DNA of 64,000 nucleotides from Eledone cirrhosa (Eukaryota). Positions within the stretch are counted from its first letter, which is position 1. Each line of letters starts with the position of its first letter. Shown one piece after another: positions 1 to 64,000 of the stretch. The DNA lies in contig OZ024743.1 in assembly GCA_964016885.1 (NCBI GenBank), forward strand, positions 222,208,001 to 222,272,000, in the 5' to 3' direction. The position numbers and the translations under genes are program-made. The notes under the pieces are model-generated. The model did no database searches. It had not been told where the DNA came from and was given only the letters and a program-made list of their open reading frames with translations.

Positions 1-5
1 TGATT

Positions 6-1178
6 ATGAATAATTTTGAACCTCCAAATTTGTGGAAGAGACACGGAGTTCTTCTTGGAATCTGCGTCGGGAGGACAAATAAGGAAATTTCAGACTTTCT
101 CAGCGTCAGCAGGAGAATGGTGGAAAAGGTCAGAAAGGATTTGGAAGATTCAGGATTCGACTACGAAGCAACATCAGAAAGGAAAACACATGATCGACGA
201 TCTGACGCCTTCAGAACGCTCGAGTTCGTCACTGAAGTTCAGGATATCATCAACAATGAACCTAGCAAGTCGATGCGTGTCATTGCAAGGGAGAAAGGCG
301 TGGATGAAAAGCTCATTAGGCTGGTGGTACATGAAGACATTCGCTACGTTTCATACAAGATCAGGAAAGGACAATTTCTGTCAAAGGCGATGCAAGAAAA
401 GCGACTGAAGCACGCAAAGAAGCTGATCAACAAGTTGAAACACCCACTGGAGCCAGACATGCTGTGGTTTTTCTCCGACGAGAAAAACTTCTACCAAGAC
501 CAGAAGATCAACTCCCAGAACAACAGGTGGCTTGCTGTCTTATCCAAAGACGTGCCCAGAGTCATGCAGACAAAGTTTCCAGCGACAACATTGGTCTTAG
601 ATGTCGTCAGCAGTCAAAGTGACGTCATGCCATCTCACTTCTTCCCTGAGGGCCTCAAGCTGAACACCGATGGCTACATCTGCATTCTGAGTGAGGTAGT
701 AAAGCCCTGGATCGACCAGGTAGCTGCAGGTAAGCTGTATGTGTGGCAGCAAGACTCAGCGCCCTGCCATACCAGCCGAAAGACCCAAGCCTGTCTATCA
801 GAGAACTTCGTCGACCACACTTCACCTGACATCTGGCCTCCCAGCTCGCCTGACTGCAACCCCTCGACTTCTTTGTGTGGGGCGCAGTGGAACGAGACAC
901 CAACAGATCTAGCTGCAATACGAAAGACGATCTGAAGGCCAGGATCACAACTGCCTTTAGGGGCCTAAGTCGGGGGACAGTGACGAAGGCCTGTAGCCGG
1001 TTCCGAGGCCGCCTTGAGGCCGTCATCAAAGCCAATGGTGGGTTTATCGAGTGAGATGATCGAAAGAACAAGTCATGAAGACAAACTGACCCAAGTTTGA
1101 TAAATATATCTTAAAAAATAGAACTACTGTGTTATTTTTTCCTAGACAGTAATCTTGCGAACAAATATCGTCCACACC

Positions 1179-1181
<3 letters not shown>
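6..1181 (+). mobile_element. Tc1/mariner DNA transposon, DD37D (maT-type) transposase with one frameshift; 5' end outside window
   Basis: ORF 6..935 has FSDEK, WQQDSAPCH and WPPSSPDCNP. Restoring one C near 861-864 gives NPLDFFVWGAVE...KANGGFIE* (stop 1052-1054), with 37 residues between the 2nd and 3rd D. Right TIR ends ...TCCACACCCTG (1181) followed by TA. Confidence 0.9.
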
Positions 1182-1913
<732 letters not shown>

Positions 1914-1924
1914 TTAATGTAGAT

Positions 1925-1977
1925 GAGATTCTACAGGACTAGAACTGTTTCATTCTTTAGAAATCATCAGGAATCTC
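1925..1977 (-). ncRNA. Type I hammerhead ribozyme motif
   Basis: Minus strand reads GAGATTC-CTGATGA-tTTCtaaaGAAt-GAAA-CAG-ttctagtc-CTG-TA-GAATCTC: perfect 7-bp stem I, intact core, GUA triplet. Confidence 0.8.
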
Positions 1978-2289
1978 TTACTTACTGTGGTTACCTCCGA
2001 TTCAACCCGGAATAACGTACCTATATATATATATATATATATACATACATATGTATATATATATACATATATAAATATATATATATACGCCATTTTCTTG
2101 TCCCTCTCTATGTTTTTAAACGGTCCATTTACTTAGAATCCAAGCTTTCAATTTTATTTGTTAATTCTGTCAGACCCTCAAAAACAATCTTCTCGTATTT
2201 AAACACTGATTACTGTTATACGTCCGTTTATAGGTTTAGATTTAAAAAAATAACCTTCTAGTTAACTTCCCCATATCCCCCACCACCAC

Positions 2290-3760
2290 CATTATTAGAT
2301 GGTCCAATCATAATTCAGCGGCTTATACGTCTCTCTTACCAATCTCTTACACAAACCCACTGCCTCAGCTATTCACTCCTTAAGTTTAAACCTGGTTGCC
2401 TTTGATATGTTGGATGGACTGTGGGATTCTGGAGAGTATGAAGAATCTGGACACTCAAATGACAATGTCAAAGATAAAGATAAATTCACCTCATGTGGCC
2501 GGACGAAAATGCAAGGATTCCTCTTTATTTCAGACGCAGATGGCAAACATAACTCCATCTCCCTCACCCCTCCCTACACCTCCAACCCATCCCTTCCACC
2601 CATCAAACGAAATCCAAAACTTCAAAGTTGGTACCATGAATGTAGGCACTTTAAAAGGTCGCTCTAACGAGGTTGTAGAGATGCTTGAACGTAAGGAAGT
2701 TGATGCTTGTTGCGTCCAAGAGACTAGGTGGACATAGGAGGAATCAATGGCTGAACTAGAGAAGAAATTCCAAAATTGGAAGCATGGCCTAGAATCAAAA
2801 GGCCTTAAAATTAAACTGTCTAAGACTAAAGTTCTAGTATTTAGGAAGGAAAATAGGGCACTGGTCCCCTCTGGGAAATGGCCATGCTCAGTGTGTAGGA
2901 AAGGAGTAGGCAGAAACTCCATTTTATGTCCCAAATGCAAAGTATGGGTGTGTATAAAAGATGTAGTGGGATCACAGGTAAACTAACTAAGAACATAGAT
3001 CTTATATGTGGCCGGTGCTCAGGTGCAATAAGTAGTAGCAAGTGTCCACAGGATACTAGCTCCTTCCATTGCCCAGATGGTTCTATAGAAATAGTGGACA
3101 CCTTCCGTTACCTGGGTGACAAAATCAGCAGTGGTGAAGGGTGCTCTGAAAGTACAGTCAGAACGGGATGGAAAAAGTTCAGAGAGCTTATACCACTATT
3201 GGCCACTAAAGGTTTCTCCCTAAAAATGAAAGGCAGACTGTATGATGCCTGCATATGAACAGCAATGTTACGTGGCAGTGAGACATGGGCATTGTGTGCA
3301 GAGGATCTGCGCAGGCTGGAGAGGAATGAAGCTTGCATGCTCCGTTGGATGTGTAATAGTAATATATGTGAACGGCAAAGCATAAATGAACTAAGTGAGA
3401 AATTAGGAATAAGAGGTATCAGATGCTGTTTACTTGAGAGAAAACTATGATGGTATGGTCACGTGATGCACATGAAAGACGACAGCTGTATAAAAAAGTG
3501 CAGGGCGATCAAAATAGATGGAAGCTACGGAATAGTCAGACCCAGAAAAACCTGGGACAATTTGATAAATTTCGACCTTACACACTTACGCCTCTCCAAG
3601 ACAATGTCACTGGACCGAGATCTTTGGTGCTACGCAGTAATACAGAAGACCCGCCTTGCCTAAGTACAAAGCAAAACCTACAGTCAGTAGGCACCTCCTA
3701 ACCAAAAATACACCCCCATCCCACTACCCATACCTCTACCCCCATCTACACCACCCCTTT
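2290..3760 (+). mobile_element. RTE-clade LINE, internally deleted and degenerate
   Basis: APE start KVGTMNVGTLKGRS...CCVQETRW is joined directly (~2735) to the RT C-terminal part ELEKKFQNWKHGLESKGLK..KTKVL, a Cys-rich insert (WPCSVCRKGVGRNSILCPKC..KRCSG..ICGRC), FRYLGD, GSETW and RPRKTW. Several stops/frameshifts. Confidence 0.88.
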
Positions 3761-3799
3761 CTCTGTAAAGTTCTGTTGGTGCCACAACATCTAGTCCTA

Positions 3800-4000
3800 A
3801 ATAAATGAGATCGTGTAGGTGTCATGACAAAAAACACACAGTCCACACTGTAATGTGGCTGTGTAGGTAACACGGTAAAAACCTCCCAGTCCACACTGTA
3901 AATGTGGTTGGTGTTAGGAAGGGCATCCAGCCATAGAAAATCTGCTAGACAGTCCCATATGAGCAAGACAACCAATCTTGCCTCATGTGGGACAATTCCC
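3800..4000 (+). mobile_element. SINE/RTE-associated dispersed repeat (related copies at ~63100-63320 and 63362-63615)
   Basis: Shared motif CCACACTGTAAA-TGTGGTTGGTGTTAGGAAGGGCATCCAGC recurs at these loci. Confidence 0.6.
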
Positions 4001-4029
4001 ATCTAAATGTAACCGATCTAGGGACCTAA

Positions 4030-5900
4030 CAAATTGTATAATAGGTAGTATGGATGTTGTGTCCCTATATCCATCCATTGACGTGGATCTTGCTGTGGAG
4101 AAATGATCAGTGAGAGCAATGTTGAATTCCGTGGGATTGATACCAGTGAGCTGGGACTCCTACTTAAACTTACCTATAGTAATGATTATCTAGATACATA
4201 TGACCTTAGCAACCTGTGCCCTACAAGACCAGCAAGAGGCAGACCACCTACCATTACCTCAATGGCCAAGAAAACCCACACAGAAAGATGGAATGGGTGG
4301 ACCAAAACCATACAGACCGCCGAAAACCACGATGAACTAAAGAAAATGATTGCACATGCAGTGGGGCCAGTATAAAATTAACCCTTAAGGAACATATGTT
4401 CAAATTTAATGGAAAAACATATGCCCAAGAGGAGGGAGCAGCCGTTGGTGTTAGCATTGCAGGTGACATAGCTAACCTATTCATGGTATGGTGGGACAAT
4501 AAACTTAAACTTAAACTTAAAGAAGACAGCAACCTCTTAACCCTGATAATGTACTCCCGCTACGTTGATGATATAAACATCGTAGTAAAAACACCCCCAC
4601 TAAAAAACAGTCAGGAATTAGAGAAAAACACCATGGAGAGCATCCAGCAAATAGCTAACTCCATCCACCAGAGTATTAGAGTTACTATAGTCTACCCAAG
4701 CAAACACCCCAACCATCGATTACCTGTACTAGACACAGAGCTCTGGTTAGAAACCATTAATAACAAAAAACAAATCCTTCATTCCCATTATGCCAAACCC
4801 ATGACTTCCAAATATCTGATCCACCGAAACTCAGCTGTTTCATATTACACCAAAATCAACATACTGATTGCGGATTTGGTACGGGTGATGAAAAACGTGT
4901 CCCGCATGAGGCAACCCCAAAGAACTAGAGAGACACATACAACACTTCATCCGCCGTATGCAGTTCTCTGGTTACAATCAGAGAGATACAATCAGAGTAT
5001 ATAGAGGAGCCAGAATCAAATAAGAAAAATTGGCAAATAATGATACAAATGGGACCTTCCCCTTGTATAGGAACAAATTTTGGAATAGAATAGAAAGAAC
5101 TAGGAATAAGGTTAATAGAATAAACTCTTGGTATGATAGCAATAAATACCAGAGTGTAATGTTCATCAATACAGCCCCTAGAGGTGAATTAGCTTACACA
5201 TTTAGAAGGGCCCTAGATAAACATAAACTTAATATTAAGATTGTAGAAAGACCAGGTACCTCTATAAAAACACTTATTAGCAATACATACCCTTTTCATA
5301 GACCTCCCTGTATAGATAAGAAATGCATAATCTGCAAACTAAGCCCCCATATTAACTGTAAAACTAGAAATGTACTATATAGCATAAGATGTACTGAAGG
5401 ACAATGTAAAGATAAGAATATAGTGTACATAGGTGAGACAGCTCGTAGTATAGGAGAACGATTAAATGAACACTGGCGAGAACTTCAAGATAAAAAAGAA
5501 TCATCAATACTCCACCAACATGCTAAAATAGAACATAAAGGCAAAAATTAAATAGAAAACATGAATGGAATAGCAACATCACAACTTACAATTAAGGACA
5601 AAATGAAAACACACACACACATAGAACAAACAACCAACCAGTAACATGTAAATAAACAAATAAATAAACAAATATAAACACACACAGACACCCGGATGTA
5701 ACACATGCACAAACTAAGCATGCAACACATATAAAAACAATATGGCGTAGGACAGAACAAAGGAGAGGCACAAAAACAAAGAAAAGAAATCCCAATCACT
5801 GAAGAGGTCACAGAATGTGTGACGAAAGAACTTTGACAATATATGAACAACCGTCCGGTTATGGAACCAACCAACCAACCAGAAATTTATAAATTCTTAA
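4030..5900 (+). mobile_element. Penelope-like retroelement (RT + C-terminal GIY-YIG), 5'-truncated, frameshifted
   Basis: IIGSMDVVSLYPSID (~4038), FKFNGKTYAQEEGAAVG, YSRYVDD, LPVLD, HYAKPM. Cys-rich linker, then VLYSIRC...YIGETARSIGERLNEH (5030..5551). A 3' UTR with a hammerhead-like motif follows. Confidence 0.9.
5796..5836 (+). ncRNA. Minimal hammerhead ribozyme-like motif in the PLE 3' repeat
   Basis: TCA-CTGAAGA-g-GTCACA-gaatg-TGTGAC-GAAA-GAACT-T-TGA: stem II perfect, stems I and III very short. Confidence 0.55.
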
Positions 5901-6239
5901 ATTTATAAATTTAATTTATAATAAATTGTAATGAAAGCAAGTGGTGCATGTGTTTCTTATTGGCAACATGACCCTCCCAAAGTATAACAATATCGGTTTC
6001 AACACACATTTTCAGATAAAGAATCTTGCTAAACAAATTCAGAAACGAAATATATATATATATATGTGTATATACATAGATATATATGCATATATATGCA
6101 TATATATATATAAATATATATACATACATATATATTTTGAGTATATGTTGGTTGTTTACCGACACATCAGTATGCAGATTGGAGCACTCGACGACGTGCA
6201 CAGGTTGGTTTGGTTACTCCGGAGTAATGTAAAATATTT

Positions 6240-6322
<83 letters not shown>

Positions 6323-6380
6323 TTATATATATATATATACATACATATATAAATATATAGATACATCCATATATATATAC

Positions 6381-6443
<63 letters not shown>

Positions 6444-6444
6444 C

Positions 6445-6514
<70 letters not shown>

Positions 6515-6595
6515 ACTAGAAATAGATTGACATATATATATATAAAATAAAGGTAACCAATTAAAGTTTAACTAGAACTTCAAATATAGATAACT

Positions 6596-7086
6596 TTTAA
6601 AATGATTAATCTCCTTTGTATATAATTCTTTAAATAAAAAATATATTTCACCAATTAATCAGTAAATGACAGTAGTCAAATCCTGGATGGTCACCAAAGG
6701 AGAAGAAATAACTTTCTGCGTTTACAAAGCAAATGCAATGAGTATGGCGTATGTCTCTCACACATGACAACCCTTAATTTAATTTTGGATATATATGGCC
6801 CCTTAATTGTAGAGCTAACTCAGTTGAATGGACTCGGCTACTATTTCTAGCTGTCGATAATCCTATTCACGCCACTGGGATGACGTTGTGCGATGTGTGT
6901 ATTTTTTTAAAAATGCAACACGTGGTTCGAGTCATTCCCAGATTTGCATTTGCTTTGTAAATGCAGATGGTTATTTCTTCTCCTTTGGTGACCATCCAGG
7001 ATTTGACTGCTGTGATTTACTGATTAATTGGTGAAATATATTTTTTATTTAAAGAAATATATACAAAGGAGATTAATCATTTTAAA
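6596..7086. repeat. Inverted repeat, ~145-bp arms (6596-6740 vs ~6943-7086)
   Basis: The arm TTAAAATGATTAATCTCC...CAAAGCAAATGCAA reappears reverse-complemented with a few mismatches. Confidence 0.85.
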
Positions 7087-7225
7087 AGGTTTGTATGCGC
7101 TTGTGGTTGTGATGTTGTGATGAGTTTGTGCTTATGTATAGGTGCAATTGATTTACTTGAGATATTTCTGTGGTTGATCTTGCGTATGTGTGATTCTATG
7201 TTAGCTGCTGTTAGCTCTCTTTCTC

Positions 7226-8903
<1,678 letters not shown>

Positions 8904-9670
8904 GCAATATGCATGCAGACATGCGCGCCATATTAACTGCTCTTACACACTACTGAATCAATAAAGAACAAACACTTAAGTAAATCATATTGGGTGTAGT
9001 GGAGGGGAGGGCACAACAAGAGAAGTGTTGCAAAACAACAGTGTTTGAAAAGTAATAACTATGGCAGAGAATATAATAAAACTTTGCTGATCAAACAAAA
9101 CTGCAATGCTTTCACAGTTTTTACAGATAAATTCAGCAAACAAGTTTCGTTTCTTTATTGATTTTCAATTAAATTGGGAGAAAACAATTTCAGAAAGTAT
9201 TCCTCTATAATAAGATACAAAAAAAAAACATAAACCAGAAAAAATAAGATAAAAAGTGCTTAAAATGGTTGCATTTTGGAAAACATATGGCTTTCATTAG
9301 CAGACAAGAATAAAACACTGTTGTAGTCTAAAATATTTTTAAAAATGTAAACAGAAAAGTTAACTTAAGAAAAATTGGGAAAATATTGAAATGTGTGCAT
9401 CCTAACGCAAATTACCTTAATAATACTCAATTACTATAAATATTAGTTGAGAAAATTAAGCTAAAGTAGCTCTGGTGACAGAAAAAAAAGTGAACAGAGG
9501 TACCCGTGACCAACTGAACCCAGCATCTCCTAATTGACAGGAGAGTGTGTTCACCACTAATCTAAAGAGCCACTAGCCACACATTTCCATCTTTTTTTAG
9601 AAGATTTTAGAAGCCTGTAACCAGAAGTGTAAACAAAACTGTTGACTTAACAAGCATTGGGAAATTTGGA

Positions 9671-9842
9671 AATTTGAAATGTGTGCATCCCAACACAAAT
9701 GCCCTTGCATTGGGATGCACACATGAAAATCTCCTAAAATGACAGAATTTGAGGCATAGTAGTTAATGCACCCATCTAGCATATGAAAGGGATCCACTAT
9801 TATCGTGATCACTTGTGTTAAGATGCACACATTTCAAATTCT
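9671..9842. mobile_element. MITE-like element with ~28-bp TIRs (a related TIR-like copy at ~9386-9408)
   Basis: AATTTGAAATGTGTGCATCCCAACACAA ... TTGTGTTAAGATGCACACATTTCAAATT. Confidence 0.55.
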
Positions 9843-11073
9843 TCTAGATAGGCAGAGGACTATTTCAGCTAGTTTTCCATTCTCTAAAAATATATATAGA
9901 AAAATGTGTATATGTATGTATGTATGTGTTTATGCATGCATGTATGTATGCTTGTGTGAATATGTTTATGTATGCATGTATGTACATATGAATGTACATA
10001 TGTATATATGAATATGTTTATGTATGTATATATGTATGTGTGTATATGATTATCTATTATGTGGTGTGGAAAATGGACGTTAAACAATGATGATGATGTA
10101 CGTATGGATGGATGTGAATGTGGTGCATGGGAGTCCTATTCTGTTTTATTTTTTATCTTGTGTATTCTTTTAAAAATTTTGTGACATTTTTTTTCAAACT
10201 TGGTTTAATCCTGAATAGACTGGAGTTAGTGTTCATTCATGTGTAAACTGTCAAGGTTTTAATGCAGCAAAGTCAGTGATACAGAAGAAACATTGCATTA
10301 ATGTTGGACAAGAAGAGAAGAATTGATAAGGAAGACTTTACATTCATTCTGATAAACATGTGTTTTGTAATATTGAAACAACCTTCTCTCTGTTTTAACA
10401 CTTTCATTATCAACTTGGTTCTATGATATAAAACTGTATATTTTAAAGTGTTTATATTTATCTAGAAACTTACCATCAAACTTTTATGTAAGAACCTTTG
10501 TTAAGCTATGTTCCAAACACCTACTAAATCCCTTCAAATTCTTGATTATTTTCAAGATAATGTGAAAATCATTTGTAATATTTCATTAGATATAGTAATA
10601 TAACTAATTTTCCCATTTTCGGTTTGGTGTTTGAAATGTAACTTAAAGGTTACCACCTAAAATTATGCTGGAAGATTTTTGATAAAAACAATAAGCACTT
10701 TAAAATAAACACTTTTGTATTATAGAACCATGAGTGGTTTCAGGCTGTTTAGTATCATAGAACTATGAGTGGGTTGATAAATGTTTGGTATAATAATAAT
10801 AATGAAATTATTGTTTACAGTGCTCAGGTGCACTACAACTCATCAAAGGTGCATGTATAGTACATAGAATAATAAAGTGTCAGGAAAATGAACAGTGTAT
10901 GAGTCATGATATAATAACAATAACAATAATGAAATATTGTGTACAGTGCCCAGGTGCACCACAACTCATAAAAAAAGTGCATGTACAGTACATAGAGCAA
11001 TGCACAAACATCAGTAAAATGAACAGTGCACGAGTCATGATACACACGTGTGCATGTGTATGGAAGGGGTACA

Positions 11074-13831
11074 TCAGGTGTAGTTTTGGTGTATTTCGGG
11101 AAGCATGAGTGTCTTAAAGGATGCAGTGTCTCGGCAGCTAACAATTGACGCAGGCAGTTTGTTCCATGCTTCAGCAACTCTGAGCGTGAAAAAATGTCTA
11201 CGAAAGTCATGGGAGCTGTGCTGTTTTCTGATCTTGTAGGCATGTCCACGTGTGTTAGACACATGGAGATCAAAGAGGCGCTCAGGGTTGCAATTGGCGA
11301 GATGGTTAAAAACTTTGTGGGTATTCACCAAGTCTATTGCCAGACGTCGGAGCTTCAATGAATCCATGCCCAGGGAAGCAAGGCGTTCAGAGTATGGTAG
11401 GTGTCTGATGGAGGGTATGCGCTTGGTTGCACGTCTCTGAACAGTTTCCAGGAGGTCAATGTTCTGAGCAAGATAGGGGTTCCAGACTGATGATGCGAAT
11501 TCCAAGTGTGGTCGCACCATAGCTGTATACAGTTTTAAATAGATGGCTGGAGAGCGGCTAACAAAGGTCTTGCTGAGTGATGCCAAGACACCCTCGGCCT
11601 TCTTGACAATCTTAGAGACATGCTTTGTCCAACGCAAATCGTTGCTGACAGTAATGCCCAGGTCACGTTCACAAGAGGACTTTTTGATATCAGTGGTGTG
11701 GAGGGAGTATGTGGACGTTGGATTTTTCCTTACAAAATGCATGGTGGTACACTTGTCCACAGCCAGCTTCAGTTGCCAGTCTGTGATCCATTGCTGCATT
11801 GTGTCCAGGTCTGATTGTAAGAAAGAGTTGTAAATTTCAGGATCAGTCATTTTGATTTCAAGGTACAGCTTGATGTCATCTGCATATTTTAGTACCGTGG
11901 CATTCTGTAAGTTGGCATCTATGTCATTAATATATGCTACAAACAAAAGAGCACCAAGAACAGATCCCTGTGGTACACCAGATGACATCTCATATGGTGA
12001 AGAATGCTGACCCAGAACCGTGACTACTTCTTTTCGGCTGAGAAAGAAGGATTTCAACCAGTCGAAAAGATCATCCCTCACACCCATTGCAGAGAGTTTT
12101 GCCATAAGCCTTTTGTGTGGCACAGAATTAAAAGCCTTAGCAAAGTCAAAGTAAACAACATCCACCCATGAGCCGCTGTCAGTGATCCGGGTGATGTCCT
12201 CAAGGAACTCGATAAGCTGATCACAGCAGCTGGAGTTAGGGATAAATCCAAACTGTGAGGGCCGGATGAGGCTGTGAGAGCTCCAGAAGTTCCAAAGTGT
12301 TTCTCTGACACAGGATTCCATCAGTTTGGCCATACAGCTAGTAAGACTGACTGGACGATAGTTGACAGGTGACATGCGGTTGCCCTTTTTGAACAGGGGA
12401 ATGACACTGGCAGTTTTCCACTGCTCCGGAGTAGCACCATTGTTGAGACAGTATTGAAAGAAGAAAGAAAGCTGGCGCAAAAGGAAATACCCGCCACGTT
12501 TGAGAAGTAGGTATGTCACACCATCAAGACCAGGGGAGGCATAGTTGCGCTTATTCTTAAGGTGACGTCGCAACATTGCAGGTGTAAATTCCATAGTTGT
12601 TATGGAATTTGATGTTAGAGATGGTGGAGATGATACATTCTGGTTTTCAACAGTAAAAATACTTGCATAGCACTCAGCAATGAGTTCTGCGCATTCCTTG
12701 GGATCATCAGTGATCTGGCTTGTGTGGGGATTGCGAAGAGGACCAACTGGAGAGTGAGGTCTCTGCTTTGAATGAACATATTTCCAGAACACCTTACTGT
12801 CAGGATTGGTTGCGATGCACTGTTCAAATTCAAGCACTGCCTTCTTTGTCACTTGCTTGAGATGGTTAGAAGATTTATTCCGCTTTTTTCTGTTGACATC
12901 TGATTTATGCAGTTTATATTCCCGTTCAGCGTTCTTTCCTGGCAAGTCAGACCGCTGAAGTTTCCCAGATTGCACTTTTGGGGTGGTTATTTTTCCGCTT
13001 CCGTGGCACTGATGCTGCACACGCTATCCATATTGAGTCCAGGATGCTCTGGAGTATAGAGTTCACATCTCCAGAGTTATACATCTCATGCCAGTTTGGG
13101 CGCTGTAGCTCAGTGCAGTACAAGTTCCAATCCGGCCTCTTCCAATCAAAACAAGCAGATTGGAGATGGCTCTGGTTTTTGTTGCTGCCCTCAAGTGCCA
13201 GATTGGCAATGATCATAGCATGATCAGAGTCGCCTAGAGGTTCCTCAGTAGTACAACTGATAACCACTTCAGGAGTAGTGGTGAAGATCAGGTCCAAAGT
13301 GTTGTCACCTTTTGTTGGAGAGGTGACTACTTGTGACCAGTTTGAGTCCAGCACTAGTTCAAGGAAATCGTTTGCACCTTGTGGCCAACGAAAGGTTTCC
13401 CAATCGATCTCAGGATGATTGAAGTCCCCTGCAATAAACGCATAAGTGGCTGTTTTCTTGGCAGCAACTCTGAGGATATCGCAAAGCTGTGTGTCCTGAT
13501 GGTAGTTTGGGGGGCGATAAACAACACCAAGCAGAAGTGTTGACATGGTCATACGTATGTCACAGAAAAAAACTTCTTCCTGTGATTCGTTCAAATCAAT
13601 GCAAGGAATTACCGAAAAGTGTGAACGAACGTAGACCATCATACCACCACCACGGCGGTTAATGCGGTCCTTGCGGAAAAGGTTGTACCCAGTAATGCTG
13701 AAAACCCCATCACAGAGTAAGGAATGTGCCCATGTTTCCGTGACTGTGATGAAGTCAGGGTCGATACTTCTGACGTAGGATTCGAACAGATGTATCTTGT
13801 TGCATAAACTGCGAGCATTTAAGGACAACAA
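11074..13831 (-). pseudogene. LINE ORF2 (APE endonuclease + reverse transcriptase) split by stop/frameshift
   Basis: Two overlapping ORF-track ORFs with canonical motifs. Confidence 0.92.
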
Positions 13832-13887
13832 TTTGTACCCTGCTCGCAGTTTATGATGGTGTGTAGAGGGTGGCAGGTTGTTCTGGT

Positions 13888-14960
13888 TTAGTTTCCCAGA
13901 GTTGTAGCAGTTTTTACATTGCCAGTTATTGTGGGTAGATCACACTCAGACCAGCTGGTATCTCTCTTCCACGTTTCACCAGCCTTGACAAACCTCCATA
14001 TCTGCCCATCATCATGCAGACTAAAACTTTCATCTTGTGCTGAGTTCCGATTCAAGGAAGCTGCAGCACGTAGCTTTGGACGTACATGGGATGGTAGGCC
14101 TGGGCGTGTTCGGAAGGTAATCCGATTTTCACGCCCAGCTTTAGCAGAGGCCAGATGATATGAGGTTGCATCTGCGGGGTCCGAAAAAGACAGCCTGATG
14201 AGTCTGGGTTTTGGACCAGGTCGACCAAGGCGGAGAGCACCCTTTGGGGGAACACAGCCTAGGTCTTTGGCTGAGCTGGCAGCAAATGCCTGAAGATCAG
14301 CCTTGTCCTCTGGTACCCCGATGGCAATCACTTCATAGGTAGCAGATTCCGCAGTCTTTTCAGCAAGAGGTACAGGGAGATTCTTTAGCAAGGCATTCCG
14401 ATAAGACAGGTTATTGTGGGGTCCTACCCGAATGCTTGCCTCTATTCCTGCAACTTCCCTTCTCAGAGCAGAAATCATTAGTTGCAGTTCCGCAAAATCT
14501 GTACTGGTCGGTTGTTGTTGTTGTTGTTGTTGTTGGTGATGATGATGTTCCTCCACGGGAATGGTAGGGGAAGACACAGTCACCAGTTGTTGGTGTCGAG
14601 ATGTACTGGGAGTGGAAGACATGGGTTGTTGTTGTTTCTGATGTTCTCCCACAGGAATAACAGTAGAAGCCAGTGTCATAGGTTTCTGCCGTTGTTCAGT
14701 AACAATGGTAGAGGAAGACACAGTCATTGGTTTTTGTTGTTGTTGTTGTTGTTGTTTTTCAATAACATTAGTGGAGGCAGGCACACAGGCCAGACACTGA
14801 AAGGACCAGGATGTTAGCTGGACCATCTCCTATATTCCATCCATCATAGCATTATGATGTCTCTTTTTTTGGCCTGGGATCCTCCGGAAGCCTGTGGCGC
14901 ATTGAAGGCAGACAGAGATGCGACAGGTTCCACATTCGACCCAGCCATTGGTAAAATTGG
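13888..14960 (-). pseudogene. LINE ORF1 with N-terminal PHD-like Cys cluster, poly-Q/H repeats and coiled coil; in-frame TAG at 14830-14832
   Basis: Reading upstream in frame gives WVECGTCRISVCLQCA...MDGI*EMVQLTSWSFQCLAC, followed by QQQ/HHHH repeats. Confidence 0.7.
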
Positions 14961-15438
14961 CCGGTATAGTGTCTCACACGAAATAGTGTGGTTTCTTTTC
15001 ACGTGTGTGTATATGCATATGGTATGTATCTGTATATAAATCTGTGTTATATTGTTGTTTATATGTTTTGTGGAGTACTTACTGCGATCCTTAAGGGATG
15101 TAGTGATTTGTTTTGTTTTTTTCCTTTTTCCCCGTCCATGTCCACACGTGGTTTGTTGGCGAAAATCGAGTCAAATTATATATACTTCGTTAAGATAATT
15201 CTATCTTGAAACTGGTACTAATTGTCAGGGAACAGTCAAAGTAGTTGTAATAATGAATATTGTAATCCATCTGACATGTGTTTAAAGGGCAGTTTTGGGT
15301 GAAAATATTATATTTTGTTTGGTCAAGACGTGGTCAAGCGACCTTCCTTGTCGCCATTTTGTCGCTTTTGTATCAAAAGGGTTAATTAAATAATCAACAA
15401 TATAAAATAAAGTGATAGTAAAAATTCAGTTCTGTTAC

Positions 15439-15537
15439 CTCCAATAAATCCAAATATAGCCACCAAAATATACATTCGAAAAGATCTCTTGTGTTTTCTG
15501 ACAGAAATATCATTTCAAATACAGTACGGGCCTTGCT
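15439..15537 (-). CDS. FAM227B: Host gene exon, FAM227/FWWh-domain family (SKARTVFEMIFLSENTRDLFECIFWWLYLDLLE)
   Basis: Pyrimidine tract + CAG acceptor, GAG|GTAACA donor, 99 bp, phase 0/0. The FLSE...FWW motif is recalled as the FAM227 signature; the B paralog assignment is tentative. Confidence 0.75.
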
Positions 15538-15904
15538 CTGAGAATATAAAAATGAAAAACAGAAAATGTATAGTAAGGTATGTAGAATAGATAAAGGGAA
15601 AATGTATAGTAAGGTATGTAGAATAGAAAAAGGGGAAATATATAGTAAGTATGATCATCATCACCATTTAACATCCATTTTCCACTCTAACATGGGTTAG
15701 ATGAGTCGTCCTATTTGCGGTAAGTTGGGTCAAGTGACAGTGTCTTACTCATACAGGACTGTAAGGTATGTAGAGTAGAAAAAGAGAAAATGTATGCACT
15801 GGTTCAATGATGAAAATATTAATTCTGATGCTGAACAGATTGGCAATATATCATTAATATAAATGACTTACCCACCAGTCCAAGCACTGCAATGCTAAAA
15901 GTAG

Positions 15905-16110
15905 CAGATATACTTGAATATAAGCCGAGCCCCATCGCCTCTATTTTATGTCTGAGAAATGGGGCAAAAATTCGAACCCCATTTATAAGCCGAGGTAGCT
16001 AATCAACATATAATGTTTAGATGGCAAATATAAGCTGACACTTCCCTACCCATTTTACCATTTATTTTTTGGTCACATATTCTGTGGCTTATATTTGAGT
16101 ACATATGGTA
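15905..16110. mobile_element. pogo/Tc2-type MITE, degenerate
   Basis: TATACTTGAATATAAGCC ... GGCTTATATTTGAGTACATATGGTA imperfect TIRs. Confidence 0.55.
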
Positions 16111-16964
16111 AATGTGGTTAGAAATCAAACACTACATAGAGTGGAGAGGTCCCTTTAGCTTGCAGAGAATGACAGAACATCTGGTGTCACAATGGAATAC
16201 ACCCCTTGATACTCCTCTCCCACTACAGGCCAAGACATCATACAGTAAAAAAAACACTCTTAACCTGTTGAGTACCAAGCATCATCTCTAGTTTTAATGC
16301 CACAATAAAATGCACCCACTACACTCTGGAAAGGGGTTGATAATAGAAAAGTGACAATATATGGTAAAGAGTAGTCTTCAGTATAGTCAATCATAAGACA
16401 ACATCAGTGCTGGTGCCACAATAAAATGTTCCCAGTACACTCTCTCTCTGTCTCTCTCTCTCACATCTTCCTTACAAGTGAGAATAATGATTTCAAAGTG
16501 GGTATATGTTAGACAAAGTGAGAATGATGATTTTAAAGTGTGAACATGTCAGATCAAAGTGAGATTATGATTCCAAAGTGAGTACATATCACTTTAAAAT
16601 GACTTGTATCACTTCAAAGTGAGAATAGTTATCTCATAGTGAGCTCATATTAAATAAACAATACTAACTTGATTTAACTACTCAAGAATACATAATGTAT
16701 CTTCTCAAAGAGAAAATGTAACAGGGAAGACTTTATCGGTGGGAGAATATGATATCATAAACAAAACAAAACAGAAAACCTTTCATTTTTATATTGCAAT
16801 TGTAATAGCTTCTTTTATATGGAATTATTGCACCGATAAAATCTGACAGACTCTGCAGCTTTTAAAATCATTGCATGAATGTATTTTGTAGTTACAATGT
16901 AGCATCTAATCATTTAAGAGTTAAACAGTGTTTTTACAATAGCTAGACAAACAACATCATGTGA

Positions 16965-17150
16965 ACATTGAACAGTGGAAACTTCCAGCATTCTTGGCCC
17001 CTGGAACACATCCCTGCTCACTGCTATCGGAGCAGAATTGGCTGCCCACAGGTATGAACCCTGTGAGGTGGATTTGCTCTTCCAGTGTGTCTCCCTCGCT
17101 GTCCCCTGAGGCAAATGTATTTTCGACGGGACCACGAAGCAGAGGGTAAG
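16965..17150 (+). mobile_element. CRE-type non-LTR retrotransposon 3' fragment
   Basis: Homologous by eye to 50890-51040 (ETS..LGP..TSLLTAIGAEL...EP.E..LFQ.VSLAV). Confidence 0.7.
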
Positions 17151-17344
17151 TTAGTTGGAGATGGAGGATACTTGTTCAGATGTCACATATATACACACAT
17201 ACTCAACCCCTTTCATATTAATTTTTATAAACCACCCTGTATATTTGAAATATGTGGACACAAGTGTCTTGCAGTCAGCTCACAGATTGTTATGATCATA
17301 GGCAGATGTACTGGAAAAGATGAATTTTTTATCCCATTACTGGG

Positions 17345-17540
17345 TTAATCCTTTAGCATTTAAACTGGCCATATCTGGCCAAAATTCTCTCACGTCTTTC
17401 TGTTTAAACAGGCCATAACTGGCTGCTTATACTTATTTTAAGGTATTGTTCTCAAATTAAATAATATCAAAATCTCGTAGATTCGATATCATATGAAAAT
17501 ACAATAGTAAATATAGAGTAATGTAAATGCTAAATGGTTA
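17345..17540. mobile_element. piggyBac-type MITE family B (also 29669-29845, 35717-35924, partial 17792-17910)
   Basis: TTAA-(C/T)CCTTTAGCATTTA ... TAAATGCTAAA(G)GG-TTAA type ends recur at several loci. Confidence 0.7.
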
Positions 17541-18579
17541 GTGAAAACTTATAATTAACCAAACAAATTCATATTGTTAACATTACAAATGATGTTACCA
17601 TATTATTTCATATGCTCTCTGTTTGTCTCTCAAAATATCAGTCAAATCTTTTTGTGTTAATCTCATTTGGAAATTGCTATTCTCACTTTTTACCCTTTCA
17701 TTATCCCGTTTCTAATGAAATACACTGCTTATGGCTTTCAAATTATTTTGAAAATAAAAAAGATTTTAGATGGATTTATCACATTACTGGGTTAATCCTT
17801 TAGCATTTAAACTGGCCATATCCAGCCAAAATTCTCTCACCTCTTTCTGTTTAAACAGGCCATAACTGGCTGCTTATACTTATTTTAAGGTATTGTTCTC
17901 AAAATAAATAATAATTTATTTTCAAAATAATTTGAAAGCCATAAGCAGTGTATTTCATTAGAAAGGGTAAAAAGTGAGAATAACAATTTCCAAATGAGAA
18001 TAACACAAAAAGTGGTGTTTGGGACATTACTTAACAAAAAATTGTGACGGAAGGGTTTTAAATAAATATAAACACTTTAAAACAAACAGCTTTGTATCAT
18101 AAAATCAGGGGGCGGTTTCAGGCAGTTTGGTATCAAAAGTGTTAAGTTGTAAAACCTCATTTTGAAATCCTTAATCTCACTTTGAATTGGCAAGATCTCA
18201 TTTTGAACTGATATAATCCTCACTTACAATTTCAAATACTGTAGAATATTATTACTCTTATAAAGAGAAAACCTTCTTCATTGTGTGTTTCAGTTTGGCG
18301 AAGTGTTTCATAAGATTGTTCTCCCTCTCTCTCTCCACCTCCCTCCTTCTCTCTCCCTCTCTCAAGACATCAACCAGGATCAACATATATGCTATTGATT
18401 ACTTTATCAATTCTCTATCAGCAGCCTCTTGTTGGATATATATTTATTATTTAGTATTTATTTTTTCATTATCACACTTTTGTAATGTCGGTGCAGTGCA
18501 GATATGGATTCTTGTTAGGAAATAAGAAGTGAGTAATGGCAAAAAATACTGACACAGTATTTTTTCTATGTAAATGTGC

Positions 18580-19200
18580 CTATGGTGGTGGTGGGGTATA
18601 GAGTGGGGCGTGAGAGGGGGTGTTGGTTATATGTGGTGGTGGTGGTGGTGAGAGAGGGGTTGGTTATATGTGGAGGTAGCGGTGGTGGTGAGAGGTGTTG
18701 GTTACATGTGGTGGTGGTGTGAGGGGGGTGTTGGTTATATGTGGAGGTGGTGGTAGTGATGGTGGTGGGGAGATGGGGGTTGGTTATATGTGGAGGTAGT
18801 GGTGGTGGTGGTAGTGAGAGGGGGTTTGGTTATATGTGGTGGTGGTGTGAGGGGGTGTTGGTTATATGTGGAGGTGGTGGTGGTGAGAGAGGGTTGGTTA
18901 TATGTGGAAGTGGTGGTAGTGATGGTGGTGGTGAGAGGGGGTTGGTTATATGGGGAGGTGGTGGTAGTGATGGTGGTGGTGAGAGGGGTTGGTTATATGT
19001 GGAGGTGGTGGTAGTGATGGTGGTGGTGAAAGGGGTTGGTTATATGTGGTGGTAGTGAGAGGGGGTTTGGTTATATGTGGTGGTGGTGGTGAGAGAGGGT
19101 GTTGGTTACATGTGGTGGTGGTGTGAGGGAGTGTTGGTTATATGTGGAGGTGGTGGTAGTGATGGTGGTGGTGAGGTGGTGGTGGTGGTGGTATGTGTGT
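18580..19200. repeat. G/T-rich minisatellite (GGTTGGTTATATGTGGAGGTGGTGGTAGTGATGGTGGTGGTGAGAGGG-like), followed by (TG/TA)-rich low complexity to ~19472
   Basis: Visible variable-length tandem units. Confidence 0.9.
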
Positions 19201-19789
19201 GGGGGGGTTATAGATGTGTAGGTGTCTGTGTGTGCGTATGCATGTGTTTGTATGATCTGCATATACGCATGTGTGTTTATGTGTGTATGTATGTGCATGT
19301 ATGTATGTGTATGTGCGTGTGTTTATATGCTTGTGTATGTATATATATATATGTGCATGTGTGGTTATGTATATGTGCGTGTGTCTACGTATATGCATTG
19401 TGTGTAAGTATATGTATGTGTGTGTGTGTATATATATATATGCATGTGTGCATGTATATGTGTTTATGCATATGATCAATATTGATTAATCACTGGTTTA
19501 TATCCATTTATTGACTTTACACATGTTATGTCTGCATTCCATATCTTTAATGATAATAATAATAATATTGGCTTGTTGAATAACACTGAGAATATGGTTC
19601 ATTCCAGTGATTTCTGCAGAGTTTGCAGTAAGGGTTGCGCAGTTAAGGATTTGTCTCCACCAGCACATAGTTTTAAGTTCAGTTCCACTGTGTGGCACTT
19701 TGAACAAATGTCTTTTACTATTGTCTCAGGTTGACTAATGCCATGTCAATGAAATTTGATAGGCAGAAACTGCAGTAACCGTTTGTATG

Positions 19790-20600
19790 TCATCATCATT
19801 GTTTTTATGTTTACTTTTTCATGCTGGACAGGTCCTTTTCAGCACAGCATCTCTCCACTTGTCACGCTCCTTTGTTATCTCCTCTGTGAGTCTCAGTGAT
19901 TTGAGGTCAGCTTTCACAACCTCTGCCCAGACCTTTCTTGGTCTACCTTTACTGTGGCTTCCTTCCACGGGGATTTCCTGGTATGTCTTCATCTAATGAT
20001 CATCATCCATGCACATCACATGTCCATACCAATGCAATCATCCTGCCCACCATCTCTTAAACCCAGTTACTCCCTTTGTTCATCCAAGCTCTGCCTTTCT
20101 CTCACACTTACATTGCATATCCAATGAAGTGTTGGTTACTTCATTTCTCTCCAGTCTACACATGTCCTCTGCAGTTAGTACCCATATTTCACTACTATTC
20201 AACATCACACATAGGTGTCATACAGTCGTCCCTTTGTACATAGGGAGAAACCTTTTGTGGTCAACAGTGGGAGTAGCTCTCTAAACTTTTTCCATCCTAC
20301 CCTTATTCTAGCTATTATGCTCTCTGAGCACCCTTCTCTGTTACTAATTAAGTCGCCTAGATAGCAGAAGCTACCAACCATTTGTATGGACTTTCTTGTG
20401 ACTGGAAAAGGTTTACATTACTGGTGCTCTTCCCCTCAGTTACCCCTGTGCATCTTCTACAAACAAAGTCTTCCATTCCTGTTAGTCTACCCATTATCTC
20501 ACTACCTCTCTTGTGTACCCAAGATTAACATTGTGTACATAGTATAGAGTTTATGCCTACTCCCTTTCTACATATTGAGTATGGCCACTTCCATGAAAGA
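19790..20600 (-). mobile_element. RTE LINE 3' fragment, degenerate (related fragments 23500-23745 +, 47365-47765 +, 63650-63810 -)
   Basis: Reverse complement matches the RTE C-terminus (WPYSICRKGVG.., WYGHV, GRPRKVW..VVKADL) and ends in a (GAT)n tail. Confidence 0.75.
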
Positions 20601-20864
20601 GTGAGCAAGCAGTGTCTGGCAGTAACAGTGAAGGTGCATCTGGCACATATGTCTTTGGGTAGGATGGGTGAGGAGAACGGGTGGGTGAAGGAAAGATTAT
20701 GGAGAGAAGGGGGGGATCAAGTGTGTGAAGGAGACATCTAAGTGGGGGAATAGATAGTGAGGAGGGAATGATAGAAGGGCCTATATACTTGTGTGTGTAT
20801 GCACATGTGTGTATGTATATATGCATATACAAGTGAACACAGAAAGGATGATGTATTGATTTAC

Positions 20865-20975
20865 CTTCAAGTGCAAAGATGCGGAGACCTTTTTCAAAAT
20901 CGCCATTGTATCTAAAGGTCCAATGACTCCAGATAAATCCAATTCGCTGCCGTTTTCTAACTGTCTACTTATTTC
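20865..20975 (-). CDS. FAM227B: Host gene exon (EISRQLENGSELDLSGVIGPLDTMAILKKVSASLHLK)
   Basis: TTTGGCAG acceptor, AAG|GTAAAT donor, 111 bp, phase 0/0, compatible with both neighbouring exons. Confidence 0.72.
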
Positions 20976-21431
20976 CTGCCAAAGATACAAAGAGAATAAT
21001 ACTGAAATAGTCAAAGGTGCTGGAGCAGGAAAGTAGAAGAGTGTTGACTGAGGAAAATAAAAAGCAAATAGTCTTGTAATGAGGAATGCCATATAGAAGA
21101 TATAAGCACTGAATGATGTGAGTCTAAAAACTAACTTTATGTCCTGGCTGTATTCTTATGAAATACACTCAATTTCAATTGTTTAATGAAGCATTTTCAG
21201 GGATTTACTAAAATTATTAATTATTTCATAACTAAGATGGTAACTTTAAATATGTTTCTTGTATAAAATTGCTGGAGGATTTTAATTTAAATAGGAAGCC
21301 TTTAAAATAGGTAATTCTGTTTCATAGAACTGGAGCCAGTTTTGGACAGTTTTGGACAGTTTTGGACAGTTTTGGACATCAAAAGGTTTAAGGGATTCAT
21401 TACATCTGTAACTATTTCATATATCTACCTA

Positions 21432-21602
21432 CCATATTTCCCGACACCGAAGACGCTTCGTCCTTGAGGATACACCCTAACTTTGACAACCAAAAATTTG
21501 AAAAAAAATAATAAACAACCTTCGGCCTCCAGGACACATTGTAGATTTTTTATATTTATTTTAGGAAAAAAAGTAGCGCGTCTTCGACGTCGGGAAATAC
21601 AG
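21432..21602. mobile_element. pogo/Tc2-type MITE with TA TSD
   Basis: TA-CCATATTTCCCGACACCGAAGACGC ... GCGTCTTCGACGTCGGGAAATACAG-TA. Confidence 0.75.
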
Positions 21603-22163
21603 TACTTTAGGTTGCTAATAAGCAACAGGTTTAAAATGAAACAAAGATGATTGTCAGAACAAATCAAGGGAAGTGATGTTTCCATTGATCTTTCTTTTGA
21701 TGTTATTATATGCTGGTCACAGGATGAGGCAAGATTTGAACTAAGAATGCACAGAGCCAGATCAAATACTACAGAACATCCTGTTTAACAATTCCACCAG
21801 TCCATAACCCTTGGACTGTTACTTTATTTATCGACCCCCAAAAGGATGAAAGGCAAAGTTAACCTCGACAGAATTTGAACATAAATCACAGGGAGTTGTA
21901 ATCTGGGAATTTAATCCAATGCTCTAACGACTCTGTTAGTTCTGGTTCAATGGATCCTCTTCATCTGAGAAATGATTAGGTTTGTAATGCTATGCCAATC
22001 CTATAATCTCTTCCACCTCATTAGATATGAATAGTTGTAATCATCCAGCAAAATAAAGTATCATATTTCTGAGGTTAATATGCAGTCAACCAGCTGAAAG
22101 AGAAATGACCTGTTGGATCTGGAATCAAGCATTTCATTGTGTCTTAATTCTATGTACACTTAA

Positions 22164-22402
22164 CCCTTTTGATACCAGCCTGCCTGAAACTGTCCCTAGT
22201 GATATGATGTAAGACTATCTGTTTTAAAGTGTTTGTATTTATCTCAAACCCTTCCATCATATTTTATGCAAGGACTTCAAGTTGTGCTCCAAACACCAGC
22301 TTGATATTAAGAACATTAGTTATATTACTAAATATGTTTAAATTCTTGATTATTTTCAAACTAATTTGAAAATATTTCATTAGAGGTATAATAATGAAAG
22401 GG
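22164..22402 (+). mobile_element. piggyBac-type MITE family A with TTAA TSD (relics at ~10420-10790, 15240-15385, 17915-18145, 24535-24690, 24910-25440, 27978-28125)
   Basis: TTAA-CCCTTTTGATACC ... GAAAGGG-TTAA; the internal sequence recurs. Confidence 0.75.
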
Positions 22403-23761
22403 TTAATTTTATGTGTTTCAGACTACTCAGATCATCTGAGAATGCTACCAAAACAGACCATGGTCTTGGATAAAAAAGAAATCCATTCTGCGTGTTCCTA
22501 ACACAATGGTATCAGTGTCAAAATCTCCTAAAATACCATTGGAGTCTTGGGTAAAGTCAAGCAGAATATTGAGAAATTTAATATTTTGATCATATGCATT
22601 TCATTGAAGTATGAGAGAGATCAAGATTAAGAAAGAGTCGGATCTGATCCAATGATCTCAGGATCAAAGCACATGTTTATATATACATCTATTATGCATT
22701 TACGTTATGTTTAAGTAATATTGTATATATTGCTGATGTTGTTCTTTCATTCCAGATCATCCCTGATCCAGTAATCCTATGATCAGAGGCATTTTAGCCA
22801 TAACCACCTTCTTGTTTTATTTAACTAGAACTATATTATTCAATGTGCTCATCCTTTCTTTCAACAGAAGGATTTGGTTTGTGAGAGATTTGGCTGCTAT
22901 GTCTAGAATGTAGAGAAACCATATATGTTTCTTTGCTGTCTTGTTAGTGAATGTGTGTAGTTGTATGGTCTATATATATTTGTCATAAGTTAATCCCTGT
23001 ATTCCCAATGTAACATGCTTGCTGGCTGTCTCTTTATTTGATGATTATGTTGCCCCTCTCCATCAGATATATTGTCTATGCCTCTGATAAGCACACAAAT
23101 ACAATACAAGTCCAATATATGGTGGACAGATCTGGGAATAAATTGAACATAGTTGAAGAACTACATTGTTATTGTTGAGTGACTAAATTTGGGCAATATT
23201 AACTGGTTACCCCTTGATCATCTTGTTCTGCACCACACTAAATGTATATCTTTTCTAAATTCAAATGATACCAACCAACCTAACAACTAACAATGGAGAT
23301 GGCAACTGGCTAGACATAGATGAAAAACCAGATTATTACTGTTGACTGACCAAACTGGACAATGGTGATGGGCTGGGCTTCAATCCTCCTATTGCCTGGT
23401 GTATTCAGCTTTGAACTGTTGCACACATCATATGCATCTCTCCTCTACATCTTTTGATCTGCATAGACTCCTCTAAGAAGTTGAACACTTGAAATAACTA
23501 AATTAAAAGAAGACTGCACCGGTATGGATATGTGATGCATATGCATATGTTGGGTAAAGAAGTACTAGAAAATTCCAGTAAGATCAAAGAAAACCTGGGC
23601 AGAGGTGGTGAGTACTGATCTTAAATCAATGAAGCTCACAGTATAGATGATAAAGGAAGGCAACAAATGGAGTGATACTAGAGAAGACACATCCAACCCA
23701 TGCAAGCATAGAAAAGCAGACATAAAAGTGATGATGGTGATGATTAGGATGAGATAATTAC

Positions 23762-23874
23762 CAAAACTGCAAGTTTTTGTTCTTCTCTCATAGATTCACT
23801 TTTTTCTAGAGCTTTCTTCAGGTGTTCAGCATGGGCATTATTGATGAGATCAGTGATTGACTTTGATAGAGAAA
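23762..23874 (-). CDS. FAM227B: Host gene exon (xSLSKSITDLINNAHAEHLKKALEKSESMREEQKLAVL)
   Basis: TTTTTTAACAG acceptor, TTG|GTAATT donor, 113 bp, phase 1/0, open frame. Confidence 0.7.
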
Positions 23875-23938
23875 CTGTTAAAAAATAAATGCAGCAACTC
23901 AAACTTTAGCCCTTTTGGTACCAGACCGCCACCTCTGG

Positions 23939-24560
23939 TTCTATAATATAAAACTGTTTGTTTTAACCCTTATCATACCAAACTGCAGCCCCTAATTCTA
24001 TAATATAAAACTGTTTGTTTTAACCCTTATCATACCAAACTGCAGCCCCTAATTCTATGATACAAAACTGTTTGTTTTAACCCTTATCATACCAAACTGC
24101 AGCCCCTAATTCTATGATACAAAACTGTTTGTTTTAACCCTTATCATACCAAACTGCAGCCCCTAATTCTATGATACAAAACTGTTTGTTTTAACCCTTA
24201 TCATACCAAACTGCAGCCCCTAATTCTATGATACAAAACTGTTTGTTTTAACCCTTATCATACCAAACTGCAGCCCCTAATTCTATAATATAAAACTGTT
24301 TGTTTTAACCCTTATCATACCAAACTGCAGCCCCTAATTCTATGATACAAAACTGTTTGTTTTAACCCTTATCATACCAAACTGCAGCCCCTAATTCTAT
24401 GATACAAAACTGTTTGTTTTAACCCTTATCATACCAAACTGCAGCCCCTAATTCTATGATACAAAACTGTTTGTTTTAACCCTTATCATACCAAACTGCA
24501 GCCCCTAATTCTATGATACAAACTATTTGTTTTAACCCTTTTGATACCAAACTGCATGAA
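23939..24560. repeat. 57-bp tandem repeat (~10-11 copies) derived from the MITE family A left end
   Basis: Unit AAAACTGTTTGTTTTAACCCTTATCATACCAAACTGCAGCCCCTAATTCTATGATAC; period 57 (23951, 24008, 24065). Confidence 0.93.
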
Positions 24561-24704
24561 ACTGCTTCTTGTTCTACGATATTAATCTATTTATTTTAAA
24601 TCTATTTTAATATATATCTAAAAGTATTCCATCATAATTACATTTAAGAAGCTTCTTGAAGCTATGCTCCAAACATGCTCATAATAATGGTTTCTTATAT
24701 AGGC

Positions 24705-24912
24705 ACAAGACCAACAATTTTTTTTTTTTTGGGGGGGGGGTCAATTTAATCAACCCCAGTGCATGACTGGTACTTTATTTTATCAACCCCGTAAGGATGA
24801 AAGGCAAGGTTAACTTCGGCAGGATTTGAACTCAGATCATAAAGGGCCATAACTCTATGCTGCAAAGCATGGCGTTCGACCCTCTACCGATACTGCCAAT
24901 CCACCGCCCTTA
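24705..24912 (-). mobile_element. tRNA-derived Meta-domain SINE (family copies also ~21820, 34245-34465, 49455-49570, 50127-50237, 51108-51280, 61215-61408, 61992-62170)
   Basis: A-box-like GTGGATTGGCAGTATCGG, B-box GAGTTCAAATCC, and core GCCTTTCATCCTTACGGGGTCGATAAAATAAAGTACC resembling the MetaSINE domain. Confidence 0.85.
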
Positions 24913-25464
24913 AACATGCACATAATATTGAGAAAGTTAGTTATATTACTAAATCCTTCCAAATTCTCAATTAGTTTCAAAATTTGAAAATCATAGGTAA
25001 TGTATATGTTCATTAGAAATATGATAAAGAAAGGGTTTGTGTTCATCATAATTTCATATAAGAACCTTATAAGTTGAGAGTTTGGAGCTATGCTCCAAAC
25101 TTTCAACTTAATAATGAGAAACTCTTCCAAATTTCTTTATTATTTTCAAAATGATTTGAAAACTAAAGGCAGTATATTTTATTAGAAATACGGTAATGAA
25201 AAGATAATGCTTTGTACATAACAAAGGTTCTTGCATAAAATCATGATAAAAATTAGTTATAGTGCTAAATCTCTCCAAACTCTTGGTTAAAGTGTTTATA
25301 TTTATCTAAATACCTTCTGTCATAAATTTATGTAAGAACTTGTATTAAGTTATGTTTCAAATTCTTCATTATTTTCAAAAAGATTAAAAAATTCTTGGCA
25401 GTGTACATTCCATTAAAAATATGATAATGAAAGGGTTAGAAATACTCTCATCAGTATGTCTCAC

Positions 25465-25536
25465 CTTCTGGAGGGACACCCCTTCGGATAAATTCTAGAA
25501 TATCATCAAGCTGTTCATCTATGATATCAAGTTTCT
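25465..25536 (-). CDS. FAM227B: Host gene exon (xKLDIIDEQLDDILEFIRRGVPPE)
   Basis: TTTCAG acceptor, AAG|GTGAGA donor, 72 bp. The phase-1 end joins the phase-1 start of the next exon (G+TT = Val). Confidence 0.68.
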
Positions 25537-25839
25537 CTGAAATGGTTTTAAATTGATTTGGGAAAGTAGGTAAGGACAGTTAAGGAGATAACAGAGTATA
25601 TTTTATTATAGTTAGGTATGTAGCAGAGTGGTTAGGCTGTTGTGCGCATTATCATAAGGTTACAAGTTCAACTTTTAAATTGGTAATATTTATTTTTAAC
25701 ACAACATTCCAATTTATTGATTCACATAAAAACAACTTCCCTCCTTTTCCTCTCATTTATGGCATCTATAGTCCTTTCCAATGCTGCTTTCTTTTTTTGA
25801 ACATTTTATTCAACAACATTTCATATCTATCAAATAATA

Positions 25840-26175
25840 AGCATGTAGCTGAGTGGTTCGGCTGTTGTGATCACTGCCATAAGGTTATGAGTTCAATTCC
25901 TAGACCAGGTAGCATATTGTGTCCTTGAGCAAGGCACTTTATTTTCATGTTACTCCAGTCGACTCCACTGGAAAAAATTACTTGTGACAACAATGGTGCC
26001 AAGCTGTATCAGTCTTTGCCTGTCCCTTGGGACAACATAAGTGTCATGAAGAGGGGAAACTGGCAAGCATGAGTGACTGCTGATCTTCCATAAAACACCT
26101 TGCTTGTGTGTTGCTTGTGCCTTGAAGAGGAATGTTCCAATCACAAACCGACGGTCATTCATGACCGAAGGAAGC
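25840..26175 (+). mobile_element. Second tRNA-derived SINE family (related copies ~27170-27430 - and 36005-36320 -)
   Basis: A-box GTAGCTGAGTGG, B-box GAGTTCAATTCC, core TGTGTCCTTGAGCAAGGCACTTTATTT. Confidence 0.7.
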
Positions 26176-26850
26176 TTAATTCAGTATATTACCTAGGCAG
26201 TGAAGTGTTAGAAAGGTGCAGGGAATGTAGAGTGACTTACAGTTTTTAATTTCAGACTCATATTTTTTTTCTTTGACTCGTTTCAGTCATTAGACTGTTC
26301 TTTCACTGGTTTCACTCATTAGACTGTGACCATGCTGAAGCACTGCCTTGATTTTGTTGAGTTTATCAAGCCCAGTACTTATTTATATTTTTAAATCTGG
26401 TGCTTATTTTATCAATCTTGTTTTTTGTTGAACTGCTAAGTTATGGAATATAAATAAACACAGATACATACACACACACATATATATAAAGCAGGCTTCC
26501 ACTCAGTTTCTGTCTAACAAATTTCACTCACATTGATCAACTTGAGGCTATAGTAGAAGATGCAATGTTTTTAATGGAAGATGAGCAATCACCCATGCAT
26601 GCAAGTTTCCCCTTCCCATGTCACTGATTTTGTCCAGAAGAAAGGCAAAGGCTAATATAACTTGGCACCAGTGTCATCGCAGGCAAACTCAGAATGCAAA
26701 GAATGAGGGAGTGGAAAAGAGGAAGAGAGGGAACGTGAGAAGGTGAGGTGGGGGGGGGGGGGGGGGGCATAAGAAAGAGAACTATAAAAGGATATGCAGA
26801 TCATTTAATAACATTTTCACAATTTCTTCCTTTGCAGTTAGATCAGGTAC

Positions 26851-26883
26851 CCATTTGTCTTCAAAGATGAATGGCCAATCTCT
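26851..26883 (-). CDS. Probable small host exon (RDWPFIFEDKW), 3' boundary uncertain
   Basis: TTTTCATAG acceptor in phase 0 after ...FLNWFGA; DWP resembles the FAM227B N-terminus as recalled. The donor could be TGG|GTACCT (26850) or ATT|GTGAAA (26820). The phase link to the next exon is unresolved. Confidence 0.45.
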
Positions 26884-28129
26884 CTATGAAAAGATTTACA
26901 GAAACAAATCATTGATATATAGCAGCAAATATTTCAAAGTCATTTCTCCCTGCTAAAGCAAGTGTTAGTCTTGTGGGCCCCATGAAAAGCTTCATGCTCA
27001 TCATGGAGTCCTTTTTGAAGCAATTTTTATGACCGAAGACTCATCCTTGTGCTAAACCTTTTTAGTCACATTTTACAACATGCAAGGATACAATATACCT
27101 ATTCAACATTGGATACACACAGCATAAAAAATCATTTATATCTGTTGCATGAATATATCTGATTTCTTTTTGATTTTTTTTATTGATCGACATGATCCAA
27201 CCTCATTTGCTTACTGAGTTGGGTGGAACTCATCAAATCAGACCAAAGAAACAATGTTTCCACTGGTCTTTCCATTGCTGATACTATCTACGAGTAGCAA
27301 CTCCTGGCAGAAAGAGCAACATGAAATAAAGTGTCTTGCTCAAAGACATAACACATTATCTGATCAGGGAATCAAACTCACAACCTCACAGCTGCAAATC
27401 CAATTATCTAACCACTAAGCTACGCACCTTCATTGATGTGACAACACATATCTGGAATTATAATATGTTATTTCCTCTGAGATTTTCCACCCAGATATAG
27501 CTATGTGTTGATTGCATAGCAATAAAGTGAAAGTGGATGAGCTAGTGCTTCATTAATCATCCTAAGGCCATGAATTTGATCCCAAGTGACATATTGTGTC
27601 CTTGCACAAAACATTTATTTCACATTGCTCAAATCAAATGAGTTTTACCTGTTATTTAGAGGGTGTAATCAAAGTTAGATGTATTGCTAGCATAATTCTC
27701 AGGGGACATTCAATATGACATGTGACAAGGCTGGTTCATTTGAATTACAGATACAATCCATCAAACAGGCTTCCAAACAGTTTCTGTCTAGCCAATTTCA
27801 CTGACAAGGCTTGGATCAACCTGAAGCTACAATAAATGACACTTACCCAAGATGCCATGAAGCAGGATTGAACCCAGGCCCTTATGATTGCAAAGAAATC
27901 TTCTTAACCATTTTGTCCACAATAAAGAAATAACCGAAATAATCAATTACCCAGTTACAAATTGAACATTTTCAGGCTTAACTCTTTTGATACGAAACCC
28001 TCTGAAACGCTAGTTCTTTTCCATAAAACTGTTTGTCTTAAAATGTTAATATTTAAACAAAAACTTTCCATCATTATCTTATTTAAGAACTTATATTAGG
28101 TTGTGTTCCAAATGCCAGCTTAATGATAA

Positions 28130-28980
28130 TAATGTTTCTACTTTTGGCACAAGGCCAGCAATTACCCCAGTGTATTACTGGTTACTGGTGCTTTATTTTA
28201 TCAACCCCTTAAGGATGAAAGACAAAGTTAACTTTGGCGGATTTGAACTCAGGACATAAAGGGCCATAACGCTTTGCTGAAAAGCATGGTGTCTGACGCT
28301 CTACCAATACTGCCAAACCACCACTCGAATGATAATAATAATCACAATTCAGTGGATTGCCAGAATCGCTAGAGTGCTAGATAAAATATTTAGTAATATT
28401 TAGTTACAGCTCTTTATGTTCTGAGTTTAAATCCTGCCATGGTTAGCTTTGCCTTTTATCTTTACAGGGTTGATAAAATAAAGTACCAGTAATGCACTGG
28501 ATCAATTTACTCAACTTTACCATCTTCCAAAAATTGTTGGCCTTGTGCCTAAATCAGAAACCATTATTATCATTAAAGGTGATAGATTGAACGATTCATC
28601 AGAGTGTCAGATAAATGCTTAACAGTATTTGTTCTGGATCTTTATACTTTCTGAGTTCAAATTCCTCCGAAGTGAACTTTGCCTTTCATCTTTCCAAGAT
28701 TGATATAATAACATACCAATCAAACAATAGGGGTCAATATAATCGATTTTTCCATCCCTTAAATTACTGGTCTTATACCTAAATTAGAAATCATTTTGAC
28801 AGAATTGGTAGAGCATCGGACAGCCTACTTCGTAGCATAGAGTTACGGCCCTTTACATTCTGACTTCAAATCCCATCGAGGTTAACTTTGCCTTTCATGT
28901 ATATGGGGTCGATAAAATAAAGTACCAGTAATACACTGGGTAGTTGCTGGCCTTGTGCCAAAAGTAGAAACAATTATTAT
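28130..28980. mobile_element. Cluster of four Meta-domain SINEs (one -, three +)
   Basis: Core motif at ~28195-28240 (-), ~28450, ~28680 and ~28890 (+). Confidence 0.82.
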
Positions 28981-29182
28981 TGTTAATGTTGTTGTTATTG
29001 AACAAAAAAAAAGAGAAGAAAAAAAGGTAGAAAAAGTTGATAACAAGGAAAAACAAAAAGGAAAGAGTAAAAAGAAAGCATTTTAGATAAAGAGAAAAGA
29101 AAAACTAGGCAGAAAGAAAGAGAAAGACACAAGAACCAAAAGAAAGGTGAAAAGGCATCACATGGATGAATAGATACATTAC

Positions 29183-29368
29183 CGCTCCAAACCAGTTCAA
29201 GAAGTCATCCACGGTGTTAATGTTTCTTACATTGAGATCACCAGCCCTCATTTTAAGCCTCCCTTCTTTTTCTTGTTTCTTCAATCGAGCTTTGCGGGTA
29301 TCTTCCAGAAACTTATGCTCTGCCTCTAATGTCTCCATAATCTCGTTATATTTTGTTTCAATCAACAT
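29183..29368 (-). CDS. FAM227B: Probable first coding exon (MLIETKYNE...NINTVDDFLNWFGA)
   Basis: Acceptor CCCTATCTAG then ACCATG, GCG|GTAATG donor, 62 open codons (ORF track 29105..29368). Confidence 0.68.
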
Positions 29369-30274
29369 GGTCTAGATAGGGAAGAGGAATTTAAGAAAAA
29401 GTAACTTAAAGTGACGCACACTTTTCTCACAATACTATACTACCTGCCAGTAAAAGCACAAAGCTTATACTACCTGCCAGTAAAAACACTTGGCAGAAGA
29501 AAGATCATTTTTCCAGTAACAAGAACTGGAATTTGAACTCAGAACACACAGAGTCTTGGTCTATTTTATCATGATCGAGATAGAGAAAAAGAAGAAAATA
29601 TAACTCATAATGAAACACACACTTCTCACAAAATGTCAAAGATAGCTGAGTTTTGTAAAATAATTTAACCCTTTAGCATTTACATTACTCTATATATACT
29701 ATTGTATTTTCGTGGTATGAGATTTTGACATTATTTATTTTGAGAACAATACCTTAATGTAAGTATGAATGGCCAGTTACAACTGGTTTGAACAGAAGAA
29801 GTGAGAGAATTCTGGCTGGTTACAGCCAGTTTAAATGGTAAAAGGTTAAAAAAAAAAAAAGGAACAGCAGTGTCTGGCTGGTACCTACTTTATCAAATAT
29901 GGATGCAGCATGGCCAAATAGTTAAGGAGTTTCCTTTGCAATTACTGGATCCATGGTTTAGCCCCTAAAGATGGTGTCTTGGGAAATGTGCTGTTTACCA
30001 TAACCTTGTCTTGACTCATGGCTTGTGAGAAAAATTGGGTAGACAGAAACTCTTTGGAAGCCTATTGGATGGACTGTATGTGTAATTCATATTCAGCTTT
30101 GTCAAACACTGTGTCACGTTAAGGGTCTGTGGAGTCCTCAGACACTTGTGATTTAATTTCACGGACAAACTGTTGAACAACTGAAATATTTATTGTGGAA
30201 AATGATGGAAGTCCATTTCACTTGATCAAATCCATGTGACTTCAGTAGGATTTGAATTCATACAAGAACAATAT

Positions 30275-32773
30275 CACAACAGCAACAACACCATAGCATC
30301 TACAACAACAACACCATAGTATCTACAACACCATAGTATCTACAACAACAAAACCAACAACACCATAGCATCTACAACAACAACACCATAGTATCTACAA
30401 CAACAAAACCAACAATACCATCTACAACAATACCATCTACAACAACACCAACAACATCATAGCATCTACAACAACAACATAGCATCTACAACAACAACAA
30501 CAGCAACAACACCATAGCATCTACAACAACAACAGCAACAACACCATAGCATCTACAACAACAACACCAACAACACCATAGCATCTACAACAACAACAGC
30601 AACAACAACAGCAACAACACCATATCATCTACAACAACAACACCAACAACACCATAGCATCTACAACAACAACACCAACAACACCATAGCATCTACAACA
30701 ACACCACCATAGTATCTACAACAACAACACCAACAACACCATAGTATCTACAACAACAACAACAACATCATAGCATCTACAACAACAACACCATAGCATC
30801 TACAACAACAACATAGCATCTACAACAACAACAACACCAACAACACCATAGCATCTACAACAACACCACCATAGTATCTACAACAACAACACCAACAACA
30901 CCATAGTATCTACAACAACACCAACAACACCATAGTATCTACAACAACACCAACAACACCATACTATCTACAACAACACCAACAACACCATAGCATCTAC
31001 AACAACAACACCATAGTATCTACAACAACAACACCATAGCATCTACAACAACAACACCATAGCATCTACAACAACAACACCATAGCATCTACAACAACAA
31101 CAACAACAACAACACCATAGCATCTACAACAACAACAGCAACAACACCATAGCATCTACAACAACAACACCATAGCATCTACAACAACAACAGCAACAAC
31201 ACCATAGCATCTACAACAACAACACCAACAACACCATATCATCTACAACAACAACAGCAACAACACCATAGCATCTACAACAACAACAGCAACAACACCA
31301 TATCATCTACAACAACAACAGCAACAACACCATATCATCTACAACAACAACACCAACAACACCATAGCATCTACAACAACAACACCAACAACACCATAGC
31401 ATCTACAACAACAACAACAACAACACCATAGCATCTACAACAACAACAGCAACAACACCATAGCATCTACAACAACAACACCATATCATCTACAACAACA
31501 ACACCAACAACACCATAGCATCTACAACAACAACACCAACAACACCATAGCATCTCCAACAACAACACCATAGCATCTACAAAAACAACAGCAACAACAC
31601 CATAGCATCTACAACAACAACAGCAACAACACCATATCATCTACAACAACAACACCAACAACACCATATCATCTACAACAACAGCAACAACAACACCATA
31701 GCATCTACAACAACAACACCAACAACACCATAGCATCTACAACAACAACAACAACACCATAGCATCTACAACAACAACAACAACACCATAGCATCTACAA
31801 CAACAACACCAACCACACCATAGCATCTACAACAACAACACCAACAACACCATAGCATCTACAACAACAACACCAACAACACCATAGCATCTACAACAGC
31901 AACACCAACAACACCATAGCATCTACAACAACAACAACAACACCATAGCATCTACAACAACAACACCAACACCATAGCATCTACAACAACAACACCAACA
32001 ACACCATAGCATCAACAACAACAACACCAACAACACCATAGCATCTACAACAACAACACCATAGTATCTACAACAACAACACCAACAACACCATAGTATC
32101 TACAACAACAACAACAACAACACCATAGCATCTACAACAACAACACCAACAACACCATAGCATCTACAACAACAACACCAACAACACCATAGCATCAACA
32201 ACAACAACAGCAACAACACCATAGCATCTACAACAACACCACCATAGCATCTACAACAACAACACCAACAACACCATAGCATCTACAACAACAACAGCAA
32301 CAACACCATAGCATCTACAACAAGAACACCATAGCATCTACAACAACACCATAGCATCTACAACAACAACACCAACAATACCATAGTATCTACAACAACA
32401 ACACCAACAACACCATAGCATCTACAACAACAACACCAACAACACCATAGCATCTACAACAACAACAGCAACAACACCATATCATCTACAACAACAGCAC
32501 CAACAACACCATATCATCTACAACAACAGCAACAACAACACCATAGCATCTACAACAACAACAACAACACCATAGCATCTACAACAACAACACCAACAAC
32601 ACCATAGCATCTACAACAACAACACCAACAACACCATAGCATCAACAACAACAACAGCAACAACACCATAGCATCTACAACAACAACACCATAGTATCTA
32701 CAACAACACCATAGCATCTACAACAACAACACCAACAATACCATAGTATCTACAACAACAACAGCAACTACCA
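30275..32773. repeat. 2.5-kb compound satellite: CATAGCATCTA interspersed with (CAA)n/CAC/CAG runs
   Basis: Directly visible. Confidence 0.96.
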
Positions 32774-33350
32774 TAAAAAAGTAAACGGCTCCCCAATGGT
32801 TTTAACAAATAGCATTCCAGTTGTTTGATCAACAAGACAGTCACCTCATTAAATCAACGTAATTCTTAGGGAGATTTAGCAGGTTGTCCAATTGCTTTGT
32901 TAAACTACTAAACGAACAAATCTCTCTAAATATATTAGGACAATGCAGCAGGCTAATAATAACGCTAGAAATAGCAGTAGTTTCAGCAACAAAATAGTCT
33001 GTATACTTTATGATCAATATCTTCTCTTGTTCCAAAGAATATTCCCCTGACAAAAAAAATGAATTCATCCCATATTGGTTATACCAATGATTTGAAATGG
33101 CTGGTATTGTTTCTTTTGTTTTGGAAACCATGGTAGGGAGACGTTTATATGAGTGAGACTTTCTTATTTTAGTCTGTCTGACGTATACTCCCCTAAATAG
33201 AGTTTGTTAACATACGTTTAATATGTAGAATTGGTTCTCTGGGTGATATCTTATCTTTATATTTTATCCATTTATTGAGACAAATAACCTCTTAATTAAT
33301 ATATATATTGGCCTCAGCCGGATGGCTGAAACAGGTAAAAGAGTAAAAGA

Positions 33351-33427
<77 letters not shown>

Positions 33428-33609
33428 TAGAAGGGGTATTTAATTTGTAGTCGTTTAAATAAACGGTTGTTTTTCAATTATTTATATATTCATTTGCATA
33501 TTCACCCATAAGTTTGAAAAATCCCTAATATATTTCCACTATCCAGAGAATATCCAACCGATAAGGTATGATTTTCATGGGTATGTCTCTATTTATAAAA
33601 CAAACTTTG

Positions 33610-33672
33610 TATTTTATCTGAGGAAAACGTACCAATGTGTCTTGGTACCCTTGAAATATATATAATAAAATA
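33610..33672 (+). ncRNA. Type I hammerhead ribozyme motif
   Basis: TATTTTAT-CTGAGGA-aaac-GTACCAA-tgtgtc-TTGGTAC-cctt-GAAA-TATATA-TA-ATAAAATA: 8-bp stem I, palindromic helix III. Lies between (TA)n blocks. Confidence 0.75.
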
Positions 33673-33714
33673 AATATTGTTTTATAAATATAGTTTCCAT
33701 TTACTTAATATCCT

Positions 33715-33783
<69 letters not shown>

Positions 33784-33937
33784 ATAATGCAAATCTGGCT
33801 GATCAGTGGATCTGCTAATATGCAGATCTGACTGATCAGCCAGACTGCTAATATGCAAATCAGGCCAATCAGTCACTGTATATTTTAGAAAATAGCATAT
33901 ATTTTCACTAGCTCTGACAGTTTGGCAAGTGAACAGT

Positions 33938-33987
33938 GAGCTATACTGATGAAGGGTGATACCCAGAAATATTAGTGTCTGCAGTTC
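33938..33987 (+). ncRNA. Type I hammerhead ribozyme motif, partly decayed
   Basis: GAGCTATA-CTGATGA-a-GGGT-gat-ACCC-a-GAAA-TATTAGTG-TC-TGCAGTTC: GUC triplet; stems rely on G-U pairs. Confidence 0.6.
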
Positions 33988-34489
33988 TGTTTACATGCCA
34001 ACATAAGAGCAAGAATGAAGGGTTCATTCTACTGACATGGCTTTAAAAATGAGGCTTGTTTGCATAATTGCAAACGAATCGAATGCTATTATTAACATTC
34101 GAAAAACTCAGATTACATTTATTGTATTCAGCCATGTAGAGCGAACATTTTTAAATATTTTTTATATATATATATATATTCACACATAAAATAAACATAT
34201 CATTGGAAAATAATTAGATTGCTTTCTATTGATGTTTCTTTTGTGAGGGTGGTGGATTGGCAGTATCGGTAGAGAGTCGGACACCATGCTTTGCAGCATA
34301 GAGTTATGGTCCTTTACGGTCTGAGTGCAAATCCCGCCGAGGTTAACTTTGCCTTTTGTCCTTATGGGTCGATAAAATAAAGCACCAGTAACATACTGGG
34401 TCGATTTAATCGACTTTCCCCTCCCCCCAAATTACTGGCCTTGTGCCTATACTAGAAATCATTGATGTTTTTTTTGTAAATCATATTCA

Positions 34490-34710
34490 TTCCAAGACGT
34501 TTGGGGGAGCTGGGTTGCTGATAATGAAATTCTTTAGATTGTTGACCGCTTACCTTACCAAAGTATTAGGTGATGCCAGCAGGGATGGTACTTGGTTATT
34601 GCAGCGCCTTAGTCTTGCTATCACTCACGCCAATGCTTTAAATGTGTTGACTTGCCACAAACATTATTTGGGAAAAACTCCAGCATTCCTTGTGGTATGA
34701 GGGTGAGTCT
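34490..34710 (+). mobile_element. CRE-type non-LTR 3' fragment
   Basis: TFGGAG...LTKVLGDASRDGTWLLQRLSLAITHANA is the typical RLE C-terminal tail. Confidence 0.65.
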
Positions 34711-36567
34711 CCTCCCATTTTATTTTATTTTCATTTAATTTTTTTTATATAAATTGTCTTCCATACCTTTAATTCATATTGAGTAAAAATCGAAAGTTTT
34801 ATACTTCATTTCACCAATATTTTCATTACTTTCAATCTGTATTTATAAGTAGGCTAAATATATATTTTAAATTCAATAAAATATAATCGGTTTCATGTAG
34901 ACTGTGGGATTAGGATATTTTCGTTGGAAATGTTAAATAAATAAACCATCTCAAGGGAGAAAAATAAAATATAATTGTTGACAAAATACTTCTAACTAAC
35001 AGGAACAATTTATGTAGATAATATCAAATGAAGAGAAAATTGTTGTCATAAGAGTTTTACAAGTCTTAAATTTCTATAACAATTACATTTGTGGAAGAGT
35101 GAAAAGTCATGAATATCGTACAATACAACAGATCTGACAATGTCCAACAATTTGCTGTTGAGATGTTTCTTTTGTCTGCTAAAAAAAAGTGTTCACAATC
35201 TATATACTACTAAAACTCTTTAATTGTGTGCTTGTCTGTAATTTAATACAGCCAAGTTGGCAAATAATGGGAAAATACTTTGAAAGAAGTTGCTCCTGAA
35301 ATGGGAATACAAATGGAATAAAACAAGTTTCGCATAAATCGGAGCACGGGTTCCCGAGATATGTTTTTTCCTGGAACCTTCATAAATAGGGAAAGAGAAA
35401 GATAGAGAGAAAGAGATAGTGATTGTAAGATAGTAGATTGAAAGAGAGACATAGAGAGAGAGGGAGAGGAAACAGAGAACAAGAATGGAAGAGAGAGAGC
35501 TGGTTGTGTTGTGTATATATATATATATATATATATGTATATGATTGTGTGTGTATATATATGTGTGTGTCTATGACCAGTGCATATAGATCACAGATAC
35601 ATATATATGTATACACATACACACATTTATATATATACATACACACACGTATATATATGGGCCTTCCAGTTTCATTTCACATCATATACATGTCTGTGTA
35701 TATTTTTATTATCTAACCCTTTAACATTTAAACAGGCCATATTCGGCCAGAATTCTCTCACCTTTCTCTGTTCAAACCGGCTGTAACCAGCCACTCATAC
35801 TGATGTTAAGGTATTGTTCTCAAAATAAATATCACAATCTCATAGATTTGATATTATGTGAGATAATTATGCCTTTACCATGAAAATATAGTAGTAAATA
35901 TAGAGTAATGTAAATGCTAAAGAGTTAAAAGTTATTTTTAAGTCAACATGGTTATATATATAAACACACACAGACACATATATCTGTAAACACACACACA
36001 TATAAATGGAGTCACTCCGTCAGTTACGACGACGAGTGTTCCAGTTGATACTATCACACCGAACAGCCTACTAGTGAAATTAACGTGCAAGTGGCTGAGC
36101 ATTCCACAAACACGCGTACCCTTTACGTAGTTCTCAGGGAGATTCAGTGTGACACAGTCTGTGACAAGGCTGGTCCTTCGAATTACTTGTTCATCTCATT
36201 TTTACCAGCTGAATGACTGGAGCAATGTGAAATAAAGTGTCTTGCTCAAGGACACAACGAGTCGCCCGGAATCGAACTCACCACCTTACGATTGTGAGTG
36301 GAATACCCTAACCATGCACTTTCACACACATAAATACACATATAAACACACTCACACACATACACACACACATACACACGCACACGCATATACAAGCACA
36401 CAGACACACACACACATATATAAACACACATATATATATATAAACACACACACACAAATATATATATAAACACACACACATAAACAAACACGCACAAATA
36501 TAAACAAACACAAAAACACATATATAGAAACATAAAAACACGCACACATATATATAAAAACACACAT

Positions 36568-36613
<46 letters not shown>

Positions 36614-36676
36614 GCACACACGCATACATATAAACACACACAGTCATATACATAGCCACTACTGTGAAACCTAATA

Positions 36677-36892
36677 TTGGTTTCTTATATAGGCACAAGG
36701 CCAGCGATTTTGGGGGAGGGGAAAGTCGATTAAATCGACCCAGTGCATGACTGGTACTTTATTTTATCGACGCCGTGAGGATGAAAGGTAAAGTTAACCT
36801 CGGCCGGATTTGAACTCAGATCATAAGGGGACGTAACTCTTTACTGCAAAGCATGGCGTCCGACTCTCTACCGATACTGCCAATCCACCGCC
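36677..36892 (-). mobile_element. Full-length Meta-domain SINE with ~17-18-bp TSD
   Basis: CTACTGTGAAACCTAATA at 36659-36676 and at 36893-36910. Confidence 0.9.
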
Positions 36893-36935
36893 CTACTGTG
36901 AAACCTAATACTAAAACATTTTTCTTCCCTTCTAC

Positions 36936-38730
36936 AGGTCAAGGTGAACGGCTACCTCTCGGAGCCGTTCCAAATCACGCGATCCATTCGACAGGGATGC
37001 CCTCTCTCCTCCCTCCTGTATGTGCTGGGTCTCGAGCCACTACTGCGGAAGCTGGAGCTGTTGCAGGGCATCCCCTTGAAACCAGGATTGCGGAAAGCGG
37101 TGTCGGCCTACGCCGATGACGTGACAGTAATGGTGTCGTGCGCCTCGGAAATCGGGCAGATCGGCACCTTACTGGAGGAATATGAAAGGTTCACAGGAGC
37201 CAAGCTGAACCGGGACAAGTCCATCGGTTTGCAACTCGGGACGTGGAGGGGCAAAACGATGCCCTCCGACGGCATCGTCTGACGCTTGACGGAGGGACCG
37301 GTGAAGCTGCTCGGGGTCTGGTTCGGACCGGACCTCCAGGTGGAGAAAAACTGGGACGAGGTAACGGGCAAGGTGTTTGCACTCGCCCAGAAGTGGGCCG
37401 AGTGCAAACTATCCCTGAAAGGTCGAGCGGAGGTGGCGAACGCTTATATAGCGTCCGTCATCTACTACCGCTTGATCGTCGTGCCTTGCCCAGAGAAAAC
37501 ACTCGCCAAAATGGAGCGCGCGCTCTTCCGATTTCTTTCGAAGAAGCGGGCTCCTTTGGTGAGAAGATCCATCTGCTGTCAACACCCTTCGAACGGGGGG
37601 CTGGGGATGCCGTGGCTGACGATGCGTAGACACGCATTAAGGCTACGGCACCTCCAGGTATTCCTCACCGGTCAGCCGGTGTGGGCCCTGTTTGTGAGGC
37701 GAGCCTTTCCGAGACTCGTCTCACTCACCGAGCTGCAATCCTGGGTCAAGCAAAGACCGAGAAAAGTGAGCGACTGGCACATTGAATGTGCTCAGGCGCT
37801 CACGGCCCTCTGGCAAGCGGATCCGGCAATCAGTGGAAACTCAACCTCAACATTCTATAGAGGGTTGGTGCGCAGTAAGTGCGACGACGCTCTCGGAGAG
37901 GCTCTGGGCATGGAGGAAGACGAGCTGGCCAGTCTGTTCGGTAGGACGTTTGGCCCGGGACCGATGGACAACTTCCAAAAGTCTCTGGCTTGGCAATGTT
38001 ACCGAAGAGCTCTACCCGTTCGGGACAAGCTCTACAGACACGGGCGCCCGGGTAGGGACCCCTCGAAGAAGATCTGTCCAAGATGCGTGCGTGACGAGGA
38101 AACCGTCGCACACGCATTCGTACACTGCCCGGGCGTTACTGACCTGTGGGGCTATGTAGAACGACTACTGTCGCGGGTGGGACCAATCCGGTTGACCACT
38201 GAGAACATTGTCACAATCAAACCGTCTCCCCCTTTCAAAAACGAAGGAGAGGCGGTTTTCCTCTGTGTGATAGCCATGGCGAAAGAAGTTGTATGGTGGA
38301 CAAGGTTGAAAGGGCTGAGGTCAGACACCTTTCTCTCCGGCCAACAACTGGTCTTTTTTTTCAAGTACCACTTTAAAAGAAGGATCAGAATGGAGAGAGA
38401 GGTGCCCTACCCCAGCAAGTTTTATGAAAGATGGGTGAAAGTAGCGAGAATGGCCCGAGTGAATGGGCCTTCTCTCTATATCAGCCTGTAGGTGAGAGAG
38501 GAGAAGAATGAGAAGAGGAAGGAAGCACCCGCTCTTTGTGCTCCTGAAGAGGAGGGTTGCACATTTTTCGGGGGGGGGGGGGTGCGACCCATGTCAACGC
38601 CCCTCCCTATTGAGGACATCGATTGTTAAATTTAATTTGTTATATGTTTTTTACACGTCTTTTTAAATGTATGTAAACTCCCCCCTTTGTATTTGTCCCA
38701 ATCTTTGATGCCCTGGTGGCAAATAAATAG
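36936..38730 (+). mobile_element. L1/Tx1-clade LINE, 5'-truncated (RT C-half + zf-RVT), one internal stop
   Basis: VNGYLSEPF..RQGCPLS..YADD, KLLGVWFG, GGLGMP, CPRC..EETVAHAFVHCP. TGA at 37280-37282; stop at 38491; AATAAA at ~38722. Confidence 0.9.
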
Positions 38731-38739
38731 AAATATATA

Positions 38740-39130
38740 TCCCACTACACACCTCACTCTCTCACACCATTCCCCCTCTTTCACTAGACCACTAAATTCT
38801 CTCCCTCTCTATATATTCCATAACATACCTCACCCACTTTCCCCCTCTCTTGCTAGACCAATAAACTCTCACCCCTCTCTATAACCCACTACACACCTCA
38901 CGCTCTCTCACTAGACCACCAAATTCTTTTCCGCTTTCTGTATTCCACAACACCTCCTCTCTCACTAGGCCAATAAACTCTCTCCCCCTCTGTATAACCC
39001 ACACTCTCTCACAATTCCCCCTCTCTTAGTAGACCACCAAATTCTCTCCTCTTTATATTCCACTACATACCTCACTCTCTTAACTCCCCCTCACTCACTA
39101 AGCTAATAAACTATCACCCCTCTCTCTCTC
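38740..39130. repeat. Degenerate C/T-rich minisatellite (CCACTACACACCTCACTCTCTC..CTAGACCA..AA(T)TCTCTC)
   Basis: Visible recurring units of roughly 60-70 bp. Confidence 0.75.
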
Positions 39131-39288
39131 ACCTGGCGTGATTTATTGCCTTTGTTTGGAGGACTCATGACACCAAATTACCTGGAAGAATATAGTTTTC
39201 TGTGGTCATCTATTTAGTGTCAATGAGTACAGGATTTTCATAAGTAGTCTACTCCCTGTTGTCCAGCAGTCAGTTCCAGAAAGATGTA

Positions 39289-39303
39289 GTTGCCAACGGA
39301 GAC
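39289..39303. promoter_or_regulatory. Candidate RFX X-box near a putative 5'-UTR exon of the host gene
   Basis: GTTGCC-AAC-GGAGAC fits an X-box half-site pair. It lies in apparently unique sequence ~110 bp upstream (minus strand) of a strong donor CCAG|GTAATT at 39182/39181. Confidence 0.35.
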
Positions 39304-40049
39304 TCACTTCGACCTGTTGAGTCGGCCCTTTAGACCAGCCGAGACAGTTATACTCCCGTTCGATTTGAACAAAAATTAGTTCCATGTATCTTTTCAGACT
39401 ACTACAGCATTCATACAAACATAACACAACTACACTTTGATTCTTTGTTGTTAAAATAACTTCGACGTAAGTTAATAATAAAAATTATTTAAGTAGCGGC
39501 TTTATTGTTATTATTCATGGAATACTGCTAATAGCAGCTTCGCTTTCAACGTTCAACTACTGACTATGACAACGAGTACAATCACACATCTCGACTCACT
39601 GAGACACACACAATTCATTTGCCATCATTCACTAACATTCACACAGTGCTTATATGGGAAAGAACCACAATATCTACAAGGAATTCTGCCACACTACAAT
39701 GAACAACTGACCGACTAAGCACCACCTCTTACACCCACTTTCATCTAGTCACCGCACTAAACAAGCACCATCTTTTACACATGTTTTCATCTTGTCACCA
39801 CACTAACTAAATCACTAATACAAACTACATTTAGTATCATCAAATAATCATCTTAACCACCACGACTTTGTTTCCGCATAACTTTCTTAAAAAGATAAAT
39901 ATAATTAAATAATTTTTATTATTCACAGTTGTATAAATACCATTACAAATCTTTACAGAATGAAAATATAAACACATTTTTTTTTTAAAAAATACAATTA
40001 ATTATTGCTAGGTACCTCACAGATATGATACACAGAAATATATAAAATA

Positions 40050-40155
40050 TATGGGTATTTTGTTCGGTATGAGTGGGTATTTTGTTCGGTATGAGTGGGT
40101 ATTTTGTCCGGTATGGGTGGGTATTTTGTACTATGGGGGTTTTGTCATGGACCCA
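40050..40155. repeat. 22-bp tandem repeat (GGGTATTTTGTTCGGTATGAGT) ending in GGGGGTTTTGTCATGGACCC, probable DNA-transposon subterminal array
   Basis: About 4 units; a similar end occurs at ~47958-47975. Confidence 0.55.
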
Positions 40156-40534
40156 TATAAGAGATCCGAAGTTAAGGGAGAGATAACTCGGGAGCTGTAG
40201 CTTTAGAGGATTAAATAAAATTTAAGAATTACAGTTTTATAGATCATAAAATTTTCTAAAGTGATTAAAATAAATCTTTCTGAATTTCGTAAAATATAAG
40301 TTGTTACACTCAAGTAAAAAAGCATTGTTTTTAGCAAATGATTTAAGTTTGTATCTTAATTGATTAGCTATGTATGGAATTTAGCTGTCAATAAAATCTT
40401 TTAAGCTTCTATATTGAAGTGAAAGTAAAATCCGATGAAAATTAAGACCGTATCCAACGTGTGATAATGGACCACATACATATTTTCTCTACATATTTCT
40501 TCCTTTATACAAATTTTATAGTTATTTTTAGAAA

Positions 40535-41105
40535 ATTGCAGCATAGAGGCTATGGCCCTTTACGTTCTGTGTTCAAATTTCAAATCCCGCCGAGGTTAGC
40601 TTTGCCTTTCATCCTTATGCTGTCGATAAAATAAAGTACCAGTAATGCACTGAGTCGATATAATCGACTCCCCCCCCCCCTCCCGCCACCCAAAAAATTG
40701 CTGGTCTTGTGGCTAAAGTAGAAACAATTATTAACATGATTTGCAGCATAGTGTTACGGCCCTTTACGTTCTGAGTTCAAATCCTGCCGAGGTTAGCTTT
40801 GCCTTTCATCCTTACGGGGTCGATAAAATAAAGCACCAGTAATGCACTGGGATCGATCTAATCGACTTTCCCCCTCCCCCAAAAATTGCTGGTCTTGTGG
40901 CTAAAGTAGAAACAATTATTAACATGCTTTGCAGTGTAGTGTTACGGCTCTTTACGTTCTGAGTTCAAATCCCACCGAGTTTAGCTTTGCATCTCATCCT
41001 TACGGGGTCGATAAAATAAAGTACCAATCATGCATTGGGTTCGATCTAATCGACTTTTCCCTCCCCTAAATTGTTGGCCGTGTGCCTAAAATAAAAACCA
41101 TTATT
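40535..41105 (+). mobile_element. Head-to-tail trimer of 5'-truncated Meta-domain SINEs
   Basis: Three ~190-bp units, each TTGCAG..TTACG..GTTCAAAT..GCCTTTCATCC..AAACAATTATT. Confidence 0.88.
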
Positions 41106-41979
41106 GTATCAATTCGTTCGTTAATTTTTTAAGGCAATAGTGTGTTTTATTATGATACAACAAATATATAAGATTAAAATAGAAATACATACCTACAATC
41201 AATTAATTATAGCTAGGAACCTTATAAATATAATACACAAACGTTTTAATGTTACACTTAAGTACATATACATTTTTGCTTTCACCCCCCCCCCCTTTTT
41301 TTTTTTAGTTATAATCGTTTAATTAACACTGCCTTTACATCGGCTCAGCTGGTTATACTTTCACTTCAATATAGAAAGAAATCTTCTAGGATGTTGCCGC
41401 TTCCAGAACATAGCCGTATCTTTATTTTGTTACACAAATAACGTTACAAATTGTTTATAATTCTTACAGAATGAAAATATAAACACAAATAATATATACA
41501 ATTAATTATTGCTTGGAACTTCACAAACACAATGTCTATTTTCGAAGACTAACTAGCGTATATCATATATGAACAAAATCTCACACAATAAAAGATAAAC
41601 ACAATCTATTTATTGTTGTTTTTTATGTAGTTAACAGTACTTTATTTTATATTTAAGAAAAACTTTAGAGAACTTTAGAGAATTTATTATGATATAACAG
41701 ATATATTAGACTAAATAGAAGTACATATATATAATCAATTAATTATAGCTAGAAACCTTATTACTATAATACACAACAAATATATTTATTGCTCACAATT
41801 CTTGTAGAATGAAAATATAAACATATATAACAAATACAATTAACTATTGCTAGGAACCCCACAAATACAACCCACCAAAATATATGACTAGAGCGAGAGA
41901 AATAAATAAAAAGGGGGGAAAGAAAAATTACCACCAATTCACTAGCATGCGCGACAATCGACTGCACATCACAAGGATC

Positions 41980-44518
41980 TTTAGCAGTATTAGTTATTAT
42001 TGTAGTCGCCACTTTAACAGGGTAGATGATTGAAGGTCGTTAGTTGCCAGTGTGGTAAGTGATAGTATCCTCGTTGGGTTATCTTGTTGACATAGACGTG
42101 AGGGAAGGTCCCTCGATCTATTTACCATCTATTTACAATATTCCTTTCGTCAGGTCGCCAATTCCAGCAGCATGGATTATAGATTTCATTGAGACACGAG
42201 TAACATAACGATTTCAACAGCAGTAATTAGAGATGAAATGTTTGTTTATTTATATGGTTGAAGTTACAGATACAAAGAGGTTACAAAAGGGAATGTGCCG
42301 TTGCACCGTTAAGCCGGCGAGGCTAGGGTGCAAATCTCACCGTTACATTATGCGTGTTGCTGGCTTGAAGTTTCCGGTACAAGAGAGAGATTCTTCAAAT
42401 CTTCGCGGGGAATTTCTTCCTCAGGGCGCGTAGGGATACATCCTCTTCTACTGGCGCTGATTGGCTGAACTGAGCCAAATCACGCACAGAGAATGTATGT
42501 GAGCCCGCGGAATGTAGGTCACTACATCACCTCCAACCAGATTTTCAGCCGAAAATCGATAACGAAGAAACCAAGGACCCACATATTACTGAATCAGCAA
42601 GAACAAATGCTGAAAGAGCACATCAGTGAAAAAATAATTGAGCAGAACGATTCATGCAAGAACAAAAAATAAATTAGGCGCGACGGGCCGTGTTGAGCCG
42701 CTGTCAAATGACTAGCTGTTTTGTAGTTTAAACGAGACCCTCAAGGGCCTACCAGAAAACAGATAAAGTCTGACATGGGCGAAGTTGCTGTTCTTGCATT
42801 AAATGTTAATGGTAAGCGTTGTACCAGTAGCTGTGAACGAAGCTATTATGGTAGTTTACCAGTGCTGGCGAGAAAATGATGGCCCCCAGATGTATTGTCG
42901 AATGTGCTGTGGAGCCAGGAAAAAATGACTGGTTGCTTTGTAAAGAAAAAAAGGCAAGTTTAATCTGTAGGTGGGTTGCAGTGTAAATTCCATAATTCGG
43001 GCGAATCCACAGAAGTGGCTGAAATATTGACAAGTCCAGTTCAATTTGTTGCCTTCCCAGCGAGTCGGGCAAAAACAACAAGACGGATGGCCGTCATGGA
43101 CGATCAGTGTGCAACGAGATGCGAAGCTGTTTGAGTTCAGCTGCAATTAGAATTCTCGTGTTGCGGTGCCTGTTTGAATCCAATGGATTAAGCTCTGTGA
43201 GCTGCTAGCATGTGACAGCATCTCAACCAGGTGAAAAGGGACTCGCAGAATATTACGTTTGAAGAACATATACCAAGAACAACATGTTGGTGTGTGATAA
43301 AAAAAATGTGTGCATATGCAGGCATGTAAAACAGCAAAGAATGTAAATGAACAAAAACCATGAGCAAACAAATAGCAAAAGAGCACAAAACAAGCAAATG
43401 CATTCTACAAAGAAATATGTGAATGTAACAAACTGATAATTCAAAGTCAATCTAAGGGAGCAGAGAAATTGCTCAATAAGTTCAAAGTTTTTCAAAGTCA
43501 AATAGTTCACACATCACCAGTGTACAGACACTAGTTCTATCTGAAAACTGAAAAAGAAGTTTGTTAATGCCTTTAGGGATTAGATGTATTCTCGAGTCCC
43601 TGTGGTAACGAGACAGAAGGTATGGTGGTTGCGTCGGTAAAGTTACAAGCCGTTTTGAAATTTCCGATGTGTGGTGGTTTGCGTCGGTAAGGCTATGAAG
43701 CTGCCACTCACTGTTCCCTGTTTTGGTCAGTGGCTAAACAATGTTGTCGCTGCTGCTGCTGTCTTTGTTGATCGAAGACAGGACTTGTCGGTAGCCATTT
43801 TGAAATTTCTTCGTGGCGAAAAATTTTTGAAATACTGCTAATTTTTCAAAAATCTTAAAAGGAATATTTTTTTATTTTCGCAAGTTGCGAAAAGGTTGGA
43901 AACGTGGCAATAAAAGTTCAACTGAATGAAAAAGAAGGGCTGCGTAAAATTCTTACGTCGGTCACCACTTTAGCAGTTATTGGTTATAGAGTAGTCGCCA
44001 CTTTAACAGGGTAGATGATTGAAGGTCGTTAGTTGCCAATGTGGTAAGTGATAGTATCCTCGTTGGGTTATCTTGTTGACATAGACGTGAGGGAAGGTCC
44101 CTCGATCTATTTACCATCTATTTACAATATTCCTTTCGTCAGGTCGCCAATTCCAGCAGCATGGATTATAGATTTCATTGAGACACGAGTAACATAACAA
44201 CGATTTCAACAGCAGTAATTAGAGATGAAATGTTTGTTTATTTATATGGTTGAAGTTACAGATACAAAGAGGTTACAAAAGGGAATGTGCCATTGCGCCG
44301 TTAAGCCGGCGAGGCTAGGGTGCAAATCTCACCGTTACATTATGCGTGTTGGTGGCTTGAAGTTTCCGGTACAAGAGAGAGATTCTTCAAATCTTCGCGG
44401 GGAATTTCTTCCTCAGGGCGCGTAGGGATTCATCCTCTTCTACTGGCGTTGATTGGCTGAACTGAGCCAAATCACGCACAGAGAATGTATGTGAGCCCGC
44501 GGAATGTAGGTCACTACA
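41980..44518 (-). mobile_element. Non-autonomous Gypsy-like LTR retrotransposon, copy A (LTRs 41980-42526 and 43969-44518; TSD GATC)
   Basis: Two ~550-bp direct repeats; GATC at 41976-41979 and 44519-44522. Minus-strand LTR runs TGTAGTGAC...CTGCTAAA. PBS-like GTGGTGACCGACGT follows the 5' LTR; purine-rich GGTTGGAGGTGA precedes the 3' LTR; AATAAA lies within the LTR. Confidence 0.88.
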
Positions 44519-44615
44519 GATCAATGGAATATTTTGAGAAAATCCAATAAACTCGCAGCATTACCACGAGTGATGGCGATGCTAAGGTGCTGTAACAACC
44601 AGACACCCTCACGGG
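44519..44615 (-). mobile_element. Piece of a CRE-type 3' fragment that was the target of both LTR insertions (continues at 47305-47365 and left of 41979)
   Basis: Removing both LTR elements restores SSLAARLTAVSGDTREGVWLLQHLSIAITRGNAASLL on the minus strand. Confidence 0.75.
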
Positions 44616-47304
44616 TTTAACAGGTATTAGTTGTAGATGTTATCGCCACTTTAGCGGGGTGGTAGAATCAGTGGTCGTTAGTTGCCAGTGTGGTAAGTGA
44701 TAGTATCCTCGTTGGATTATCTTGTTGACATAGCCGTGAGGGAAGGTCCCTCGATCTATTTACCATCTATTTACAATATTCCTTTCGTCAGGTCGCCAAT
44801 TCCAGCAGCATGGATTAAAGATGTCATGGAGACACGAGTAACATAACAACGACTTCAACCGCAGTAATTAGAGATGAAATGTTTGTTTATTTATATGGTT
44901 GAAGTTACAGATACAAAGAGGTTACAAAATGGAATGTGCCATTGCGCCGTTAAGCCGGCGAGGCTAGTGGTGCAATATCTCACTGTTACATTATGCGTGT
45001 TGCTGGCTCGAAGTTTCCGGTACAAGAGCGAGATTCTTCAAATCTTCGCGGGGAATTTCTTCCTCAGGGCGCGTAGGGATACATCCTCTTCTACTGGCGC
45101 TGATTGGCTGAACTGAGCCAAATCACGCACAGAGAATGTATGTGAGCCCGCGGAATGTAGGTCACTACATCACCTCCAACCAGATTTTCAGCCGAAAATC
45201 GATAACGAAGAAACCAAGGACTCACATATTAAATCAGCAAGAACAAATGCTGAAAGAGCACATCAGTGAAAAAAATAATTGAGCAGAAGGTTGCATGCAA
45301 GAACAAAAAATGAGGCGCTACGGGCCGTGTTGAGCCGCTGTGTCAAATGACCAGTTGTTTTGTTGTTTATACGTGACCGCCAAAGGTCTAACAAAAATCG
45401 GATAAAGTCTGACATGGGCGAAGTTGCTGTTCTTGCATTAAATGTAAATGGTAAGCGTTGTACCAGTAGCTGTGAACGAAGCTATTATGGTAGTTTACCA
45501 GTGCTGGCGAGAAAATGATGGCCCCCAGATGTATTGTCGAATGTGCTGTGGAGCCAGGAAAAAATGGCTGGTTGCTTTGTAAAGAAAAAAAGGCAAGTTT
45601 AATCTGTAGGTGGGTTGCAGTGTAAATTCCATAATTCGGGCGAATCCACAGAAGTGGCTGAAATATTGACAAGTCCAGTTCAATTTGTTGCCTTCCCAGC
45701 GAGTCGGGCAAAAACAACAAGACGGATGGCCGTCATGGACGATCAGTGTGCAACGAGATGCGAAGCTGTTTGAGTTCAGCTGCAATTAGAATTCTCGTGT
45801 TGCGGTGCCTGTTTGAATCCAATGGATTAAGCTCTGTGAGCTGCTAGCATGTGACAGCATCTCAACCAGGTGAAAAGGGACTCGCAGAATATTACGTTTG
45901 AAGAACATATACCAAGAACAACATGTTGGTGTGTGATAAAAAAAATGTGTGCATATGCAGGCATGTAAAACAGCAAAGAATGTGAATGAACAAAAACCAT
46001 GAGCAAGCAAATAGCAAAAGAGCACAAAACAAGTAAATGCATTCTACAAAGAAATATGTGAATGTAACAAACTGATAATTCAAAGTCAATCTAGGGGAGC
46101 AGAGAAATTGCTCAATAAGTTCAAAGTTTTTCAAAGTCAAATAGTTCACACATCACCAGTGTACAGACACTAGTTCTGTCCGAAAACTGAAAAAGAAGTA
46201 TGTTAATGCCATTAGGTGTATGGTGTTTTTGTGAGATTTCGTGGCCATTTTCCCGTCCCGCCACACGGTTGTGTTGCTTCTTGTTAAAACAAAGTCAAAG
46301 AATCTTCTGTAGAGTAGGAGTCACCAAATATGGCAGTCACGTCTGACGGCATAATGGTGAGAAAACAACTGTCTCAATTTCTCGCGTCCCTGTGGTAACG
46401 AGACAGAAGGTATGGTGGTTGCGTCGGTAAAGTTACAAGCCGTTTCGAAATTTCCGATGTGTGGTGGTTGGCGTCGGTAAGGTTATGAAGCTGCCACTCA
46501 CTGTTCCCTGTATTGGTCAGTGGTTAAACAACGCTGTCGCTGCTGCTGTCTTTGTTGTTGTCAAGCGTAGCCATGACATGTCGGTAGCCATCTTGAAATT
46601 TTTTTCGTGGCGAAAAAGTTTTTGAAATACTGCTAATTTTTCAAAAATCTTAAAAGGAATATTCTGGATTTTCGCAAGTTGCGACGTGGCAATAAAAGTT
46701 AAACTGAATGAATAAGAAGGGCTGCGTGATATTCTTACGTCGGTCACCACTTTAACAGGTATTAGTTGTAGATGTTATCGCCACTTTAGCGGGGTGGTAG
46801 AATCAGTGGTCGTTAGTTGCCAGTGTGGTAAGTGATAGTATCCTCGTTGGATTATCTTGTTGACATAGACGTGAGGGAAGGTCCCTCGATCTATTTACCA
46901 TCTATTTACAATATTCCTTTCGTCAGGTCGCCAATTCCAGCAGCATGGATTAAAGATGTCATGGAGACACGAGTAACATAACAACGACTTCAACCGCAGT
47001 AATTAGAGATGAAATGTTTGTTTATTTATATGGTTGAAGTTACAGATACAAAGAGGTTACAAAATGGAATGTGCCATTGCGCCGTTAAGCCGGCGAGGCT
47101 AGTGGTGCAATATCTCACTGTTACATTATGCGTGTTGCTGGCTCGAAGTTTCTGGTACAAGAGCGAGATTCTTCAAATCTTCGCGGGGAATTTCTTCCTC
47201 AGGGCGCGTAGGGATACATCCTCTTCTACTGGCGCTGATTGGCTGAACTGAGCCAAATCACGCACAGAGAATGTATGTGAGCCCGCGGAATGTAGGTCAC
47301 TACA
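44616..47304 (-). mobile_element. Non-autonomous Gypsy-like LTR retrotransposon, copy B (LTRs 44616-45169 and 46751-47304; TSD CGGG)
   Basis: Two 554-bp near-identical LTRs; CGGG at 44612-44615 and 47305-47308. Same PBS/PPT as copy A; internal region nearly identical to A plus extra sequence at ~46215-46380. Confidence 0.9.
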
Positions 47305-48018
47305 CGGGTATCACCTGAGACCGCGGTAAGGCGAGCCGCCAACGATGACAAGAACTTCGCTGCATGGTAGTGAGACATGTGTAGCAAGTGCGGAGGATAT
47401 GCGAAGGCTGGAGAGAAATAAAGCAATTAGCTCCGATGGATGTGCAATATCAATCTGCGTGAACGACCAAGCATGGACGATTTGAGAGAGAAACTATATA
47501 AGAGGAATAAATTGTAGTGTGCAGGAGAGAAGACTACGTTGGCATGGCCATGTGATGTGCATGGATGATGACCGCTGGGTGAAGAAATGTCAGGTAATCC
47601 CAGTGGAGGGTAGACGTAATAGAGGAAGACCACGGAAAACATGGGCGAAGGTGGTGAGAGCTGACCTCAGATCGCTGAAGCTCACAGAGGAGATGACGAA
47701 GGGCCGTGACAAACGGAGAGATGCTGTACTGAAGAGGACGTAAAATGATGACGAAGATGATGATGAACTATATAAGATTAAATAGAAGTACATACGTATA
47801 ATCAATTAGTTATTGCTAGGAACCGTATTACTACAATACTCAACAAATATATGTATTGTTTTTAATATAGCTAATATTATGAAATATGATTTACTTGATA
47901 AAGTATAAACTAAAACTATATTTTCAGATTTTCTATTATTATTGTTTTTAATATGTGGGATTTTGTCATGGATTCATCATGGATAGGTATTAAATTGTTT
48001 CGTTTCTTTTATTGAGTG

Positions 48019-48680
48019 CTAACTGAGGTACCCAGCTTGGCCCAGGTAAACCGATGATAAGAGAAGACCAGTAGAAGAGAAAACAAATGTATTGCGTGCG
48101 TTGTCTGGTTTACAGATTCTTCGTTTTACTGTTTGTAAATGAAGATTTCTAGATGTTCCTGTGAACAACCTACATATAACTGTCTATGAGTAAAAACCGA
48201 TTCTCTCATATTCAATCCTACAACTTTGAGACTGACCCTTGAGCTTTATTTATGGTCATAGCAAAACTGGCTCTAACAGGGAACTGAAGTCTTGAGAATC
48301 TGAATGGTAGCTCGGTAGAGGAAGGGATAAGAGGAATCTTGGGAATAAATGCAATTTTTCCTTGATTGCCTCCAAGAATAGGGACCTCTAGGATATGGTT
48401 CATCAGCAGCCTGACTGTTAAGCGTGTGCCTTTTTATAAACGTTGCGGGTCCAGGTTTCTAAAAACGGTGATGGGAGTTCCAATCTTTAGCGTCAATTTG
48501 TGTGGAGGAAGTTCAGGGGTTCCAGACTATTAAGGAACTCTGCGGGATAATTAACAACTTCACCATCCTCTTCAACCTTGTCAATGGAGACATATGTAGA
48601 AATCTTCCCTGGGAGCATATCCTGTAGGCATTGGTTGATCTGATTTACCATATTATTTGGGGCCGCAAACACCCTGCTTT
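48019..48680 (-). mobile_element. Helitron PIF1-helicase C-terminal remnant with hairpin-like 3' end
   Basis: PPHKLTLKIG..RNLDP, IPKIPLIPSSTELPFRFSRLQFPVRASFAMTINKAQG. Imperfect hairpin ACCTGGGCCAAGCTGGGTACC then TTAG near 48020. Confidence 0.82.
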
Positions 48681-48779
48681 CGTAGTAGTGTTATATAAAC
48701 ATACAGAAAAAAGAGCAGTATTGGAAAGAACTATAAAACTATACACGAGAGGAAAAGAAGGAGAAGAACAAGGACTACT

Positions 48780-49440
48780 AGACAAAGGAAGGGAGAAGGG
48801 GGGAGGTTGACAGACTCTACACCTGGGTTAGATGAGTGTTTCGGCTGCGCTCCGCGGACAAAATGGATAAGGCATTTCTACGGACAATGGCCAACGACAC
48901 ATGCTGCAACAACCACACCACCTCGCGGGTTCCTTCCTCAGGCGGGCTGCTATCGATCTGATTTTACGGAGGAAATCAGCTGTCTGTGGTCCGAGGTCAT
49001 CTGAGGTCTCAACGGCGACCGGTGCAAAGAGAAAGGGGCCAGACAAACTCCCTCCTCTGCATTGTGAACCACGGTACTGGGATTTGTGGTCGAGAACGTC
49101 TAACAGCATGTCGCATCCCAGATGAGGGATTTACCTCCTTCAAAAAGGAAGATGGTAATTCCGCCGGGGCGCTTGTCATCACCACGATCGAGGACTACTA
49201 GCTCCAGTTGTGACAGGAAGCCCGCTGCGTCGAGGCTCCATCTCATTATGTCGTTGAGAGTGGCCGCTCTGGCGGCATGATAATGGGTCAAGGCCGAACC
49301 CCACAACGGCATTTATGTGGCTCACACACGTGAAGGGCGAGGCGTTGAGCTACCTCGATGCGAGTGCACTCGTCATCAAGAAGGGCCCCGAATTGAGCTG
49401 CCAGTGATAACAAACGTCTCGAACACCACAGGCTGGAAAA
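48780..49440 (-). mobile_element. CRE-type non-LTR fragment (zinc knuckle + RLE), degenerate
   Basis: LNDIMRWSLDAAGFLSQLE..LDRGDDKRPGGITIF.F.GGKSLIWDATC, FAPVAVETS..LGP. Confidence 0.8.
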
Positions 49441-50244
49441 GGTGGTTAACGGACTCAAATCCCGCCGAGGTTAACTTTGCCTTTCATCCTTACGGGGTCG
49501 ATAAAATAAAGTACCAGTAATACACTGAGATAATTGCTGGCCTTGTGCCAAAAGTAGAAACAATTATTTCAGAATGTTGGTCCGTTCAGTTAGTTACTGA
49601 AGCTGTAGCTCTCGCCCTAACTGCAGCATTCAGGATGTGGGAAGAAGTAAAAGAGTCACTAACTGATATAATAAATATAATACTTGTGTATTATAAGGTT
49701 CCTAGCAATAATTAATTGATTATATGTATGTATTTCTATTTAATCTTAATATCATAAAATAATTTAGAAATGTAACACATATAAATAAGTTAATTTTAAA
49801 AAAAATAATAAAACCACTTATACGGTGATGCAACGATTGTTTCTATAGAAGAAATAAACAATAGATTATCTTACTGTTCGATAACTATTAACTTGAGAAC
49901 TTGCGTCTGATTGTTAACCTTTTTCAATTTGATTTATTCTAGTATTTTCCTTTCGAACTGTCACCTCGATGTTTTTTTTTTTGTTAGTATTCTAACGTTT
50001 GTTGATAGAAACATTAAGAACGCCACGTAGATATTACTCACTACTAGAAGTTATAAACATTACTGGTCATTACTGGACATAACTGGATGTTAGTGAACAT
50101 TACTAGACATCACTGGACATTATTAGAATCCCGCCGAGGTTAACTTTGCCTTTCATCCTTACGGGGTCGATAAAATAAAGTACCAGTAATACACTGGAAT
50201 AATTGTTGGCCTTGTGCCAAAAGTAGAAACAATTATTAGAGACT

Positions 50245-51105
50245 TAGCCCAGTAGACGTCCCTCCTCCTTCTCCCCCTGTTGACGTCAAGTCCCCCCCAA
50301 CGCACTTGGGATGCCATCCAGTGCAGCCTGGCCTCAGACAGGCTCACGCGCCAGCTCGACCAGCACCGCCTTGCTTGTTTTCGTGCGGCCTCCAAACCCC
50401 ACAGTGGTGCCTGGCTCCATGCTCTGCCCTCCTTCTCCACTGGCACGCAGCTAGACAACGATAGCCTGCGAATCGGCGTTTCCCTGAGGCTCGGCCTCCG
50501 GATCTGCCAGCCACACCAATGTCGCTGCGGTTCCACCGTGGACTCTTTCGGCCTCCACCCGCTTTCCTGTCGCCACAGTGCCGGCCGCATTCCACGCCAT
50601 ACTGCCCTCATCGAGGTCATTAAGCATGGCTTGGACGCTGCAGGCTTCCCTTCCCAGCTCGAGCCGGTTGGGCTGGATCGAGGGGACGGCAAAAGGCCAG
50701 ATGGCATGACCATCTTCCCGTTCCGCGGTGGAAAACCCCTCGTCTGGGATGCCACTTGCACCGACACTTTCTGCAGCAGCAACCTGGTGCAGTCTGCGAC
50801 TGACCCAAGTTCTGCTGCACGTCAGGCTGAGGGGCCCAAACTCCTCAAATACTGGTCGCTCTCCGACAGGTTTGCGGTCGTTTCCCTGGCAATGGAAACT
50901 TCTGGTGTCCTCGGCCCCAGGGCTACCTCCTTACTCACCACCATAGGCGCTGAGCTGGACAGCCGTAGGTGTGAGCCCCGCGAGTTGGAGTGGCTTTTCC
51001 AGCGCGTCTCCCTTGCCGTCCTCCGGGGAAACACCTTCTCCCTTCTGTCCGCCGGGGCTGTGGTTGGGCCCCATCGCGTACCATTACATTAGTTAAATAC
51101 CATTA
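50245..51105 (+). mobile_element. CRE-clade non-LTR retrotransposon 3' region (CCHC knuckle + PD-(D/E)xK endonuclease), open 270-aa frame
   Basis: SGAWLHALP..LRLG..HQCRCG...HPLSC..RH..EPVGL..KRPDG..WDATC.DT..K..KY..ETSG..WLFQRVSLAVLRGN. Confidence 0.88.
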
Positions 51106-51280
51106 TTAGAGTGGATTGGCAGTATCGATTGGCAGCAAAGAGTTACGGCCCTTTATGGTCTGAGTTCAAATCCCGCCGAGGTTAACTTTGCCTTTCATCC
51201 TTACGGGGTCGATAAAATAAAATACCAGTAATACACTGGGATAATTGCTGGCCTTGTGCCAAAAGTAGAAACAATTATTA

Positions 51281-54200
51281 GACGTTACTAGACATTATTG
51301 GACGTTATTGGATTACTGGACATTGGTGGACATTACTGGACGTTAGTGGACATTGGTGGACATTACTGGACGTTAGTGGACATTGGTAGACATTACTGGA
51401 CGTTAGTGGATATTGAAAGACATTACTGGACGTTAGTGGACATTGCTAGACATTACTGGACGTTAGTGGACATTGATAGACATTACTGGACGTTAGTGGA
51501 CATTGGTAGACATTACTGGATGTTAGTGGACATTGATAGACATTGCATTACTGGACGTTACTAGACATTGGTAGACATTACTGGATGTTAGTGGACATTG
51601 ATAGACATTACTGGACGTTAGTGGACATTGGTGGACATTACTGGACGTTAGTGGACATTGGTAGACATTACTGGATGTTAGTGGACATTGGTAGACATTA
51701 CTGGATGTTAGTGGACATTGGTGGACATTACTGGATGTTAGTGGACATTGGTGGACATTACTGGACGTTAGTGGACATTGGTGGACATTACTGGACGTTA
51801 GTGGACATTGGTAGACATTACTGGACGTTAGTGGACATTGATAGACATTACTGGACGTTAGTGGACATTGGTAGACATTACTGGACGTTAGTGGACATTG
51901 ATAGACATTACTGGACGTTACTACACATTGGTAGACATTACTGGATGTTAGTGGACATTGGTGGACATTACTGGATGTTAGTGGACATTGGTGGACATTA
52001 CTGGACGTTAGTGGACATTGGTAGACATTACTGGACGTTAGTGGACATTGATAGACATTACTGGATGTTAGTGGACATTGGTGGACATTACTGGATGTTA
52101 GTGGACATTGATAGACATTACTGGACGTTAGTGGACATTGATAGACATTACTGGACGTTAGTGGACATTGGTGGACATTACTGGATGCTAGTGGACATTG
52201 ATAGACATAACTGGACGTTAGTGGACATTGGTGGACATTACTGGATGTTAGTGGACATTGGTAGACATTACTGGACGTTAGTGGACATTGGTAGACATTA
52301 CTGGACGTTAGTGGACATTGATAGACATTACTGGACGTTAGTGGACATTGATAGACATTACTGGATGTTAGTGGACATTGATAGACATTACTGGACGTTA
52401 GTGGACATTGATAGACATTACTGGACGTTAGTGGACATTGGTGGACATTACTGGATGTTAGTGGACATTGGTGGACATTACTGGATGTTAGTGGACATTG
52501 GTAGAAATTACTGGACGTTAGTGGACATTGGTAGACATTACTGGACGTTAGTGGACATTGATAGACATTACTGGACGTTAGTGGACATTGATAGACATTA
52601 CTGGATGTTAGTGGACATTGATAGACATTACTGGACGTTAGTGGACATTGGTGGACATTACTGGATGTTAGTGGACATTGGTAGAAATTACTGGACGTTA
52701 GTGGACATAGGTAGACATTACTGGACGTTAGTGGACATTGATAGACATTACTGGGCGTTAGTGGACATTGGTAGACATTACTGGATGTTAGTGGACATTG
52801 ATAGACATTACTGGACGTTAGTGGACATTGGTGGACATTACTGGACGTTAGTGGACATTGGTGGACATTACTGGACGTTAGTGGACATTGATAGACATTA
52901 CTGGACGTTAGTGGACATTGATAGACATTACTGGACGTTAGTGGACATTGGTGGACATTACTGGACGTTAGTGGACATTGGTGGACATTACTGGACGTTA
53001 GTGGACATTGGTGGACACTACTGTATGTTAGTGGACATTGGTGGACATTACTGGATGTTAGTGGACATTGATAGACATTACTGGACGTTAGTGGACATTG
53101 GTGGACATTACTGGATGTTAGTGGACATTGGTGGACATTACTGGACGTTAGTGGACATTGGTAGACATTACTGGACGTTAGTGGACATTGATAGACATTA
53201 CTGGACGTTAGTGGGTATTAGTAGAGATTACTGGATGTTAGTGAACATTGGTGGACATTACTGGACGTTAGTGGACATTAGTAGACATTACTGGATGTTA
53301 GTGGACATTGGTGGACATTACTGGACGTTAGTGGACATTGGTAGACATTACTGGACGTTAGTGGACATTGGTAGACATTTCTGGATGTTAGTGGACATTG
53401 GTGGACATTACTGGACGTTAGTGGACATTGATAGACATTACTGGATGTTAGTGGACATTGGTGGACATTACTGGACGTTAGTGGACATTGGTAGACATTA
53501 CTGGATGTTAGTGGATATTGGTGGACATTACTGGACGTTAGTGGACATTAGTAGACATTACTGGATGTTAGTGGATATTGGTGGACATTACTGGACGTTA
53601 GTGGACATTAGTAGACATTACTGGATGTTAGTGGACATTGGTGGACATTACTGGACGTTAGTGGACATTGGTAGACATTACTGGACGTTAGTGGACATTG
53701 GTAGACATTACTGGATGTTAGTGGACATTGATAGATATTACTGGACGTTAGTGGACATTGGTAGACATTACTGGATGTTAGTGGACATTGATAGACATTA
53801 CTGGACGTTAGTGGACATTGGTAGACATTACTGGACGTTAGTGGACATTGGTAGACATTACTAGACGTTAGTGGACATTGGTAGACATTACTGGATGTTA
53901 GTGGACATTGATAGACATTACTGGACGTTAGTGGACATTGGTAGACATTACTGGACGTTAGTGGACATTGGTAGACATTACTAGACGTTAGTGGACATTG
54001 GTAGACATTACTGGATGTTAGTGGACATTGATAGACATTACTGGACGTTAGTGGACATTGGTAGACATTACTGGACGTTAGTGGACATTGGTAGACATTA
54101 CTAGACGTTAGTGGACATTGGTAGACATTACTGGATGTTAGTGGACATTGATAGACATTACTGGACGTTAGTGGACATTGGTGGACATTACTGGATGTTA

Positions 54201-55216
54201 GTGGACATTGGTGGACATTACTGGACGTTAGTGGACATTGATATACATTACTGGATGTTAGTGGACATTGGTGGACATTACTGGATGTTAGTGGACATTG
54301 GTGGACATTACTGGACGTTAGTGGCCATTGGTGGACATTACTGGACGTTAGTGGACATTGGTAGACATTACTGGATGTTAGTGGACATTGGTGGACATTA
54401 CTGGACGTTAGTGGACATTGGTGGACATTACTGGACGTTAGTGGACATTGGTGGACATTACTGGATGTTAGTGGACATTGGTGGACATTACTGGACGTTA
54501 GTGGACATTGGTGGACATTACTGGACGTCAGTGGACATTGATAGACATTACTGGACCTTAGTGGATATTGATAGACATTACTGGACGTTAGTGGACATTG
54601 CTAGACATTACTGGACGTTAGTGGACATTGGTAGACATTACTGGACGTTAGTGGACATTGGTAGACATTACTGGACGTTAGTGGACATTGCTGGACATTA
54701 CTGGACGTTAGTGGACATTGGTGGACATTACTGGACGTTAGTGGACATTGGTGGACATTACTGGACGTTAGTGGACATTGGTGGACATTACTGGACGTTA
54801 GTGGACATTGGTGGACATTACTGGACGTTAGTGGACATTGGTGGACATTACTGGACGTTAGTGGACATTGATAGACATTACTGGACGTTAGTGGATATTG
54901 ATAGACATTACTGGACGTTAGTGGACATTGCTAGACATTACTGGACGTTAGTGGACATTGGTAGACATTACTGGACGTTAGTGGACATTGGTAGACATTA
55001 CTGGACGTTAGTGGACATTGGTGGACATTACTGGACGTTAGTGGACATTGGTGGACATTACTGGACGTTAGTGGACATTGGTGGACATTACTGGACGTTA
55101 GTGGACATTGGTGGACATTACTGGACGTTAGTGGACATTACTGGATGTTAGTGGACATTGGTGGATATTACTGGACGTTAGTGGACATTGGTGGACATTA
55201 CTGGACGTTAGTGGAT
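51281..55216. repeat. ~3.9-kb minisatellite, 30-bp unit built from three related 10-mers (GACATTACTG-GAYGTTAGTG-GACATTGRTR), ~130 copies
   Basis: Directly visible; a degenerate seed lies at ~50055-50125. Confidence 0.97.
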
Positions 55217-55750
55217 GTAGTCAAAAAGATTTTTTCTTGTATTTTTCTTTCGAGTTGTCAAACGATGTTTTTTTAAGTTATAGTTTCATAACTTTTATTC
55301 ACAGTTGTATAAATAACATTACAAATATGTTTTGAATATATACATAAATAACATTAAATATAATGTCATAAAAGAGAGATAAAAATATGGGCGAAGGTGG
55401 TGGTGGGGGGGGGGGGGGGCAATTAGTATTCTACCGTTTTGGGTACAACGTTAAGAACGTCACGAATAAATGGCTCAGAAATATCATATGTTGAAATATA
55501 CTTCGGAAAACATTACTTTGTTTTGTTTTGTCATCCTTTGCCCTTTATATATTTCTACAGCTCTGTACCGACTTTTCGAAACTTATCAGTTGTTTATTAC
55601 ATATCTCACAATACTTCGTTTTAACTTTACTAATATACGATATCAGTTTCACGTGATCCTGCTTAGGCTGAAAGCGAAAATTGTTGGCTTAAACTTTTAA
55701 TATGTGCTATTAATAAATATTGCTCTACGGGTTTATATATATTATATATA

Positions 55751-57085
55751 CTAGCAGAAAACTGCCCAAAAGGCGGTTCTTCTGCCTTTTGGGCAGTTTT
55801 CTGCTAGTATATTGATATACGAAAATATATATCCACGTAGATATAATACATAAATTGATAATATGCACGTAAACTGAACAAAGACTGTGTTACACTTATT
55901 TCTGTAATCAGTAAAGTAATCCATGATACATTTAAAAAAAAAAGGCAATAATCGAGATGGAAAAGCGATGAAACTGTTGACGGAAAATGTCCATGAATCT
56001 TCTCTTGAGAATGTCGATGGGAAGCTTCGAGCAGTGAATTTGAAAATAGATGCTGCTGGTATGAATGAATGAATTACATTTACCAATATGAAGAGTTGAT
56101 CTTCGCTATATTGTTGTTTTACTGTATTCACATATAGACTTCTTAGGTTTTTGTAATGTCCCTTTTCTAGCAGTTGAAAAGTAACTGGAATGCATTTCAA
56201 CTAAAAGAGAGTGATAGCTGTTTCACATCGCTGTAGAATTTCTTTGTAGACACAGTTGTCTGCAAACAGATCCCTTTCATTTAATATTTATATATTTTCT
56301 TTTTTTGTAACTCGTGATAATGCAACATACATCTGACCATGTGAGAAGAATTGTGTTGGTAGATATACACCTATCTTTTCAAATGTCTGCCCTTGTGCCT
56401 TGTTGCATGTAAGGGCAAAGGCTGGTTTGATAGGAAATTGCTTGCGAGTAAAGGTGAAAGGGAACTCAAGCTCTTGAGATACATGTGGTATCCTTGGGAT
56501 TAGCAACCTTGTTCCAGCATTGGACCCAGTGCCACTTCAGCTTCAATTACATGATTATGTAAACTGATGATGTTGTAGCGTATACCATTGCAATGCCCGT
56601 TTAGAGGATCCAGATTTCTCAGAAGCATGATGCAACTGCCTTTTTTCAGTTTAAGTATGTATGTTGGGAAGCCTGATGGGGTAAGTTTGTTGATGAACTC
56701 AATTGGATATTGCAATTCATTATCTACTTTCAAATCCCGCCGAGGTTAACTTTGCCTTTCATCCTTATGGGATCGATAAAATAAAGTACCAGTAATGCAC
56801 TGGGTAATTGCTGGCCTTGTGCCAAAAAGTAGAAACAATTATCTACTGTATCAGAGCTCTGTAGATTATTTCATGACCAGGGAACTTGTTGACCATGAAC
56901 TCATTCACCAATCTTGCTGCATCATTTGTTGGAGTGATAGTGGCTCTATTTGCAGGCCATAGTGGGTTGGTGTAGTTTCCTGGAAGATTTGTATACACAA
57001 AATCACACAGTCCAGACACATTACCATATTCCAGACAAAGTTCGTTTGGCAGAAGAATTGTGAATGCAACAGTTGGAACAGTTGG
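55751..57085 (-). mobile_element. Helitron 3' part (PIF1 helicase remnant + terminal hairpin/CTAG), interrupted by a SINE
   Basis: RATITPTND..VNKFPG (56850-57080), YPIEFINKLTPSGFP..LLRNLDP..CNG, FTRKQFPIKPAFALTCNKAQGQTF..FSHGQMYVALSR. Palindrome CTAGCAGAAAACTGCCC..GGGCAGTTTTCTGCTAG at 55751-55807. Confidence 0.85.
56729..56840 (+). mobile_element. 5'-truncated Meta-domain SINE inserted in the Helitron helicase, TSD ATTATCTACT
   Basis: ATTATCTACT at 56719-56728 and 56838-56847. Confidence 0.85.
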
Positions 57086-57950
57086 ACCAGCTTTCGCGCA
57101 TGAGACTTACGGACCAGACTTCGCGCATGTGCAGTACGGATCAGACTTCGCGCATGCGCACTTCGGACCAGCCTTCGTGCATGCACACTTCGGATCAGCA
57201 TGCGCAGTACAGACCAGCCTTCGCGCATGTGTAGTACGGACCAACCTTCGCAAATGCGCAGTACGGACCAGCCTTCGCAAATGCGAACCTCAGACCACAA
57301 TTCGCGCATGCGCACTTCGGACCAGACTTCGCGCATGCGCAGTACCGACAAGTCATCGCGCATGTGCACTTTTGACAAGCTTTCGCGCATGCGCAGTACG
57401 GACCAGCCTTCAAGAATGCACTCTTCTGACCAGACTTCGCGCATCCGCACTTCGGCCCAGCCTAGCGCATGCGCAGTACGGACCAGCCTTCGCGCATGCG
57501 CACACGGACCAGACATCGCACATGCGCAGTACTGACCAGCCTTCGCGCATGCGCAGTACCGACCAGCCTTCGCACATGCGCAGTACGGACCAGCCTTCGC
57601 AAATGCGCAGTACGGACAAGCCTTCGCGCTTGCGCAGTACGGACCAGCCTTCGCGCATGCGCAGTACAGACCAGCCTTCGCACATGCGCAGTACGGACCA
57701 GCCTTTGCAAATGCGCAGTACGGACAGGTCTTCGCGCATGCGCAGTACAGACCAGCCTTCGCACATGCGCAGTACGGACCAGCCTTTGCAAATGCGCAGT
57801 ACGGACAGGCCTTCGCGCATGCGCACTTCGGACCAGACTTCGCGCATGCGCAGTACTGACCAGCCTTCGCATGTGTGCACTTTTGACAAGCCTTCGCGCA
57901 TGCGCAGTACGGCCCTGACTTCGCGCATGCGCACTTCGGACCAGACTTCG
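57085..57950. repeat. 27-bp CpG-rich minisatellite (CCAGCCTTCGCGCATGCGCAGTACGGA), ~30 copies
   Basis: Visible; ORF-track translations repeat every 9 aa. Confidence 0.95.
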
Positions 57951-58045
57951 TTCAATTTCTGTGTATATTGTCAATTACGATTTTATTTGATCATATCTAC
58001 ATGCATATACACTTGCGTATAATATCAATATACACACTACACAAG

Positions 58046-58084
58046 CTAGCAGAAAAACCACCCGAAAGGTGGTTTTCTGCTAGT
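58046..58084. mobile_element. Helitron-type terminal palindrome
   Basis: CTAGCAGAAAAACCACC-CGAAA-GGTGGTTTTCTGCTAG; same family as 55751 and 60438. Confidence 0.6.
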
Positions 58085-59024
58085 TATATTAAATGAGTTT
58101 TTAAAAAAAAAGTATAAATAAATAAAGAGTTAATAAATATATAAAACGTTATACTTGTTTTACTCTCCCATTTCCAATTAAATCGAACGCTATCATGACT
58201 GTATGTGTGTGTTTGTGTAAATGTATATGTATGCATGTTTGCGTGAAAGTATGTGTGAATGTATGTGTATTTGTGTGAATTATGTCCGTGAGTGTGTATT
58301 TGTGTGAATTATGTCCGTGAGTGTGTATTTTTTTATAAGTTTGTGTTTGCGCCATTATAATTATATACTCATACATGTAGATGTATGTATGTGCACACTC
58401 ACACGCGTCAGCGTGTAGAAAATCATAATCTCTCTCATCACACACTCTCTCTTTCTATATATATATATAGAAAGAGAGAGTGTGTGATGAGAGAGATTAT
58501 GATTTAGTTGAAGTGGTGGTGGTGGCGACGATATACCGGAAGTGCAACTTTGAAATGAAGTCAATTTTACATTATTTATTTTTACGAAATTATTTGTTTA
58601 CGAAATTAACACATAAATTATGTAATATTCATTCATTATTTATTCAAAGTAATCCAACTTATTTTACTAACTGGATTAAAAGAAATAAACCGTACGCAGT
58701 CCCACAGCCCTTGCTTTATTATAGTTTAGATATGCAACCCTTATTGAGTCCTCTTTGGATTTTGGTCTCTGTATTTATAAAAAATTACTAATATATATAT
58801 ATATATATGTATATATGTTCATTTGTTATTACAAGCGTGTTGGCTTGCCTGAAAATGTACAATTAACCCCCGAGGAGTGGGGTGTTGCCGATTGTCGCAC
58901 TTGGTGGTGAATCCCCCCCCCCCTCTTTTTTCTTCTTTTTCCTTCTTCTTTCTTTCCTTTATAATTTTTGTTCATTATTTTATATTTGCTTTGGTATTTA
59001 TGTATATATTTAAAATATGCACAG

Positions 59025-59760
59025 GCTATCGTTATCCAGCTGCGTGCCAGTGGAGAAGGAGGGCAAGGCATGGAGCCAGGCACCACTGTGGGGTTTGGAG
59101 GCCGCGCGAAAACAGGCAAGGCGGTGCTGGTTGAGCTGGCGCGTGAGCCTGTCTGAGGCCAAGCTGCACTGGATGGCATCCCATACGCTTTGGGGGGGGG
59201 GATACTTGACATCAGCAGGGGGAGAAGGAGGAGGGACGTCTACCGGGATAAGTCCCAGCCTGTCCCACGTTTCACAGGCGACCTCACGTTCCCTGACACA
59301 GAGGGTTCTATTGTGTTTTGGAGAACGCTGCTGACGAGCCGGTGGAGCTGGACCGAAAGGATGGCAAAAGGCCAGACGGTATGACCATCTTCCTGTTCCG
59401 TGGTGACAAACCCCTCGTCTGGGATGCCATTTGCAGCGACACTTTCTCCAGCCACAACCTGGTGCAGTCTGTGACTAACCCAGGTACTTCTGCACGTCGG
59501 GAGGTGACCAAACTCTCCAAGTACCAGTCGCTCTCCGACAGGTTCGCGTCGTGCCCTTGGCAGTGGAAACTTCTGGTGTCCTTGGCCCTAGGGCTACCTC
59601 CCTATTCCCCACCATAGGTGCTGAGCTAGCCATCCGCAGGTGTGAGCCTCGCGAGTTGGAATGGCTCTTCTAGTGCATCTCCTTTGCCATCCTCCGGCGA
59701 AACACCTTCTCCATCCTGTCCGCCGGGGCTGTGGGGAGGCCAGCACCTGGGTTCCCCATT
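59025..59760. mobile_element. CRE-type element copy with 5' inversion (59025-59245 minus, 59320-59760 plus)
   Basis: The first part is the reverse complement of ~50250-50465; the second part matches ~50660-51065. Confidence 0.8.
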
Positions 59761-60239
59761 TGCTCACCATATGGATTAATAGGCAAAGTTATAAACTATT
59801 GTAAATAAATCTCTCGTTACTTGACAACTGATGTATGATTATTACTCGTTATATGGAGCGAATAGAACAATTTCACGCCAAGACAAAAACACGTTTATGG
59901 TTATGTGGTTATGGTATAAATGAAGTCATTAGACTAAAATTCTATTTATAAATAGCAGTAGTACACGGCGTTGCACGGGATCAGGTATTGTGAAATATAT
60001 AACCGCCTTAGCTAAGCTTAGTATTGCCACAACCACGGCTGGCAAAGAAGTAAGGGTCTGGTGGTACGTAATTAAGCAACACTGTGGCTTAAAATGTGAG
60101 CAAGAAGTTTGGGGAATGAGTGTGGGATTTGTCTTGCGCAAGGGTGGCAGAATAACCGAAGGCAACAGACAGCCAGACATACAGACAGATATTATAAGGG
60201 CACGACGTTATATGTATGTATCTATCTAAGACTAAGAAT

Positions 60240-60476
60240 TATAGAGAGAGATCGCTAAATCGCCTGATGCGGTCCCTAGGGCATTGAAAATTTGAAATTT
60301 TTTGTGCTCAGAACACTCCCTGAAACATAAGTATTACATGTGTAAAGTTTGAAAACAGTCGGTTGGGTGCTTCTCTAGTTTTAGGGATTCAAACTCACAC
60401 ACACACAGACAGACATCCTCAGTTTTATATATATAGACTAGCAGAAAACCACCTGGTGAGCGGTTTTCTGCTAGCA
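60240..60476 (-). mobile_element. Non-autonomous Helitron 5' end abutting a Helitron 3' end
   Basis: Minus strand: hairpin...TTTTCTGCTAG|TCTATATATATAAAACTGAGGATGTCTGTCTGTGTG. Confidence 0.65.
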
Positions 60477-60982
60477 AATCTAGTGTATATACTGATATTG
60501 TTGAGATTTGGATGAGAAATGTTTTCGGCACCACACGTTCACCGTCTCTCGGTGTGTCTTTTATGCATGTATAAATATATATGTTATCTATACGGTGAAA
60601 TCTTTGAAATAAATATATGTTAAAACGAAAAAGGAGAAAAAGAGATTAGTGACGGAAATATAAACGTTATGATACATAAACGTTATGATATAACGATGGA
60701 AATATATCTTCAAATGGTCCTTGGCATGGTGTCAAGTCAGAACTGCCTTGAATTGGTTACTTCTGGCTTGTGCAAGGTGTCTCTATAGCAACCAGCGATT
60801 CCCTCGGCCTCAGTGACCAAAGTCAGTGGAGAGGGGAAGGTAATGTTTCTATAGCGACAGTGTTTCTCTTGGTAGTACCAAAGTGGAGAAAGGAAGGGGA
60901 AGATAATATTTCTGTAGCACCTACATTTGAGTTTTAGGGAAGGACAGACAGATAGACAAACAGAGAAATGCCCATATATTTC

Positions 60983-61015
<33 letters not shown>

Positions 61016-62346
61016 TACACACACAGAAATGTATATATATTTCTGTGTGTATATATATATATATATTACACACACAGAAATGTATATATATTTCTTAGAA
61101 CAAAATTATTATTAATGTTTTGCTGTTCATAACAATTGGAATTGAAAAATTACTTTTGAAATTATTAGTTATTTTACTAATGCTTAGATATGTAAAAATG
61201 AAGCAATGTTTCTAATAATTGTTTCTACTTTTGGCACAAGGCCAGCAATTACCCAGTACTTTACTGGTACTTTATTTTATCGACCCCGTGAGGATGAAAG
61301 GCAAAGTTAACCTCGGCGGTATTTGAACTCAGACCGTAAAGGGACGTAACTCCATGCTATGAAGCATGGTGTCCGACTCTCTACAGATTCTGCCAATCCA
61401 CCGCCCTAATGTCTGTACGTAATGAGGGAGTGAGAGGGGAGAGAAAGAAAGGCAGAGGTGAAGTGACGAAGTGACTCTCTCCTCCTGCTCCTCCTCCTCC
61501 ATCTCCCCATTCGTCACAGCAATAGAGAGGAGGAATGTTAGTGTGTTACAAAGAGAAAGAGTGAGAGTGAGAGAAACAGACAGACTAAAAGAGAGGGATA
61601 GCTGGAGAGAGAGAGAGATAGCAACCACGCACGCATGTGTTTCCACTGTTGGACAGACAGACAGAGAAATTGCTGGTTATATATTATAAGGAGATAACCG
61701 AATGATTCTCAGCTCCGGAGTTTAAGAATAATTTTGCAACGTTAATCTACTGCAAGTTTATACAACTGTATAAAATATTTAAATAAATCTGAAGATTAAG
61801 TAAATTAGTCATACATTAAAGGACTCAATTAAAAAAATGTAGTGTGAGCATTATACACACTCACACATACACACAATATGCTTGTGCTTTGGTTTTTACT
61901 ACACTGGTTTTCTAATGACTCTACATATTATTAGTAGGATCATGGTTTTAATTTATTTCTTAGTATGGTATTGGTGATAAAAAACATGAGCTAATAATTG
62001 TTTCTACTTTTGGCACAAGGCCAACAATTACTCAGTGCATTACTGGTACTTTATTTTATTGACCCTGTAAGGATGAAAGGCAAAGTTAACCTTGGCGGGA
62101 TTTGAACTCAGACCGTAAAGGGACGTAACTATGCTGGAAAGCATGGCATCCGACTCTCTACCGATACTGTTAAATAGCAGGCAGTGTTATAATAATGTAA
62201 CCCACTAGTAACCTATAGAATTCTCTACTCCGGCGGGATTTGAAGTCAGAATGTAAAGAGCCGTAAGGCATAAGCTAATAATATCAATACACATGTAGTC
62301 TATATACTTAAGACCCCAATCCCAAAACTATATATATATATATAGG

Positions 62347-62382
<36 letters not shown>

Positions 62383-63317
62383 TAGGATACATTATATATA
62401 CATCTTAGGATACATTACACAACTTGGAGTGTAGCTTTCGGATTCCTAGAAACCAATCGAAGATATATAATATCTATCGATCAGGTCCAGGTTCGTCTTT
62501 AACCTGTTTGTATTTCCGTTGTTGTTGTAGTAAGGTGGCAACACTACTACCTGGCATATATATATACATACACACACACCTCTGTGTGTGTGTATTTGTA
62601 TATACGTAATATGACTTCAAAACTGTTTGTAATGTCAAAACTACATATGAAGCCAACTCAAATGAATTCCAATTAACTTGAGTCCATTTTCATTAGCTTC
62701 TGCCTGTGTCAGTATCCAACAGCTTTCTCCAAATCATTTGGGCTTCATTTAATCAGCTTCTGTTTTAATTACATTACAATTTATATCAGATTCTGTCAGT
62801 TACAGTCCATTTCACTGCTTTCCAGTTCACTCCAATTAATATCATTATATTCCAATCCATACCAGTAAATTCCAATCCAATCAACTAAGTTCTGGCCACA
62901 CACATTGTACCACTATGCAGTCCAGTCAATCCATATCATTATATTCTAATCTATATCAGTTCATATCAGTGCAATCCAGTTCATACCAGTTTACTTTAGT
63001 TTGTTCTGGTACATTTTGGTCAACTCATGTAAGCTCAAGCCTGCCCACACTGCAAACCAGTCAAATCAGTAAACATCTTAATTAAGCATAGAAATTGAAA
63101 CAGTCCACACTGTAAGGTGGTCGTGAAGGAGACACGGTAAAAAGGCTCCCTGTCCATACTGTAAATGTGGTTGGTGTTAGGAAGGGCATCCAGCTGTAAA
63201 AAGACCTGCCAGAGACACTTCCGTATGAGTGAGACACAGTCTCCCGACCATTCCCGCATCAAATGGAACAAAACCGTCTAACCCATGCTAGCGTGTAAGA
63301 TGGATGTTAAACGATGA

Positions 63318-63365
<48 letters not shown>

Positions 63366-63809
63366 AAGTGGTTGTGTAGGTGTCATGACAAAAAAGCGCC
63401 CTGTCCACACTGTAAAGTGGTCATGTAGGTGTCATGACAAAAAGCACCCAGTTCACAGTTGGCATTAGAAAGGGCATCCAGCCATAGAAACTAAGCCAAA
63501 ATCAGTTCTGTGTGAGCAACACACAGTCATCCAACCTGGCTTGTCTCACAACAGGACACCTTGTCTAATCCATGCTAGAGTGGAAAATGGACATTAAACA
63601 ATGATGATGATAATGATATATATATATAAAACGGGTTGCCTTCATTACAGCTTATGGAGTCCACAGGAAGTGAGCCTGCTCAATATGTAGAAAAGTAGTA
63701 GGCATAAGCTCCATACGATGTACACAATGTAAATCTCTGGTACACAAGAGATGTAGTGAGATAACAGGTAGACTTACATGAAAGGAAGACTTTGTATATA
63801 GAAGATGCA

Positions 63810-64000
63810 ACTTATGATTTGTGTCACATTCCGCACTACGCATCACACCTACACTACACACATCAGTACGATCACGTTTATGGATGATGACAAAATCAAT
63901 CATGTGCCCATGCTTTGATCTCAGATGAGTCCATGTAATTTTGTATTTAAGTTTGTGTCCGAAGAAAATGTTGGAAATGGTCAAATTGAGTTCTGAGCAA
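63810..64000 (-). mobile_element. RTE LINE APE endonuclease fragment
   Basis: ISNIFF..K.KITWTHLRSKHGHMIDFVI...VMRSAECDTNHKL. Confidence 0.75.

Follow-up and report, generated by a model that had tools for sequence, protein, structure and literature searches.

Primer-site and LTR-tip modules at the LTR ends of a non-autonomous Gypsy family of Eledone cirrhosa: likely gain, loss and exchange by mis-priming and template switching

The window analysed, 64,000 nucleotides of the Eledone cirrhosa genome (contig OZ024743.1, positions 222,208,001 to 222,272,000), contains two LTR retrotransposons of the same family, both on the minus strand. Element B (44616..47304) is 2.7 kb long, has TGT...AAA ends and is bounded by a 4-bp target duplication (44612-44615 and 47305-47308); element A (41980..44518) measures 2.5 kb, with its 4-bp duplication at 41976-41979 and 44519-44522. 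The longest open frame in the interior is 114 codons in B and 96 codons in A, and a tblastn search of both interiors with the Gag and Pol of the coding family described below gave no match at E 1. A polypurine tract lies ahead of the 3' LTR (45170..45181, also 42527-42538, minus strand). With LTRs, a primer site and a polypurine tract, and no coding capacity, both are non-autonomous LTR retrotransposons. A satellite also present in the window dominated the whole-window repeat scan.

Each LTR terminates, at its U5 end, in an array of short units. In the 5' LTR of B (46751..46815, minus strand) the array consists of unit 1, a G and unit 2, the latter made of a 6-nt tRNA-Arg stub, a helper-type U5 tip and the end motif; the array of the B 3' LTR (44616..44680, minus strand) has the same letters. 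The A 5' array (43969..44031, minus strand) is likewise unit 1, G and unit 2, with a 7-nt tRNA-Arg stub, a tip and the end motif in unit 2, and the A 3' array (41980..42042, minus strand) carries a unit 2 variant unlike the 5' one. Both variants recur letter for letter elsewhere, the 5' one in L107 and other loci, the 3' one in L087/L020. The terminal primer-binding site (46737..46749 in B, 43955..43967 in A, minus strand) is the complement of tRNA-Trp(CCA) except for a 2-nt gap. [quoted passage not shown]

The LTR-end layout read in the first-pass annotation is present at all four LTR ends of the window, with the end motif duplicated at a period of 33 (44002/43969) or 34 (46785/46751). The five spacer strings which it reported are all correct, and the primer site follows the LTR end behind the 5' LTRs only. 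The scattered substitutions it described in the LTR bodies are there, accompanied, contrary to its "only", by two 1-nt indels and one of 3 nt. The spacers are indeed G-poor, 70 distinct unit cores containing 3.9% G versus 18-21% in the LTR body.

Upstream of the array, an inverted repeat of the LTR end and primer-site start (46818..46831, also 44683-44696, 44034-44047 and 42045-42058, minus strand) would close the G-poor array as a loop. Predicted array folds were not significantly better than those of shuffles (z-scores 0.39 and -0.79), which leaves the loop model no more than suggested; a conserved RNA structure at the array was rejected, since shuffled sequences fold equally well. Further inside the LTR, a degenerate older LTR end with its primer site is buried (46920..46933, also 44785-44798, 44136-44149 and 42147-42160, minus strand), homologous to the LTR end, primer site and leader start of the helper.

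Taken alone, the 9-nt end motif is no more frequent in the window than chance predicts (29 matches vs 30.6 expected). A 28-nt anchor, taken directly upstream of the array, occurs 587 times in the genome, while its reversed control gave 0; the family comprises at least 587 LTR copies. Unit counts per copy, which the first-pass annotation had proposed, vary from 1 to 4, each unit being about 33 bases long (30-38 bp) and composed of a primer-site stub, a U5 tip and a CTGYTAAA end. On contig C1, 102 of 106 parsed LTR ends are clean arrays of 1-3 units, and the other 4 are fused, odd or truncated. Two haplotypes of unit 1 cover 91 of the 106 ends (63 + 28). The 72 independent LTRs carry 56 distinct array strings, the commonest architecture (28/72) ending in a helper-type tip. 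A tree of the 72 LTR bodies, with 9 of 69 branches supported, is too star-like for ordering events, and the labels given to it from motifs divide at least two arrays wrongly. In a second family (74 hits), a single unit, carrying a Trp stub, is fixed. A search of the literature on LTR elements found no array of repeated LTR-end and primer-site units, and the initial remark was that no described system of this layout was known.

The spacers had been called hypervariable. In the main subfamily, their substitution per site is 0.007 and 0.050, compared with 0.021 for the LTR body and a 95th percentile of 0.058 among LTR-body windows; the label is not supported there, and point hypermutation of spacers was rejected for this subfamily. 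In 18 concordant LTR pairs, about 20 events in 1,160 bp of array compare with 111 events in 8,880 bp of body (hand-summed). The spacers trace to a limited set of U5 tips, belonging to the family itself and to the helper, and array diversity arises as this set is reshuffled. A small number of stable haplotypes with ordinary diversity had been named as the outcome contradicting the hypervariable reading; this outcome is half reached, as two haplotypes prevail in unit 1 and spacer substitution is not raised in the main subfamily, but module content does vary. The array is not a hypermutating cassette. When spacers were compared with 68 insertion flanks, the mean longest shared word was 5.21 vs 5.27 for shuffled sequences, 166 of 200 shuffles being as high; target-site matching or guiding by spacers was rejected, as these flanks gave no signal.

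Comparison of the units with tRNA 3' ends, also proposed at first reading, identified the stubs as matches of up to 13 nt to tRNA-Arg(UCG). The long stub complements, at 13/13 positions, the tRNA-Arg(TCG) of this genome with CCA added, and 32 such stubs are found genome-wide (control 0), joined to at least 5 spacer types. The terminal primer site matches tRNA-Trp over 13 nt, and is 2 nt short, leaving the 2-nt gap. Genes for tRNA-Trp were found in the genome; the ends of tRNA-Trp and tRNA-Arg(UCG) are identical at 14 of 18 positions, and only two positions separate the 13-nt stub from a copy of tRNA-Trp. In 58 5' ends the primer site is of the short form in 47, and the full Trp form is restored in 7. 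Predicted duplex energies for the terminal site are -19.7 (Trp) and -18.3 (Arg) kcal/mol, and those with Arg are -17.9 for the 7-nt stub and -27.2 kcal/mol for the 13-nt stub; by this prediction, stubs would pair with tRNA roughly as strongly as the genuine primer site.

All long stubs (32/32) stop at nucleotide 13, and none (0/32) is followed by the leader, as an Arg-type terminal primer site would be; repeated Arg priming is therefore no better a fit than one ancestral tRNA-Arg event, later reshuffled. A long Trp tail occurs at 71 sites. At the five sites examined in the family or the helper, the tail continues into non-leader sequence; at the Trp-tail sites L123 and L148, helper sequence is joined to non-autonomous sequence. 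Stubs nearest the primer site are the least eroded: of 20 ends bearing at least two stubs, which are not independent of each other, 19 have a proximal stub whose match to tRNA-Arg equals or exceeds that of the distal stub. For TAA-type stubs, template switching with G-T wobble is as good an explanation as G-to-A editing.

The putative helper is a gag-pol-coding family, whose translated frames contain a CX2HX9CX3C Gag motif, an overlapping pol frame, PR, RT, RH and IN motifs and GPY, with no env and no chromodomain; its Pfam domains are DUF7041, RVT_1, RT_RNaseH, Integrase_H2C2 and rve, and nothing else. The commonest terminal tip of the non-autonomous family is identical to the helper LTR end over 26/26 nt. 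This tip is found at 13 of 32 helper LTR ends and forms the terminal unit, letter for letter, at 9 of 106 family LTR ends. A common primer site, a leader of about 340 nt alike at 75-81% and two chimeric junctions further connect the two families, and the coding family, which may mobilise the element in trans, is the likely helper. The first-pass annotation had proposed a check of autonomous relatives; the helper bears an array at none of its LTR ends (0/32). Eight single-unit older relatives (L163-L170), matching the element over more than 1 kb, were rejected as helpers, having neither a gag nor a pol frame.

The CsRn1 clade is defined, in the accessible part of its description, by TGT...AAA or TGT...ATA ends (PMC2582038). 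The element has TGT...AAA ends, a tRNA-Trp primer site and a 4-bp target duplication, the last seen in both window elements and in 26 of 30 pairs on contig C1; judged by these features, the window elements are classified as non-autonomous CsRn1-like Gypsy elements. According to the available portions of the published accounts, CsRn1, PwRn1 and AgCR share these ends, primer site and duplication, as well as the Gag motif and overlapping pol of the helper (PMC2582038, PMC3601003). The same portions mention no units of LTR end and primer site, whereas here 1-4 of them stand at the U5 end, with a primer site 2 nt short.

Of 26 elements with intact target duplications, 7 have LTRs that disagree in the number or identity of their units, and the disagreement runs in both directions. 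Three of the 7 (L048, L072, L116), and window element A as well, bear different spacers at the two ends, which deletion cannot produce. In L227 the 5' LTR has a third unit, opening with a 13-nt stub, and the 3' LTR ends just before it, the target duplication being intact; the discordance of L062, L065, L066, L120 and L227 could also derive from host deletion between repeats. Shared polymorphisms downstream of the TATA box were seen in only 3 of 8 discordant pairs, against 1 of 18 concordant ones (p = 0.07); two-template copying predicts polymorphisms of this kind.

Modules matching tRNA, variable in number and order, with a helper-identical tip and with mismatched arrays inside single insertions, are what is observed. 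In our reading, held at a probability of about 0.7, they arose and were rearranged when priming and strand transfer took place out of register, at sequences resembling the primer site, with two RNAs packaged together. Since the terminal primer site lacks 2 nt relative to either tRNA-Trp or tRNA-Arg(UCG), which are nearly identical, tRNA-Arg would sometimes prime and the second strand transfer would be weak. A plus strand with a tRNA tail, or a minus strand that has paused, could land on a CGA/CGAC microhomology, 20-30 nt inside U5, on a co-packaged RNA of the same family or of the helper, and a stub and a tip would be added at the primer-proximal end. Each stub would offer a fresh priming site and landing pad, so that units would be lost as well: the 3' LTR would become shorter when priming occurs at an internal stub, and the 5' LTR when the copy of the primer site pairs with a stub. 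Because the integrase end motif closes every unit, all products should still be able to integrate. Most probably the array is a by-product that the element tolerates, and one that also allows the helper's current LTR tip to be picked up. Inheritance of tRNA sequence into the primer site has been described (PMC4549124). Cassette exchange and accretion at the priming site, both suggested at first reading, accord with the 1-4 units, the 7/26 discordant elements and the match of stubs to the tRNA 3' end; error-prone initiation, suggested with them, is not needed where the reshuffled U5 tips form a limited set that includes the tip of the helper.

It is fairly unlikely that the array is instead a selected, polarised acquisition cassette, the tRNA-derived stubs of the parasite capturing tips of the helper that packages it, with earlier tips kept as an ordered record and initiation from two tRNAs at several sites. 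Unlikely, too, is an origin of the units in a few old duplications, followed by host slippage deletion across the 33-bp repeats and short gene conversion among chromosomal copies, reverse transcription having no particular part in it. The dominance of two unit-1 haplotypes and the single end base of all long stubs would agree with it, deletion between 8-15 bp homologies would account for pairs that differ by unit loss alone, and indels affect the LTR body as well (11 events in 12.9 kb). However, the elements are young, LTR bodies of pairs being about 1.3% apart, and the arrays of L062 and L111 differ despite only 1-2 body changes; different spacers at both ends require a second template exactly at the LTR tip, and the stub gradient and helper-identical tip suggest additions at the priming end.

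It is improbable to a like degree that selection keeps the array as an adapter, its stubs serving as landing pads through which the integrase-proximal tip of the active helper is acquired, and also as reserve sites where a second tRNA can prime; this could also lessen blocking by 3' tRNA fragments. The helper does without an array at 32/32 ends, the unit is fixed in the second family, internal stubs erode and array folds do not surpass shuffles, although the most expanded architecture ends in a helper-type tip and folding predictions place the G-poor array in a loop formed by the inverted repeat upstream of it. Most primer sites have the imperfect form (47/58 short), and imperfect primer sites in mouse ERVs have been read, in the accessible part of one study, as a compromise that weighs priming against silencing (PMC7472051); from the same part it would follow that the stubs match the last bases of the tRNA, not the seed end of tRNA fragments. 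A system of the DGR or CRISPR kind, dedicated to diversification or guiding, with spacers that are hypermutated, or captured from foreign or target sequence, and direct e.g. insertion sites, is very improbable: the repeat/spacer look, variable unit number, polarity and many array strings recall one, but main-subfamily spacer substitution stays inside the body range, U5 tips are the spacer source, helper domains are ordinary Gag and Pol only, and neither the hypermutated region of a diversity-generating retroelement nor the outside-origin or target-matching spacers of a CRISPR-like or guide array were found.

CRISPR arrays and diversity-generating retroelements combine a repeat/spacer look with polarised growth; unlike them, the present array comes with neither an acquisition nor a mutator protein, its spacers are not foreign and its point-mutation rate is not raised. 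LTR swapping has reportedly been observed in LTR elements of soybean. The ta-TRIM/lennie pair, as far as the available part of its description goes, is similar in that a non-coding element has the primer site, ends and target-duplication length of a coding family and exchanges sequence with this partner (PMC4558846). Unlike in both cases, a tip of about 26 nt is added here in tandem behind a tRNA stub, and LTR sequence is not replaced. Comparable, too, are primer-site variation dictated by tRNA, where a second, similar tRNA primes and leaves sequence in the DNA, and HIV-1 subtype A, where the primer site is partly duplicated; in HIV that duplication is single, 23 nt long, downstream and outside the LTR (PMC4549124, PMC3185550, PMC11181671), whereas the copies described here lie inside the LTR, come with the integrase end and turn over. 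For multi-LTR Cassandra and Triticeae complexes, the accessible part of the account likewise proposes template switching between RNAs, with duplicated termini and an intact target duplication; whole LTR-internal blocks are repeated there, and a 30-38 bp junction module here (PMC4079214).

Mis-priming and template switching, not a dedicated diversifying system, are the likely means by which the modules of this jumping gene are acquired, dropped and swapped. If selection does maintain the stubs, they would represent a new device by which a parasite tracks its helper. LTR dating and solo-LTR analysis assume that the LTRs of a pair are identical at insertion, and here about one quarter (7/26) differ at the U5 tip. 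By the route seen here, LTRs would grow at the primer end, and a non-coding element could acquire the integrase end of its helper. With its hundreds of copies, the family is a natural record of primer choice, of errors in second strand transfer and of helper co-packaging, from an animal Gypsy clade with little biochemistry.

Two non-autonomous CsRn1-like Gypsy LTR elements adjoin each other on the minus strand of the window, element A at 41980-44518 and element B at 44616-47304. Both end in TGT...AAA, are flanked by a 4-bp target duplication and carry a polypurine tract, without coding capacity. The alternation of repeats and spacers described in the first-pass annotation at the U5 end of their LTRs was confirmed, together with all five spacer strings; the period is 34 in B and 33 in A. 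Each unit of this array is composed of a tRNA-matching stub, a U5 tip (the spacer) and the end motif CTGYTAAA. Both elements were inserted into one older interspersed repeat, since the flanks at 41700-41979, 44519-44615 and 47305-47360 match the same two genomic loci (L099 and L233). Elsewhere in the window, about 130 copies of a 30-bp satellite unit, with a 10-bp sub-period and 93% matches, occupy 51285-55215, and other tandem arrays, with units of 57, 32 and 27 bp, are found at 23939-24556, 30325-32691 and 57084-57950, respectively. Decayed coding-like remnants on the minus strand, at 48100-48650 and 48900-49400, look, by eye, like a Helitron-type helicase and a non-LTR retrotransposon C-terminus.

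A DNA search of the genome (3.0 Gb) returned 1,171 candidates for the non-autonomous family, and a 28-nt anchor lying directly upstream of the array matched exactly at 587 sites, against 0 for the control. The first 100 anchor sites on contig C1, picked irrespective of array content, were all fetched and gave, with their LTR partners, 106 LTR ends. Two units are present in 85 of them, three in 9 and one in 8, the remaining 4 being fused, odd or truncated; a four-unit array was found on another contig (L218/L241). Older relatives of the family carry a single unit, plus short decayed pieces further upstream.

Among 72 independent LTRs, 56 distinct array strings were counted, and array divergence is about three to seven times that of the LTR body across distance classes (for example 0.097 vs 0.024 over 646 pairs). 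The proposed hypervariability of the spacers is not supported, however: the repertoire is small and, within the main subfamily, spacer substitution stays in the range of the body. Two haplotypes (63 and 28 of the 106 ends) account for most copies of unit 1, and in the main subfamily the per-site non-majority fraction is 0.007 for spacer 1, 0.050 for spacer 2 and 0.021 for the LTR body, where the 95th percentile of 18-nt windows is 0.058. The variation is therefore modular, with arrays differing in how many units they contain, in how these are ordered and in the stub partnered with each. Two units that follow one order in L201 and L203 stand in the opposite order in L204, and the spacer of B type takes first or second position depending on the array. 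The commonest architecture (28 of 72 LTRs), that of the main subfamily, is clustered on the poorly resolved LTR tree, with 7 changes vs 22.6 after shuffling; the others are scattered over it. G content is 3.9% in unit cores vs 11.7% in the 18-nt tips at 30 Trp-primed loci drawn from all families, and the low G of the units is partly inherited.

Target duplications match in 26 of 30 LTR pairs. Unit number or identity is discordant in 7 of these 26 (L048, L062, L065, L066, L072, L116, L120), one unit exists in two variants in an eighth (L111), and in the remaining 18 the arrays differ at about the body rate. The longer array may sit in either LTR; at L062 the LTRs differ by 1 base in 488 in the body and by one whole unit in the array. 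Host deletion and conversion, acting on the arrays, are an improbable source of such differences. Spacers differ between the two ends at L048, L072 and L116, as in element A, whose two array variants are each present in other insertions as well, and two templates were therefore used. Shared polymorphisms downstream of the TATA box, found in 3 of 8 discordant vs 1 of 18 concordant pairs (p = 0.07), lend this weak support. L227 has the pattern expected from priming at an internal Arg stub, and unit numbers agree in the other six complete pairs from the set of 18 regions to which it belongs.

A long tRNA-Trp tail occurs at 71 sites in the genome, which suggests that the second strand transfer is unreliable in this lineage. 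Five of the 30 tailed sites examined belong to the non-autonomous family or to its putative trans-mobiliser, a related gag-pol-coding helper family; two of the five join helper and non-autonomous sequence, which suggests co-packaging of the two RNAs. At six loci (L141, L142, L128, L133, L150, L223) the tRNA-Trp copy that follows the LTR is much longer than 18 nt, reaching about 38 nt; plus-strand synthesis thus at times continues beyond its usual stop in the primer. At L019 and L135 an LTR and a full tRNA-Trp tail run directly into the start of another family LTR, without internal region.

Genes for both tRNA-Trp(CCA) and tRNA-Arg(TCG) were found in this genome; of a cluster of eight tRNA-Trp pattern matches at C4:277407400-277441000 (L245, L246), four were confirmed as genes. 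tRNA-Trp(CCA) is the pairing partner of the terminal primer site, from which two bases are missing; this short form is present in 47, the full tRNA-Trp form in 7 and other forms in 4 of 58 5' ends, pooled partly from outside the unbiased C1 sample. In the leader there is a second box, matching a more internal part of tRNA-Trp. The unit stubs match tRNA-Arg(TCG) instead; the two tRNAs agree in 14 of 18 positions at their 3' ends. At the terminal site the predicted duplex is -18.3 kcal/mol with tRNA-Arg vs -19.7 with tRNA-Trp; with tRNA-Arg, the 7-nt stub gives -17.9 and the 13-nt stub -27.2 kcal/mol, so that both are, by predicted energy, competitive Arg sites. The longest stubs (13/13 matches) number 32 genome-wide and are joined to at least five spacer types; all 32 end at base 13, and in no case does leader follow, which counts against repeated Arg priming. 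In 19 of 20 multi-stub ends, not independent of one another and left after removal of one false parse and three flank/primer-site mis-parses, the stub closer to the primer site equals or exceeds the more distant one in its match to tRNA-Arg. The unit stub at L075 can be taken either for a tRNA-Trp tail that has lost internal bases or for a tRNA-Arg copy, longer and with two mismatches; in the family member L223 the LTR closes with canonical ...ACA ahead of the primer site, and a hybrid stub lies upstream.

Helper LTRs are about 235 bp long, in pairs 4.6-5.3 kb apart, enclosing gag and pol frames with DUF7041, RT, RNase H and integrase domains. The CX2HX9CX3C motif and overlapping frames agree with the CsRn1 description in PMC2582038, and the end motif with that in PMC3601003. 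Both families share the primer site, a leader of about 340 nt (75-81%) and part of the LTR. No array was seen in the 32 helper ends listed, 13 of which carry the commonest helper tip (26 nt); in the main non-autonomous subfamily this tip forms the terminal unit, and 9 of 106 ends reproduce it exactly. That the array is an adapter, selected for tracking the helper, is unlikely. Other spacers look, by eye, like tips of older single-unit relatives. The non-autonomous LTR also contains, some 130 nt upstream of the array, a buried, decayed copy of the helper end, primer site and leader start, so that the LTR had grown at this end earlier too.

The array is best explained, with a probability of about 0.7, by ordinary reverse-transcription steps out of register, in the standard retroviral frame (PMC4549124). 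A weak primer site shared by two tRNAs, with look-alike stubs, would allow nascent strands to anneal out of register. A strand landing on CGA or CGAC within the U5 of a second RNA would gain a stub and a tip, and units would be lost when an internal stub is used for priming or is paired with. As the integrase end motif closes every unit, all products should be able to integrate. Upstream lies an inverted repeat that, by prediction, would base-pair with the LTR end and the start of the primer site and so loop out the array; the predicted array-loop folds are no better than shuffles. A dedicated diversifier of the kind known from CRISPR arrays or DGRs is very improbable.

The separate parts of this arrangement are known. 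Priming by an alternative tRNA and a partial duplication of the primer site, of 23 nt, are described for HIV-1 (PMC3185550, PMC11181671), two primer sites for Drosophila gypsy, at opposite ends of the element (PMC1635307), imperfect primer sites as a compromise between priming and silencing (PMC7472051), non-autonomous elements with Gypsy partners (PMC4558846, PMC10886601) and template-switch complexes (PMC4079214). A variable array of end and primer-site units inside LTRs was not found in the literature covered, which lay mostly outside subscription journals; the array is real and, in this form, apparently undescribed.

A second family (74 matches, LTR pairs about 5-6 kb apart) carries in most copies a single fixed unit, in which two end motifs enclose a tRNA-Trp stub followed by 7 nt; in one copy the inner stub runs directly into a full primer site. 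Its primer site (L256-L261 and other matches) usually has an extra T, being thus also imperfect for tRNA-Trp, and its U5 also contains the second tRNA-Trp box. A third family has a decayed unit at L122. Rapid turnover of units is seen in the non-autonomous family only; given the units in the second and third families, unit accretion is recurrent in this clade within this genome.
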